Translations under genes and position numbers: made by a program
Shown: positions 1-44,096 of the stretch, piece after piece
Layout of the letters: the number at the start of each line of letters is the position of its first letter
How positions within the stretch are numbered: the stretch's first letter is position 1
NCBI GenBank assembly: GCA_039715015.1
Contig: JBDLIE010000020.1
Location: 1-44,096 of the forward strand
Direction of reading: 5' to 3'
Origin: Thermodesulfobacteriota bacterium
GTDB taxonomy: Bacteria > Desulfobacterota > Desulfobulbia > Desulfobulbales > SURF-16
DNA length: 44,096 nt
The notes under the pieces: generated by a model
The model's database searches: none
The model's input: only the letters and a program-made list of their open reading frames with translations
What the model was told of the DNA's origin: nothing

Positions 1-25
1 GTTAGCTTTAACAACATCCAAAACC

Positions 26-57
26 TTGACAAGTATGCACAAATGGTGCATCAATAT
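26..57 (+). promoter_or_regulatory. Putative vapBC promoter with palindromic operator
   Basis: TTGACA at 26-31 and inverted repeat ATGCAC(35-40)-N5-GTGCAT(46-51) just upstream of the antitoxin ATG. No Shine-Dalgarno, so possibly leaderless. TA operons are typically autorepressed through such palindromes. Confidence 0.5.
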
Positions 58-61
58 ACAT

Positions 62-259
62 ATGAGAACTACCATAAATATAGACGATAAAATTTTGGAG
101 AAAGCATCTCTTTTGACAGGTATAAAAGAGAAAACTTCTTTGGTTCGCCTAGGGCTTGAGTCACTAATTTCACGCGAAAGCAGTAAACGTCTCGCGCAGC
201 TAGGTGGTACGGAAAAAGAGTTACGCAATATCCCAAGACGAAGATCGGCCAAACTATAA
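62..259 (+). CDS. vapB: Type II TA antitoxin, VapB family
   Basis: MRTTINIDDKILEKASLLTGIKEKTSLVRLGLESLI...SSKRLAQLGGTE is the typical ribbon-helix-helix VapB pattern. ATG at 62 preferred over the TTG at 26. Directly upstream of a PIN toxin. Confidence 0.9.
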   Translation: MRTTINIDDKILEKASLLTGIKEKTSLVRLGLESLISRESSKRLAQLGGTEKELRNIPRRRSAKL

Positions 260-260
260 A

Positions 261-623
261 ATGATACTGGTTGACACGTCAGTCTGGGTAAATCATCTCC
301 GCAATGGCGATAGGCACTTAGAGAAGTTGCTATTCGATGGTGATGTTGTTTGTAACAACTTTATTATCGGTGAACTTGCGTGTGGAGGCTTAAAAAATCG
401 TCAAGAAATCATATCCTTACTTCAGGCACTCCCCCAAACTCCTGAAGCAGGGTTTCAAGAATTTTTATACTTTATCGAGCAAAACAAGCTATTCGGCAAA
501 GGAATCGGCTTCGTTGACATTCACCTCCTTGCTTCAGCCCAACTAGCCCAAGTCCCTCTGTGGACAACAGACAAAAAACTCAAAACGGCTGCCTCTGAGC
601 TTGGTCTCAATTATCAAATGTAG
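261..623 (+). CDS. vapC: Type II TA toxin, VapC/PIN-domain ribonuclease
   Basis: MILVDTSVWVNHLR, IIGELACG, GIGFVDIHLLASA, LWTTDKKL carry the PIN acidic residues. ATG at 261 is 1 nt after the vapB stop. Confidence 0.92.
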   Translation: MILVDTSVWVNHLRNGDRHLEKLLFDGDVVCNNFIIGELACGGLKNRQEIISLLQALPQTPEAGFQEFLYFIEQNKLFGKGIGFVDIHLLASAQLAQVPLWTTDKKLKTAASELGLNYQM

Positions 624-758
624 CGACCGGGGACATGGGTAACACTTTATTCTAAGTACATAGGTAACACTTTCGATAAAATTCATAGGCAAAGGAGGAG
701 TGCCTATGAGCTGGAAAGGAGTTACTATCATGGATCAGAGAATTCGTTTTATTTCAGG
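619..758 (+). mobile_element. IS481-family element left end with truncated transposase start
   Basis: Starts TGTAGCGACCGGGGACATGGGTAACAC (TGT terminus). Two 16-nt direct repeats ACAT(G/A)GGTAACACTTT at 633-648 and 658-673. AGGAGG then ATG 706 encoding MSWKGVTIMDQRIRFIS, which resembles the IS481 transposase N-terminus MPWKExxxMxxRxxF. No right end seen. Confidence 0.7.
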
Positions 759-900
759 ATACCAAGTCCCCGAATTGTCGGATATTGGTAATAAACTTTG
801 CGCTTGTACGAAGCGAACAATACTGAGGAGCCCTGTGCGGGAAAACCGCACGCAGGGATCTGTGAGAGGGCGGTCGGGTAACTGGCCGTTCTATCTCGAT
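759..900 (+). mobile_element. 5'-truncated group II intron (RT C-terminus remnant plus domains V and VI)
   Basis: Domain V GAGCCCTGTGCGGGAAAACCGCACGCAGGGATC (828-860), then a domain VI hairpin ending ...CTATCTCGAT at 900 (AY terminus). 759-791 encodes IPSPRIVGYW*, like the C-terminus of endonuclease-less bacterial intron RTs. Confidence 0.85.
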
Positions 901-971
901 GGCGGCAGAACTGGTTTATTCTGATTGAATGATCGGTTGCCAGCTTCATGGCCTGAATAAGGAATCGATAT

Positions 972-1559
972 ATGCCACTTGAGCAGGTTGAATTCAACAT
1001 GATCATCACGTTCTTAGGTATGCTGTGTGCGACAGTTCAGGCGGTCACGGGAGGCTATGCTGCCTATATCAAGAAGCGGGTGAGCTTACTCAAAACGAAT
1101 GGAACATTGTTTGAGGCACATTATGCCTTTGGAAGCTTTGCAACGGTGTTGTATATCCTGGGCTTGTTTGCAGGAGTGAATGGGCTTGTTGGGGCAATCA
1201 CGCGAAATAATCCACCATTAGAATTGCATAGCATTTCTTTTAATATCCATACGTGGGGTTCATTTCCTGTGCTTGTGGTAGTGGTGTGGAAAACGTATCT
1301 TTCGTACTTCAAAAAGGGACCGCTGTATGGAAGAAGGAAGTGGCTGGGGGGCGCCATGTTTGTGGTGTGGGGTTTTACGTGGTTAAGTGCAGCAATATCG
1401 TACTATGTTCGGACGTTGCCGAGCAATCCACAGCATCCAGCGCCGGTTTTCTTGCTGCCGTATGAATGGCTGGGACTCCAGCTGGCCTTGCCATTCCTGT
1501 TGGGGGGCCTATTGGGAGGAATAGTTTTGAGAAGGGCAGAAAACGCAAAGATGGTTTGA
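972..1559 (+). CDS. Multi-pass membrane protein of unknown function (possibly cytochrome b-like)
   Basis: 195-aa ORF with about 5 hydrophobic segments, His residues at the start of two of them (EAHYAFG, NIHTWGS), AGGA upstream. Lies before attC1. Confidence 0.7.
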   Translation: MPLEQVEFNMIITFLGMLCATVQAVTGGYAAYIKKRVSLLKTNGTLFEAHYAFGSFATVLYILGLFAGVNGLVGAITRNNPPLELHSISFNIHTWGSFPVLVVVVWKTYLSYFKKGPLYGRRKWLGGAMFVVWGFTWLSAAISYYVRTLPSNPQHPAPVFLLPYEWLGLQLALPFLLGGLLGGIVLRRAENAKMV

Positions 1560-1649
1560 GGCGAGAGCGATTATGCCCGTGCCGTTCACACCTACGAAGA
1601 ATGGAGCATCTATAGGACAAAAAATGTTCGTAGCGACAAGGACAATACC

Positions 1650-1721
1650 GCCCAACAAATCGCTCCACTGGATTTCGCTACGCTGGCGCTTCGCGAAATC
1701 CAGTGAGCTCAAGCGTTAGGA
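1650..1721 (+). other. Integron attC site 1
   Basis: R'' GCCCAAC (1650-1656), arm GCTCCACTGGATTTCGC pairing with GCGAAATCCAGTGAGC with one extrahelical C, R' GTTAGGA (1715-1721). 72 bp. Confidence 0.9.
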
Positions 1722-1739
1722 CTCACAGTCAATCATGCA

Positions 1740-2447
1740 ATGAAAGTTAATTTATTAATCGTCATTTTATCTCTGTTGACAGCGTGCTCGTCAAAGCCAT
1801 ATGCGGTTAAATACATTGAAATGTCTGCTGTGATTGAACAGGAAGAAATATTCATAGTAAACCACGGTTGGCATACTGGAATTGTTGTCCCTGCCAAAAG
1901 AATTCAAAATCAACTTCCTAAGTTAAGGGAAAGATTTGGGGATATACCTTATATTGAATTCGGGTGGGGTGATAAAGATTACTATCAAGCTAAAGAAATA
2001 ACATCAGGCCTAACTCTAAAAGCAATACTATGGCCAACGGAGTCGGTTATTCATGCAGTAGCTGTGCCTAAGAAGGCTGATAAGTATTTCGCAAATAGTG
2101 TAGTCGAAATATTATGCCTTAGTGGAAGAGAGTACTCTTCTCTATTACGATTTATTTCAAACAGCTTTTATAAAGATGAGCATAGTGAAATAGTAGAGCT
2201 TAAGGGTGGAATATATGGAAATAGTCAGTTTTATAAAGGGGTAGGTGTTTTTTACTTCATGAACACATGCAATAAATGGACTGCTAAAGGATTAAAAAGC
2301 GCAGGAATGGACATATCCCCTACCTTTAAATTAACTGCTGATAGTATTATGGATTATGTGAAGGAATATAGGCAAGCCCTAACAACAGATTCCATCGGAC
2401 ATTCAAATGCTGCGCCGCGTCGCTCTACAACTTTTGAATGCCGGTGA
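1740..2447 (+). CDS. Integron cassette gene: DUF2459/TIGR02117-like lipoprotein
   Basis: Lipobox LTAC; motifs VNHGWHTGIVVP, EFGWGDKDYY, LKAILWPTESVIH, NTCNKWTAKGLKSAG. Visibly AT-rich and flanked by attC sites. Confidence 0.85.
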   Translation: MKVNLLIVILSLLTACSSKPYAVKYIEMSAVIEQEEIFIVNHGWHTGIVVPAKRIQNQLPKLRERFGDIPYIEFGWGDKDYYQAKEITSGLTLKAILWPTESVIHAVAVPKKADKYFANSVVEILCLSGREYSSLLRFISNSFYKDEHSEIVELKGGIYGNSQFYKGVGVFYFMNTCNKWTAKGLKSAGMDISPTFKLTADSIMDYVKEYRQALTTDSIGHSNAAPRRSTTFECR

Positions 2448-2462
2448 ACCAAAGCGTTATGC
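2377..2462 (+). other. Integron attC site 2
   Basis: R'' CCCTAAC (2377-2383), arm TTCCATCGGACATTCAAA pairing with TTTGAATGCCGGTGAA with extrahelical C and A, R' GTTATGC (2456-2462). R'' is nearly complementary to the GTTAGGA that opens this cassette. Confidence 0.85.
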
Positions 2463-2572
2463 AATCAAGGGGCAAATGGTTTGACATCATATGACTCAAT
2501 AAATGATTTAATATGAGATTCCTTGGCCAAGAAACCGGCTAGAGCCTCAAAACGTAAACACCACCCGCAACA

Positions 2573-2616
2573 AACAAAAAGAGGCTGTCCCACAAAAGGG
2601 GCAGCCTCTTTTTGTT
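2573..2616. terminator. Bidirectional rho-independent terminator
   Basis: AACAAAAAGAGGCTGTCCC-acaaaa-GGGGCAGCCTCTTTTTGTT between convergent units. Confidence 0.8.
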
Positions 2617-2651
2617 CATCAAACGATCAACCTGACCGTCACATTCTAGGC

Positions 2652-2867
2652 TCAGGAAAAGCCGCCTTTTGACGAACATCCCGATAAAGCGCCAGCCGGG
2701 ATTGAACTCGAAGAGCCGGCCAGTCTATAGCTCGAAGCGGATATGGTTTTCCTGATATTTTTACTTTCACATTTCGGGCAGGTCACCTCAGAGACCTGGC
2801 CGCTTGAGGTGAGGATGGTTTCAAAATTATTCTTACACTCGTTACATTTAAACTCATAAATGGGCAT
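2652..2867 (-). CDS. FmdB-family zinc-ribbon regulatory protein
   Basis: MPIYEFKCNECKNNFE...CPKCESKNIRKTIS, with CxxC/CPxC pairs and a Ser/Gly-rich tail. AGGAG upstream. Confidence 0.9.
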   Translation of the reverse strand: MPIYEFKCNECKNNFETILTSSGQVSEVTCPKCESKNIRKTISASSYRLAGSSSSIPAGALSGCSSKGGFS

Positions 2868-2918
2868 GGCGGTACTCCTGGAAACTAATGAGAAAGAAAT
2901 TGCTATTTAACGATTGGC

Positions 2919-4460
2919 TTAACTTATGCATTCTTTACTCTGTTGTCCAGGTTTTTTTCCAATGTGACAGGTCTTTGATTTTTCGAGGAGATCATGTAAA
3001 CCCTTGTCGGCTGCCATGCCTGGCTCACAGGGCTGCCTGACAAGGATGAAGTCGAGGCCCCACTCCTCTTCAGATTTGGTGAGGGATTTATATATCTCCC
3101 CAAAGACATCAGAAGCAGAAACCTCATCTTCAAGTTCTTGATATATGAGGTAGTCGCTTCGCTTTCGAAAAAGCATCACGGAGCCCTCGTAGAAATCACG
3201 GTTCTGGCTTGATTGATGACAGATGTCAGCAAGGTTCTGACCGATCTCGTCAAAGACTTGATCTGTCACGAGATAGCCGGTGTCCTGCTGGAAGCTGCCG
3301 AAGTTGGGGAAGGATACGAGGATGAGCTCAAAGGGCAGTGTCTCTTTGCGTAGGACATCGGACTTATCGAGAAAAAGAAGGTAGCGATAATTGTAAAAAT
3401 CGCTCATGGGCTCACGAAAATAGGCGCGATTACGAAAGAGTTCAACGTCTTTCATGAAACCGGCTGTTATCCCAGCGGAAATCTCAATATCTGGCAGCTC
3501 AGGGATGATGGCAAGCAGGGTTTCGACCACCTTCTTGTCTAATCGGCCTTCTTCAACCTCTTTTCTCAGGACGCTTATGGCCTGCTCGGTGGAGAGAGAT
3601 TTCTTATAGGGTCTCCGGGAGACAAGGGCTTCATAGGTGTCTGCGGCAGCAACAATTCGTGGCAGTAGGCCTATTTCATCGCCTTTAAGGCCGGCTGGAT
3701 AGCCGCTACCGTCCAAGCGTTCGTGATGGTTGAGGATAATGTCGATGATTCTATCGTCTTGAATGTGGCGGGCAATAAGCTTAGCGCCGATTAATGGGTG
3801 ATACTCCATGATGTTACGGTCTTGAAAATTAAAGCGGGCTGGTTTCAGGAGAACATCATCGGGAATAGCGGTTTTTCCTAGATCATGGGCCAAGCAGCCA
3901 AGTTCAAGACTGGTCAGGGTATCTGGGCTTAAATCCAATTTTTCACCGATACGTTTGGAGATTGCCGCCACGTAGAGAACATGCTCAAAGGTGTATTGGT
4001 CACGGTTTGCCAGAAACTCGGAAATCATCTCGAAAAGTTCTTTGATTAAGAGAGTATTGGTTTCTTCCAGTTTCTCCTCAGTTTTATGGCGGGAGGCGGT
4101 TTCCCAGGAGAGTTTCATGTCCTTAAGTCTGATGCTGGCCGTGGCCTTGGACAACTTCCGTTCCTCCTCCTTGATTTTCGTAATCGCCCCCCTGGCAAGA
4201 CCGATGACCAGCAGGGCAAAAGAGCCGCCCAGAAAAATACTGGCGGCAATAAGGATGTTGGGGAAGGGAAATTGTCGAAGCATCAGAGAGGCAAAGGTGA
4301 GATGGCCACAGAAAAAAAGGGCCATGATAAAAATGAGAGAAAGCCATTTGTCTTGGAGGGGCTTTGGGATTTTTCGTTTTAGACGCACCCCGGAAATAAT
4401 TGAGATAAGCATGAAGCCGGCTCCGATTATGACGAGATTGGTGATGGCGGAAGATGTCAT
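2919..4460 (-). CDS. Membrane-anchored HD-GYP cyclic dinucleotide phosphodiesterase with degenerate C-terminal GGDEF-like domain
   Basis: Three N-terminal TM segments; RDQYTFEH, HDLGK, HPLIGA, HHERLDGSGYPAGL, AADTYEAL, RPYKK. Start could be 4520 or 4460. Confidence 0.88.
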   Translation of the reverse strand: MTSSAITNLVIIGAGFMLISIISGVRLKRKIPKPLQDKWLSLIFIMALFFCGHLTFASLMLRQFPFPNILIAASIFLGGSFALLVIGLARGAITKIKEEERKLSKATASIRLKDMKLSWETASRHKTEEKLEETNTLLIKELFEMISEFLANRDQYTFEHVLYVAAISKRIGEKLDLSPDTLTSLELGCLAHDLGKTAIPDDVLLKPARFNFQDRNIMEYHPLIGAKLIARHIQDDRIIDIILNHHERLDGSGYPAGLKGDEIGLLPRIVAAADTYEALVSRRPYKKSLSTEQAISVLRKEVEEGRLDKKVVETLLAIIPELPDIEISAGITAGFMKDVELFRNRAYFREPMSDFYNYRYLLFLDKSDVLRKETLPFELILVSFPNFGSFQQDTGYLVTDQVFDEIGQNLADICHQSSQNRDFYEGSVMLFRKRSDYLIYQELEDEVSASDVFGEIYKSLTKSEEEWGLDFILVRQPCEPGMAADKGLHDLLEKSKTCHIGKKPGQQSKECIS

Positions 4461-4854
4461 TTTCAGTTCGGCTCTTTGTTTGAAAGGAGAAGTGGGCAGC
4501 CTAGTGTCGCGCCGTTTCATCCTTGACGCGACACTAGGACGCTGATTTATTAATGATTATCTCTTATTCTGCAAAATTTTGGCAAATAATTCACCTCAAT
4601 ATTTGTAGGCACTCCCATAAGGAGTCAGGCCGGAAAGGCAATTGCTGTTTTTGGGTGGAATGGCAGAGGGGCCCGGAGGTGCTTGTCTGGCTGAAATAAA
4701 TTCGGCCCAGAATAGGGGTGGCATAGGGTAAGTGGCCGGGATTTGGGACGATTACTTCTTGCTGTTGACTTGTGCGGGATGTATGTTCAGCTGATGGAAG
4801 TTGTTTGGGCAGGGTATATGGGGAGATGGTGAGGATGATGGCTGAGGGCTCCGT

Positions 4855-7182
4855 ATGAGACGTTTTGAGGCGTGGTTTGGGCTTTTTGTAGTGCGACGGC
4901 GGTGGTGGATCCTCACCCTGACCCTTCTTGTTGCCAGCTGGTGCGCCAGCGGCATGGCCAATCTGCAGTTTGTCAATAACTCCCGCATGTTCTTTTCCAA
5001 GGAGAACCCACAGCTCCAGGCCCTGGAGATGTTGGAGAACACCTATACAAAATATGAAAATGTCCTCTTTGTGGTGGAGCCTGCCTCGGGCAATGTCTTT
5101 GAGCGTTTGACCTTAAGCGCCATTGAGGAGCTCACGACTGAGGCCTGGAAAATTCCCTACTCAAGCAAGGTTAGCTCCCTGACAAATTTTCAGCATACCC
5201 GTGCCGAGGGTGACGAGCTCATTGTTGAAGATTTGGTCCGTGACGCCGGCCGGCTGAGTGATACGGATCTGGCCGTCATCAAGGAAATTGCCCTTGCTGA
5301 ACCGCTACTGGTTAACAGCCTTGTCTCTCAGGGAGCCCATGTCAGCGGCGTAAATGTTAATATCATAAAGCCTGAAAAGGACATGAATGAGTCGCTCCAG
5401 GTTGCTACGCAGGCCCGGCAGTTAGCCCGGGAGATAGAAGCTAAATATCCAGGCATTAGCCTCCATATCACTGGCGGCATCATGGTGGATGATGCCTTTG
5501 GCGAGGCCCCAAAGCGGGACATGACCAGCCTGATGCCCCTGGTCCTCTTAATTTTTTTCGTGGCCATGGTCGCCTCCCTGCGGTCGCTGCTGGCAACGCT
5601 CTCCACCTTCTGTGTGGTGTTCATGTCTGTTTTTACCGGCATGGGTTTGGCCGGGTGGTTGGGCATCGATATCACCCCGGCGTCGGCCAACGGCCCCATT
5701 ATTATCCTGACCCTGGCTGTGGCTGATTCCATCCATGTCCTGGTGACCATGTTCCACCAGGTTCGGCTGGGAAGGAGTCGCAAAGAAGCGGTTGCCGAGT
5801 CGCTGCGTATTAACCTGCAGCCTGTTTTTGTGACCTCGCTCACCACGACCATCGGCTTTCTGACCATGAATTTTTCCGATGCCCCCCCCTTCCGTGATCT
5901 GGGTAACATTGTGGCCATGGGGGTGACGGCAGCCTTTTTTTACTCAGTCTTGTTCTTGCCCGCCTTGGTCGCTATTTTGCCCATCAAGGTTGGCACGGGG
6001 CAAGAGCGGCAATCCCCCTTTTTTGAGAAGCTGGGGCGTTTTGTGGTTGCCAGAAGGACGCCCCTTTTCAGGTGGTTATTGCTCTTTATGGCCTTGATGG
6101 CTACCGGCATCAGCCGCATAGATCTGGATGACGATTTTGTCCGCTATTTTGATCACAGCTATGAATTTCGTCAGGCCTCCGAGTTTGCCATCGCCAACCT
6201 TACCGGTGTCTATATTATTGATTATAGCCTGGCCTCAGGGGAGGAGGGTGGTATCAACAACCCTGAGTATCTCCAAAAGGTGGATGAGTTTGCCAAGTGG
6301 TTTCGTGGCCAGGAGGGGGTGCGCCATATCTTTTCCATTACTGATATCATGAAACGGTTGAATCGCTCCATGCACGGTGATGATCAGCAATGGTACCGCT
6401 TGCCCGACCAGCGTAACCTTGCCGCCCAATATCTTCTGCTTTACGAGATGAGCCTGCCCTTTGGCCTTGACCTAAATGATCGGATTAATGTCGATAAGTC
6501 TGCCACCAGATTAACCGTTACCCTTGGCGACAGTACTACCCGGGAAGTCCGTGAGCTTGAAGAGAGGGGAAGACATTGGTTGGAGGAAAATGCTCCAGCA
6601 ACCATGCATACTTATGGTTCTGGACTTTCCGTTATCTTTTCTTATATCTCCAAGCGTAATATTCAATCAATGCTGGGTGCTTCGGTGATGGCCCTTTTGG
6701 TCATTTCCTTTATTCTGGCCATTGTCTTGCGTAGCTTTAAGCTTGGCCTGATCAGCCTGTTGCCCAACCTGTCTCCTGCCTTCATGGCCTTTGGTCTTTG
6801 GGGCTATACCGTGAGTCAGGTGGGCCTGGCTGTCTCGGTGATGATTGCCATGACCATGGGTATTGTGGTGGATGATACGGTTCATTTCCTCTCCAAATAC
6901 CAAAGGGCCCGCAAGGAGCACCGGGATTCTGCAGAGGAGGCGGTGGTCTATGCCTTTAGGACAGTTGGATCGCCAATTCTGGTTACCACTCTTATTCTGG
7001 TTGCTGGCTTTTGGGTCCTTTCCTTTTCCGGTTTTCAGATCAATGCCAATATGGGCTCCATGACTGCCATCACCATTATTTTTGCCCTGCTCATGGATTT
7101 CTTTTTTCTTCCAGCCTTGCTGGTTAAAATTGAGGGCAAAACAAAGGCAGGAGATCTGGTTGATAGCTCAACAAGGACATGA
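4855..7182 (+). CDS. MMPL/RND-family transporter
   Basis: 775 aa with two-fold (TM + periplasmic + 5 TM) repeat; TLAVADSIH, PVFVTSLTTTIGF, GIVVDDTVHF motifs. Confidence 0.92.
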   Translation: MRRFEAWFGLFVVRRRWWILTLTLLVASWCASGMANLQFVNNSRMFFSKENPQLQALEMLENTYTKYENVLFVVEPASGNVFERLTLSAIEELTTEAWKIPYSSKVSSLTNFQHTRAEGDELIVEDLVRDAGRLSDTDLAVIKEIALAEPLLVNSLVSQGAHVSGVNVNIIKPEKDMNESLQVATQARQLAREIEAKYPGISLHITGGIMVDDAFGEAPKRDMTSLMPLVLLIFFVAMVASLRSLLATLSTFCVVFMSVFTGMGLAGWLGIDITPASANGPIIILTLAVADSIHVLVTMFHQVRLGRSRKEAVAESLRINLQPVFVTSLTTTIGFLTMNFSDAPPFRDLGNIVAMGVTAAFFYSVLFLPALVAILPIKVGTGQERQSPFFEKLGRFVVARRTPLFRWLLLFMALMATGISRIDLDDDFVRYFDHSYEFRQASEFAIANLTGVYIIDYSLASGEEGGINNPEYLQKVDEFAKWFRGQEGVRHIFSITDIMKRLNRSMHGDDQQWYRLPDQRNLAAQYLLLYEMSLPFGLDLNDRINVDKSATRLTVTLGDSTTREVRELEERGRHWLEENAPATMHTYGSGLSVIFSYISKRNIQSMLGASVMALLVISFILAIVLRSFKLGLISLLPNLSPAFMAFGLWGYTVSQVGLAVSVMIAMTMGIVVDDTVHFLSKYQRARKEHRDSAEEAVVYAFRTVGSPILVTTLILVAGFWVLSFSGFQINANMGSMTAITIIFALLMDFFFLPALLVKIEGKTKAGDLVDSSTRT

Positions 7183-7196
7183 AAACAGGAGACATA

Positions 7197-7985
7197 ATGA
7201 GAACTTTATCCATACTTTTTTTACTTCTTTCTTTTGCATTACCAGCCGGTGCTTTGGCGCAAAGCCCTGAGGAGCAGGGGCTGGCGATTGCCCAGGAGGC
7301 TGACGCCAGAGACAACGGTTTTGCTGACTTTACAGCCGACATGGAGATGGTTCTTCGCAATAGGCATGGCCAGGAAAGCCGCCGGAAGATACGTATCCGT
7401 ACCCTGGAGGTGGAGGGCGATGGCGATAAGAGCCTGACCATTTTCGACTCGCCTCGCGATGTCAAGGGGACGGCCTTGCTTACCTTCACCCATAAGGTGG
7501 GGGACGATGATCAATGGCTTTATTTGCCTGCCCTTAAGAGAGTCAAACGTATTGCCTCACGCAATAAATCAGGCTCATTTATGGGCAGCGAATTTGCCTA
7601 TGAAGATATCGCCAGCCAGGAGGTTGAAAAATACACCTATAAATACCTGGGTGACGCCATCTATGACGGCCACGATTGTACCATGGTTGAAAGCTACCCG
7701 GTTGATGCCGCCAACTCCGGTTACACCCGCATGGTGTCCTGGCGGGACAAGGATGAGTATCGCCTCTGGAAGGTTGAGTATTATGACCGCAAATCAAGCC
7801 ATCTGAAGACTTTGACCATGGCTGGCTATCAGCGCTATCTTGATCGTTTTTGGCGTCCCCACCGCATGCATATGGTTAACCATCAAAACGGTAAGTCCAC
7901 CGAGTTGCACTGGGATAGTTTTCAATACCGCACCGGCCTCACCGATACTGACTTTAATAAAAACAGCCTGAAGCGGGTGAAATAA
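7197..7985 (+). CDS. Outer membrane lipoprotein-sorting (LolA-like) protein
   Basis: Signal peptide; FDSPRDVKGTALL, DDQWLYLPALKRVKRIAS, SFMGSEFAYED. AGGAGA before ATG 7197. Confidence 0.9.
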   Translation: MRTLSILFLLLSFALPAGALAQSPEEQGLAIAQEADARDNGFADFTADMEMVLRNRHGQESRRKIRIRTLEVEGDGDKSLTIFDSPRDVKGTALLTFTHKVGDDDQWLYLPALKRVKRIASRNKSGSFMGSEFAYEDIASQEVEKYTYKYLGDAIYDGHDCTMVESYPVDAANSGYTRMVSWRDKDEYRLWKVEYYDRKSSHLKTLTMAGYQRYLDRFWRPHRMHMVNHQNGKSTELHWDSFQYRTGLTDTDFNKNSLKRVK

Positions 7986-7988
7986 ACT

Positions 7989-9203
7989 ATGGCTGGCCTG
8001 AGAAAATTTGTACTGCTCTCTCTTGTCAGCCTTTTAGCGGCGCCCCTGGCTTTGTTGCTGCCGGTTTCCTCTCTTTGCATGGAGTTAACCGGTTCTGTTG
8101 ACCTTGAGGGCCGTTTTTTCTTGCAGAGCCCTCAGTTTCCTGATCAGCGCTCCCAAAGTGCTTCCTTTGCCCTCAATGCCGAGCTCTACCATGAGTTTGT
8201 CAGCGGCTCCAGCCTGATCCTTTCCCCCTTTGCCCGTCTGGACAGTGCTGATAAGGAAAGGAGCCATGCTGATCTGCGTGAACTTAATTATCTTCATGTC
8301 AGGGATGACTGGGAGCTGCGCCTCGGTTTAGGGAAGGTGTTCTGGGGGGCCTGTGAGTTTGTTCACCTGGTGGATATTATCAACCAGACGGATTTGGTTG
8401 AGTCCTTGGATGGAGAGGAAAAGCTGGGGCAGCCTATGCTCCATTTTTCTTTTGTTCGCGGTTGGGGCGTTTTGGATCTCTTTTTGCTCCCCTACTTTCG
8501 TGAGAGAACCTTCCAGGGCGAAAAGGGTCGTTTGCGTTTCCCCTTGATTGTAGATACAGACCACCCTTTGTATGAGAGCGGCAGTGAAGAACTTCACCAG
8601 GATGTATCACTTCGTTATAGTCATAGTCTGGGCGCTGTTGATTTCGGCCTTTCCTATTTCCGTGGGACCTCACGGGAACCCTTCCTGATTGCTGGACTGA
8701 ATTATAAGGATGAGCCTATTCTTACTCCCTATTATGAGCAGATAAGCCAGACTTCCCTCGACCTGCAGGGGGTCTATGGTTCCTGGCTGATCAAGGCCGA
8801 GGCCTTCTATCGAAGAGGTTATGGGCGGCCATTTGCTGCCGCCACCTTTGGCTTTGAATACACCCTCGTCGGTGTTTTTGAAACGGATCTTGATCTCGGT
8901 ATTATAGGCGAATACGTTTTTGACGACCGTGAGAAGGTAAGGCAAGGTCTTTTTAATAACGATCTCATGGGAGGCCTTCGCTTGGCCTTTAACGATGCAG
9001 CCTCCAGTGAGATCCTTATCGGCATTGTCCAGGATGTTGAGCAGAGCTCCCGGTTGCTTACCTTGGAGGCGGGGCGTCGGTTCAGCGACTTTTTACGCCT
9101 CAACCTGGAAGGCACCTGTTTTATGGATGGAGCGAAAGAGAGCGTTGACAACTCCCTGCGTGATGATGATTTTCTTAAGCTGGAGCTGATCTATTATTTT
9201 TAG
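7989..9203 (+). CDS. Putative outer membrane beta-barrel protein
   Basis: Signal peptide, amphipathic strands, VFWG..E..HLVDIINQTD motif seen in barrels of MMPL/LolA-like operons, C-terminal LELIYYF. Confidence 0.8.
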   Translation: MAGLRKFVLLSLVSLLAAPLALLLPVSSLCMELTGSVDLEGRFFLQSPQFPDQRSQSASFALNAELYHEFVSGSSLILSPFARLDSADKERSHADLRELNYLHVRDDWELRLGLGKVFWGACEFVHLVDIINQTDLVESLDGEEKLGQPMLHFSFVRGWGVLDLFLLPYFRERTFQGEKGRLRFPLIVDTDHPLYESGSEELHQDVSLRYSHSLGAVDFGLSYFRGTSREPFLIAGLNYKDEPILTPYYEQISQTSLDLQGVYGSWLIKAEAFYRRGYGRPFAAATFGFEYTLVGVFETDLDLGIIGEYVFDDREKVRQGLFNNDLMGGLRLAFNDAASSEILIGIVQDVEQSSRLLTLEAGRRFSDFLRLNLEGTCFMDGAKESVDNSLRDDDFLKLELIYYF

Positions 9204-9230
9204 GGGAGAGGCCGAAGGGGAGGCTTAGTT

Positions 9231-9707
9231 ATGGTACGCCGCATTCGCTGTCTTCATTTCATACTTTTGGTTTTTCTGTGCTTTTTTCTCATTTCTTGCC
9301 TGCCTAAAACCGGCCATATTTCCTTAGATTTCGATGATGACGTAGAGGTTGACCTGACCCGCGGCAAACTGCAACCCGGATTTATCTATTATTACAGTGG
9401 CCCGGAGGCAGAGCCTCACACCATTATTGCTATTGATGATGACGTTCCCTTTCAGCAAAATTTCTGGCAACCGGCTCAATTTGGTAAGATACAGGTGGAA
9501 GAATGGCTTGAGGCCATTGATAATCGTCATCGGCCAATAACCGATATGTATTCCGGGGGTAGGCTTCTGGATAGGAAAGGCAATTTCTTAGGGATATGGT
9601 TCTCCAGATATAATTTTTTCGCTGGCTATATTGATAGTGAGGGTAAGCTTGTCATCAAACGACCTCATCGCCGTAACAACAGATTACGGTTCAGGCAAAG
9701 CAAATAG
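9231..9707 (+). CDS. Hypothetical lipoprotein
   Basis: Hydrophobic signal with lipobox LISC; GGAGG upstream. Confidence 0.7.
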   Translation: MVRRIRCLHFILLVFLCFFLISCLPKTGHISLDFDDDVEVDLTRGKLQPGFIYYYSGPEAEPHTIIAIDDDVPFQQNFWQPAQFGKIQVEEWLEAIDNRHRPITDMYSGGRLLDRKGNFLGIWFSRYNFFAGYIDSEGKLVIKRPHRRNNRLRFRQSK

Positions 9708-9792
9708 TAACTATTACCAAATAACTCTTTACATGGTAACTCCGGGTGGTATTATGGTGCCAACAAGAAAATGATTCCCCCAGGAGGTAATT

Positions 9793-10236
9793 ATGTGTGT
9801 TGAAGTGAAGAGAACCTGTCAATGCGGCTCAAAAGAGGCCTCTTTCCATATGCGTGACCATATCATGGCCCCTGAAGTTGTTGACCGTATATACTGCCCT
9901 GAATGCTCATCCACTGTCAGCAAGGACAAGGAAACCATGCTTGCCGACAATGGCTGGCTCATTGAGTATGATATGGACATGGCTCGGATGTTTGCCATTA
10001 CTAAACTGAAGATGGACCCGGCCAGGGTTAATCCGGAGTTTGTCTTTGATGGGGGCTATGCCACCTGGAAGGAAATGTACCCTGGAGAGACAGAGGAGAT
10101 TGCTGATGAGCGTTGGCAGATCATCTCCAGGAAGAGTGAAGACCCTACGCGCTATCTTCGCGAAATTAATGAGTGGGCTGTGAATCGTATTCAGCGCCTT
10201 AAAAAAATTGGCTGGCGCAAGGCGCACTTGGCCTGA
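9793..10236 (+). CDS. Hypothetical protein with CxC and CxxC motifs
   Basis: AGGAGG RBS, MCVEVKRTCQCG...YCPECS, followed by a terminator. Confidence 0.8.
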   Translation: MCVEVKRTCQCGSKEASFHMRDHIMAPEVVDRIYCPECSSTVSKDKETMLADNGWLIEYDMDMARMFAITKLKMDPARVNPEFVFDGGYATWKEMYPGETEEIADERWQIISRKSEDPTRYLREINEWAVNRIQRLKKIGWRKAHLA

Positions 10237-10253
10237 TTGCTGACGAGATATTT

Positions 10254-10295
10254 ATAAAAAAAGCGGCTCCCCAAAAGGGGAGCCGCTTTTTTTAT
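10254..10295. terminator. Bidirectional rho-independent terminator
   Basis: Perfect inverted repeat ATAAAAAAAGCGGCTCCCC-aaaa-GGGGAGCCGCTTTTTTTAT between convergent genes. Confidence 0.9.
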
Positions 10296-10429
10296 GGTTC
10301 TTCGTCGAAGTCCGGAAGAGGTGGTCAGGTACAAGTTAGAAGGCTAAAGTTTTCCCACCTTGTGCCAGTATTTCCGTGGATTCCGCGGCAAAAACAAAGT
10401 CATTCCCGCTAATCGACGAAGAGCCTTTT

Positions 10430-10798
10430 TTATTTGGTTTCTATTCTATTGGATCGTCTCTGCCATAGCCGCCAGCCCCAGAGAAACAAGCCAGCGCCGA
10501 TGACGTCGGCAATTATATCGGCAAAGCTGGAATAACGACCGGAGATGAAGGATTGATGAAACTCATCGCTGATTCCGTAGAGCAGGCAAAAAAGGAGAAT
10601 ACTCCACAGTGGAGCAGCACCTCGCCTGGTGATCTGGGGCAACCAGGCCCAGAGAGCTGCGGCGGCCAGGGTCGCATAGGCCAGGACATGGAGAACTTTA
10701 TCCATACCGATGTGTAGTTGTCGGGGCATCTCTTTTCCCGGGATGTGGGAAAAGAGGAAAATAATCACCATTATGCTGACAAGGGGCAAAAAGCGCAT
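10430..10798 (-). CDS. VanZ-family membrane protein
   Basis: DKVLHVLAYATL, YGISDEFHQSFISGRYSSFADIIADVIG. Confidence 0.9.
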   Translation of the reverse strand: MRFLPLVSIMVIIFLFSHIPGKEMPRQLHIGMDKVLHVLAYATLAAAALWAWLPQITRRGAAPLWSILLFCLLYGISDEFHQSFISGRYSSFADIIADVIGAGLFLWGWRLWQRRSNRIETK

Positions 10799-10801
10799 AC
10801 C

Positions 10802-11227
10802 TCAAAGCCCCTTGGTGATAGAGTCCGTGTCAGAGTTGTGTTGCAATTTGGCGGATCTTTTAAGAAGAATAATGACCCAGAACAGAATCACCACCATGAC
10901 GCCTATCATGTCGGCTTCAAGGTCAACCTTGTCTGGTCGCCGACCGGGAATAAAGGATTGATACCACTCTTCAAGACCACCGTAGGCTAGACAGATGAAA
11001 ATAGTGGCAGTGCTCGTCCGAAGAGGGAAACGGCGGGGAAGGTTACGGCCAAAGGCAAAGAGGTAACTGGCAGCCAAAATTCCGTAGGCTAATGCATGGG
11101 CATATTTGTCGACGCCGCCATGCAGAAAAGAAGGTTGGTATTTGCCGGGCAGCGAAGCGGCTGCAAAGATGGCCCCGGTTACCAGCAGAGCAGGAAGAAG
11201 GCGCAGCAGCTTTCGTGTCTCTGCCAT
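10802..11227 (-). CDS. VanZ-family membrane protein (second copy)
   Basis: DKYAHALAYGIL, YGGLEEWYQSFIPGRRPDKVDLEADMIG. ATG 11227 chosen to avoid overlap with the upstream gene. Confidence 0.88.
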   Translation of the reverse strand: MAETRKLLRLLPALLVTGAIFAAASLPGKYQPSFLHGGVDKYAHALAYGILAASYLFAFGRNLPRRFPLRTSTATIFICLAYGGLEEWYQSFIPGRRPDKVDLEADMIGVMVVILFWVIILLKRSAKLQHNSDTDSITKGL

Positions 11228-11231
11228 GACA

Positions 11232-11732
11232 TTAGCCCTCGTCGAGATGAATGGATGCCAATACTTCTTTGGGGAATTTTTTGCGGATCCGTTTGATTGC
11301 CGCAAAAATGGAATGGGTGGGAAGCTCGCTCAGTTTTGTTTCTGTCTTGTCCTTATAGGCGGTGACAAAGAATTGTTTTTTGCGAATGCTGAAACGGTGT
11401 GACCAGTTGACCTCGATGGTTTCAGGGCTTTCCTTGATTTCTACATCGATCTTTTCACCCTTTTTGGCAACCTTGAGGGCATCGGCATCGGTCATCTCAA
11501 GAAGCCAGCCATCTCCCTCCGCCGTTGAGACAAAGATGAAAACGCCCATGGTGTTTACTGAGGCCTGTTTGGCAACCGCCAACTCCTGGAGTTTTACCAC
11601 CTCGCCGTTCAGGGTAACCTGGGCGGCTTTCTCCTGACTCTTTGGCTGGAATTTACCAATATCATTGCAGCATTTCTTGAACTTCTTGCCACTCCCGCAG
11701 GGACAGGGGTCGTTTCTTCCTATTTTCATCAT
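11232..11732 (-). CDS. SEC-C metal-binding motif protein
   Basis: N-terminal [20 protein letters not shown] followed by an uncharacterised domain. Confidence 0.88.
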
Positions 11733-11979
11733 ATATATCTTTGGAGGATTTTTAGTTTTCGTTTTTGAAAACAGCTAGGCCATCATGTCTCGCTAAAAGC
11801 AGTCTCCTTTCAGACTCCATGATATTCACAAAGGTAGATGGGTACTAAACCATCTCGCCTTATCCCTTGTCAATCCAGATATTTTTAAAATAGTAAGAGC
11901 CTGAAAGCACTAAGTGCCACAGGTGACAAGGCACTGCTGCCTGGGCACGAGACTCTTTGCCAATCTGGCCATTAATTTT

Positions 11980-12242
11980 GGTTCATCACGGATTACAGTG
12001 GGCGTCCTGTACCCTGTATTGCCTTTCTTTCTCTGGACATTGCTTCGTTCATTTTCGCCGCTCCGCTGCTGCTTGCCCAGCCAGTGAAACGGGCGAAAAC
12101 GAACCAAAAAGGGCACCCCTAACAGTCCTGGCCTTCGGCAGCACTCGCCTTGCCCAGCTCCCTGCTCGCTCAGGCCTGAATGGGGAAAGGCAAAATCAAA
12201 ACATCTAAAAAACAAAGGTTCCACTGCAATCCGTGATGAACC
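11980..12242. mobile_element. MITE-like non-autonomous element, 263 bp, ISL3-like ends
   Basis: 22-bp terminal inverted repeats with one mismatch: GGTTCATCACGGATTACAGTGG (11980-12001) and CCACTGCAATCCGTGATGAACC (12221-12242). T-rich flanks, internal hairpins, no credible ORF. Confidence 0.75.
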
Positions 12243-12271
12243 TTTTTTTATGGCAGGTGAATGCAAGTTTT

Positions 12272-13444
12272 TTAAATTTCTTCAGAAAGGGCCATGACCA
12301 TGGCACCCTTGGCTGTGGTGTTGAGTGGGTCATCGGCAATACGAACCTCTGAGATCTCAACCGGCAGGTCAGCCTTGCGCAGGCCTTTTTCAAACAGGTC
12401 CTGAAAGCCCTTGGGGAGAACGGTGCCGCCACTAAGAGCAATGGGCAGGGGGGTGTTGATATTGGGCATTTTATCCGTAGTCTTCAACTCGTGCTCAAGG
12501 CTGTTAAGCAGGTGGGAGACGAGGTCAACGTAGTAGATGTCCAAGGCGGTTTCCACACGATCCTGAGGGGTTCTGGCCAGGTTGAGGCTGCCCTCCTTGA
12601 TCATTTTGATACGGGTGGCAGGCTCGCCCACAGAGGCACCACCATGCTGTCGATATAATCACCACCCTTCTGGACGGAGAAGTTAAGAACAGGAACAGAG
12701 AGATAAGAGAGGCAGATGTTACACATGCCGCCACCCATGCTGATGCCGATGCCAGTGAAATTGTCGTTGGCAAGTTCACTCATGATGGTGGCCAGGCCCT
12801 CATTAATGGAAATGGGGCGGTAGCCCAGGGAGGCCAAGTACATCTTTAATGATAGACTCGTGATAAACCACCGAGGCATTACCGTCCACCGGCACGCCCG
12901 GCATGGAGAAACAGACCACCTCCTGCTTGTCGGTCTTCGCCAACAGAGAGCTGATGATAGATTGCAGGACGGTGATACCTTCATCCTCATGACTGGAGAG
13001 GATACCCTCTTCCATGGTCCGGCGGGTATTGGTGTTAAACATATTGGCAAAGTTTTCCGCCGAATAGCCCAGGATATAAAACTGATCGTCCTTGGCATAA
13101 AAGGTAATATCGTTTTCCATCAGAATTTTTTTAGTAAACTTGGAGTAAGGAATGGTGAAGAATGCATTAAGCTGGTTTACCGTATTGATGTGGCGCCCGG
13201 CATTCTGGGCCATGACAATATGGCTGGTGCCGATATCAAGGCCCACAGGACCGCTTGGTCTTTCAGCCATCTCACCAATCTCCTTGTCACGGGAAACCAC
13301 GGTTTTATGGGATGCCTCCATGGCAGTCTCAATATTTTCCAGATCTGCCAGGTCTCCAGCGTTGCCCCCGGAGGACTTGCTGCCCGCTTGAGGGGCGGCG
13401 TTTTGGCCTGGAAAGTTACCTCTGGATTTTTTTAGTTTAGCCAT
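12272..13444 (-). pseudogene. Divergent actin-superfamily ATPase (volactin-like), interrupted by two frameshifts (possibly sequencing errors)
   Basis: Joining ORFs 12803-13444, 12601-13098 and 12272-12631 gives 390 aa with all actin-fold motifs in order: GLDIGTSH, INEGLATIMSE, GISMGGGMCNI, KGGDYID, LSGGTVLPKGF, DPLNTTAKGA. Confidence 0.85.
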
Positions 13445-13652
13445 TTCTCACCTGCTTCATTTTCTTAATGAATATTTAAAAAAAAGATCGTCTCGATTCC
13501 CGTTTTCTATTTGAACATAAAAATGGTACATTCAGCCTCCATTTTTATGGGGAATTGAGAATAAAAAACAACGTAAGCAAAGGGTTACGCAGCACCAGAA
13601 AGCATTATGGCCAGAAAACCGCTTTATTTCCAAATATTTTGACATATTTATC

Positions 13653-16600
13653 GTGAATGGGCAGATAAAAAAAATAAAGTATCCCGAGAACTTACCTATC
13701 GTTGCTGAAAGGCAGGCCATCATCGCCGCCATAAAAAAGCATCAGGTGGTGATAATTGCCGGTGATACAGGGTCAGGGAAAACCACCCAGCTTCCGAAGA
13801 TGTGTCTGGATGCGGGCCGTGGTGTGGAACAGAAAATTGGCTGTACCCAGCCCCGCCGTATAGCTGCTACTTCCATTGCTGCCCGGGTTGCCGAGGAGCT
13901 TGGCGAGTCCGGATCTGTGGTGGGATATAAGATCCGCTTCCGCAACCAGACAAGCGCGGCCACCCGCATTAAATTTATGACCGACGGTATTCTCCTGGCC
14001 GAAGCCCAAGGGGATAAACGTCTCTCTGCTTATGACACCATCATCATTGATGAGGCCCATGAGCGCAGTCTTAATATTGATTTTCTTCTCGGCATTATGC
14101 AGCGCATCTTAAAACGCCGCCCTGACCTGAAGCTGATCATCACCTCTGCCACCATTGACACTGAAAAATTTGCCAAGGCCTTTGGTAATGCTCCTATTAT
14201 CGAAGTCACGGGCCGCACCTTTCCGGTGGAAATCAGATATCCAGAGAGAGAGGAAAATGGTGATGGCGGCGATTATGTCGAACAAGCAGTTCAGGCGGCC
14301 TTGGAACTCATGCGCCGGGACGGCCCTGGCGATATGCTGCTCTTCATGCCTACGGAACGTGACATTCGTGAAGCGGTTGCCCTCTTTGAAAGCCGTTTCG
14401 GCAAGCAAAAGGGACGGCAAACGCCCCTTGTTCTTCCCCTCTATGGACGCTTGGCAGGCCGCGACCAGAATCGTGTTTTTCAAGAGACAAATAGAGGCAA
14501 AATCGTTGTTGCCACCAATGTGGCGGAGACCTCCCTCACAGTGCCGGGCATCCGCTATGTTGTTGATACGGGCCTGGCAAGGATTTTAAGCTATAACGTC
14601 AGAGCCCGGACCAGTAAACTGCCCATTGCCAAAATTTCCAGGGCCAGCTGTGATCAGCGGGCCGGACGCTGTGGCCGGGTGGGGCCCGGTATCTGCCTGC
14701 GTCTCTTTGAAGAAAAGGACTACCTGAACCGCTCGGAATTCACCCGGCCGGAGATCCTCCGGTCTAATTTGGCGGAGGTTATTTTGCGGATGACCAGCCT
14801 TAACCTGGGGGAACCTGCCAGCTTTCCCTTTGTTGATCCACCCACTGGTCGGGCCATTGCCGATGGCTATCATCTTCTGACTGAGCTTGGTGCCCTTGAT
14901 AAAAAGAGGCGCTTGACCCGTTCTGGCCGCCTCATGGCCCGTCTGCCCCTTGATCCCAGAATTTCAAGGATGATTATTGAGGCCCGCCACCAAAATTGCG
15001 TACGGGAGATGGTCATTGTTGCCGCTGCCCTGTCCATCCAGGACCCCCGCATCCGTCCAAGTGACAGGGAGGCCGTTGCCGATGAGACTCATGCCAGATT
15101 TCAGTCAGAGACCTCCGATTTTGAGAGCCTCCTGAATCTTTGGAACCTCTTTACCAGCACCGCTGTTGCGGTGGGCAGCCTCTCCAGGCTGCGGAAATTT
15201 TGCAAGCAGAACTTCCTTTCCTTTCAGCGAATGCGTGAATGGCAGGACATCCATGAGCAGATACGCTCCATCCTTGCTGAAGAGGGCAGGGGTAAGCGTC
15301 ATGGTGCCCTGCGTTTTGTGGAAAACAGTGAGGAGGCAAGCTACGACCAGATTCATCGTGCTATTTTAAGTGGCAATCTACGCAATATCGGCCTCAAAAA
15401 GGCCAAGAATATCTATCAGGGCTGCCAGGACAAAGAACTCATGGTCTTCCCCGGTTCAGGTCAGTTTGGCAAAAACAGGAGCTGGATCATGGCTGGCGAG
15501 CTCATGGAAACATCTCGTCTTTTTGCCCGGATCGTTGCAGGAATAAAGCCTGAATGGATAGAGCCCCTGGCCGGTCACCTCTGCAAACGGGCCTACCTGG
15601 AACCCCATTGGGCAAAAAAACAGGGTATGGTGGTGGCCAAAGAACAGGTCTCCCTCTTTGGCCTTATTATTGTGGCGGGCCGCCGGCTCAACTATGGTAA
15701 AGTGGCGCCTGTTGAGGCGAGGGAGATTTTTATCCAGCATGCCTTGGTCGCAGGCGAGCTTGGCGGCAGCTTCCGTTTTCTGGCTGAAAACCGCAGGCTC
15801 ATAAAAAATATGGAGGAGGTGGAGCATCGTACCCGCCAGCGCGGTGTGCTGGTCGATGAGTTAGAGTTTTTTGATTTTTATGCTAAACGCCTGCCCCAGG
15901 ATGTCTTTGACCGTCAGGGCCTTGCCCGATGTGTCAAGAAAGGTGGGGGCGATGATTTCCTGCGGATGCGCGAGGCTGATATCGTCAAAGGCCAGCCGGA
16001 TGATAACCGTCTCGCTGATTTTCCTGAGTCCATCCATTGCGGTGAACTGACCTTTAAGCTCCGTTATTGTTTTGAGCCCGGCCAAAATGAGGATGGCATT
16101 GCCGTGGTCATCCCCAAGAACCTGGCCGCCCATAGCCGCCGGGAGCATTTTGAATGGCTGGTCCCCGGTCTTCTTCAGGAAAAAGTCACCTGCCTGTTAA
16201 AAAGTCTGCCCAAGTCAATCCGCCGTAATCTGGTACCCATACCCCATTCTGCTGAACGGTTGATGCCCTTGCTTGCCCCTTACCAAGGCAATCTTTTTCG
16301 CCAGCTCGAAGAGGCCATACTGAAGGTCTTCCAGCTCAGGGTGGAGCCTGGTATGTGGAGTACGGATAACCTGCCCCGTCATCTCTGTATGCGTTTTGAG
16401 CTGGTGGATGGTGAAGAGGTGGAATCTACGCGTGACCCAAAGGTGTTGGTGCAGAAAAAGATCGGACAAGATGATGATTGTCAGGGCCTTGTGGCCTTAC
16501 GGAAGCGATATGAGAGGGATGGTGTTCGAAGCTGGGATTTTGACGATCTGCCTGATCGTTTCCAGGTAAAAGATAACAAGGGTAACCTTACCGGTTTTGC

Positions 16601-17423
16601 CTATCCTGGCCTGCTGAGCCAGGGCAAGGCTGGCGTAGGTCTTCGCGTCTTTAGCGATATCATCAAGTGCCGGAGCAAAACACGAGAAGCGCTGCTGGTG
16701 CTCTACGGCCTCCAGTTTGTCAAAGGGCTAAAAAGTTTTGAAAAAGATTTTTCTCTGCCCCGTGCCCACTGGGCCCTCTATGAGGGGGTGGCCAGTCATG
16801 AGGAGATTAATAAGGACCTCTTTTCCTTCATATTGCGCGAGATCTTCTGTTGCCAGAACGGTCTTATCCCTGGGAAGGATGTTTTTACCTCCACCCTGGA
16901 GAATGTTAAAAAGGCCGGGCCTTATGTCCTTGGTAAGAAGGTCCTTGATCAGGTCGTCATCGTCCTTCAGGAGAGACGTGCCACTCTGGATTTTATCAGC
17001 GGCCTCGAAAATCAATGCCGCGGTAAAAAATATTTCGGCATAAGCGAGCAGGAATGCGCCATGTTCAGGGCTGAAGTGGCCCGTTATCTTCCTCCTGATT
17101 TTCTGGCCACCATGAATGCGGAGAAACTTCTCCAGGTGCCCCGTTATCTTAAGGGGCTGACCATCCGTCTGCAGCGTAAACTTCAGGATCCAGCTAAGGA
17201 TGCGGCCCGTCTCAAGGAAATAACACCCTTTGTCGATTGGCTTGCTGATGTTCGCAAAAGGGAAGGCCTGCCCCCTGAAGTGGAGGAGGAGTTCGACCAT
17301 TTTGCCACCATGATCGAGGAGCTGCGGATTTCCCTTTTTGCCCAGGAATTAAAAACACTCTTTCCCATCTCCAGCAAGCGCCTCAAGAAAAAACAGCAGG
17401 CCATAACAATACTGCTGCCCTAA
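13653..17423 (+). CDS. hrpA: ATP-dependent RNA helicase HrpA
   Basis: GDTGSGKTTQLPK, TQPRR, DEAH, SAT, TNVAETSLTVPG, QRAGRCGR, C-terminal EELRISLFAQELKT..PIS.KRL; 1256 aa. Confidence 0.96.
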   Translation: MNGQIKKIKYPENLPIVAERQAIIAAIKKHQVVIIAGDTGSGKTTQLPKMCLDAGRGVEQKIGCTQPRRIAATSIAARVAEELGESGSVVGYKIRFRNQTSAATRIKFMTDGILLAEAQGDKRLSAYDTIIIDEAHERSLNIDFLLGIMQRILKRRPDLKLIITSATIDTEKFAKAFGNAPIIEVTGRTFPVEIRYPEREENGDGGDYVEQAVQAALELMRRDGPGDMLLFMPTERDIREAVALFESRFGKQKGRQTPLVLPLYGRLAGRDQNRVFQETNRGKIVVATNVAETSLTVPGIRYVVDTGLARILSYNVRARTSKLPIAKISRASCDQRAGRCGRVGPGICLRLFEEKDYLNRSEFTRPEILRSNLAEVILRMTSLNLGEPASFPFVDPPTGRAIADGYHLLTELGALDKKRRLTRSGRLMARLPLDPRISRMIIEARHQNCVREMVIVAAALSIQDPRIRPSDREAVADETHARFQSETSDFESLLNLWNLFTSTAVAVGSLSRLRKFCKQNFLSFQRMREWQDIHEQIRSILAEEGRGKRHGALRFVENSEEASYDQIHRAILSGNLRNIGLKKAKNIYQGCQDKELMVFPGSGQFGKNRSWIMAGELMETSRLFARIVAGIKPEWIEPLAGHLCKRAYLEPHWAKKQGMVVAKEQVSLFGLIIVAGRRLNYGKVAPVEAREIFIQHALVAGELGGSFRFLAENRRLIKNMEEVEHRTRQRGVLVDELEFFDFYAKRLPQDVFDRQGLARCVKKGGGDDFLRMREADIVKGQPDDNRLADFPESIHCGELTFKLRYCFEPGQNEDGIAVVIPKNLAAHSRREHFEWLVPGLLQEKVTCLLKSLPKSIRRNLVPIPHSAERLMPLLAPYQGNLFRQLEEAILKVFQLRVEPGMWSTDNLPRHLCMRFELVDGEEVESTRDPKVLVQKKIGQDDDCQGLVALRKRYERDGVRSWDFDDLPDRFQVKDNKGNLTGFAYPGLLSQGKAGVGLRVFSDIIKCRSKTREALLVLYGLQFVKGLKSFEKDFSLPRAHWALYEGVASHEEINKDLFSFILREIFCCQNGLIPGKDVFTSTLENVKKAGPYVLGKKVLDQVVIVLQERRATLDFISGLENQCRGKKYFGISEQECAMFRAEVARYLPPDFLATMNAEKLLQVPRYLKGLTIRLQRKLQDPAKDAARLKEITPFVDWLADVRKREGLPPEVEEEFDHFATMIEELRISLFAQELKTLFPISSKRLKKKQQAITILLP

Positions 17424-17642
17424 TTTGCCCCTTCGCCATTTGCCTTTCTGGGAAGGTTTAATTTTCCTTGAGAGCACAAGAAAGATGAGGGAATAATCCA
17501 GGCTACCCGTACAACTGTTTGACAAGAAAGGAGATAATGCGGACAATAAAGTGTTCCCCCTGCTGGTTTTTTCAGGCAGTATTGAGGCAGGGTGTTTTCT
17601 TTTCCCAGGAGCAGCGGATAGTGGCTAGAAGAAGGCAAAGGC

Positions 17643-18641
17643 ATGAATGGCGGAAACAACAACAAGGTTGATGACGGGCTTGACAGTCATAATCTTCTCA
17701 AGCATCTTGATCATCTCCATGAAGGCCTGCAACGCATCCTCGACAGGCTCAGTGAAGGGGTAATTGTTGTTGGTTGTCAAGGGCTTGTCAGCTATGCCAA
17801 CCCTGCCGCCTGCATCATGATGGCCTGGCGAAAAGAGTGCCTGGACAGGAACCTGAAATCAACCATGCAATGCTGCGATGGCAGTACCCTGCCTTTTTTA
17901 GAGGACAATGGCTCCCTTGCGCGCACCATTTGTGAAGGCGGCGTGTTAAGCGGCACTGAGAGGGTTATGAGTGCAGCAACCGCCTGTTTCACCGTGGAGT
18001 ATAGCGCAACCCCCCTGAAGGATAATGATGGCGTTGTCGGCGCGGCAATCATCTTTAATAATATCAGTGAGCGTATTCTGGTAGAAGGGGCGCTTAGTGA
18101 GGCCAATAAAAGGCTGCAGCGCTTAAACAACGAACTGAAGCTCAAAAATCAAAGACTTCAGGAAATTTCCGTCACTGATAGTCTCACCAACCTCTATAAT
18201 CATCGTCATATCATCGAACGCCTTCAGGAGCATGTGGGCTCCTCTGATCGTTATCAACGTGATCTGTCCGTGATGATGCTTGATATCGATTTTTTCAAAA
18301 ATGTAAACGATACTTATGGTCACCCTTACGGCGACGAGGTCCTTGAACAGGTTTCCAATACCCTGCGTGAGGAAATCCGCGCTGTGGATATTGCCGGGCG
18401 CTATGGCGGTGAGGAGTTTTTGGTGGTCATGCCTGAAACCGATTTGGAAGAGGCCATCGGTATAGCCGAACGTGTCCGCCAGGCCATGGAGTCACTGACC
18501 TGGGAGCATCCAATAATCCTGACAACCAGTGTGGGGGTGGCTATGTGGAAACAGGGCGAAACCGCCTCAGAGCTTATCTCCAGGGCAGATTGCCTTCTCT
18601 ACGAGGCAAAAAAAGGTGGCCGCAACCAGGTCAGGGGATAG
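17643..18641 (+). CDS. PAS-domain diguanylate cyclase
   Basis: PAS-like segment, coiled coil, TDSLTNLYN, DIDFFKNVNDTYGHPYGD, I-site RAVD, active site GGEEF. Confidence 0.93.
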   Translation: MNGGNNNKVDDGLDSHNLLKHLDHLHEGLQRILDRLSEGVIVVGCQGLVSYANPAACIMMAWRKECLDRNLKSTMQCCDGSTLPFLEDNGSLARTICEGGVLSGTERVMSAATACFTVEYSATPLKDNDGVVGAAIIFNNISERILVEGALSEANKRLQRLNNELKLKNQRLQEISVTDSLTNLYNHRHIIERLQEHVGSSDRYQRDLSVMMLDIDFFKNVNDTYGHPYGDEVLEQVSNTLREEIRAVDIAGRYGGEEFLVVMPETDLEEAIGIAERVRQAMESLTWEHPIILTTSVGVAMWKQGETASELISRADCLLYEAKKGGRNQVRG

Positions 18642-18756
18642 TGCATAAGGTTTATGCCGTAAACGTACAAAGACAAGCCTTGATTTCGGAACCTGCAAAT
18701 CTAAACGGACTCATTAGCTATGACTGCTTGCTTGCATTTTGGTGCCGGCAAAATGG

Positions 18757-19497
18757 TTATTTCGCTGAGGCGATTTTTTTCTGGCGCTGGATTTCCGCGT
18801 CGGAGGCGCGGATGTAAAGGGGAGTGACGGAGACCGGGTCGAGGAATTGTTTTTGAGGGTACATTTTGAGGGCCAGTTTGCCGATGGCGGCAGCCCTGGG
18901 GAAGATGATGTGTTCCGGAGCAAAGAGGGCGTTGGTGCCGAGGGTTTCTTTAAGAAGATCGCCATAGACGTTGACGCCGTCGCCCACAAATATGGTGGGT
19001 TGAGCAATTTGTGCTGACAGCTCTTCCGGGGCCATGACCAGATAATCGCTGCTGCGCTCCACTTCACCCTTTTCATTGCTTTTATAAAAGGCGGCATAAA
19101 TCTCATGCTTACGGGCATCAAGGATGGTGCAGATCTGCTGCCCGGCAAAGGGCAACTGGTTGGCAAGACCGTCCAGGCTGCTGATGCCGATGAGCGGCAG
19201 GCCCGTTGCCATGGCAATGCCCTTGACCGTGGAAAGGCCGATACGCAGGCCGGTGAAACTGCCTGGGCCCAGGCAGACGGCAATGGCATCAAGCTGCTGC
19301 CAGTCAAGTTCGCTTTCTTCCAGGATATCATCCAAAGAACCAAGCAGTCTCTTCGAGTGGGTAAGGCGGGAGAGCAAGGTACGCTCGGCCAGCAAGCCCT
19401 CAGGAGAGGTCAGGGCCACATTGCCGTACATCGTAGAATTATCAATGGCCAGAATGAGCGGTGCACGCCAGCTGATTTTTTTCTTCACATGGGCCAT
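18757..19497 (-). CDS. tsaB: tRNA threonylcarbamoyladenosine biosynthesis protein TsaB
   Basis: ILAIDNST, HSKRLL, GPGSFTGLRIG, LDARKHEIY, PLYIRASDAE. Confidence 0.95.
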   Translation of the reverse strand: MAHVKKKISWRAPLILAIDNSTMYGNVALTSPEGLLAERTLLSRLTHSKRLLGSLDDILEESELDWQQLDAIAVCLGPGSFTGLRIGLSTVKGIAMATGLPLIGISSLDGLANQLPFAGQQICTILDARKHEIYAAFYKSNEKGEVERSSDYLVMAPEELSAQIAQPTIFVGDGVNVYGDLLKETLGTNALFAPEHIIFPRAAAIGKLALKMYPQKQFLDPVSVTPLYIRASDAEIQRQKKIASAK

Positions 19498-19499
19498 GG

Positions 19500-20573
19500 T
19501 TAGCTGGTGAGTATGCGGAGAATATCATTGTAAAAGGCAAAGACCATGAGGCTGACAAGCAGAACAATGCCGATGAGCTGCATTTTTTCTTGAAGCTCGC
19601 GGGTTAGGGGTTTGCGGCGGATGGCCTCCATGGAGAAAAAGACAAGGTGGCCACCGTCTAAGACTGGAATGGGCAGCAGGTTCAAGATGCCCAGGTTAAC
19701 GCTCAAAAATCCCATGAAGTAAAAGAAGTCCAACCAGCCAGACTGCAACTGCTTGCCGGCAATCTGGGCAATAAGAATAGGACCACCGATCTCGGAAGCC
19801 GGAATGATCCGTTGCATCATCTTCCAGATGCCGATCAATGTCTTGCGGGTCATCTCTACGGTTTGATTAAACCCTGCTGTGATGGATTCAATGATTGTGG
19901 CTGGCTCAAATTCCAGGGTCATGTCCCGGGCAATACCAAGACGATAGCCCTTGCCGGTGACTTCGCCGAATTCATTTTTTATATCCACCTCTTCCGGAGT
20001 TGCCTCTAAAGTAAGTATCTCTCCGTTCCTTTCAACGCTAAAGGCAAGGGCTTTCCCGCCGGACTCTGTGACAATATAATAAACCTCAGACCAGTCATTT
20101 ATTTCCTGGCCTTCAATCTGTTTGACGATGTCACCATCCACCAGACCAGCTCGGGCTCCTGCCCCGTCTTCTGTGACTTTGCCGATCATGGTGGAGGGGC
20201 CAAGGATAGGTAAACCCATCACTATAAAGATAGTGCTGAGCAGAACAACAGTGAACAAGAGGTTAGAGGCAGGCCCTGCTAACACAATAAAAAAACGCTG
20301 CCAGACCGGTTTATGAGAAAAGGCGCGTGCCTCATCGAGGGCGGACACCTCCTCATCAATATTTTCTCCTGTCATTTTGACGAAACCACCGAGAGGAAAG
20401 GCACTTACCACATATTCGGTTTCGCCTATCTTTTTGCCAAACATCTTGGGGCCAAAGCCCAGAGAAAATTTTAGGACTTTTACGTTAAATAGCTTGGCAA
20501 TAATGAAATGGCCGAATTCATGGACAAAGATGAGAATTCCGAGAACAACGATAAAGGCAAAGGCAGTGGTCAT
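19500..20573 (-). CDS. rseP: RIP metalloprotease RseP
   Basis: HEFGH, FSLGFG, PLGGFVKM, PDZ domain, NLLPIPVLDGGH. Confidence 0.96.
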   Translation of the reverse strand: MTTAFAFIVVLGILIFVHEFGHFIIAKLFNVKVLKFSLGFGPKMFGKKIGETEYVVSAFPLGGFVKMTGENIDEEVSALDEARAFSHKPVWQRFFIVLAGPASNLLFTVVLLSTIFIVMGLPILGPSTMIGKVTEDGAGARAGLVDGDIVKQIEGQEINDWSEVYYIVTESGGKALAFSVERNGEILTLEATPEEVDIKNEFGEVTGKGYRLGIARDMTLEFEPATIIESITAGFNQTVEMTRKTLIGIWKMMQRIIPASEIGGPILIAQIAGKQLQSGWLDFFYFMGFLSVNLGILNLLPIPVLDGGHLVFFSMEAIRRKPLTRELQEKMQLIGIVLLVSLMVFAFYNDILRILTS

Positions 20574-20720
20574 GGATATATCACGTGTTTTGAATTAGAA
20601 AATGCGGTTGTTAGTCTTTAATGATGCCAGGTATTTGAAGTGAGTTCCGCTTAATCTCTGGGGTTTCGATTTAATTATGTTGTGGTCGGATATGAAAGAA
20701 ACCTGTCAGCGCTTATCTAA

Positions 20721-21941
20721 CTAGACAATCGGGACCTCAGGCCAGGGCAGATCAAGGCCTTTTTTCTGTCGACTCCGCACTTGCAAGGCCTCCACCACGG
20801 ATTCTGCCTGCATGCGGGCTGAAAGATCGGCCTGCAATACGGTTTCAACATCCTTAATATCCTTCTTGTCGTGACGTTCCAGGGTTTCGGCAACCACCAG
20901 GGCAATTTCCGGGAAACGTATTTTACCTCCTAGAAAGGCATCCACGGCAATTTCATTTGCTGCATTGAGGGCGGCGGGCATGGTGCCGCCCCGCTGGCAG
21001 GCCTGGTAGGCAAGCTTCAGGGCAGGGAATTTTTTAAAATCCGGGGCGTGAAAGTTGAGATCTTGAGCCTTGGTAAGACTGAGTCTGGGCAGATCAAGAC
21101 GTAATCGTTCCGGGTAGGAAAGGGCGTAGGCAATGGGAATACGCATGTCAGGGACACCCATCTGCGAAATCACTGAACCGTCGATATACTCAACCATGGA
21201 ATGCACTATGGACTGGGGATGGATCACCACCTCAATATCTTCAACCTTGATATCAAAGAGCCAGCGGGCCTCAATGACTTCAAGGCCCTTATTCATCAGG
21301 GTGGCGGAATCAATGGAGATCTTTTTGCCCATTTCCCAATTGGGGTGGGCCAGGGCCTGCTCCGGCGACACATCCCACAGCTCTTCCATGCTTTTTTCAC
21401 GAAAAGGACCGCCAGAGGCAGTGAGGATGATTTTATGAACATCGTGCCGCTGACCCGCAGCCAGAGCCTGGAAGATGGCGTTATGCTCGCTGTCAATGGG
21501 CAGTATGTTGACCTTGTTTTTACGGGCTGCGTTCATGACCAAGTCACCGGCCATGACCAAAGTTTCTTTATTGGCAAGGCCGATGTTCTTTCCTGCCTCA
21601 ATGGCGCTCAGGGTTGGCAGCAGGCCGGCAGCGCCGACAATGGCAGAGACTACGGTGGAGGCTTCCTGCAGAGTGGCAACAGCAATGGCACCCTCACGGC
21701 CATGGACAATCTTATCCTGCCATTTGGAACCAAGCGTCTCAAGAAGTTTGGCCGCACCTTTCTTAGTGGCAACAGAGACAAGTTGGGGGTGAAAGGCCTC
21801 AACCTGATTGCGGAGCAAATTAATATTATTGCCGGCAGCCAATCCGACGACGCGGAATTTTCCGGGGTATTGGCGTACCACATCAAGGACATTGGTGCCG
21901 ATGGAGCCTGTGGAGCCGAGCAGGGAGATGTTAAAGGTCAT
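20721..21941 (-). CDS. dxr: 1-deoxy-D-xylulose-5-phosphate reductoisomerase
   Basis: [51 protein letters not shown]. Confidence 0.97.
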
Positions 21942-21953
21942 GGTTGCGACAAC

Positions 21954-22751
21954 TTAAAGCAGATTGAAGGTGAGGATGTAATAAAAGGCAGGGGCACAAA
22001 AGAGCAGGGAGTCGCTCCTGTCAAGAAAACCGCCGTGGCCCGGCAGGAGTTTGCCCGAGTCCTTGGTGCCGGTGGCCCTTTTAATAATCGATTCAGTGAG
22101 ATCGCCAGCAACGCCCAGGGCAGAGAGGAGGGCTCCGTAAATGGCAATCTTCACCAGAGAGATTTCCGGCAATAAGAGAGCTGCCAACAGCATGCCGCCT
22201 GAAATCCCGCAGATAATGCCGCCGTTAAAGCCGGCCACGGTCTTACCCGGACTGATATGGGGACAGAGTTTGGTCTTGCCTAGGGATTTGCCGATAAAAT
22301 AGGCACCGCTATCCGAGGCCGCAGTAATGCCAGACAGAACAATGAGCCAGTAGCCCCCTTTTTCAAGGCCCATGAGCAGGATGACATGGCCCATGAAAAA
22401 GCCGCAGTAGACAACGCCGAAAATATATTTGCCCAGAAAGGTGAGGGGCTCGGTCAGAGACCTGTAGGAGTAAAGGGTGACCAGAAAACCAGCCAGCACG
22501 GCAAAAAAGACACCGGCGGCCAGATACTCCAGGCTGGGGTGGTAAACGGCGAAGAGGGGGATGGAGGCCAGGGGAACGACCAGGGGCAGAATTCTTCGCT
22601 CTTGATCCCGCAGGACCATGGCAAAAAATTCATAGGAGCAGATAGTCCCGAAAATGGTCATCCCCACCCAGAAGGGCCTGTAGTAGCCGGTATAGAGCAG
22701 GAAAAACCACAGGGAGGCGAGTAGAACGCCGGTGATGATCCTGGCTCTCAT
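21954..22751 (-). CDS. cdsA: Phosphatidate cytidylyltransferase
   Basis: SDSGAYFIG, ISPGKT, GDLTESIIKR..GTKDSGKLLPGHGGFLDRSDS. Confidence 0.96.
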   Translation of the reverse strand: MRARIITGVLLASLWFFLLYTGYYRPFWVGMTIFGTICSYEFFAMVLRDQERRILPLVVPLASIPLFAVYHPSLEYLAAGVFFAVLAGFLVTLYSYRSLTEPLTFLGKYIFGVVYCGFFMGHVILLMGLEKGGYWLIVLSGITAASDSGAYFIGKSLGKTKLCPHISPGKTVAGFNGGIICGISGGMLLAALLLPEISLVKIAIYGALLSALGVAGDLTESIIKRATGTKDSGKLLPGHGGFLDRSDSLLFCAPAFYYILTFNLL

Positions 22752-23473
22752 ATCTGCTCTCCGGTTTTACCAAAGCGCCGCTGGCGCTGCTGGTAGTGGA
22801 CGATGGCCTCTTGCAGACTTTTCTTAGTGAAGTCCGGCCATGGTGTGTCGGTGAAATAGATCTCGGCGTAGGAGGTCTGCCAGAGCAGGAAGTTTGAAAG
22901 CCTGGCCTCGCCGCCGGTGCGGATGAGGAGGTCAGGGTCAGGCAGGCCGTGGGTGTACAGGTGGCTGCTGATCAGCTCTTCGCTGATATCCTCTTCTTGC
23001 AGTTGACCGTTTTTAAGTTTGTGGCCGATAGCCTTGATGGCCTGGGTCAGTTCGCTTCGGCCCCCGTAATTCAAAGCCAGGTTAAGGATAAGGGAGTTGT
23101 TGTTCTTGGTGCGGTCAATGGTCTCGCTGAGCACTTCATAGACATCAGTTGGTAGTCTCTTTAGGTCACCGATGGCCCGCAGCTGGATGTCGTTTTTGAG
23201 CATGGAGTCAAGTTCGCTTTTAAGATAGTTCTTCAAAAGCAACATGAGTCCGGATACTTCGTCATTGGGCCGGTTCCAATTCTCGGTGGAAAAGGCGTAG
23301 AGAGTCAGAACGGGGATGGCCATCTCCCGCCCGGCCTCGACGATCTTCTTAACAGCCTTGACCCCGGCCTTATGCCCCATAAGTCGGATGAGTCCCTGGG
23401 CTTGGGCCCAGCGCCCGTTGCCATCCATTATAATGGCAATATGTGTGGGGATATTGTCAGGGTCAATCTGCAA
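22748..23473 (-). CDS. uppS: Undecaprenyl diphosphate synthase
   Basis: HIAIIMDGNGRWA, YAFSTENWNRP, DPDLLIRTGGEARLSNFLLWQ. TTG start with GGAGG upstream. Confidence 0.96.
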   Translation of the reverse strand: MQIDPDNIPTHIAIIMDGNGRWAQAQGLIRLMGHKAGVKAVKKIVEAGREMAIPVLTLYAFSTENWNRPNDEVSGLMLLLKNYLKSELDSMLKNDIQLRAIGDLKRLPTDVYEVLSETIDRTKNNNSLILNLALNYGGRSELTQAIKAIGHKLKNGQLQEEDISEELISSHLYTHGLPDPDLLIRTGGEARLSNFLLWQTSYAEIYFTDTPWPDFTKKSLQEAIVHYQQRQRRFGKTGEQI

Positions 23474-23549
23474 GGTGTCGTTAAACCTCCATGAAACTAT
23501 TCAGCCAAGTACTTCGGTCTAGCTAAAGCCATCGCATGTAACTGAACAG

Positions 23550-24107
23550 TTACACCTCCATGACCTCTTTTTCTTTGTCGGCCAGGGCCTCGTCGATCTG
23601 TTTTACAAAGCGATCCGTTTCTTTCTGGGCATCGTCCTGGTATTTGAAGAGATCATCTTCGGAGATCTCCTTGTCCTTCTTCATCTTCTTGAAATGATCA
23701 ATGGCGTCCCTGCGGCTATTTCTAACATTGATCCGGAAATCTTCGCAGGTCTTTTTTACCTGCTTGACCAGCTCCTTACGGCGTTCTTCCGTGAGCTGGG
23801 GCACGGAGATGCGGATGAGTTTGCCGTCGTTTGCCGGGGTCAGGCCGAGGTTGGATTTGAGGATGGCCTTTTCGATGCCGGGTAGGGTTTGGGGGTCCCA
23901 GGGTTGGACAACGATCATCCGGCTTTCAGGGATGGTCAGGGTGGCTACCTGATTTAAGGGCATCATGGCTCCGTAGGAGTCTACCTTAACACCGTCAAGA
24001 AGTGATATTGAGGCACGGCCAGTCCTGATTTTGGAAAGGTCGTTACGAAAGGCCTCCATGCTTTTTTCCATCTTGTCAATCATATCTAGCAAAACTTCTT
24101 CACTCAT
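23550..24107 (-). CDS. frr: Ribosome recycling factor
   Basis: IRTGRAS, LGLTPANDG, PQLTEERRKELVK. ATG 24107 gives 185 aa and overlaps the pyrH stop. Confidence 0.97.
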   Translation of the reverse strand: MSEEVLLDMIDKMEKSMEAFRNDLSKIRTGRASISLLDGVKVDSYGAMMPLNQVATLTIPESRMIVVQPWDPQTLPGIEKAILKSNLGLTPANDGKLIRISVPQLTEERRKELVKQVKKTCEDFRINVRNSRRDAIDHFKKMKKDKEISEDDLFKYQDDAQKETDRFVKQIDEALADKEKEVMEV

Positions 24108-24829
24108 TGGTCGTCTCCGGTAATAAGGGTTCCGATCTTTTTCCCGCAAACGGCTTTCTTAATGTTGCCGGGGATGCTTAGATCAAAAACAAGTATTTTC
24201 TGGTGATTATCCATGGCCAGGGAAATTGCCGCCGCATCCATGACCTTCAAACGGCGGTGCAGTACATCGGTAAAGGTAAGCTGGTCAAATTTCACAGCAT
24301 CATCATACTTGAGAGGGTCCTTGTCGTAAACCCCGTCGACCCGGGTGGCTTTGCAGATCAGGTTGGCATTGATTTCTAAGCCCCGCAGAACGCCGGCTGT
24401 GTCGGTGGTGAAATAGGGATTGCCGGTACCAGCCGCGAAGATAACGGCATCGCCGCGATGGAAATGATCCAGGGCCAGCAGCCGCGAGTAAGGCTCACAC
24501 ACCGTATCCATGGGAATAGCGGAAAGAACAGCAGTGGAAACGCCGCTGTTGTCCAAGGCATCTTTGAGGGCCAGGGAGTTCATCACCGTGGCCAGCATGC
24601 CCATATTATCGGCAGCAGCCCGGTCCATACCGCTTGAGGCCCCGGAGACGCCACGGAAGATATTGCCGGCACCGATGACCATACCCACCTCAACGCCGAG
24701 CTTGGTGACCTCTTTGACCTCGTTGGCTAGATAGGACAGGACCTCAGTGCTGATTCCATACTCCTCATCTCCCATCAAAGCTTCTCCTGAGAGTTTGAGC
24801 AACACTCTTTTGAACTTGGCCTTGGCCAT
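24104..24829 (-). CDS. pyrH: UMP kinase
   Basis: RVLLKLSGEALMG, GNIFRG, DNMGMLATVMN, GTGNPYFTTDTAG. GGAGG 7 nt before ATG 24829. Confidence 0.97.
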   Translation of the reverse strand: MAKAKFKRVLLKLSGEALMGDEEYGISTEVLSYLANEVKEVTKLGVEVGMVIGAGNIFRGVSGASSGMDRAAADNMGMLATVMNSLALKDALDNSGVSTAVLSAIPMDTVCEPYSRLLALDHFHRGDAVIFAAGTGNPYFTTDTAGVLRGLEINANLICKATRVDGVYDKDPLKYDDAVKFDQLTFTDVLHRRLKVMDAAAISLAMDNHQKILVFDLSIPGNIKKAVCGKKIGTLITGDDQ

Positions 24830-24921
24830 GGTCACACCTCCTGCTGTACGAGCTGGTTTATCTTAAAAAGACACCGTCAAAAAAACAGGGCAAAAATAGC
24901 ACGTGCTGACTATTTTTGCAT

Positions 24922-24963
24922 AAAAAAAGGAGTATGCAGAGGTAATCCTCCACATACTCCTTT
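24922..24963 (-). terminator. Terminator after tsf
   Basis: Stem AAAGGAGTATG...CATACTCCTTT with an A7 run that reads as a U-tract on the minus strand. Confidence 0.65.
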
Positions 24964-24980
24964 GAACTAACGAAAAAAAA

Positions 24981-25574
24981 TTAAGCGCCTACGGCAAAAC
25001 GGGCAAAGCGCTTAACGGTGATGTTCTCACCCATGGCAGCAACGATTTCGTTAAGCTTGTCCTGGATGGTGACATCAGGGTCTTTAACGAACTTCTGCTC
25101 AAGCAGGCAGATCTCACCGTAAAATTTGTCGATCTTACCACCGACGATTTTCTCGACAATATTTTCAGGCTTGCCGGAATCCAGGGCCTGTTGGACATAA
25201 ATGGCCTTTTCGCGTTCAAGCACATCAGCAGGCACATCTTCGCGGCCAAGTCCGATGGGGTTGGTGGCTGCCACGTGCATGGCGATATCCTTGGCGAAAT
25301 TGATAAAGCCGTCGGTCTTGGCAACGAAGTCGGTCTCGCAACCAACCTCTACCATGGCGCCCATCTTGCCGTTGGCATGAATGTAGGTCTCAATGATGCC
25401 TTCGCTGGTGGCGCGGTCGGAGCGCTTGGCGGCCACGGCCAGTCCTTTCTGACGCAGAAAGTCAACGGCCTTATCCATGTCACCGTCATTCTCAGAAAGG
25501 GCCTTTTTACAATCCATCATTCCCGCGTTGGTCTTGTCGCGGAGTTCTTTAACCATTTGACTTGTAATTTTCAC
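24981..25574 (-). CDS. tsf: Elongation factor Ts (short form)
   Basis: VKELRDKTNAGMMDCKKAL, CETDFVAK, GKPENIVEKIV. GTG start. Confidence 0.97.
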   Translation of the reverse strand: MKITSQMVKELRDKTNAGMMDCKKALSENDGDMDKAVDFLRQKGLAVAAKRSDRATSEGIIETYIHANGKMGAMVEVGCETDFVAKTDGFINFAKDIAMHVAATNPIGLGREDVPADVLEREKAIYVQQALDSGKPENIVEKIVGGKIDKFYGEICLLEQKFVKDPDVTIQDKLNEIVAAMGENITVKRFARFAVGA

Positions 25575-25689
25575 AGCTTTCTATCCTGTTCTTAAACACC
25601 GAAGATGGTGCATTATTATATTGAATATAGAAACGCCCGACTCGGTGTGTAACAAAGAGTCGGGCGGCTTGGGACGCAGGGATGAGGGC

Positions 25690-26460
25690 TTAGGCCTCTG
25701 TCTGAGGCGCCTCAGGCTCGGTGTTGGCCTCTGCCATGGCAGTGGCAAGATCCTCATTAGTCTCAACAGTTTCACCGCGGCGGGCTTTGCCGGCCAGAGC
25801 TGCATCGGCAATCTTGCCGGTAACGAGCTTGATGGACTTAATGGCATCATCATTACTGGGAATGATGTAGTCAATATTGTCCGGGTCGCAGTTGGTGTCA
25901 GTGATGGCAACAACAGGAATACCTAATCTGTTGGCCTCATCAACGGCGATTTTCTCACGCTTTGGGTCAATAACAAACATGGCAGAAGGCAGGCCTTTCA
26001 TTTCCTGGATACCGCCCAGGTTACGCTGGAGCTTAACCAGGTCTTTTTTCATCATCAGTGCTTCTTTCTTCTTGTACTGATTGATGGAACCGTCTTCTTC
26101 CATGGTCTGGATCTTTTTCATGCGGTCAACAGACTGCTTGATGGTCTGGAAGTTGGTCATCATGCCGCCGAGCCAGCGGTGGTTAACAAAAAACATGCCG
26201 CAGCGCTTGGCCTCTTCCTTGATGGTCTCCTGGGCCTGGCGCTTGGTGCCGACAAACATGACGGTGCCACCGTCAGCAACGGTGTTGGCGATGAAATCAT
26301 AGGCCTTATTGAAAAGGGGCAGGGTCTTGTCAAGGTTGATGACATAGATCTTGTTGCGGGCCCCGAAAATATAGGGCTTCATCTTGGGGTTCCAGCGCCT
26401 GGTCTGATGACCAAAATGCATGCCGGCTGCCAACATTTCTTTCATTTTGATGTTACTCAT
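25690..26460 (-). CDS. rpsB: 30S ribosomal protein S2
   Basis: [38 protein letters not shown]. Confidence 0.98.
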
Positions 26461-26474
26461 TGGTAAATCTCCAT

Positions 26475-26570
26475 TTTTGGTTGTTCATCCATCCCGCGTC
26501 CAACCCGTTTTCTTTATCTCCAAGGAGGGGAAAACCGGCACCAAAGGGACTTTGCAGGGATGTGCGAGGT
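26475..26570 (-). promoter_or_regulatory. Putative S2-binding leader RNA of rpsB-tsf
   Basis: Minus strand reads CGCACATCCCTGC...GGTGCC...GCGGGATGGATGAACAACC, with a CATCCC/GGGATG outer stem. Layout resembles proteobacterial rpsB leaders as recalled. Confidence 0.5.
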
Positions 26571-26865
26571 TATGTCAGGAGGCGCAGTGTGATGATATAA
26601 TGAAGGATTACCCTTCTGATTACGTATCTGTCTGGGCCTGCTGACAGCGAAAAACAAGATCTTTTAACATTCAATGGCCAAGAATGCAAGATGATTGACA
26701 GGAAATTATTACTGCTTTTTGGCTGCTTGTGGACCGGACCGGCAAGGATGAAGGAGGGCTTGGAGTGAAATTATTATTTGGACAATTTGCCGAGAAGTAC
26801 TAATAGTTTCAGAGGGTTTATTACTTTTTTAGCTCAAGTCGTGATCGGGAATATATAAGGTTTTT

Positions 26866-28746
26866 ATGGTGGCAGATAAGACATTAATACTTTCCCTGGT
26901 GGTTTTTGCCGGCATTTTCTGCCAGTGGCTTGCCTGGCGAGTCAAACTCCCAGCCATTCTTTTTTTGCTTTGCAGCGGCATTGTGGCTGGGCCGGTGTTT
27001 GGCTGGCTTGATTCTGACGCCCTGTTCGGTGATCTGCTTTTCCCGTTTATCTCACTTTCTGTTGCCATCATTCTTTTTGAGGGCAGCCTGACCCTGAAGT
27101 TCCATCAAATTTCCGGTCTGCGAAGGGTGATTCGCAACATGGTATCCGTTGGCGGACTTATCACCTGGGTAATCACTTCTGTGACCACCCATTATGCCCT
27201 GGATTTTCCGTGGGAGCTCGCTTTTCTCTTCGGCGCCATCACCATGGTTACCGGGCCCACGGTCATCGTGCCCTTGCTCCGGACGGTGAGGCCCAGTGCT
27301 GCGGTGGCCAATGTCCTGCGCTGGGAAGGGATCGTTATTGACCCCATCGGCGCCACTCTGGCTGTTTTGGTCTATGAATTTATCCTGCTGGGCGCTGGCA
27401 GCACCGCTTTGGGCCATACCTTTTTTGCCTTTGGCAAGATGATAGCCATTGGCCTTGCCCTGGGTTCGGCTTCTGCCTATCTGTATGCCACCTTGCTCCG
27501 CCTCCACTGGCTACCGGAATTTCTCCACAACGTGACCACTCTGGCAGTGGTTGTTATGGTTTTTGCCTTATCTAATGCCCTCCAGCATGAATCAGGTCTG
27601 CTGACGGTGACGGTGATGGGCATATGGCTTGCCAACAGCAAGGACGTGCCCATTGATGAAATCATTGATTTTAAGGAGAGCCTGAGTGTTCTGCTCATCT
27701 CTGTTCTTTTTATTGTTCTGGCTGCCCGCCTGGATTTTCAGATGTTTATTGAGCTTGGTTGGCCGGCGCTCCTTGTCTTTCTTTCCATCCAGTTTTTGTC
27801 TCGGCCTTTAAGCGTTGTTATTTCGGCCTTTGGTTCGAGCCTGAGCTGGCCTGAGCGCCATCTCCTGGCCTGGATTGCCCCTCGGGGGATTGTGGCCGCG
27901 GCTATCTCAGCGCTTTTTGCCATTCGTCTCGAGCAGTCTGGTTATGAAGTGGCCCCTCTCTTGGTACCCTTAACCTTTATGGTAATTATCGGTACCGTGG
28001 GGCTGCAAAGTGCCACTGCCGGTTTTATTGCCCGCAGGCTTGGAGTGGCAGAGCCCGATCCCAAAGGGTTTCTCATCATCGGCGCCAATAGTTTTGCCCG
28101 GGCGGTTGCCAGTGCCCTTAAAGGAGAGGGGTTTCGTGTACTCCTGGTGGATACAAGCTGGGAGAAGATCAGTAAGGCTCAGGCGGAAGGGCTGCAGACC
28201 TATTATGGCCAGCCTGTTTCCGAACATGCCGGCCGTAATCTTGACCTGGTGGGGATCGGTCGAATGTTGGGCTTGTCTCCCCGCAGCTCTTTAAACTCGT
28301 TATCCTGTATGCATTATCGGATGGAATTGGGCTATAATGCCGTTTATGCCCTGCAGACCGAAAGGGATAAGGAGATTGCCGAGGACAGAAAGGCAGCTTC
28401 GACCCGTAAATGGTTCACCCTCTTTGGCAAAGAGGTGAGTTTTTCATCTTTAATGGCCGCCCTGCATCAAAAATGGTCCATCCGTAGTATTAAATTGACG
28501 GAGACCTTTACCTATGAGGATTATCTGCGGAAGTATCAGGGCCGGGCAATTTCTCTTTTTGCCCTTAGACCTAGCGGTGCCCTGGAGGTTTTTACTGTGG
28601 AAGAACAACCTGTCCCTTTGGCTGACTGGATACTGTTAAGTTTCGTGGCACCAGAAGTAGAGCAGGGTTTACCAAAAGAGAGCCCAAGTTCTAAATTGCA
28701 GAGCAAAAAAAGTCCCCCAGGAACAGCTCATGAGAGGAAAATATAG
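26866..28746 (+). CDS. Cation:proton antiporter, CPA1/NhaP type, with C-terminal NAD-binding (TrkA-N-like) domain
   Basis: AIILFEGSL, VTGPTVIVPLLR, WEGIVIDPIGA, APRGIVAAAIS, then LIIGANSFARAVA. Confidence 0.9.
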   Translation: MVADKTLILSLVVFAGIFCQWLAWRVKLPAILFLLCSGIVAGPVFGWLDSDALFGDLLFPFISLSVAIILFEGSLTLKFHQISGLRRVIRNMVSVGGLITWVITSVTTHYALDFPWELAFLFGAITMVTGPTVIVPLLRTVRPSAAVANVLRWEGIVIDPIGATLAVLVYEFILLGAGSTALGHTFFAFGKMIAIGLALGSASAYLYATLLRLHWLPEFLHNVTTLAVVVMVFALSNALQHESGLLTVTVMGIWLANSKDVPIDEIIDFKESLSVLLISVLFIVLAARLDFQMFIELGWPALLVFLSIQFLSRPLSVVISAFGSSLSWPERHLLAWIAPRGIVAAAISALFAIRLEQSGYEVAPLLVPLTFMVIIGTVGLQSATAGFIARRLGVAEPDPKGFLIIGANSFARAVASALKGEGFRVLLVDTSWEKISKAQAEGLQTYYGQPVSEHAGRNLDLVGIGRMLGLSPRSSLNSLSCMHYRMELGYNAVYALQTERDKEIAEDRKAASTRKWFTLFGKEVSFSSLMAALHQKWSIRSIKLTETFTYEDYLRKYQGRAISLFALRPSGALEVFTVEEQPVPLADWILLSFVAPEVEQGLPKESPSSKLQSKKSPPGTAHERKI

Positions 28747-28793
28747 GGTGTTTTTTTTAATTGTCAGGGATGTAGCGCATAAGGTTACCGGCA

Positions 28794-31109
28794 ATGCATG
28801 AGTTTGGCCTCGTCAACGACTTTGCCCTTGTCCTTCTCTGCGCCGCCCTGGTCAGCCTGCTTTTTAGCAGGTTGAAGTGGCCGGTTTTTCTGGGCTATAT
28901 TTTCAGCGGCCTGCTGGTGGGCCCCAATCTTTTTGCAGCCTCACCCATTAGCAATATCCATAATATTGAACAGTTGGCCCAACTTGGGATCATCTTTTTG
29001 ATGTTTTACATTGGTATGGAGTTTGACCTGAAAAGAATGCGTCAGGTCTTCCTGCCGGCCCTCACCGCAGTTATCCTGCAGACCTCACTCTTTGTCTTTA
29101 TAGGTCTGCAGATGGCCCCGGTCTTTGAACAGGGGTCTCTCTTTGGTCTTTTTCTCGGCTGTCTGCTTGCTATCAGCTCGTCCATGGTGACCATTTCCAT
29201 CCTCCGTGACATTAACGGTCTGGATACCTCCCATGGTCAGATGGCCGTGGGTATTCTTATTTTTGAAGATATCCTGGCTATCACCATGCTGGTTGTACTT
29301 TCCGGTGTTGCTGTTTCTCCGAATGTCAGCTTAACGGTGATTGCCGAGGTGGCATTTCTTATCCTGGTCTTTGTGGTGGGAATCTATTACCTCGGAAAGC
29401 TCTTGTCGCCCAAGATTATCAATTTCCTGGCCCGGCAGGGCAGTGAGGAACTCATTACCCTATGTGTCGTGGCCTTTGTGATGGCAATCAGCCTGCTGGC
29501 TGTGAGGTTTCATTTTTCTGAGGCACTGGGGGCCTTTTTGGCTGGCTCGATTCTGGCCCACTCGAAACTTATTAAAAAGATTGAGCGTGCTGTGGAGCCT
29601 TTGCGTAACGTCTTTACAGCGATTTTTTTTGTTTCTATCGGCATTCTCATCCAGCCCCGTCTTATTTTAGCGATCTGGCCCACCATCATGGCCCTGGCTG
29701 TGATGGTGGTGGTTGTCAAGATTGCCAGCGTTTGGCTCGGCCTGGTCTTGGCAGGCCAGAAGACCGACATGAGTTTCAGGGCTGCGGTGGTGAAGTCGCA
29801 GATCGGCGAGTTCAGTTTTATTATCGTTGCCCTGGCCATTGAACTCGAGGTGGCGGATCCCAGTTTTATGAGCATTGCCGTTGGGGTTTCTGTTTTAAGC
29901 TCTATGATAAGTCAGCTGCTCTCCTCAAATGTAGAGACCCTGGTCAGCAGTACAGCAAAACGGCTGCCACCTATGCTGGTTACTTTTCATCGTTATTATG
30001 AAACGCTTTTTGAGGGGATGCGTCTGCGTCTGAAGCGTAATGAGGTCTTGATGCTTAGCCATCGCCCTCTGCTTGCCATTATCTTTTATATCCTTTTGAT
30101 CACGGGTCTGATGATAGCAGTATCTTTCCTGGTTGATTTAGCCGAAAAAGCAGAGCCGTTGGCTGCATATCAAGGCTGGCTCTCTGTGCTGGCCTGGTTT
30201 CTGGCTGCTGTTGTTCTTTTGCCTTTTGGCTCAGCAATAGTCCGTAATATTGATGAGTTAGTGGTAGTGATGACTAAGGCGGCTTTTACAAATATTGCCA
30301 TTTTTAAACAGATTGAAAGCCGTTTTTTACGGCTCCTCCACGCCGTGGTGTCAGTGGCTGTTATTACCTTGGTTGCTGCCTTTTACTTTTCCGTGGCCGC
30401 ACCCTATATGCCATCGGCTACACCTTTGGCCGCTTTCGTGATCGTGAGTACAGGGGCTCTTCTTTTTTTCTGGCAGCGAATTAAGCGCTTAGATAGCCAT
30501 ATTGAAACACTTTTTGTTGAAAGTTTTGAGGAGCAACTGGACATGGAAGAGGCTGAAAGGCACCGCCAGATGAGCCAGATTTCCCGTAAATATCCTTGGC
30601 CTGTCCACACCAGAGAGATGAAGATAGGCGTCGATTTCTCCGCCTGTGGCCGGAAAATTGGTGACCTCCATATTCGGGGCAAGACAGGGGCAACCATTAT
30701 CGCAGTTTCGAGGCACGGGTACGTTCAGTATAATCCGGGACCCGACACCATGATCTTTCCCTCTGACCATCTCTTTCTTTTTGGCGAGGAGGAACAGGTG
30801 CAATCAGCCCTTAGCCTTCTTTCAGAGGAAAGAGATGAAACAAGTGATGAGGGCAGGGCGGGCGAGATCATAATTGAAACGATCTATGTCAGTCATGATT
30901 CTGAACTGAATAAGAAAAATCTGGCTGGCGCTCAACTTCGCCAGCGTTATGGTATCACGGTGCTCGGCATCCAGCGCGGTGAGGAGCAGATCACCTCACC
31001 GCCTCCCTATTTTATTATCGAGCCGGGGGATATTCTGCATGTCATCGGCAAGAGCGCCGCTGTCAAAGAGCTTGAAGGAACAGGGGGAACAGGCGACAAA
31101 GACCACTAG
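28794..31109 (+). CDS. Cation:proton antiporter, CPA2 (KefB/YbaL-like), with two TrkA-C domains
   Basis: LGYIFSGLLVGP, LMFYIGMEF, GILIFEDI, ALGAFLAG, QIGEFSFII. Two RCK-C repeats (IRGKTGATIIAVSR; LRQRYGITVLGIQRG). Confidence 0.9.
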   Translation: MHEFGLVNDFALVLLCAALVSLLFSRLKWPVFLGYIFSGLLVGPNLFAASPISNIHNIEQLAQLGIIFLMFYIGMEFDLKRMRQVFLPALTAVILQTSLFVFIGLQMAPVFEQGSLFGLFLGCLLAISSSMVTISILRDINGLDTSHGQMAVGILIFEDILAITMLVVLSGVAVSPNVSLTVIAEVAFLILVFVVGIYYLGKLLSPKIINFLARQGSEELITLCVVAFVMAISLLAVRFHFSEALGAFLAGSILAHSKLIKKIERAVEPLRNVFTAIFFVSIGILIQPRLILAIWPTIMALAVMVVVVKIASVWLGLVLAGQKTDMSFRAAVVKSQIGEFSFIIVALAIELEVADPSFMSIAVGVSVLSSMISQLLSSNVETLVSSTAKRLPPMLVTFHRYYETLFEGMRLRLKRNEVLMLSHRPLLAIIFYILLITGLMIAVSFLVDLAEKAEPLAAYQGWLSVLAWFLAAVVLLPFGSAIVRNIDELVVVMTKAAFTNIAIFKQIESRFLRLLHAVVSVAVITLVAAFYFSVAAPYMPSATPLAAFVIVSTGALLFFWQRIKRLDSHIETLFVESFEEQLDMEEAERHRQMSQISRKYPWPVHTREMKIGVDFSACGRKIGDLHIRGKTGATIIAVSRHGYVQYNPGPDTMIFPSDHLFLFGEEEQVQSALSLLSEERDETSDEGRAGEIIIETIYVSHDSELNKKNLAGAQLRQRYGITVLGIQRGEEQITSPPPYFIIEPGDILHVIGKSAAVKELEGTGGTGDKDH

Positions 31110-31209
31110 TCTAGACCAATAAGGCAGCTCCTTTTCCCTGAAATCCCTTGACAGGCCCTCGTAAATTCTGCAGAGTTGGCGATTCTTTTTCAACTTTACA
31201 GGAAAATGC

Positions 31210-32250
31210 ATGCCCTTTTCATTACCAGCTTTGCAACCAAAGAAGATTCTGGTGCGTTCCACAAATTGGATCGGCGACGCCATTATGACCACGCCGGCGG
31301 TGCGAACCATCAGGGAAAATTTCCCCGAGGCCCAGATCACTATGCTGGCCTTCCCTTGGGTGGCTGATGTTTTTCGGGCAAGCCCCCATGTGGACGAGAT
31401 CTTTGTTTACGATAAGGAGGGTGCTCATAAGGGCTTTAAAGGCTTGCTGCGCCTGGCGGCAGAGTTAAAGCAGCAGGATTTTGACTGCGCCATTCTTCTC
31501 CAAAATGCTTTTAAGGCAGCCTTTTTGGCCTGGCTTGCCCGTATTCCGGTGCGGGCCGGATATAGACGGGACGGCAGGTCGATTTTGCTTAGCCCTGGTA
31601 TCAATATCAGGCCTGAGGTGCGTCGGATGCATCAGGTCCACTATTACCAATATCTTCTTCAGGACCTGGGCCTGCAATGCGGATCAGACGAGCTTTTTTT
31701 GGAACATAGCCAAGAAGATTCAAGCTGGGCCAGGACGTTTAAGGAGAATACCGGGGCCAAGGTCCTGGTGGGCATTAATCCCGGCGCTGCCTTTGGCCCG
31801 GCCAAGTGCTGGCCTGCTGAACGCTATGGCGAGCTTTGCAGGCAACTGCACAAGGAGTTTGGTGCCCATGCCGTGGTCTTCGGCACCAAGGCGGATGAAG
31901 AAACCATCAAAACCATTGTCAGCCATGGTCCCGAGTTTATCAGCGGTTTGGCCGGTAAGACCAGCCTTGGCCAGGCAATGGCCTTAATCGCCCAATGCGA
32001 TGCCTTTGTTACCAACGATTCCGGCCTTATGCATGTGGGCGCAGCCGTGCAAACGCCTCTGGTGGCCATTTTTGGCTCCACCGATGATGTTGCCACCGGA
32101 CCTTATTCTAGGAAGGCGGTGGTGGTGAAAAAGGAGTTGGACTGCCAGCCCTGTCTAAAGCGTGAATGCAAGACTGATTTTAGCTGCATGATGAATATTG
32201 AGGTGGAAGATGTGGCTGCTCCGTTGCGGGTGATGTTGGTTGCTTGCTAA
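31210..32250 (+). CDS. waaF: Lipopolysaccharide heptosyltransferase II (GT9)
   Basis: RSTNWIGDAIMTTP, INPGAAFGPAKCWP, TNDSGLMHVGAA, FGST. Confidence 0.92.
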   Translation: MPFSLPALQPKKILVRSTNWIGDAIMTTPAVRTIRENFPEAQITMLAFPWVADVFRASPHVDEIFVYDKEGAHKGFKGLLRLAAELKQQDFDCAILLQNAFKAAFLAWLARIPVRAGYRRDGRSILLSPGINIRPEVRRMHQVHYYQYLLQDLGLQCGSDELFLEHSQEDSSWARTFKENTGAKVLVGINPGAAFGPAKCWPAERYGELCRQLHKEFGAHAVVFGTKADEETIKTIVSHGPEFISGLAGKTSLGQAMALIAQCDAFVTNDSGLMHVGAAVQTPLVAIFGSTDDVATGPYSRKAVVVKKELDCQPCLKRECKTDFSCMMNIEVEDVAAPLRVMLVAC

Positions 32251-32264
32251 AAAAAGAGCAGCAG

Positions 32265-32293
32265 TTGATTCTTCTTGTTATTTCTACTATCTT
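32265..32293 (+). promoter_or_regulatory. Putative sigma70 promoter
   Basis: TTGATT (32265-32270), 17 nt, TATCTT (32288-32293). Confidence 0.45.
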
Positions 32294-32491
32294 TACACAG
32301 TAAGGCTTATGTCAGGGGGCGCCTGAAGCCTATAGTTTTAAATGTTAACGCCACACGTCATAAGCGGCCTTTGGCCGCCTGACGGTGCCCACACCATTTG
32401 GAAATCATAGATGCATTCTTCGCCCTGGTTTATCTCTCTTTATTCCTCTTTATCGGCCTTAATCTTTCCTAAAGAGGAGGTTCATGCAAAG

Positions 32492-33652
32492 ATGTTCGTG
32501 ACGAGGATTCTCCCTCTTGTGCTCGCTATCCAGTTTGTAATGGGATGGTCTATCTTTTCTTCCGTAGATGCTGCACAAGGTGTCCCGCCTCAGCCCTTTG
32601 ATCTAGAGCTACGTCTTGACTCCATGTCCGGTCCTCTGTTGACCACTGCTATTACTGAGGGAAGATTGCTCACCGCCCAGGGATGGCTCCCTCTCCTTGG
32701 CGGTTCAGGGAAAGCCGTTCTTGGCAACCTGATCTGGCAGCTCTATGACGAGTCAGGCAGGCCCGTTTCCGGTCAGAATAAGATCCGCCAGATTTTAGAG
32801 GTGGGAGGCCAGGAATTCGTCTCCTTTGAGGTTCAAACCAAAGCACTTGCCAATGGTGTTTATTATCTGGGCCTCACCCACCAGAATGCCGCCAAGCCCT
32901 CCCTTTCTTTTCAAGCATCCAAGGCCTTTGAAGTCAAACAGCCTGTGGCGATCAGCGATTTTCTTATTGACGAATCACCCCAAGGCAAGGTGCATCGCTC
33001 CCTCTTGTACGAGGATCAGTCTCCCCATATCTTTGTATATTATCACCTGGCCTACGATGTCTCCTCGGTGCTCATCCAGCTTGATGTTTATGATAGTCGC
33101 GGTAAACGGATTGCCACCCGTTCAGCATTTAAGGATCGTGATGCTTCCCGGAAGGTGAGCCGTTTTGGTATCCGTCTTAACCCCGGTTTGATCCAGGCCG
33201 GAGAAAAGGCCAAGGTTACTGCCCTGCTTACCGCCCCTGACGGCTCAACCGCCCAGGATGAGGTCTTTGTCGAGGTTGTAGGTGTCCAGCTTCAGGTGGA
33301 TATGCCGGCAGTGGTTCGAACCGGCGAGGTTACGACCTTCCAGGTCATGGTACCGGATACCTTTTCTCCGCCTTACACCATGAGCTTTTCCCAAAAGCCT
33401 GGTTTTTCTTTTCAGTATCAAGCCGGAACGCCAGGAAATCTTGAGGGAGCAGTCAGGGTGGCCCCTTCCGTTAGTACAGGCAGGGAGCAGGTGGTCATGG
33501 AGGTTGCAGACCAGTTGGGACGCACTGCCTCCGCCACAGTGAATTTTCGTGTTGAACGTGGCAGAACACGTTCTGTTCCAATGCCAACACCGTCCAGGCA
33601 ACATTCTCCGCAAACCGGAGGCGGCGGGATTGGTAGTTCTTCGTCTCCCTGA
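32492..33652 (+). CDS. Secreted hypothetical protein with about 3 beta-rich (Ig-like) domains
   Basis: GAGGAGG upstream, signal peptide ending VDA-A, beta-strand-rich repeats, Pro/Ser/Gly tail. Longest ORF starts at 32411. Confidence 0.7.
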   Translation: MFVTRILPLVLAIQFVMGWSIFSSVDAAQGVPPQPFDLELRLDSMSGPLLTTAITEGRLLTAQGWLPLLGGSGKAVLGNLIWQLYDESGRPVSGQNKIRQILEVGGQEFVSFEVQTKALANGVYYLGLTHQNAAKPSLSFQASKAFEVKQPVAISDFLIDESPQGKVHRSLLYEDQSPHIFVYYHLAYDVSSVLIQLDVYDSRGKRIATRSAFKDRDASRKVSRFGIRLNPGLIQAGEKAKVTALLTAPDGSTAQDEVFVEVVGVQLQVDMPAVVRTGEVTTFQVMVPDTFSPPYTMSFSQKPGFSFQYQAGTPGNLEGAVRVAPSVSTGREQVVMEVADQLGRTASATVNFRVERGRTRSVPMPTPSRQHSPQTGGGGIGSSSSP

Positions 33653-33696
33653 TGATCAAGCTGTTGTGACCGTTTCTTTTTTGAGATTGGCTTATT

Positions 33697-36027
33697 ATGA
33701 ATTCGCGTAAGAGAAAATCATTGTTGAAATATTTTTATGTGCCGCTGGCCTTAGTGGTATCCCTGCTCATGGTTCCTGCCCAGGGCCAGAGCGCCACCTT
33801 CCGGGCCAAATTACAGGCAGCCTACGATACCTATAAGGTAAGCCCGCTGCACTATAAGGTGTTTGCCCTGAAACAAGAGGATAGGCGTTTTGACGCCTGG
33901 TATACATGGGGCTATGACGATCTTGACTTTGCCATTGCCGATGCCCTTGCTAAATGCAGTCAGGGTGAAAACGTACCTGGCAGTTGCCATCTATACGCCC
34001 TTGGCAATGAGGTTGTCATCTCCCTTGATCAGGAGAGACTGAATAAAAAGATTGAGGCTTACCGCCTAAAGGGTATGAGGGCACGGCTCTATCCTCAACC
34101 TGGGAAAGGTGAGAGCACTGGCCAGGGGTTCAGCGCTGACGGACGTTTTTTTGTGGCCTCCCTGGAGGGGAAAAAGCAGAGCAGGATTTTTCTCTACGAA
34201 AATGATAGCCAGGTCTGGCGTTATTCAGCAGTGATAAAAAACAAGACGCCGCTGAAGTTGGGGCGTAATTTTGCCGTTGCAGCCGATGGCAGTATGCATG
34301 CCTCTGCCCTTTTTGTTCAGGATTCCATTGCCGATATTGGTCGTTCGGTCATCCATATTGAGCATTTTTCCCCTGGAAAAGTCACTGAGATTGAGCTCCA
34401 AAACGAGGCCTTTTTGAATGATGCCTGTGGCCTTGCCTTTTCTCCGGATGGCAAAGAGGTTGCCGTCTGTCTTGATGCCGAGCTTGTAAGCCGTATTGAA
34501 AGATATGATGTCGCCACTGGCAAGAAGCTGTCCAGTTTCGATTCCAACAAGGTCAAGGGCCGTTTTGATAATACCTTGGCGTATGACCCCTCAGGAGAAA
34601 GCCTCCTGGTGCGGGGTGGCCGCTACCAGTTTGACTGGGTCTTGAAAAAGAAGGGCAAAGAGGCGGACCTTGTTTGGCTGTTAGATAAAAAGAGCGGTGA
34701 AAGGTTGCGCAGTCTGGAGTTCCCCCTGAGCCCCGGTCTGACTGGCCCAGAGGATGTCCGTTTCTCTAAGGATGGCAAAAAAATTGTTGTCAGCGAACAG
34801 AGCGGTGTCCGGCTGTTGCCGGTGAATCCGGGAAAGAAGGCGCAAGAATTTTCTCTTGCCTTGTCACCCCATTGTCAGGCGCAGGTGAGCCCCCATGGCA
34901 TTATCGGCCTGGTGGATCAGGGGAAATTCAGGCGTTATATCGTGGAACCAACTGGGCTACAGCTGCTTGATGAACATTCTGTTGATTCCCAGGGTGCTTT
35001 CCTGACCTTTGATGCGGTTCGCGATGTCTGGCGGGTGGTGGATGCTGACAAGATACGAACGGTGCCGGCCTTAACGAGGATGGACCTGGAGAATATCGCT
35101 CTTTTTGGCAAGGCGCGAAAGCTCTTTGCCGCCAACGAATATGATAAAGGCCTTACGCAGCTTAAAGAAATTCTCAGCCGCCAATCTTACCTGCCCTTGG
35201 ACTTTAATGGTGCTGAATTCTATTTCAAATATCCCGAGATACCCCTGGCCCTGTGGGGAGATTATTTCTCCTTTCACATGAGGATGATCCTCGATAAGAG
35301 CCCCATGGTTTCGAGGCTTGGCCTTGATTTTAATAGGGATCCTAAAAGTGGTTTTCTCTTTACGTCTCTTGCCAGGGTGAGAGGCAACTCACCGGCTGCC
35401 CAGGCCGGCCTTGTGGCCGGAGATAAGGTGACGGCAATAAACGGCAAGCCTATCTCCATGGCCAGCCAGATTCAGGATGTCGTCGATCCTCTGCCTGTGG
35501 CAAGCAGGGTGACTGTTTCTTATGTCCGTGCTGGTACGCCGGGAGCCGTAGAGCTCATTGCGGAAAGGGGCTTCCGGGATCCAGGCAGGGCCGCCCAGAT
35601 TTTACTGGCCCTCTTTGATTATGGGCAGCTGGCATCAGAGGCAGGCCATCCTGGCCTTACCCGTCAAGCAGCAGTGCAGTTAAGGTATATCGCCGCTCGC
35701 TATCCTTCCTCTTTTAGGCCGGATCTTGTCGAGAAGATAGCTGTTTCTCTGGAGGCCTTGGCCATGGCCCATGAGGGCAATAGCAAGACAGCCTTTGAAC
35801 TTCTTTTTAACAAAGGACGTTCACACCCCTTTCCCTTCAGGTTTTTCAATACCCGCGTCTGGTGGCCCCTTTATACAGATAGGGAGCGGCTGGCAGAATA
35901 CCTGGGGGTGAAGGTCGGAAAATTGCCCCGGGCTGATTCCTCAGCAGGCCAAGAAAAACGCCAGGATTACCCCAATATTGATGGCGTCATGATTCCGGCC
36001 CTGAAGATTCCTGCTCTGGCCAAATAG
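33697..36027 (+). CDS. Secreted protein with beta-propeller, helical repeat and PDZ domains
   Basis: Signal peptide; WD40-like turns FSADGR, FSPDGKEVAV, YDPSGE, FSKDGKKIVV; PDZ GLDF...NSPAAQAGLVAGDKVTAINGKPI. Confidence 0.8.
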   Translation: MNSRKRKSLLKYFYVPLALVVSLLMVPAQGQSATFRAKLQAAYDTYKVSPLHYKVFALKQEDRRFDAWYTWGYDDLDFAIADALAKCSQGENVPGSCHLYALGNEVVISLDQERLNKKIEAYRLKGMRARLYPQPGKGESTGQGFSADGRFFVASLEGKKQSRIFLYENDSQVWRYSAVIKNKTPLKLGRNFAVAADGSMHASALFVQDSIADIGRSVIHIEHFSPGKVTEIELQNEAFLNDACGLAFSPDGKEVAVCLDAELVSRIERYDVATGKKLSSFDSNKVKGRFDNTLAYDPSGESLLVRGGRYQFDWVLKKKGKEADLVWLLDKKSGERLRSLEFPLSPGLTGPEDVRFSKDGKKIVVSEQSGVRLLPVNPGKKAQEFSLALSPHCQAQVSPHGIIGLVDQGKFRRYIVEPTGLQLLDEHSVDSQGAFLTFDAVRDVWRVVDADKIRTVPALTRMDLENIALFGKARKLFAANEYDKGLTQLKEILSRQSYLPLDFNGAEFYFKYPEIPLALWGDYFSFHMRMILDKSPMVSRLGLDFNRDPKSGFLFTSLARVRGNSPAAQAGLVAGDKVTAINGKPISMASQIQDVVDPLPVASRVTVSYVRAGTPGAVELIAERGFRDPGRAAQILLALFDYGQLASEAGHPGLTRQAAVQLRYIAARYPSSFRPDLVEKIAVSLEALAMAHEGNSKTAFELLFNKGRSHPFPFRFFNTRVWWPLYTDRERLAEYLGVKVGKLPRADSSAGQEKRQDYPNIDGVMIPALKIPALAK

Positions 36028-36204
36028 CGTGGCGCCGCGGCGGAGCGTATTGCTTCCTCTTTGATTTTTTCTTGTTTTTCTCCCTTAAAAGAAATGGAAT
36101 AAAAGATCTTATTTCTTTTTCTATAGTGTAGGTCTCGGCATAGAATGCCGCAGCTGATTGATCCGCTCGGACAGCACCTATCCTGCCAGGGGTACATTAA
36201 AAAA

Positions 36205-36801
36205 ATGGAGGCTGTTTTGTTTGGAATTGCGAAAAATAACAGCAACTCTTTTAAAGAGTTAGCCTATCCCCATATGAGGTTTCTTTTTAATGTTGCCTTG
36301 AAATACATGCACAACCAGTATGATGCTGAAGACCTGGTTCAGGAAACCATGTATGCCGCTTTTCGTAATTTCCATCAACTGCGGGACCACTCTAAGTGCC
36401 GGAGCTGGCTCTTCGCCATCCTCCGTAGCAACTTTTTGAAAGAAAAACGGCAAGCTGTGCGCAGACCGTATCTTGGAACAGATGAATCCTACCTTAATTT
36501 TTTGGAAGGGGTTTCAGTCAGTAATTTGGCCGGTGATTTTGAGAAAAAGTTAGAGTCAGAACATATCAAGGAGGTCATTGAGCGTCTGCCGGAAAAATAT
36601 AAAACGCCCCTTATTCTCTTTTTTCTAGAGGATATGTCCTATCAGGAGATTGCTGAACTTCTCGATATTCCTATCGGAACTGTAATGTCGAGGCTGAGCA
36701 GGGCCAAACAGTCCATGAAGAAAGAGCTTCTCAGGGAAGCAACTCTTAATGAAAGTAAAATTGTCGAGATGAGCCGCAAAGCAGCAAGGAGGCAATCATG
36801 A
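36205..36801 (+). CDS. ECF-family RNA polymerase sigma factor
   Basis: DAEDLVQET, RSWLFAILRSNF, MSYQEIAELLDIPIGTVMSRLSRAK. Start is ATG 36205 or TTG 36217. Confidence 0.93.
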   Translation: MEAVLFGIAKNNSNSFKELAYPHMRFLFNVALKYMHNQYDAEDLVQETMYAAFRNFHQLRDHSKCRSWLFAILRSNFLKEKRQAVRRPYLGTDESYLNFLEGVSVSNLAGDFEKKLESEHIKEVIERLPEKYKTPLILFFLEDMSYQEIAELLDIPIGTVMSRLSRAKQSMKKELLREATLNESKIVEMSRKAARRQS

Positions 36802-37496
36802 CCTGCATAGAGTTTAAAGAATGGTTGATAGACAGGGACTTTGCCGAGGCTGGCAATACCTCGGCAGCCCGTTCTCATATGCAAAATTGTCCTGAGTGCC
36901 GTAAGCTTTACGAGCTTGATGAAGAGCTCGAAGGTCTTATCCGCCAGGAGATGGTCCATGTTGAGGAACCGCGCAGCCTGTTGAAGAAGGTTGAAGCAGG
37001 GATAAACCGCAGTGCCCCGCAAAAGGTTGTCACTTTCCCCTGGAAGCTTGTGCCGGCTTTGGCTGTTGCTGCTCTGCTTGTTCTTTTTTTAGTTCCGTTC
37101 CAGAGCCGCCATGGTGGCGACGGCTTTTATTCTTTTGAAGAGCTTGGCGCAGTGGCTCTGCAAGATCATATAAGTACGGAGGCCATGGCCTTTGCTGCCA
37201 GCGAAGTGGCTGATGTCTCGGCCTGGTATGAAGCCAGGATGGGACACGCTATTTCTTTGCCCGATATGGCGAGCCGGGGGTTTAGTTTGGTGGGGGGCAG
37301 AATCTGCAAGCTCGGGAACTGTGATGCCGCCTACATCACCTATAGGCGAAATAATAAAAAAGCCTCTCTTTTTATCCTTCCTGCGGATGATTTCAAAATG
37401 GCCATGGAGCCTGGCCGTTCCTATACTCTCACCATGAATGGCAATGAGTTTGAGTTCTGGCAAGCGCAAGGGCAGCTGCATACTCTGATTATCTAG
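36798..37496 (+). CDS. Zinc-finger (ZAS) membrane anti-sigma factor
   Basis: MTC...HMQNCPEC (HxxxCxxC), one TM segment, periplasmic domain with GFSLVGGRIC. ATGA overlap with the sigma gene. Confidence 0.9.
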   Translation: MTCIEFKEWLIDRDFAEAGNTSAARSHMQNCPECRKLYELDEELEGLIRQEMVHVEEPRSLLKKVEAGINRSAPQKVVTFPWKLVPALAVAALLVLFLVPFQSRHGGDGFYSFEELGAVALQDHISTEAMAFAASEVADVSAWYEARMGHAISLPDMASRGFSLVGGRICKLGNCDAAYITYRRNNKKASLFILPADDFKMAMEPGRSYTLTMNGNEFEFWQAQGQLHTLII

Positions 37497-37567
37497 CTTT
37501 CCTGAGAAGTGTTCACCTTCTCAACCGGGTAATCATAGTTATTTTCATGTTGTGCTACGTCGCGTTT

Positions 37568-38608
37568 TTAGCCACCGTTATCATAAAAACAGGTCTTTCC
37601 TTGATAGTTGGTAAAGCAGAGTTGTTTGTCCAAGGTTTGGATGTAGTTGGGTGTTAAGGGAATTTTGCCAGCTCCATCTGGTCCGTCAACGGCGTAAGTG
37701 GGGACAGCCATGCCGGAGGTGTGGCCGATGAGTTGTCTCATGATCATCTGCCCAGTTTCAACGCTGGTCCGGAAATGATTGGTGCCGCGGCTTAGATCGC
37801 CCTGGAAGAGGTAGTAGGGCTTGACCCGGATGGTGAGAAGTTTGCGCATCAGGGTGGCAATTGTCTCGGCATTATCGTTAACTCCTTTGAGGAGCACGGT
37901 CTGGCAGCCTAAAGGAATACCGGCATCAGCCAAACGCCCACAGGCTTGGGCTGCCTCAGGAGTAATTTCCCAGGGATGGTTGAAGTGGGTGTTGATATAA
38001 AGGGGATGGTGTTTTTTCAGGATACGGCAGAGTTTCACGGTCACCCGCATGGGCAAGGTGCAGGGCACCCTGCTGCCGATGCGGATGATCTCCACTGCTG
38101 GAATGGCCCGTAGAGAGGCAAGAAGCCAGTCCAGCCTGTCATCGCCTAACAAAAGGGGATCGCCTCCTGAGATCAGCACATCTTTGATCTGCGAATGCTT
38201 ACGGATATAGGCCAGCCCTTGTTCGATTGTTTCGTCGCTGATTACCATGTCGGCGGTGCCGACCTTTCTCTTGCGGGTACAGAACCGGCAGTACATGGCG
38301 CATTGGCTGGTGACCAGGAAAAGAACACGGTCCGGGTATTTATGGACCAGATTGGCCACCGGGCTCAAGTTCTCCTCGGCCAGGGGATCGGCCACACAGA
38401 CCTGGTCATCAACCTCCTGGGGCTGGGGCACCGCCTGGAGCCAGAGCGGGTCTCCCTTTTCCTTGATCAGGCTAAGGTAGTAGGGGTTAATCCGCATGGG
38501 ATAGTGAGCAATAACCGCGGCTGATTCCGGCATGCCGGGCTGCAGGTGGGCGGGGAGATCTGCCGGAGAACTGGTGGCCTGCTTAAGTATGCTTTGCCAA
38601 TGGGCCAT
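37568..38608 (-). CDS. KamA-family radical SAM protein (lysine 2,3-aminomutase-like)
   Basis: HKYPDRVL, CAMYCRFCTRKR, ISGGDPL, THFNHP, QTVLLKGVND, GAGKIP (PLP-binding Lys). Confidence 0.92.
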   Translation of the reverse strand: MAHWQSILKQATSSPADLPAHLQPGMPESAAVIAHYPMRINPYYLSLIKEKGDPLWLQAVPQPQEVDDQVCVADPLAEENLSPVANLVHKYPDRVLFLVTSQCAMYCRFCTRKRKVGTADMVISDETIEQGLAYIRKHSQIKDVLISGGDPLLLGDDRLDWLLASLRAIPAVEIIRIGSRVPCTLPMRVTVKLCRILKKHHPLYINTHFNHPWEITPEAAQACGRLADAGIPLGCQTVLLKGVNDNAETIATLMRKLLTIRVKPYYLFQGDLSRGTNHFRTSVETGQMIMRQLIGHTSGMAVPTYAVDGPDGAGKIPLTPNYIQTLDKQLCFTNYQGKTCFYDNGG

Positions 38609-38660
38609 GGGATGACTAAACCGAGACGTTGGTTGCAAGGGAGGATAAGAAGGTCTTTTT

Positions 38661-38688
38661 ACCACGAAGCACACGAAGCGCACGAAGA
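38661..38688. repeat. Short tandem repeat (CACGAAG x3, 9-nt period)
   Basis: ACCACGAAGCACACGAAGCGCACGAAGA upstream of the KamA gene. Confidence 0.5.
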
Positions 38689-39237
38689 TTTTTTAAGTTT
38701 CTTTTCCGCCTCAACTCCATCGATGTTCTTTATGCGTGGGTCACGCTTCCTCGCCCCCAATATCTGGCTTGATGACTCGCTGATAATTGAAGCGAGATAA
38801 AGACATTGAACTTGCACCTGCAGCAATTTGATAAGCTGGCTATGGATTGCCCCTTGCTTGGCAAAGAGCTGCTGGAAGTGAAGATTCTCCCTAGGGCACA
38901 CCACCCATTTTTCGGACTTTTTATTTGAAATTTCCGGAAATATGGAAAAAGCTGGAAATTTTCATCGTTGTGTTTGAACACAATGCAAGTGATCTCAAAG
39001 GGTTGGGTTTCTGCGTTGTTTGGGTATGAAATTTGCAAATTGCCTAAGTGGTTGGGGGGAGGCAATAAGAGAAATTATGTAACCAGCAGATGTTCTGATT
39101 AAAGGATGTATGTTTGTCTACAAAGTACTGTTTCCCGGAAATAACGATATGGACTGACGCCAGATAAATTTTATCCAGAACATGGAGATCGTGAGCCCTG
39201 TATATGCATTTCCATTTCGCAGGTGCTCCTAATCGAT

Positions 39238-40425
39238 ATGACCAAGAACAGTCATTCTTCTGCAAAGGATAAATTTTCCATTCTGATACCTGATGGAGAA
39301 AGTCCCTTTGCTTTATCAGTTATTATCTGTCTGTCGCAACTCCCTGGGTTGAGAATATATATTCTTGCAAGTGACCGTTGGGCTTTAGCCCGGTTTTCGA
39401 TACATTCAACTGTTTTCTTATACAGTAAAAAGCCCGGGAGTAATGAGCAGTGGATTGATGCTATACAGGACATGGTGCATGAACACGGCATCGATATTGT
39501 CTTGCCGGTGGATGAACCAGCAATCAGGGCGTTGACAATATATGGGGAGGCGTTGCTTTCATCCACTGCAATTGTTCCACTACCTAAACAAGAGAGTTTT
39601 GATATTGCTGCGGATAAATGGCTTACCGCAAAGTTCCTTGACGTCAATAACTTGCCAGGTCCTCCGACAGTATTATATGATACTGCTAACCAATTAGAAC
39701 AAAGCCTCTCTGGGTTGTCTTTCCCTGTTTTAACAAAACCTCGACAAGGTCGTGGTGGTAATGGAATTGAATTTTGGGAAGATATATCAACACTGCGTAA
39801 CTATCTACAAAAGTATAGCAGTTCAAAAAAAATCATCATCCAGTCTTTTATCAAGGGCTTTTCAATAGACTGTAGTGTTTTGAGCCAGGATGGCAAAATA
39901 TTGGCTCATACAATTCAGAAGGAATTGGTTCCACCTCAACACCGATTTGAACCTGCCAGAGATATTGTTTTTCTTGAAAATGGAGAAATTTTTAAGAGCG
40001 TAGAACACCTGATCTCGTTTTTAAAATGGTCTGGGGTAGTACATATTGACTTGTTGTATGACGAACAAGACAACAGCTTCAAGATATTGGAGTTGAATCC
40101 ACGCTATTGGGGGTCTCTGCTTGGGTCCTTGTGTGCAGAGGTTAACTTCCCTTATTTGGCATGCCTGGCTGGCTTCAACCGTGAGTTCCCAAGACCGGAA
40201 TTCCGGCTTCAACCCTTTTTCCGCGGCAGAGGGGCCATAGAGGCGTTTGTTCAACACATCCTCCAGAAGGCGGCTCTAAAAGGCTGTTTCGCAAATACAA
40301 ACATACAGTATGGGTTGCGTGACCCCCTCTTAGTACTGGTCAAAATAATTAATCTGATCCAAAAGAGGTTATTCAAGCATAATAGACTCGCCGCGTGCAG
40401 CCGAACGTACTTTGGGCGGGAATGA
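39238..40425 (+). CDS. ATP-grasp domain protein (carboxylate-amine ligase-like)
   Basis: IVLPVDE, ADKW, FPVLTKPRQGRGGNGI, IIQSFIKG, WSGVVHIDL, ILELNPRYWGS, VNFPYL. AT-richer than core genes. Confidence 0.88.
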   Translation: MTKNSHSSAKDKFSILIPDGESPFALSVIICLSQLPGLRIYILASDRWALARFSIHSTVFLYSKKPGSNEQWIDAIQDMVHEHGIDIVLPVDEPAIRALTIYGEALLSSTAIVPLPKQESFDIAADKWLTAKFLDVNNLPGPPTVLYDTANQLEQSLSGLSFPVLTKPRQGRGGNGIEFWEDISTLRNYLQKYSSSKKIIIQSFIKGFSIDCSVLSQDGKILAHTIQKELVPPQHRFEPARDIVFLENGEIFKSVEHLISFLKWSGVVHIDLLYDEQDNSFKILELNPRYWGSLLGSLCAEVNFPYLACLAGFNREFPRPEFRLQPFFRGRGAIEAFVQHILQKAALKGCFANTNIQYGLRDPLLVLVKIINLIQKRLFKHNRLAACSRTYFGRE

Positions 40426-40484
40426 AACGGGTCGGTAGATGAATTTATAAAGGCTTTCATGAAAAAAAATGAGCGGGTTATCAA

Positions 40485-41903
40485 ATGATAGATAAGAAAA
40501 CGCCAACTTCGGACAAGTCAATATTTTCTCTCGCAGAATCTATCCGCAACATCCTTATTTTAACAGGAATCGGTTTGATTTTTCCCTGCTTGGCATTTGC
40601 GGCCGAACCGTCTGCAAATGCCAGCTGGTTGAAAAAACATTTCTCCATAGAAAACAGGGCAACATTCAGATACAAAGCCATGGGGAGTGAAAAAGATGCC
40701 GATTTCGATGATTACTGGTACGCACGGGGAAGGAACCTCTTTAAGGGGAGATTTGACACCTATTTCTCCGGCCGTTTGCAGAAAGACTTGGACGGCAGCT
40801 CTAATTCACTTAGCCAAGACCTTTTTGCCGGAGTGGAGGATCGGGAGGGTGACTGGAATGACCAGGTCTACCAGTTATATGGAGATATTCACGATGCAAA
40901 AAAACGTTTCAGTCTTCGTTTAGGCCGCCAGTACATAGAAGATGCCGAAGGGCTCCATATTGACGGCGGTTTGGTAAATCTTTTTGCAGATGAGAGGTTC
41001 AGTCTCGGTCTCTTTTACGGACAGCCTGTCAGTTATTATTCCGGAACCATCGATGACTGGACCGGCGGCGCCTCAATTTCGGGGCGGCCATGGACCGGCA
41101 ATCGTGGCCGCCTGACCTATATTTACTACAGAAACCATTCAGGCAGCCTTGAGGATAATTATTTTGCCTTTGATGACTGGCAGCGCATAGGCACGGCATT
41201 TCGTACACATGGCCGCGTGACCATCCTTGATGGTGATTTTCACACCGGCTCAGTTGATCTCAGATACTACCGTCTAAAAAACAACTTCGATGCGTTTCTC
41301 ACCGTCAGTTATTGGGACGGTTTAGCTCAGGAAACACGTGAATTTTCACCCATATACAGTGTGTTTGGCGCACTGGAACCCTACACCTACGTCACAACAG
41401 GGTTTTCATGTATGCTTACCCCCTGGCTGAGTGTTTCCCCGACTATTGCCGGCCGATTTGTCGATGCTAACGATACAGACATGAGTAACCGCAATTACGG
41501 CCATTATTTCCTGACCTTTGTCCTGAGCCCATTTGAGGATTGGACCTTTTCGATATCGGGCAACTATTGGGATGTGGATGAGGGAGACAGATTCTGGGGC
41601 GCGACCGGTTCAGTAACATATCGCAGCCCCCATGATTGGCAAGTTGCGCTGGGTACATCTTATATGGATTGGCAATATTCTGTTATTTCCGATTTTACCT
41701 ATTCTTTAAGTTCCAGTGACCTGACGGTAAACAGTGACGGTACAGCTACCCAGATTTCCCCGGATGTGTATACCGTATTTGCCAGGATTAAGTATGACTT
41801 TAACAATAACTTTTCGTTACGGCTTAAAGGTGAAATCGAAGATAATTCCCTGGAAGATGACATTATCTATGGACTTCGGACAACGCTGGTTGTTCGCTTT
41901 TAA
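40485..41903 (+). CDS. Putative outer membrane beta-barrel porin associated with a multiheme cytochrome
   Basis: Signal peptide (CLAFA-A), many Tyr/Trp/Gly-rich amphipathic strands, RLGRQY motif, C-terminal GLRTTLVVRF. Confidence 0.8.
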   Translation: MIDKKTPTSDKSIFSLAESIRNILILTGIGLIFPCLAFAAEPSANASWLKKHFSIENRATFRYKAMGSEKDADFDDYWYARGRNLFKGRFDTYFSGRLQKDLDGSSNSLSQDLFAGVEDREGDWNDQVYQLYGDIHDAKKRFSLRLGRQYIEDAEGLHIDGGLVNLFADERFSLGLFYGQPVSYYSGTIDDWTGGASISGRPWTGNRGRLTYIYYRNHSGSLEDNYFAFDDWQRIGTAFRTHGRVTILDGDFHTGSVDLRYYRLKNNFDAFLTVSYWDGLAQETREFSPIYSVFGALEPYTYVTTGFSCMLTPWLSVSPTIAGRFVDANDTDMSNRNYGHYFLTFVLSPFEDWTFSISGNYWDVDEGDRFWGATGSVTYRSPHDWQVALGTSYMDWQYSVISDFTYSLSSSDLTVNSDGTATQISPDVYTVFARIKYDFNNNFSLRLKGEIEDNSLEDDIIYGLRTTLVVRF

Positions 41904-42017
41904 GGATAAATCAATTTGGATTTGAAAACTTTCCAAGACTATACTTAACAAGCAGGCAATAATAATTTCTTTGTTTCTAAACCGGTAAATTCATTATTAA
42001 TGAACGGTAGGATGAAA

Positions 42018-43145
42018 ATGAACATTAAACGACTTCTCCTTATTTTAAGCCTCTTTGCCCTCATGCTCTCCCAAGGTTGCAAGGAAACTGACCAGTCCAT
42101 TCTGCGCTTCAATCATTACCAGCATGTTACGGGTATGAAGCTTGATTGCGATTCTTGCCATGGTCAAGCAAAAGGACGTTTTACACTTCCTGACCATCAA
42201 AACTGTTCTGAATGTCATTCTAAATTAATGAAAGCTGAGCAGGTCAGCAAAGATACCTGCGGCGTTTGCCACAAGGAACAGGACCTTGGACAGATTGGAG
42301 AAATGGCTCCGGCCAAGCGGGTAAGCCGCCAGGTCTTCTTTCACTCAGAGGCCTTGGGTAACTATTGTAATGACTGTCATGACGGCACGTTGCGTGAAGA
42401 TGCGGACGGGCGCTTAATGACACGGGATGATGTGATACGGACACGAGAACAATCACATGAAACAGGCCGGCCATGCAGTCAGTGTCATCTGAATATCACC
42501 CGCGAGTCCCTGCCGGCAAATCACCAGGTCAATTGGAAAAAAAGACATGGAGTCTTCGCGGCGGATGAAGAATTTACCTGTTCAGTCTGTCATGAGGAGA
42601 ATACCTGTAAAGAATGCCATATGTCTGAAGAGCCTGATTCGCATAATACCCTTTGGGTGAACCAGACCCACGGCATAGAGGGTTCCTGGAACAGGGCAAG
42701 CTGCCGGGTATGCCATCAGGATGATTTTTGCGCAGGATGCCATCGGGATACCAAGCCGCGCTCTCATACTTCAATGTGGATTGGCCAGCATGGCGCATTT
42801 GCCCCTGCCAGTTTTGCTTCATGCCAGGTATGCCATCCCAAAGAACAATGCCAGGCCTGCCACAGGACGGAAGAACCAGCCAGCCATGTTGGTAATTGGG
42901 AGGAAATTCATTGCCTAAATTGCCACATATCAGCACCCATTCAAATAGAGTGCAAGGTCTGCCATGTAGGTGGAGCAGCCGAACAACACCTGGCAGTGGC
43001 TCCACTTCCACCAGCATGGCACGCCTTGCCTGCTCAGGCCAATTGCCTAGACTTGGGCTGCCATAACCCAGCTGGCCCCCAACCGCTTGACCCGACCAAA
43101 CACACTCTCGACCAGAGCGTATGCCTTGTCTGTCACCCGTTTTAA
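42018..43145 (+). CDS. Multiheme c-type cytochrome lipoprotein (14 CxxCH plus 1 CX4CH)
   Basis: Lipobox SQGC; motifs CDSCH, CSECH, CGVCH, CNDCH, CSQCH, CSVCH, CKECH, CRVCH, CAGCH, CQVCH, CQACH, CLNCH, CKVCH, CLDLGCH, CLVCH. Alternative starts at 42000 and 42012. Confidence 0.93.
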   Translation: MNIKRLLLILSLFALMLSQGCKETDQSILRFNHYQHVTGMKLDCDSCHGQAKGRFTLPDHQNCSECHSKLMKAEQVSKDTCGVCHKEQDLGQIGEMAPAKRVSRQVFFHSEALGNYCNDCHDGTLREDADGRLMTRDDVIRTREQSHETGRPCSQCHLNITRESLPANHQVNWKKRHGVFAADEEFTCSVCHEENTCKECHMSEEPDSHNTLWVNQTHGIEGSWNRASCRVCHQDDFCAGCHRDTKPRSHTSMWIGQHGAFAPASFASCQVCHPKEQCQACHRTEEPASHVGNWEEIHCLNCHISAPIQIECKVCHVGGAAEQHLAVAPLPPAWHALPAQANCLDLGCHNPAGPQPLDPTKHTLDQSVCLVCHPF

Positions 43146-43166
43146 GGTAATTCCCAATAAGGTAAT

Positions 43167-43205
43167 AAAAAAAACGGGTAGTGGAGTTGCCTCCACTACC
43201 CGTTT
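43167..43205. terminator. Rho-independent terminator between convergent genes
   Basis: AAACGGGTAGTGGAG-ttgc-CTCCACTACCCGTTT with an A8 run (U-tract on the minus strand). Confidence 0.85.
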
Positions 43206-43244
43206 AGAGTTTTAGGTTTACGGAATTAATTGAGGTGATAACTT

Positions 43245-44096
43245 TTAGTCATCTTTTTCCTCATCATCATCCTCTTCATCATGGTCAGTGTCATGATAGG
43301 CGCCCCCTTGTATAGGACGATTTTCCATTTTAACCTCTTTATCTGTAAAACAGCCTTCCGAGTTGATCACTTCAACAAACTCAGGGGCATCGGCATGGTC
43401 CAGGTCTTTAACCCTTACCTTCCATTTACCGCCCTTGACTTGGATGTTGTCGGCAAGGACAGCACCGCTTTGGTCGTTAGTTAAGGTAAGTAAAGTGTTG
43501 ACGTTTGATTTGCCTTTGACATCCAGGCTGTTTTTCTCAAAGTTATACTTTGTCTCTTTGATGATTAACAGACCGCCTTCAGGGCAAGTCAGGCATTCGG
43601 CATCACTGGCGCCATTACAGTTTTCATCGACAGCGTTGCCGCATACCTCGGCTACACCAGGATTAATACCGGCATCGCTATCATCACAGTCAGCTCCGCC
43701 ACAGGCAGCATCAAGGAAGCCGTCGCCGTCGGCATCAGGACATGTGGGGTCACAGCCTTCATCGATTGATCCGTCACAGTCGTTGTCAACACCGTCATCG
43801 CATATTTCAGCAGCGCCGGGGTTAGCCCCACCGTCGGCGTCGTTGCAGTCAACCGGACCACATTCACCGCCTTCTCGTGCGTAGCCGTCCATGTCATCAT
43901 CAGTACAGGTCAGAGGACAATTCACAGCAGTATCATCCAAGGTGTCAACGAGACCGTTGCAGTTATTATCAATGGCATCCGTGCAATCTTCCGCAGCACC
44001 TGGGTTTACGGCAGCATCGGTATCATCACAGTCAACCGGACCACATCCGCCGCCTTCTACAGCGTAGGTGTCGCCATCGTTGTCAGTACAGGTCGG
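43245..44096 (-). CDS. Partial (5' end outside window) surface protein with MopE-type putative metal-binding repeats
   Basis: Frame stays open to the window edge. Three repeats of type DxDGDxY...DCDDxDAxVNPGAxExCxDxIDNxCNG, then a beta-rich domain and an acidic tail. Confidence 0.85.
   Translation of the reverse strand, partial: PTCTDNDGDTYAVEGGGCGPVDCDDTDAAVNPGAAEDCTDAIDNNCNGLVDTLDDTAVNCPLTCTDDDMDGYAREGGECGPVDCNDADGGANPGAAEICDDGVDNDCDGSIDEGCDPTCPDADGDGFLDAACGGADCDDSDAGINPGVAEVCGNAVDENCNGASDAECLTCPEGGLLIIKETKYNFEKNSLDVKGKSNVNTLLTLTNDQSGAVLADNIQVKGGKWKVRVKDLDHADAPEFVEVINSEGCFTDKEVKMENRPIQGGAYHDTDHDEEDDDEEKDD

Follow-up and report, generated by a model that had tools for sequence, protein, structure and literature searches.

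A probable fresh pseudogene of a Mad28/volactin-family actin in a Desulfobulbales bacterium, and the co-occurrence of its intact relatives with a dedicated class A PBP

The window analysed here, a stretch of 44,096 nucleotides from a Desulfobulbales genome (G000 where it must be told from others), holds a gene for an actin of the Mad28/volactin family (PF25216) that is interrupted by two indels and has probably begun to decay. Its intact relatives are found, across the order, in exactly the same genomes as a divergent class A PBP and in nearly the same genomes as a pentapeptide protein. We favour, at a probability of about 0.52, a model in which a Mad28-type actin and the PBP form a module that curves the cell and that is decaying in this strain.

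An earlier note on this DNA had reconstructed an actin-fold gene of 390 codons, and the profile search bears this out: three pieces on the minus strand between 13444 and 12272 match PF25216 collinearly (103, 77 and 81 bits for A, B and C), in reading frames that run A-B-A, the ORF from 13444 ending at 12803 (Table 1). The indels were called against two correctly oriented same-genus relatives; with X placed at the breaks, the protein shares 92.6% identity with the intact orthologue of 391 aa at locus L002. The full actin motif set that had been claimed is there, since GLDIGT, NEG, GISMGGG, LSGGT and the final G are all present and near-invariant across 146 family members, and the volactin-like segments that had been quoted are likewise found in the sequence. 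The low-complexity N-terminal extension, put at some 60 residues, holds as to its length (about 66 residues) but not as to its character: in the model of an orthologue disorder is confined to residues 1-31, and a conserved helix (28-46) and a strand (49-54) follow. An amphipathic helix at the N-terminus is among the marks of Mad28; the hydrophobic moment of this one is low (0.03-0.35), and membrane binding through it is not supported.

Table 1. Features of the window around the actin gene (positions are those of the window)
Feature	Position	Strand	Remarks
MITE-like element, 287 bp, 34-nt imperfect terminal inverted repeats	11968..12254	none	arms 82% complementary
SEC-C motif protein gene	11232..11732	minus	lies behind the PBP gene in same-genus relatives; far boundary of the deletion
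Mad28/volactin-family (PF25216) actin gene	12272..13444	minus	390 codons, two indels; probably a pseudogene of recent date
Piece C, adenosine motif (LSGGT) and connect-2	12272..12637	minus	PF25216 positions 210-321, E 1.5e-22
G run, -1 base relative to relatives	12638..12642	minus	from the relatives' alignment; depth-62 contig of run X1
Piece B, connect-1 (NEG) and phosphate-2 (GISMGGG)	12643..12843	minus	PF25216 positions 139-203, E 2.9e-21
Premature TAA, then TGA, in frame A	12803..12805	minus	uncorrected product would be 213 aa
AAA run, +1 base relative to relatives	12845..12847	minus	from the relatives' alignment; same letters in the depth-62 contig of run X1
Piece A, codons 1-199	12848..13444	minus	N-terminal extension and phosphate-1; PF25216 positions 3-144, E 2.1e-29
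Shine-Dalgarno-like AGGTGA	13448..13453	minus	seen in the sequence, 3 nt before the ATG at 13444; role putative
HrpA-type RNA helicase gene, divergent neighbour	13653..17423	plus	in 50 of 77 loci; probably no more than a neighbour by position

On PF25216 ('Volactin' in Pfam; cut-off 35) the intact orthologue reaches 289.6 bits over positions 3-321, named Mad28 proteins score 264-277 bits and volactin itself 450 bits, and by this profile volactin and Mad28 are one family. The window protein is 56-59% identical to named Mad28 proteins (P0108, P0111 and P0116) and 40.6% identical to the volactin of Haloferax volcanii over 320 aligned residues. Three intact orthologues reached 27.5-35.4 bits on the MamK profile NF040964 (cut-off 400), gave no match at E<=1 to the BeeR profile NF053558 (cut-off 530), and passed none of the cut-offs of the MreB, FtsA, PilM and EutJ profiles, the best score being 16.4 bits on MreB_Mbl (cut-off 27) for one of the three; MreB was compared by profile and tree, and FtsA, PilM and EutJ by profile only. 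Two trees were built, a quick one of 104 rows with MamK and MreB as outgroups, in which the window protein is separate from MreB, and a careful one of 52 selected rows with no outgroup; both place it in a Desulfobulbales clade (100/99) inside a larger group with Mad28 proteins. A 42-row clade (100/99) joins the window protein with the named Mad28 proteins, to which its own subclade may be sister or within which it may be nested, and the volactins fall outside this Desulfobulbales/Mad28 group on a long branch. A single clade of the 16 Desulfobulbales and 9 volactin rows, a group defined from the quick tree and containing long branches, was rejected (p-AU 0.005). The earlier note had read the protein as a volactin/Mad28-type actin and not as MreB, FtsA/PilM or EutJ, and the grouping with those families that it named as contrary evidence is not what the profiles, and for MreB the tree, return. 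It had favoured volactin over Mad28; the two indeed belong to one PF25216 family, but the protein is nearer to Mad28 and the clade with volactins is rejected.

Mad28 is described, in the available part of PMC10653835, as carrying Ser, not Asp, in phosphate-2 and lacking EP in connect-1. The window protein carries the Mad28-type motifs S236, G238 and G240 (phosphate-2 SxGxG) and N215 and E216 (connect-1 xExx), and the phosphate-2 Ser is found in 144 of 146 aligned family members, volactins among them. Modelled from the 146-row alignment (pLDDT 86, pTM 0.84), the orthologue has an actin fold with MreB, MamK and BeeR as its best structural matches (TM 0.55-0.61, 17-19% identity); an earlier model from 15 sequences (pLDDT 48) was discarded. 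A sequence search against solved structures gave nothing at E<=1. Automatic annotation calls at least one protein of this type 'volactin' (P0250), and the relatives include Desulfurivibrionaceae, Desulfurivibrio and Hydrosulfovibrio. Two further actin-like genes were noted along the way: a PF25216 gene from another Desulfobacterota family (L190, G433:C27:7740-8702) that branches beside the volactins, at a point where long branches come together, and next to which there is neither a PBP nor a mad gene; and, in the genome of the window, a second, divergent MreB-like gene on a long branch (G000:C10:19410-20408, 333 aa), the canonical mreB being on C53.

The association with the PBP was followed in an order-wide profile of 251 genomes at least 90% complete, taken from a larger group. 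Intact PF25216 genes occur in 48 of them and the divergent class A PBP in exactly the same 48; 202 have neither, and the one remaining genome is that of the window, with its broken actin and no PBP. The C-terminal domain of the pentapeptide protein is present in 47 of the 48 carriers and in none of the 203 others. Among 61 related genomes 31 gave a DNA match to the gene, and the family search yielded 29 with an intact full-length copy and two, G000 and G058, with a broken one. The PBP is missing from both of the latter, and the sole PBP fragment found without an actin in this set comes from a genome that is 80% complete. Carriers and non-carriers are mixed in seven genera, in which both genes are lost together. 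The co-occurrence persists where the genes are apart, by 394 kb in the complete genome G055, and in G022 (L143) other genes stand beside the actin while the PBP is on another contig; at the actin loci the PBP is adjacent in 29 of 77 and the pentapeptide domain in 30 of 77. Many of the joint losses can be single deletions, since they frequently concern neighbouring genes, and related genomes do not count as independent cases. We consider a functional link between the actin and the PBP to be highly probable.

The PBP has PF00912 and PF00905 above cut-off, falls below the cut-off of the PBP1A profile TIGR02074, and is by these scores a divergent class A subfamily; the motifs ED, GGSTIIMQ, NKLEE, SSTIK, SVN and KTG are kept in three orthologues. 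It has a conserved cytoplasmic N-terminus of about 90 residues and an N-terminal membrane segment that was judged by eye, lying below the hydropathy threshold used. A prediction of the complex between the actin and this cytoplasmic tail scored 0.00; its controls were not folded, and it counts neither for nor against the model. Among 301 genomes of the phylum the dedicated PBP was found only within the order. PF25216 genes outside the order, in five genomes, have a PBP beside them in two only (G395 and G335), where actin, pseudo-receiver and class A PBP stand in a row; there is none beside the gene in G365, in G433 or at the weak match in G273. In two magnetotactic Nitrospirota, Ca. Magnetominusculus xianensis and Ca. 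Magnetobacterium casense, one actin paralogue of Mad28 type stands directly before a fusion of a pseudo-receiver with a class A PBP (L188:4935-7148 and L189:4421-6628). All the PBPs beside the actin outside the order are canonical class A enzymes, so the association of actin and PBP arose or persisted with different enzymes. A pseudo-receiver of the fusion type also stands alone behind cluster-associated mad28.

What such a module might do can be approached from two members of the family with experimental data. In the available portions of the cited work, Mad28 forms filaments (PMC10653835), polymerises, sits at the concave membrane, including that of curved E. coli, and needs its N-terminus for filaments (PMC12713370), and on its loss magnetosome chains shift off the concave face (bioRxiv 2025.02.24.639979); volactin forms dynamic, tip-anchored filaments that are needed for timely disk shape (PMC10869688, likewise in part). 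By analogy with Mad28, from whose experiments we infer both filament formation and a preference for curvature, the relatives' intact actin would likely polymerise with ATP at the inner membrane. The filament is predicted to steer the dedicated class A PBP, either directly or via the pentapeptide protein, the repeats of which would form a periplasmic beta-helix scaffold; extra peptidoglycan laid on one side would then make the cell curve. The full model has against it that the Mad28 of magnetosomes works without a dedicated PBP, an orthologue of which is found in none of the five magnetosome-type genomes examined. Because volactin works in cells without peptidoglycan and magnetosome Mad28 without a dedicated PBP, the PF25216 fold as such does not require a PBP.

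The named carriers in the cluster listings are Desulfurivibrio alkaliphilus, D. dismutans, Thiovibrio frasassiensis and Thiovibrio sp. JS02. The first two are small motile vibrios according to the accessible part of PMC12142623, and T. frasassiensis is vibrio-shaped according to that of bioRxiv 2022.10.27.514068; the shape data thus concern three carriers, all of them close kin. The actin clade is under purifying selection, and the orthologue is expressed in a cultured vibrio: in the D. dismutans proteome it (WP_275804328.1) ranks 333 and 247 of 1,864 detected proteins, with the MamK-family protein at ranks 83 and 100 and MreB at 103 and 112. The putative PBP and pentapeptide pair ranks at about 1745-1844, among the least abundant proteins detected; this divergent pair, annotated as transglycosylase-domain and pentapeptide proteins, was matched by size, annotation and arrangement, not by alignment. 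Accession numbers of D. alkaliphilus had no match in the portion of the PMC12545173 supplements that was covered.

Co-occurrence and synteny carry no geometry, and the same three-gene module could instead serve another local wall structure, such as a pole, the base of an appendage, a mineral-attachment site or a division-related zone. The low abundance of the putative PBP would fit a small local site, and Mad28 has also been located at division constrictions (PMC12713370, in part). We nevertheless regard such a role as unlikely, if a serious contender: the described carriers are vibrios, the account of D. dismutans, as far as it is available, records no appendages except flagella (PMC12142623), Mad28 prefers the concave face, and the module does not go with flagellin, which was found in 27 of 30 carriers and in 16 of 23 non-carriers. 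A link to motility was rejected. A link to bactofilin was not seen in the five genomes inspected, all five having bactofilin irrespective of the module.

It is improbable, in our view, that the co-occurrence of actin and PBP reflects linkage and shared ancestry with the actin acting independently of the PBP, for example in positioning granules, vesicles or DNA with an orphan MamK pair. The genes do frequently lie side by side, heterologous tests show an interaction of Mad28 with MamK (PMC10653835, in part), and MamK tracks the actin within the family of G000 (14 of 15 carriers, none of 13 non-carriers) and is also destroyed in G000 itself. Order-wide, however, MamK is a poor fit, being present in 28 of the 48 carriers and also in 28 non-carriers, and absent from Hydrosulfovibrio ferrireducens, against 48 of 48 for the PBP; the fit of the PBP includes genomes in which it lies far away; and different PBP subfamilies stand beside the actin in two other lineages.

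An operon of mamK-a, a membrane coiled-coil gene and mamK-b lies outside any magnetosome cluster in many Desulfobulbales. In G000 the N-terminal half of mamK-a is fused out of frame to the C-terminal half of mamK-b (G000:C40:10391-11405, L104), the remnant of such an operon (with a coiled-coil protein of about 165 aa) and with no mam neighbours. Overlapping contigs of run X1 cover the fusion point without differences, none of those listed bridging it by 31 bases on both sides, and a minor allele may exist. The operon is likely accessory in this family, and also destroyed in G000. Single MamK genes above the NCBIfam cut-off were found in 28 genomes without a PF25216 actin, for example G106, G129, G135, G141 and G159 (families f16 and f17, genus g35). 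Separately, the coiled-coil genes at the loci L082 and L087 are labelled mad23-27 here.

The window copy of the actin gene is, we judge, very probably a real and fresh pseudogene. A separately assembled contig of run X1, at depth 62, matches 12120-13700 throughout, without gaps or differences, and carries both indels; X1 is the one public run that holds this stretch and is possibly the source of the assembly, hence not independent. No RNA run is listed with the stretch. A tblastn comparison with same-genus proteins found a frame change in only 2 of 145 orthologous loci, the actin gene and one antisense shadow-frame artefact; of the 13 loci flagged in this baseline, the other 11 had stops with no frame change and were judged by eye to be antisense shadow frames or over-long N-termini. 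Over 345 codons the window copy has 6 private non-synonymous and 47 synonymous changes, a pattern similar to that of its sisters with no relaxed selection, and the break is therefore recent. Programmed frameshifting and a compensated double frameshift were both rejected, since the gene is uninterrupted in relatives and the two indels have a stop between them.

It is correspondingly doubtful, and indeed improbable, that both indels are errors of sequencing or assembly and that a functional protein is produced in this strain; what the family does is a separate matter. Each indel falls in a short homopolymer run, the two together restore the net frame, amino-acid change is not in excess, and run X1 may be the same data. 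Yet the separately assembled contig has both, other frame changes are almost absent from the genome, the partner genes and the mamK operon were removed by deletions and not by homopolymer slips, and G058, with its second broken actin gene, shows parallel decay. Because of the depth-62 contig, the near-absence of other frame changes and the deleted partner genes and mamK operon, the indels are probably real lesions; the earlier note was right that frameshifts hide the gene from gene callers, though they are probably more than a gene-calling nuisance. Its reading of the gene as an uncharacterised filament applies to the relatives, the window copy most likely being a fresh pseudogene.

The surroundings of the gene tell the same story of loss. 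As had been stated, a scan of 40 ORFs in the window revealed none of the genes mreCD, fts, par or mam, but the description of the gene as stand-alone has to be given up: in same-genus relatives the actin gene is followed by a convergent gene for a protein of 820-890 aa with a zinc ribbon, a membrane segment and pentapeptide repeats, and by a transglycosylase-transpeptidase gene of 920-980 aa. G000 has neither the PBP nor the pentapeptide partner gene, and the gene looks isolated because these partners are deleted here. Where relatives have about 5.5 kb with the two genes, the window has the MITE-like element, whose flanks map to opposite sides of the partner genes in L026 and L142. The element has 54 blastn matches on 30 contigs, many of them partial copies and several at contig ends. 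Farther out, two tandem VanZ-like membrane protein genes (10430-11305) come after the SEC-C gene, where the same-genus locus L142 has one; an operon of an MMPL/RND transporter, a LolA-like protein and three unannotated genes (4855-10236) is likely a lipid or outer-membrane export unit; and a multiheme cytochrome c with c7/MtrC-like matches beside a 472-aa unannotated gene (42000-43145) is a possible part of extracellular electron transfer.

The search of the genome for magnetosome genes that had been called for gave no cluster in G000: MamP and one Magnetobacterium cluster gene were not found, and its scores for MamB are at the level of ordinary CDF proteins, MamB reaching its cut-off in one of 61 genomes (G049) while G057 has a clear cluster. 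G000 has no magnetosome cluster. In G057 the cluster includes a divergent Mad28, which has 34% identity to the window protein, and another contig has a window-type gene, so the cluster Mad28 and the window-type actin are paralogues. In G066, which may be magnetotactic, a divergent paralogue closest to the cluster Mad28 of G057 lies at an hrpA-adjacent site (L191:2699-3907), with the ordinary copy at a contig end elsewhere. That the window gene is a genuine mad28, either a relic of a magnetotactic ancestor or at work in magnetosomes that have escaped recognition, is very unlikely and already largely refuted: the 56-59% identity to named Mad28, the MamK genes above cut-off in many carriers and the magnetotactic members of the order (G057, G049; PMC7449369, in part) are set against the MamB count of 1 in 61, the look of a cluster carrier in G057 and G049 only, the missing MamP and Magnetobacterium gene in G000, the separate location of the two types in G057, and a clade that is under purifying selection and expressed.

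In the literature, surveyed mostly through titles and the beginnings of abstracts and with subscription papers outside its reach, we found no description of the clade, of the kinship of volactin and Mad28, or of the link to the PBP, although supplementary trees of the Mad28 papers may include such homologues; Mad28 figures there as one of the magnetosome proteins found in deep-branching magnetotactic bacteria, and volactin as a protein behind the disk shape of an archaeon. What is new is a large Mad28-type clade, free of magnetosomes, whose actin is matched one to one with a class A peptidoglycan synthase, and in this order a mad28 or mamK match that passes the cut-off is no marker of magnetotaxis. 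Should the actin and the PBP be physically linked, this would connect an actin to the cell wall in a new way; it might explain how these sulfur-cycling vibrios come to be curved, and it would offer an origin, open to testing, for that part of the magnetoskeleton which follows curvature. Carriers are available in culture, and G000 and G058 represent natural losses. As a tentative and rather speculative extension, Mad28/volactin actins may be a third bacterial wall-patterning cytoskeleton beside MreB and FtsA, one that steers class A PBPs to bend the cell. The link to the PBP would then have been made at least twice with different PBPs, as a dedicated divergent enzyme with a pentapeptide scaffold in Desulfobulbales and as combinations of pseudo-receiver and PBP in Nitrospirota and a further family of Desulfobacterota. 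Shaping the cell would have been the original function, one that archaeal volactin has as well, and magnetotactic bacteria would have taken over Mad28 from it, perhaps together with MamK, in order to keep magnetosomes at the concave face.

Compared with known systems, the window-type actin is most like Mad28, with which it shares PF25216, 56-59% identity, the phosphate-2 Ser, the lack of EP in connect-1 and an N-terminal extension with a predicted helix. It differs in forming its own clade (100/99), in having no mam or mad neighbours and mostly a host without a magnetosome cluster, in having no pseudo-receiver or MinD-like gene behind it, and in co-occurring with two proteins absent from magnetosome-type genomes, the class A PBP and the pentapeptide protein. 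Volactin (HVO_2015; PMC10869688, in part) shares the family, 40.6% identity and a proposed role in cell shape, but has no N-terminal extension, sits on a long separate branch and belongs to an archaeal host without peptidoglycan. MamK and BeeR have the actin fold in common with it (TM 0.61 to each), and BeeR in addition a disordered N-terminal tail and non-magnetotactic hosts (PMC11929497, in part); identity in the structural match is, however, 18-19%, and the window-type orthologues lie below the cut-offs of both profiles. In the proposed function, a sub-membrane polymer that places peptidoglycan synthesis, the module would resemble the MreB Rod system and the pair of bactofilin and PbpC. MreB works with pairs of SEDS proteins and class B PBPs and with MreCD, and the host of the window-type actin keeps a separate mreB. 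The bactofilin of Caulobacter recruits the class A PBP PbpC via the cytoplasmic tail of the latter; bactofilins, however, are not actins and do not track the module.
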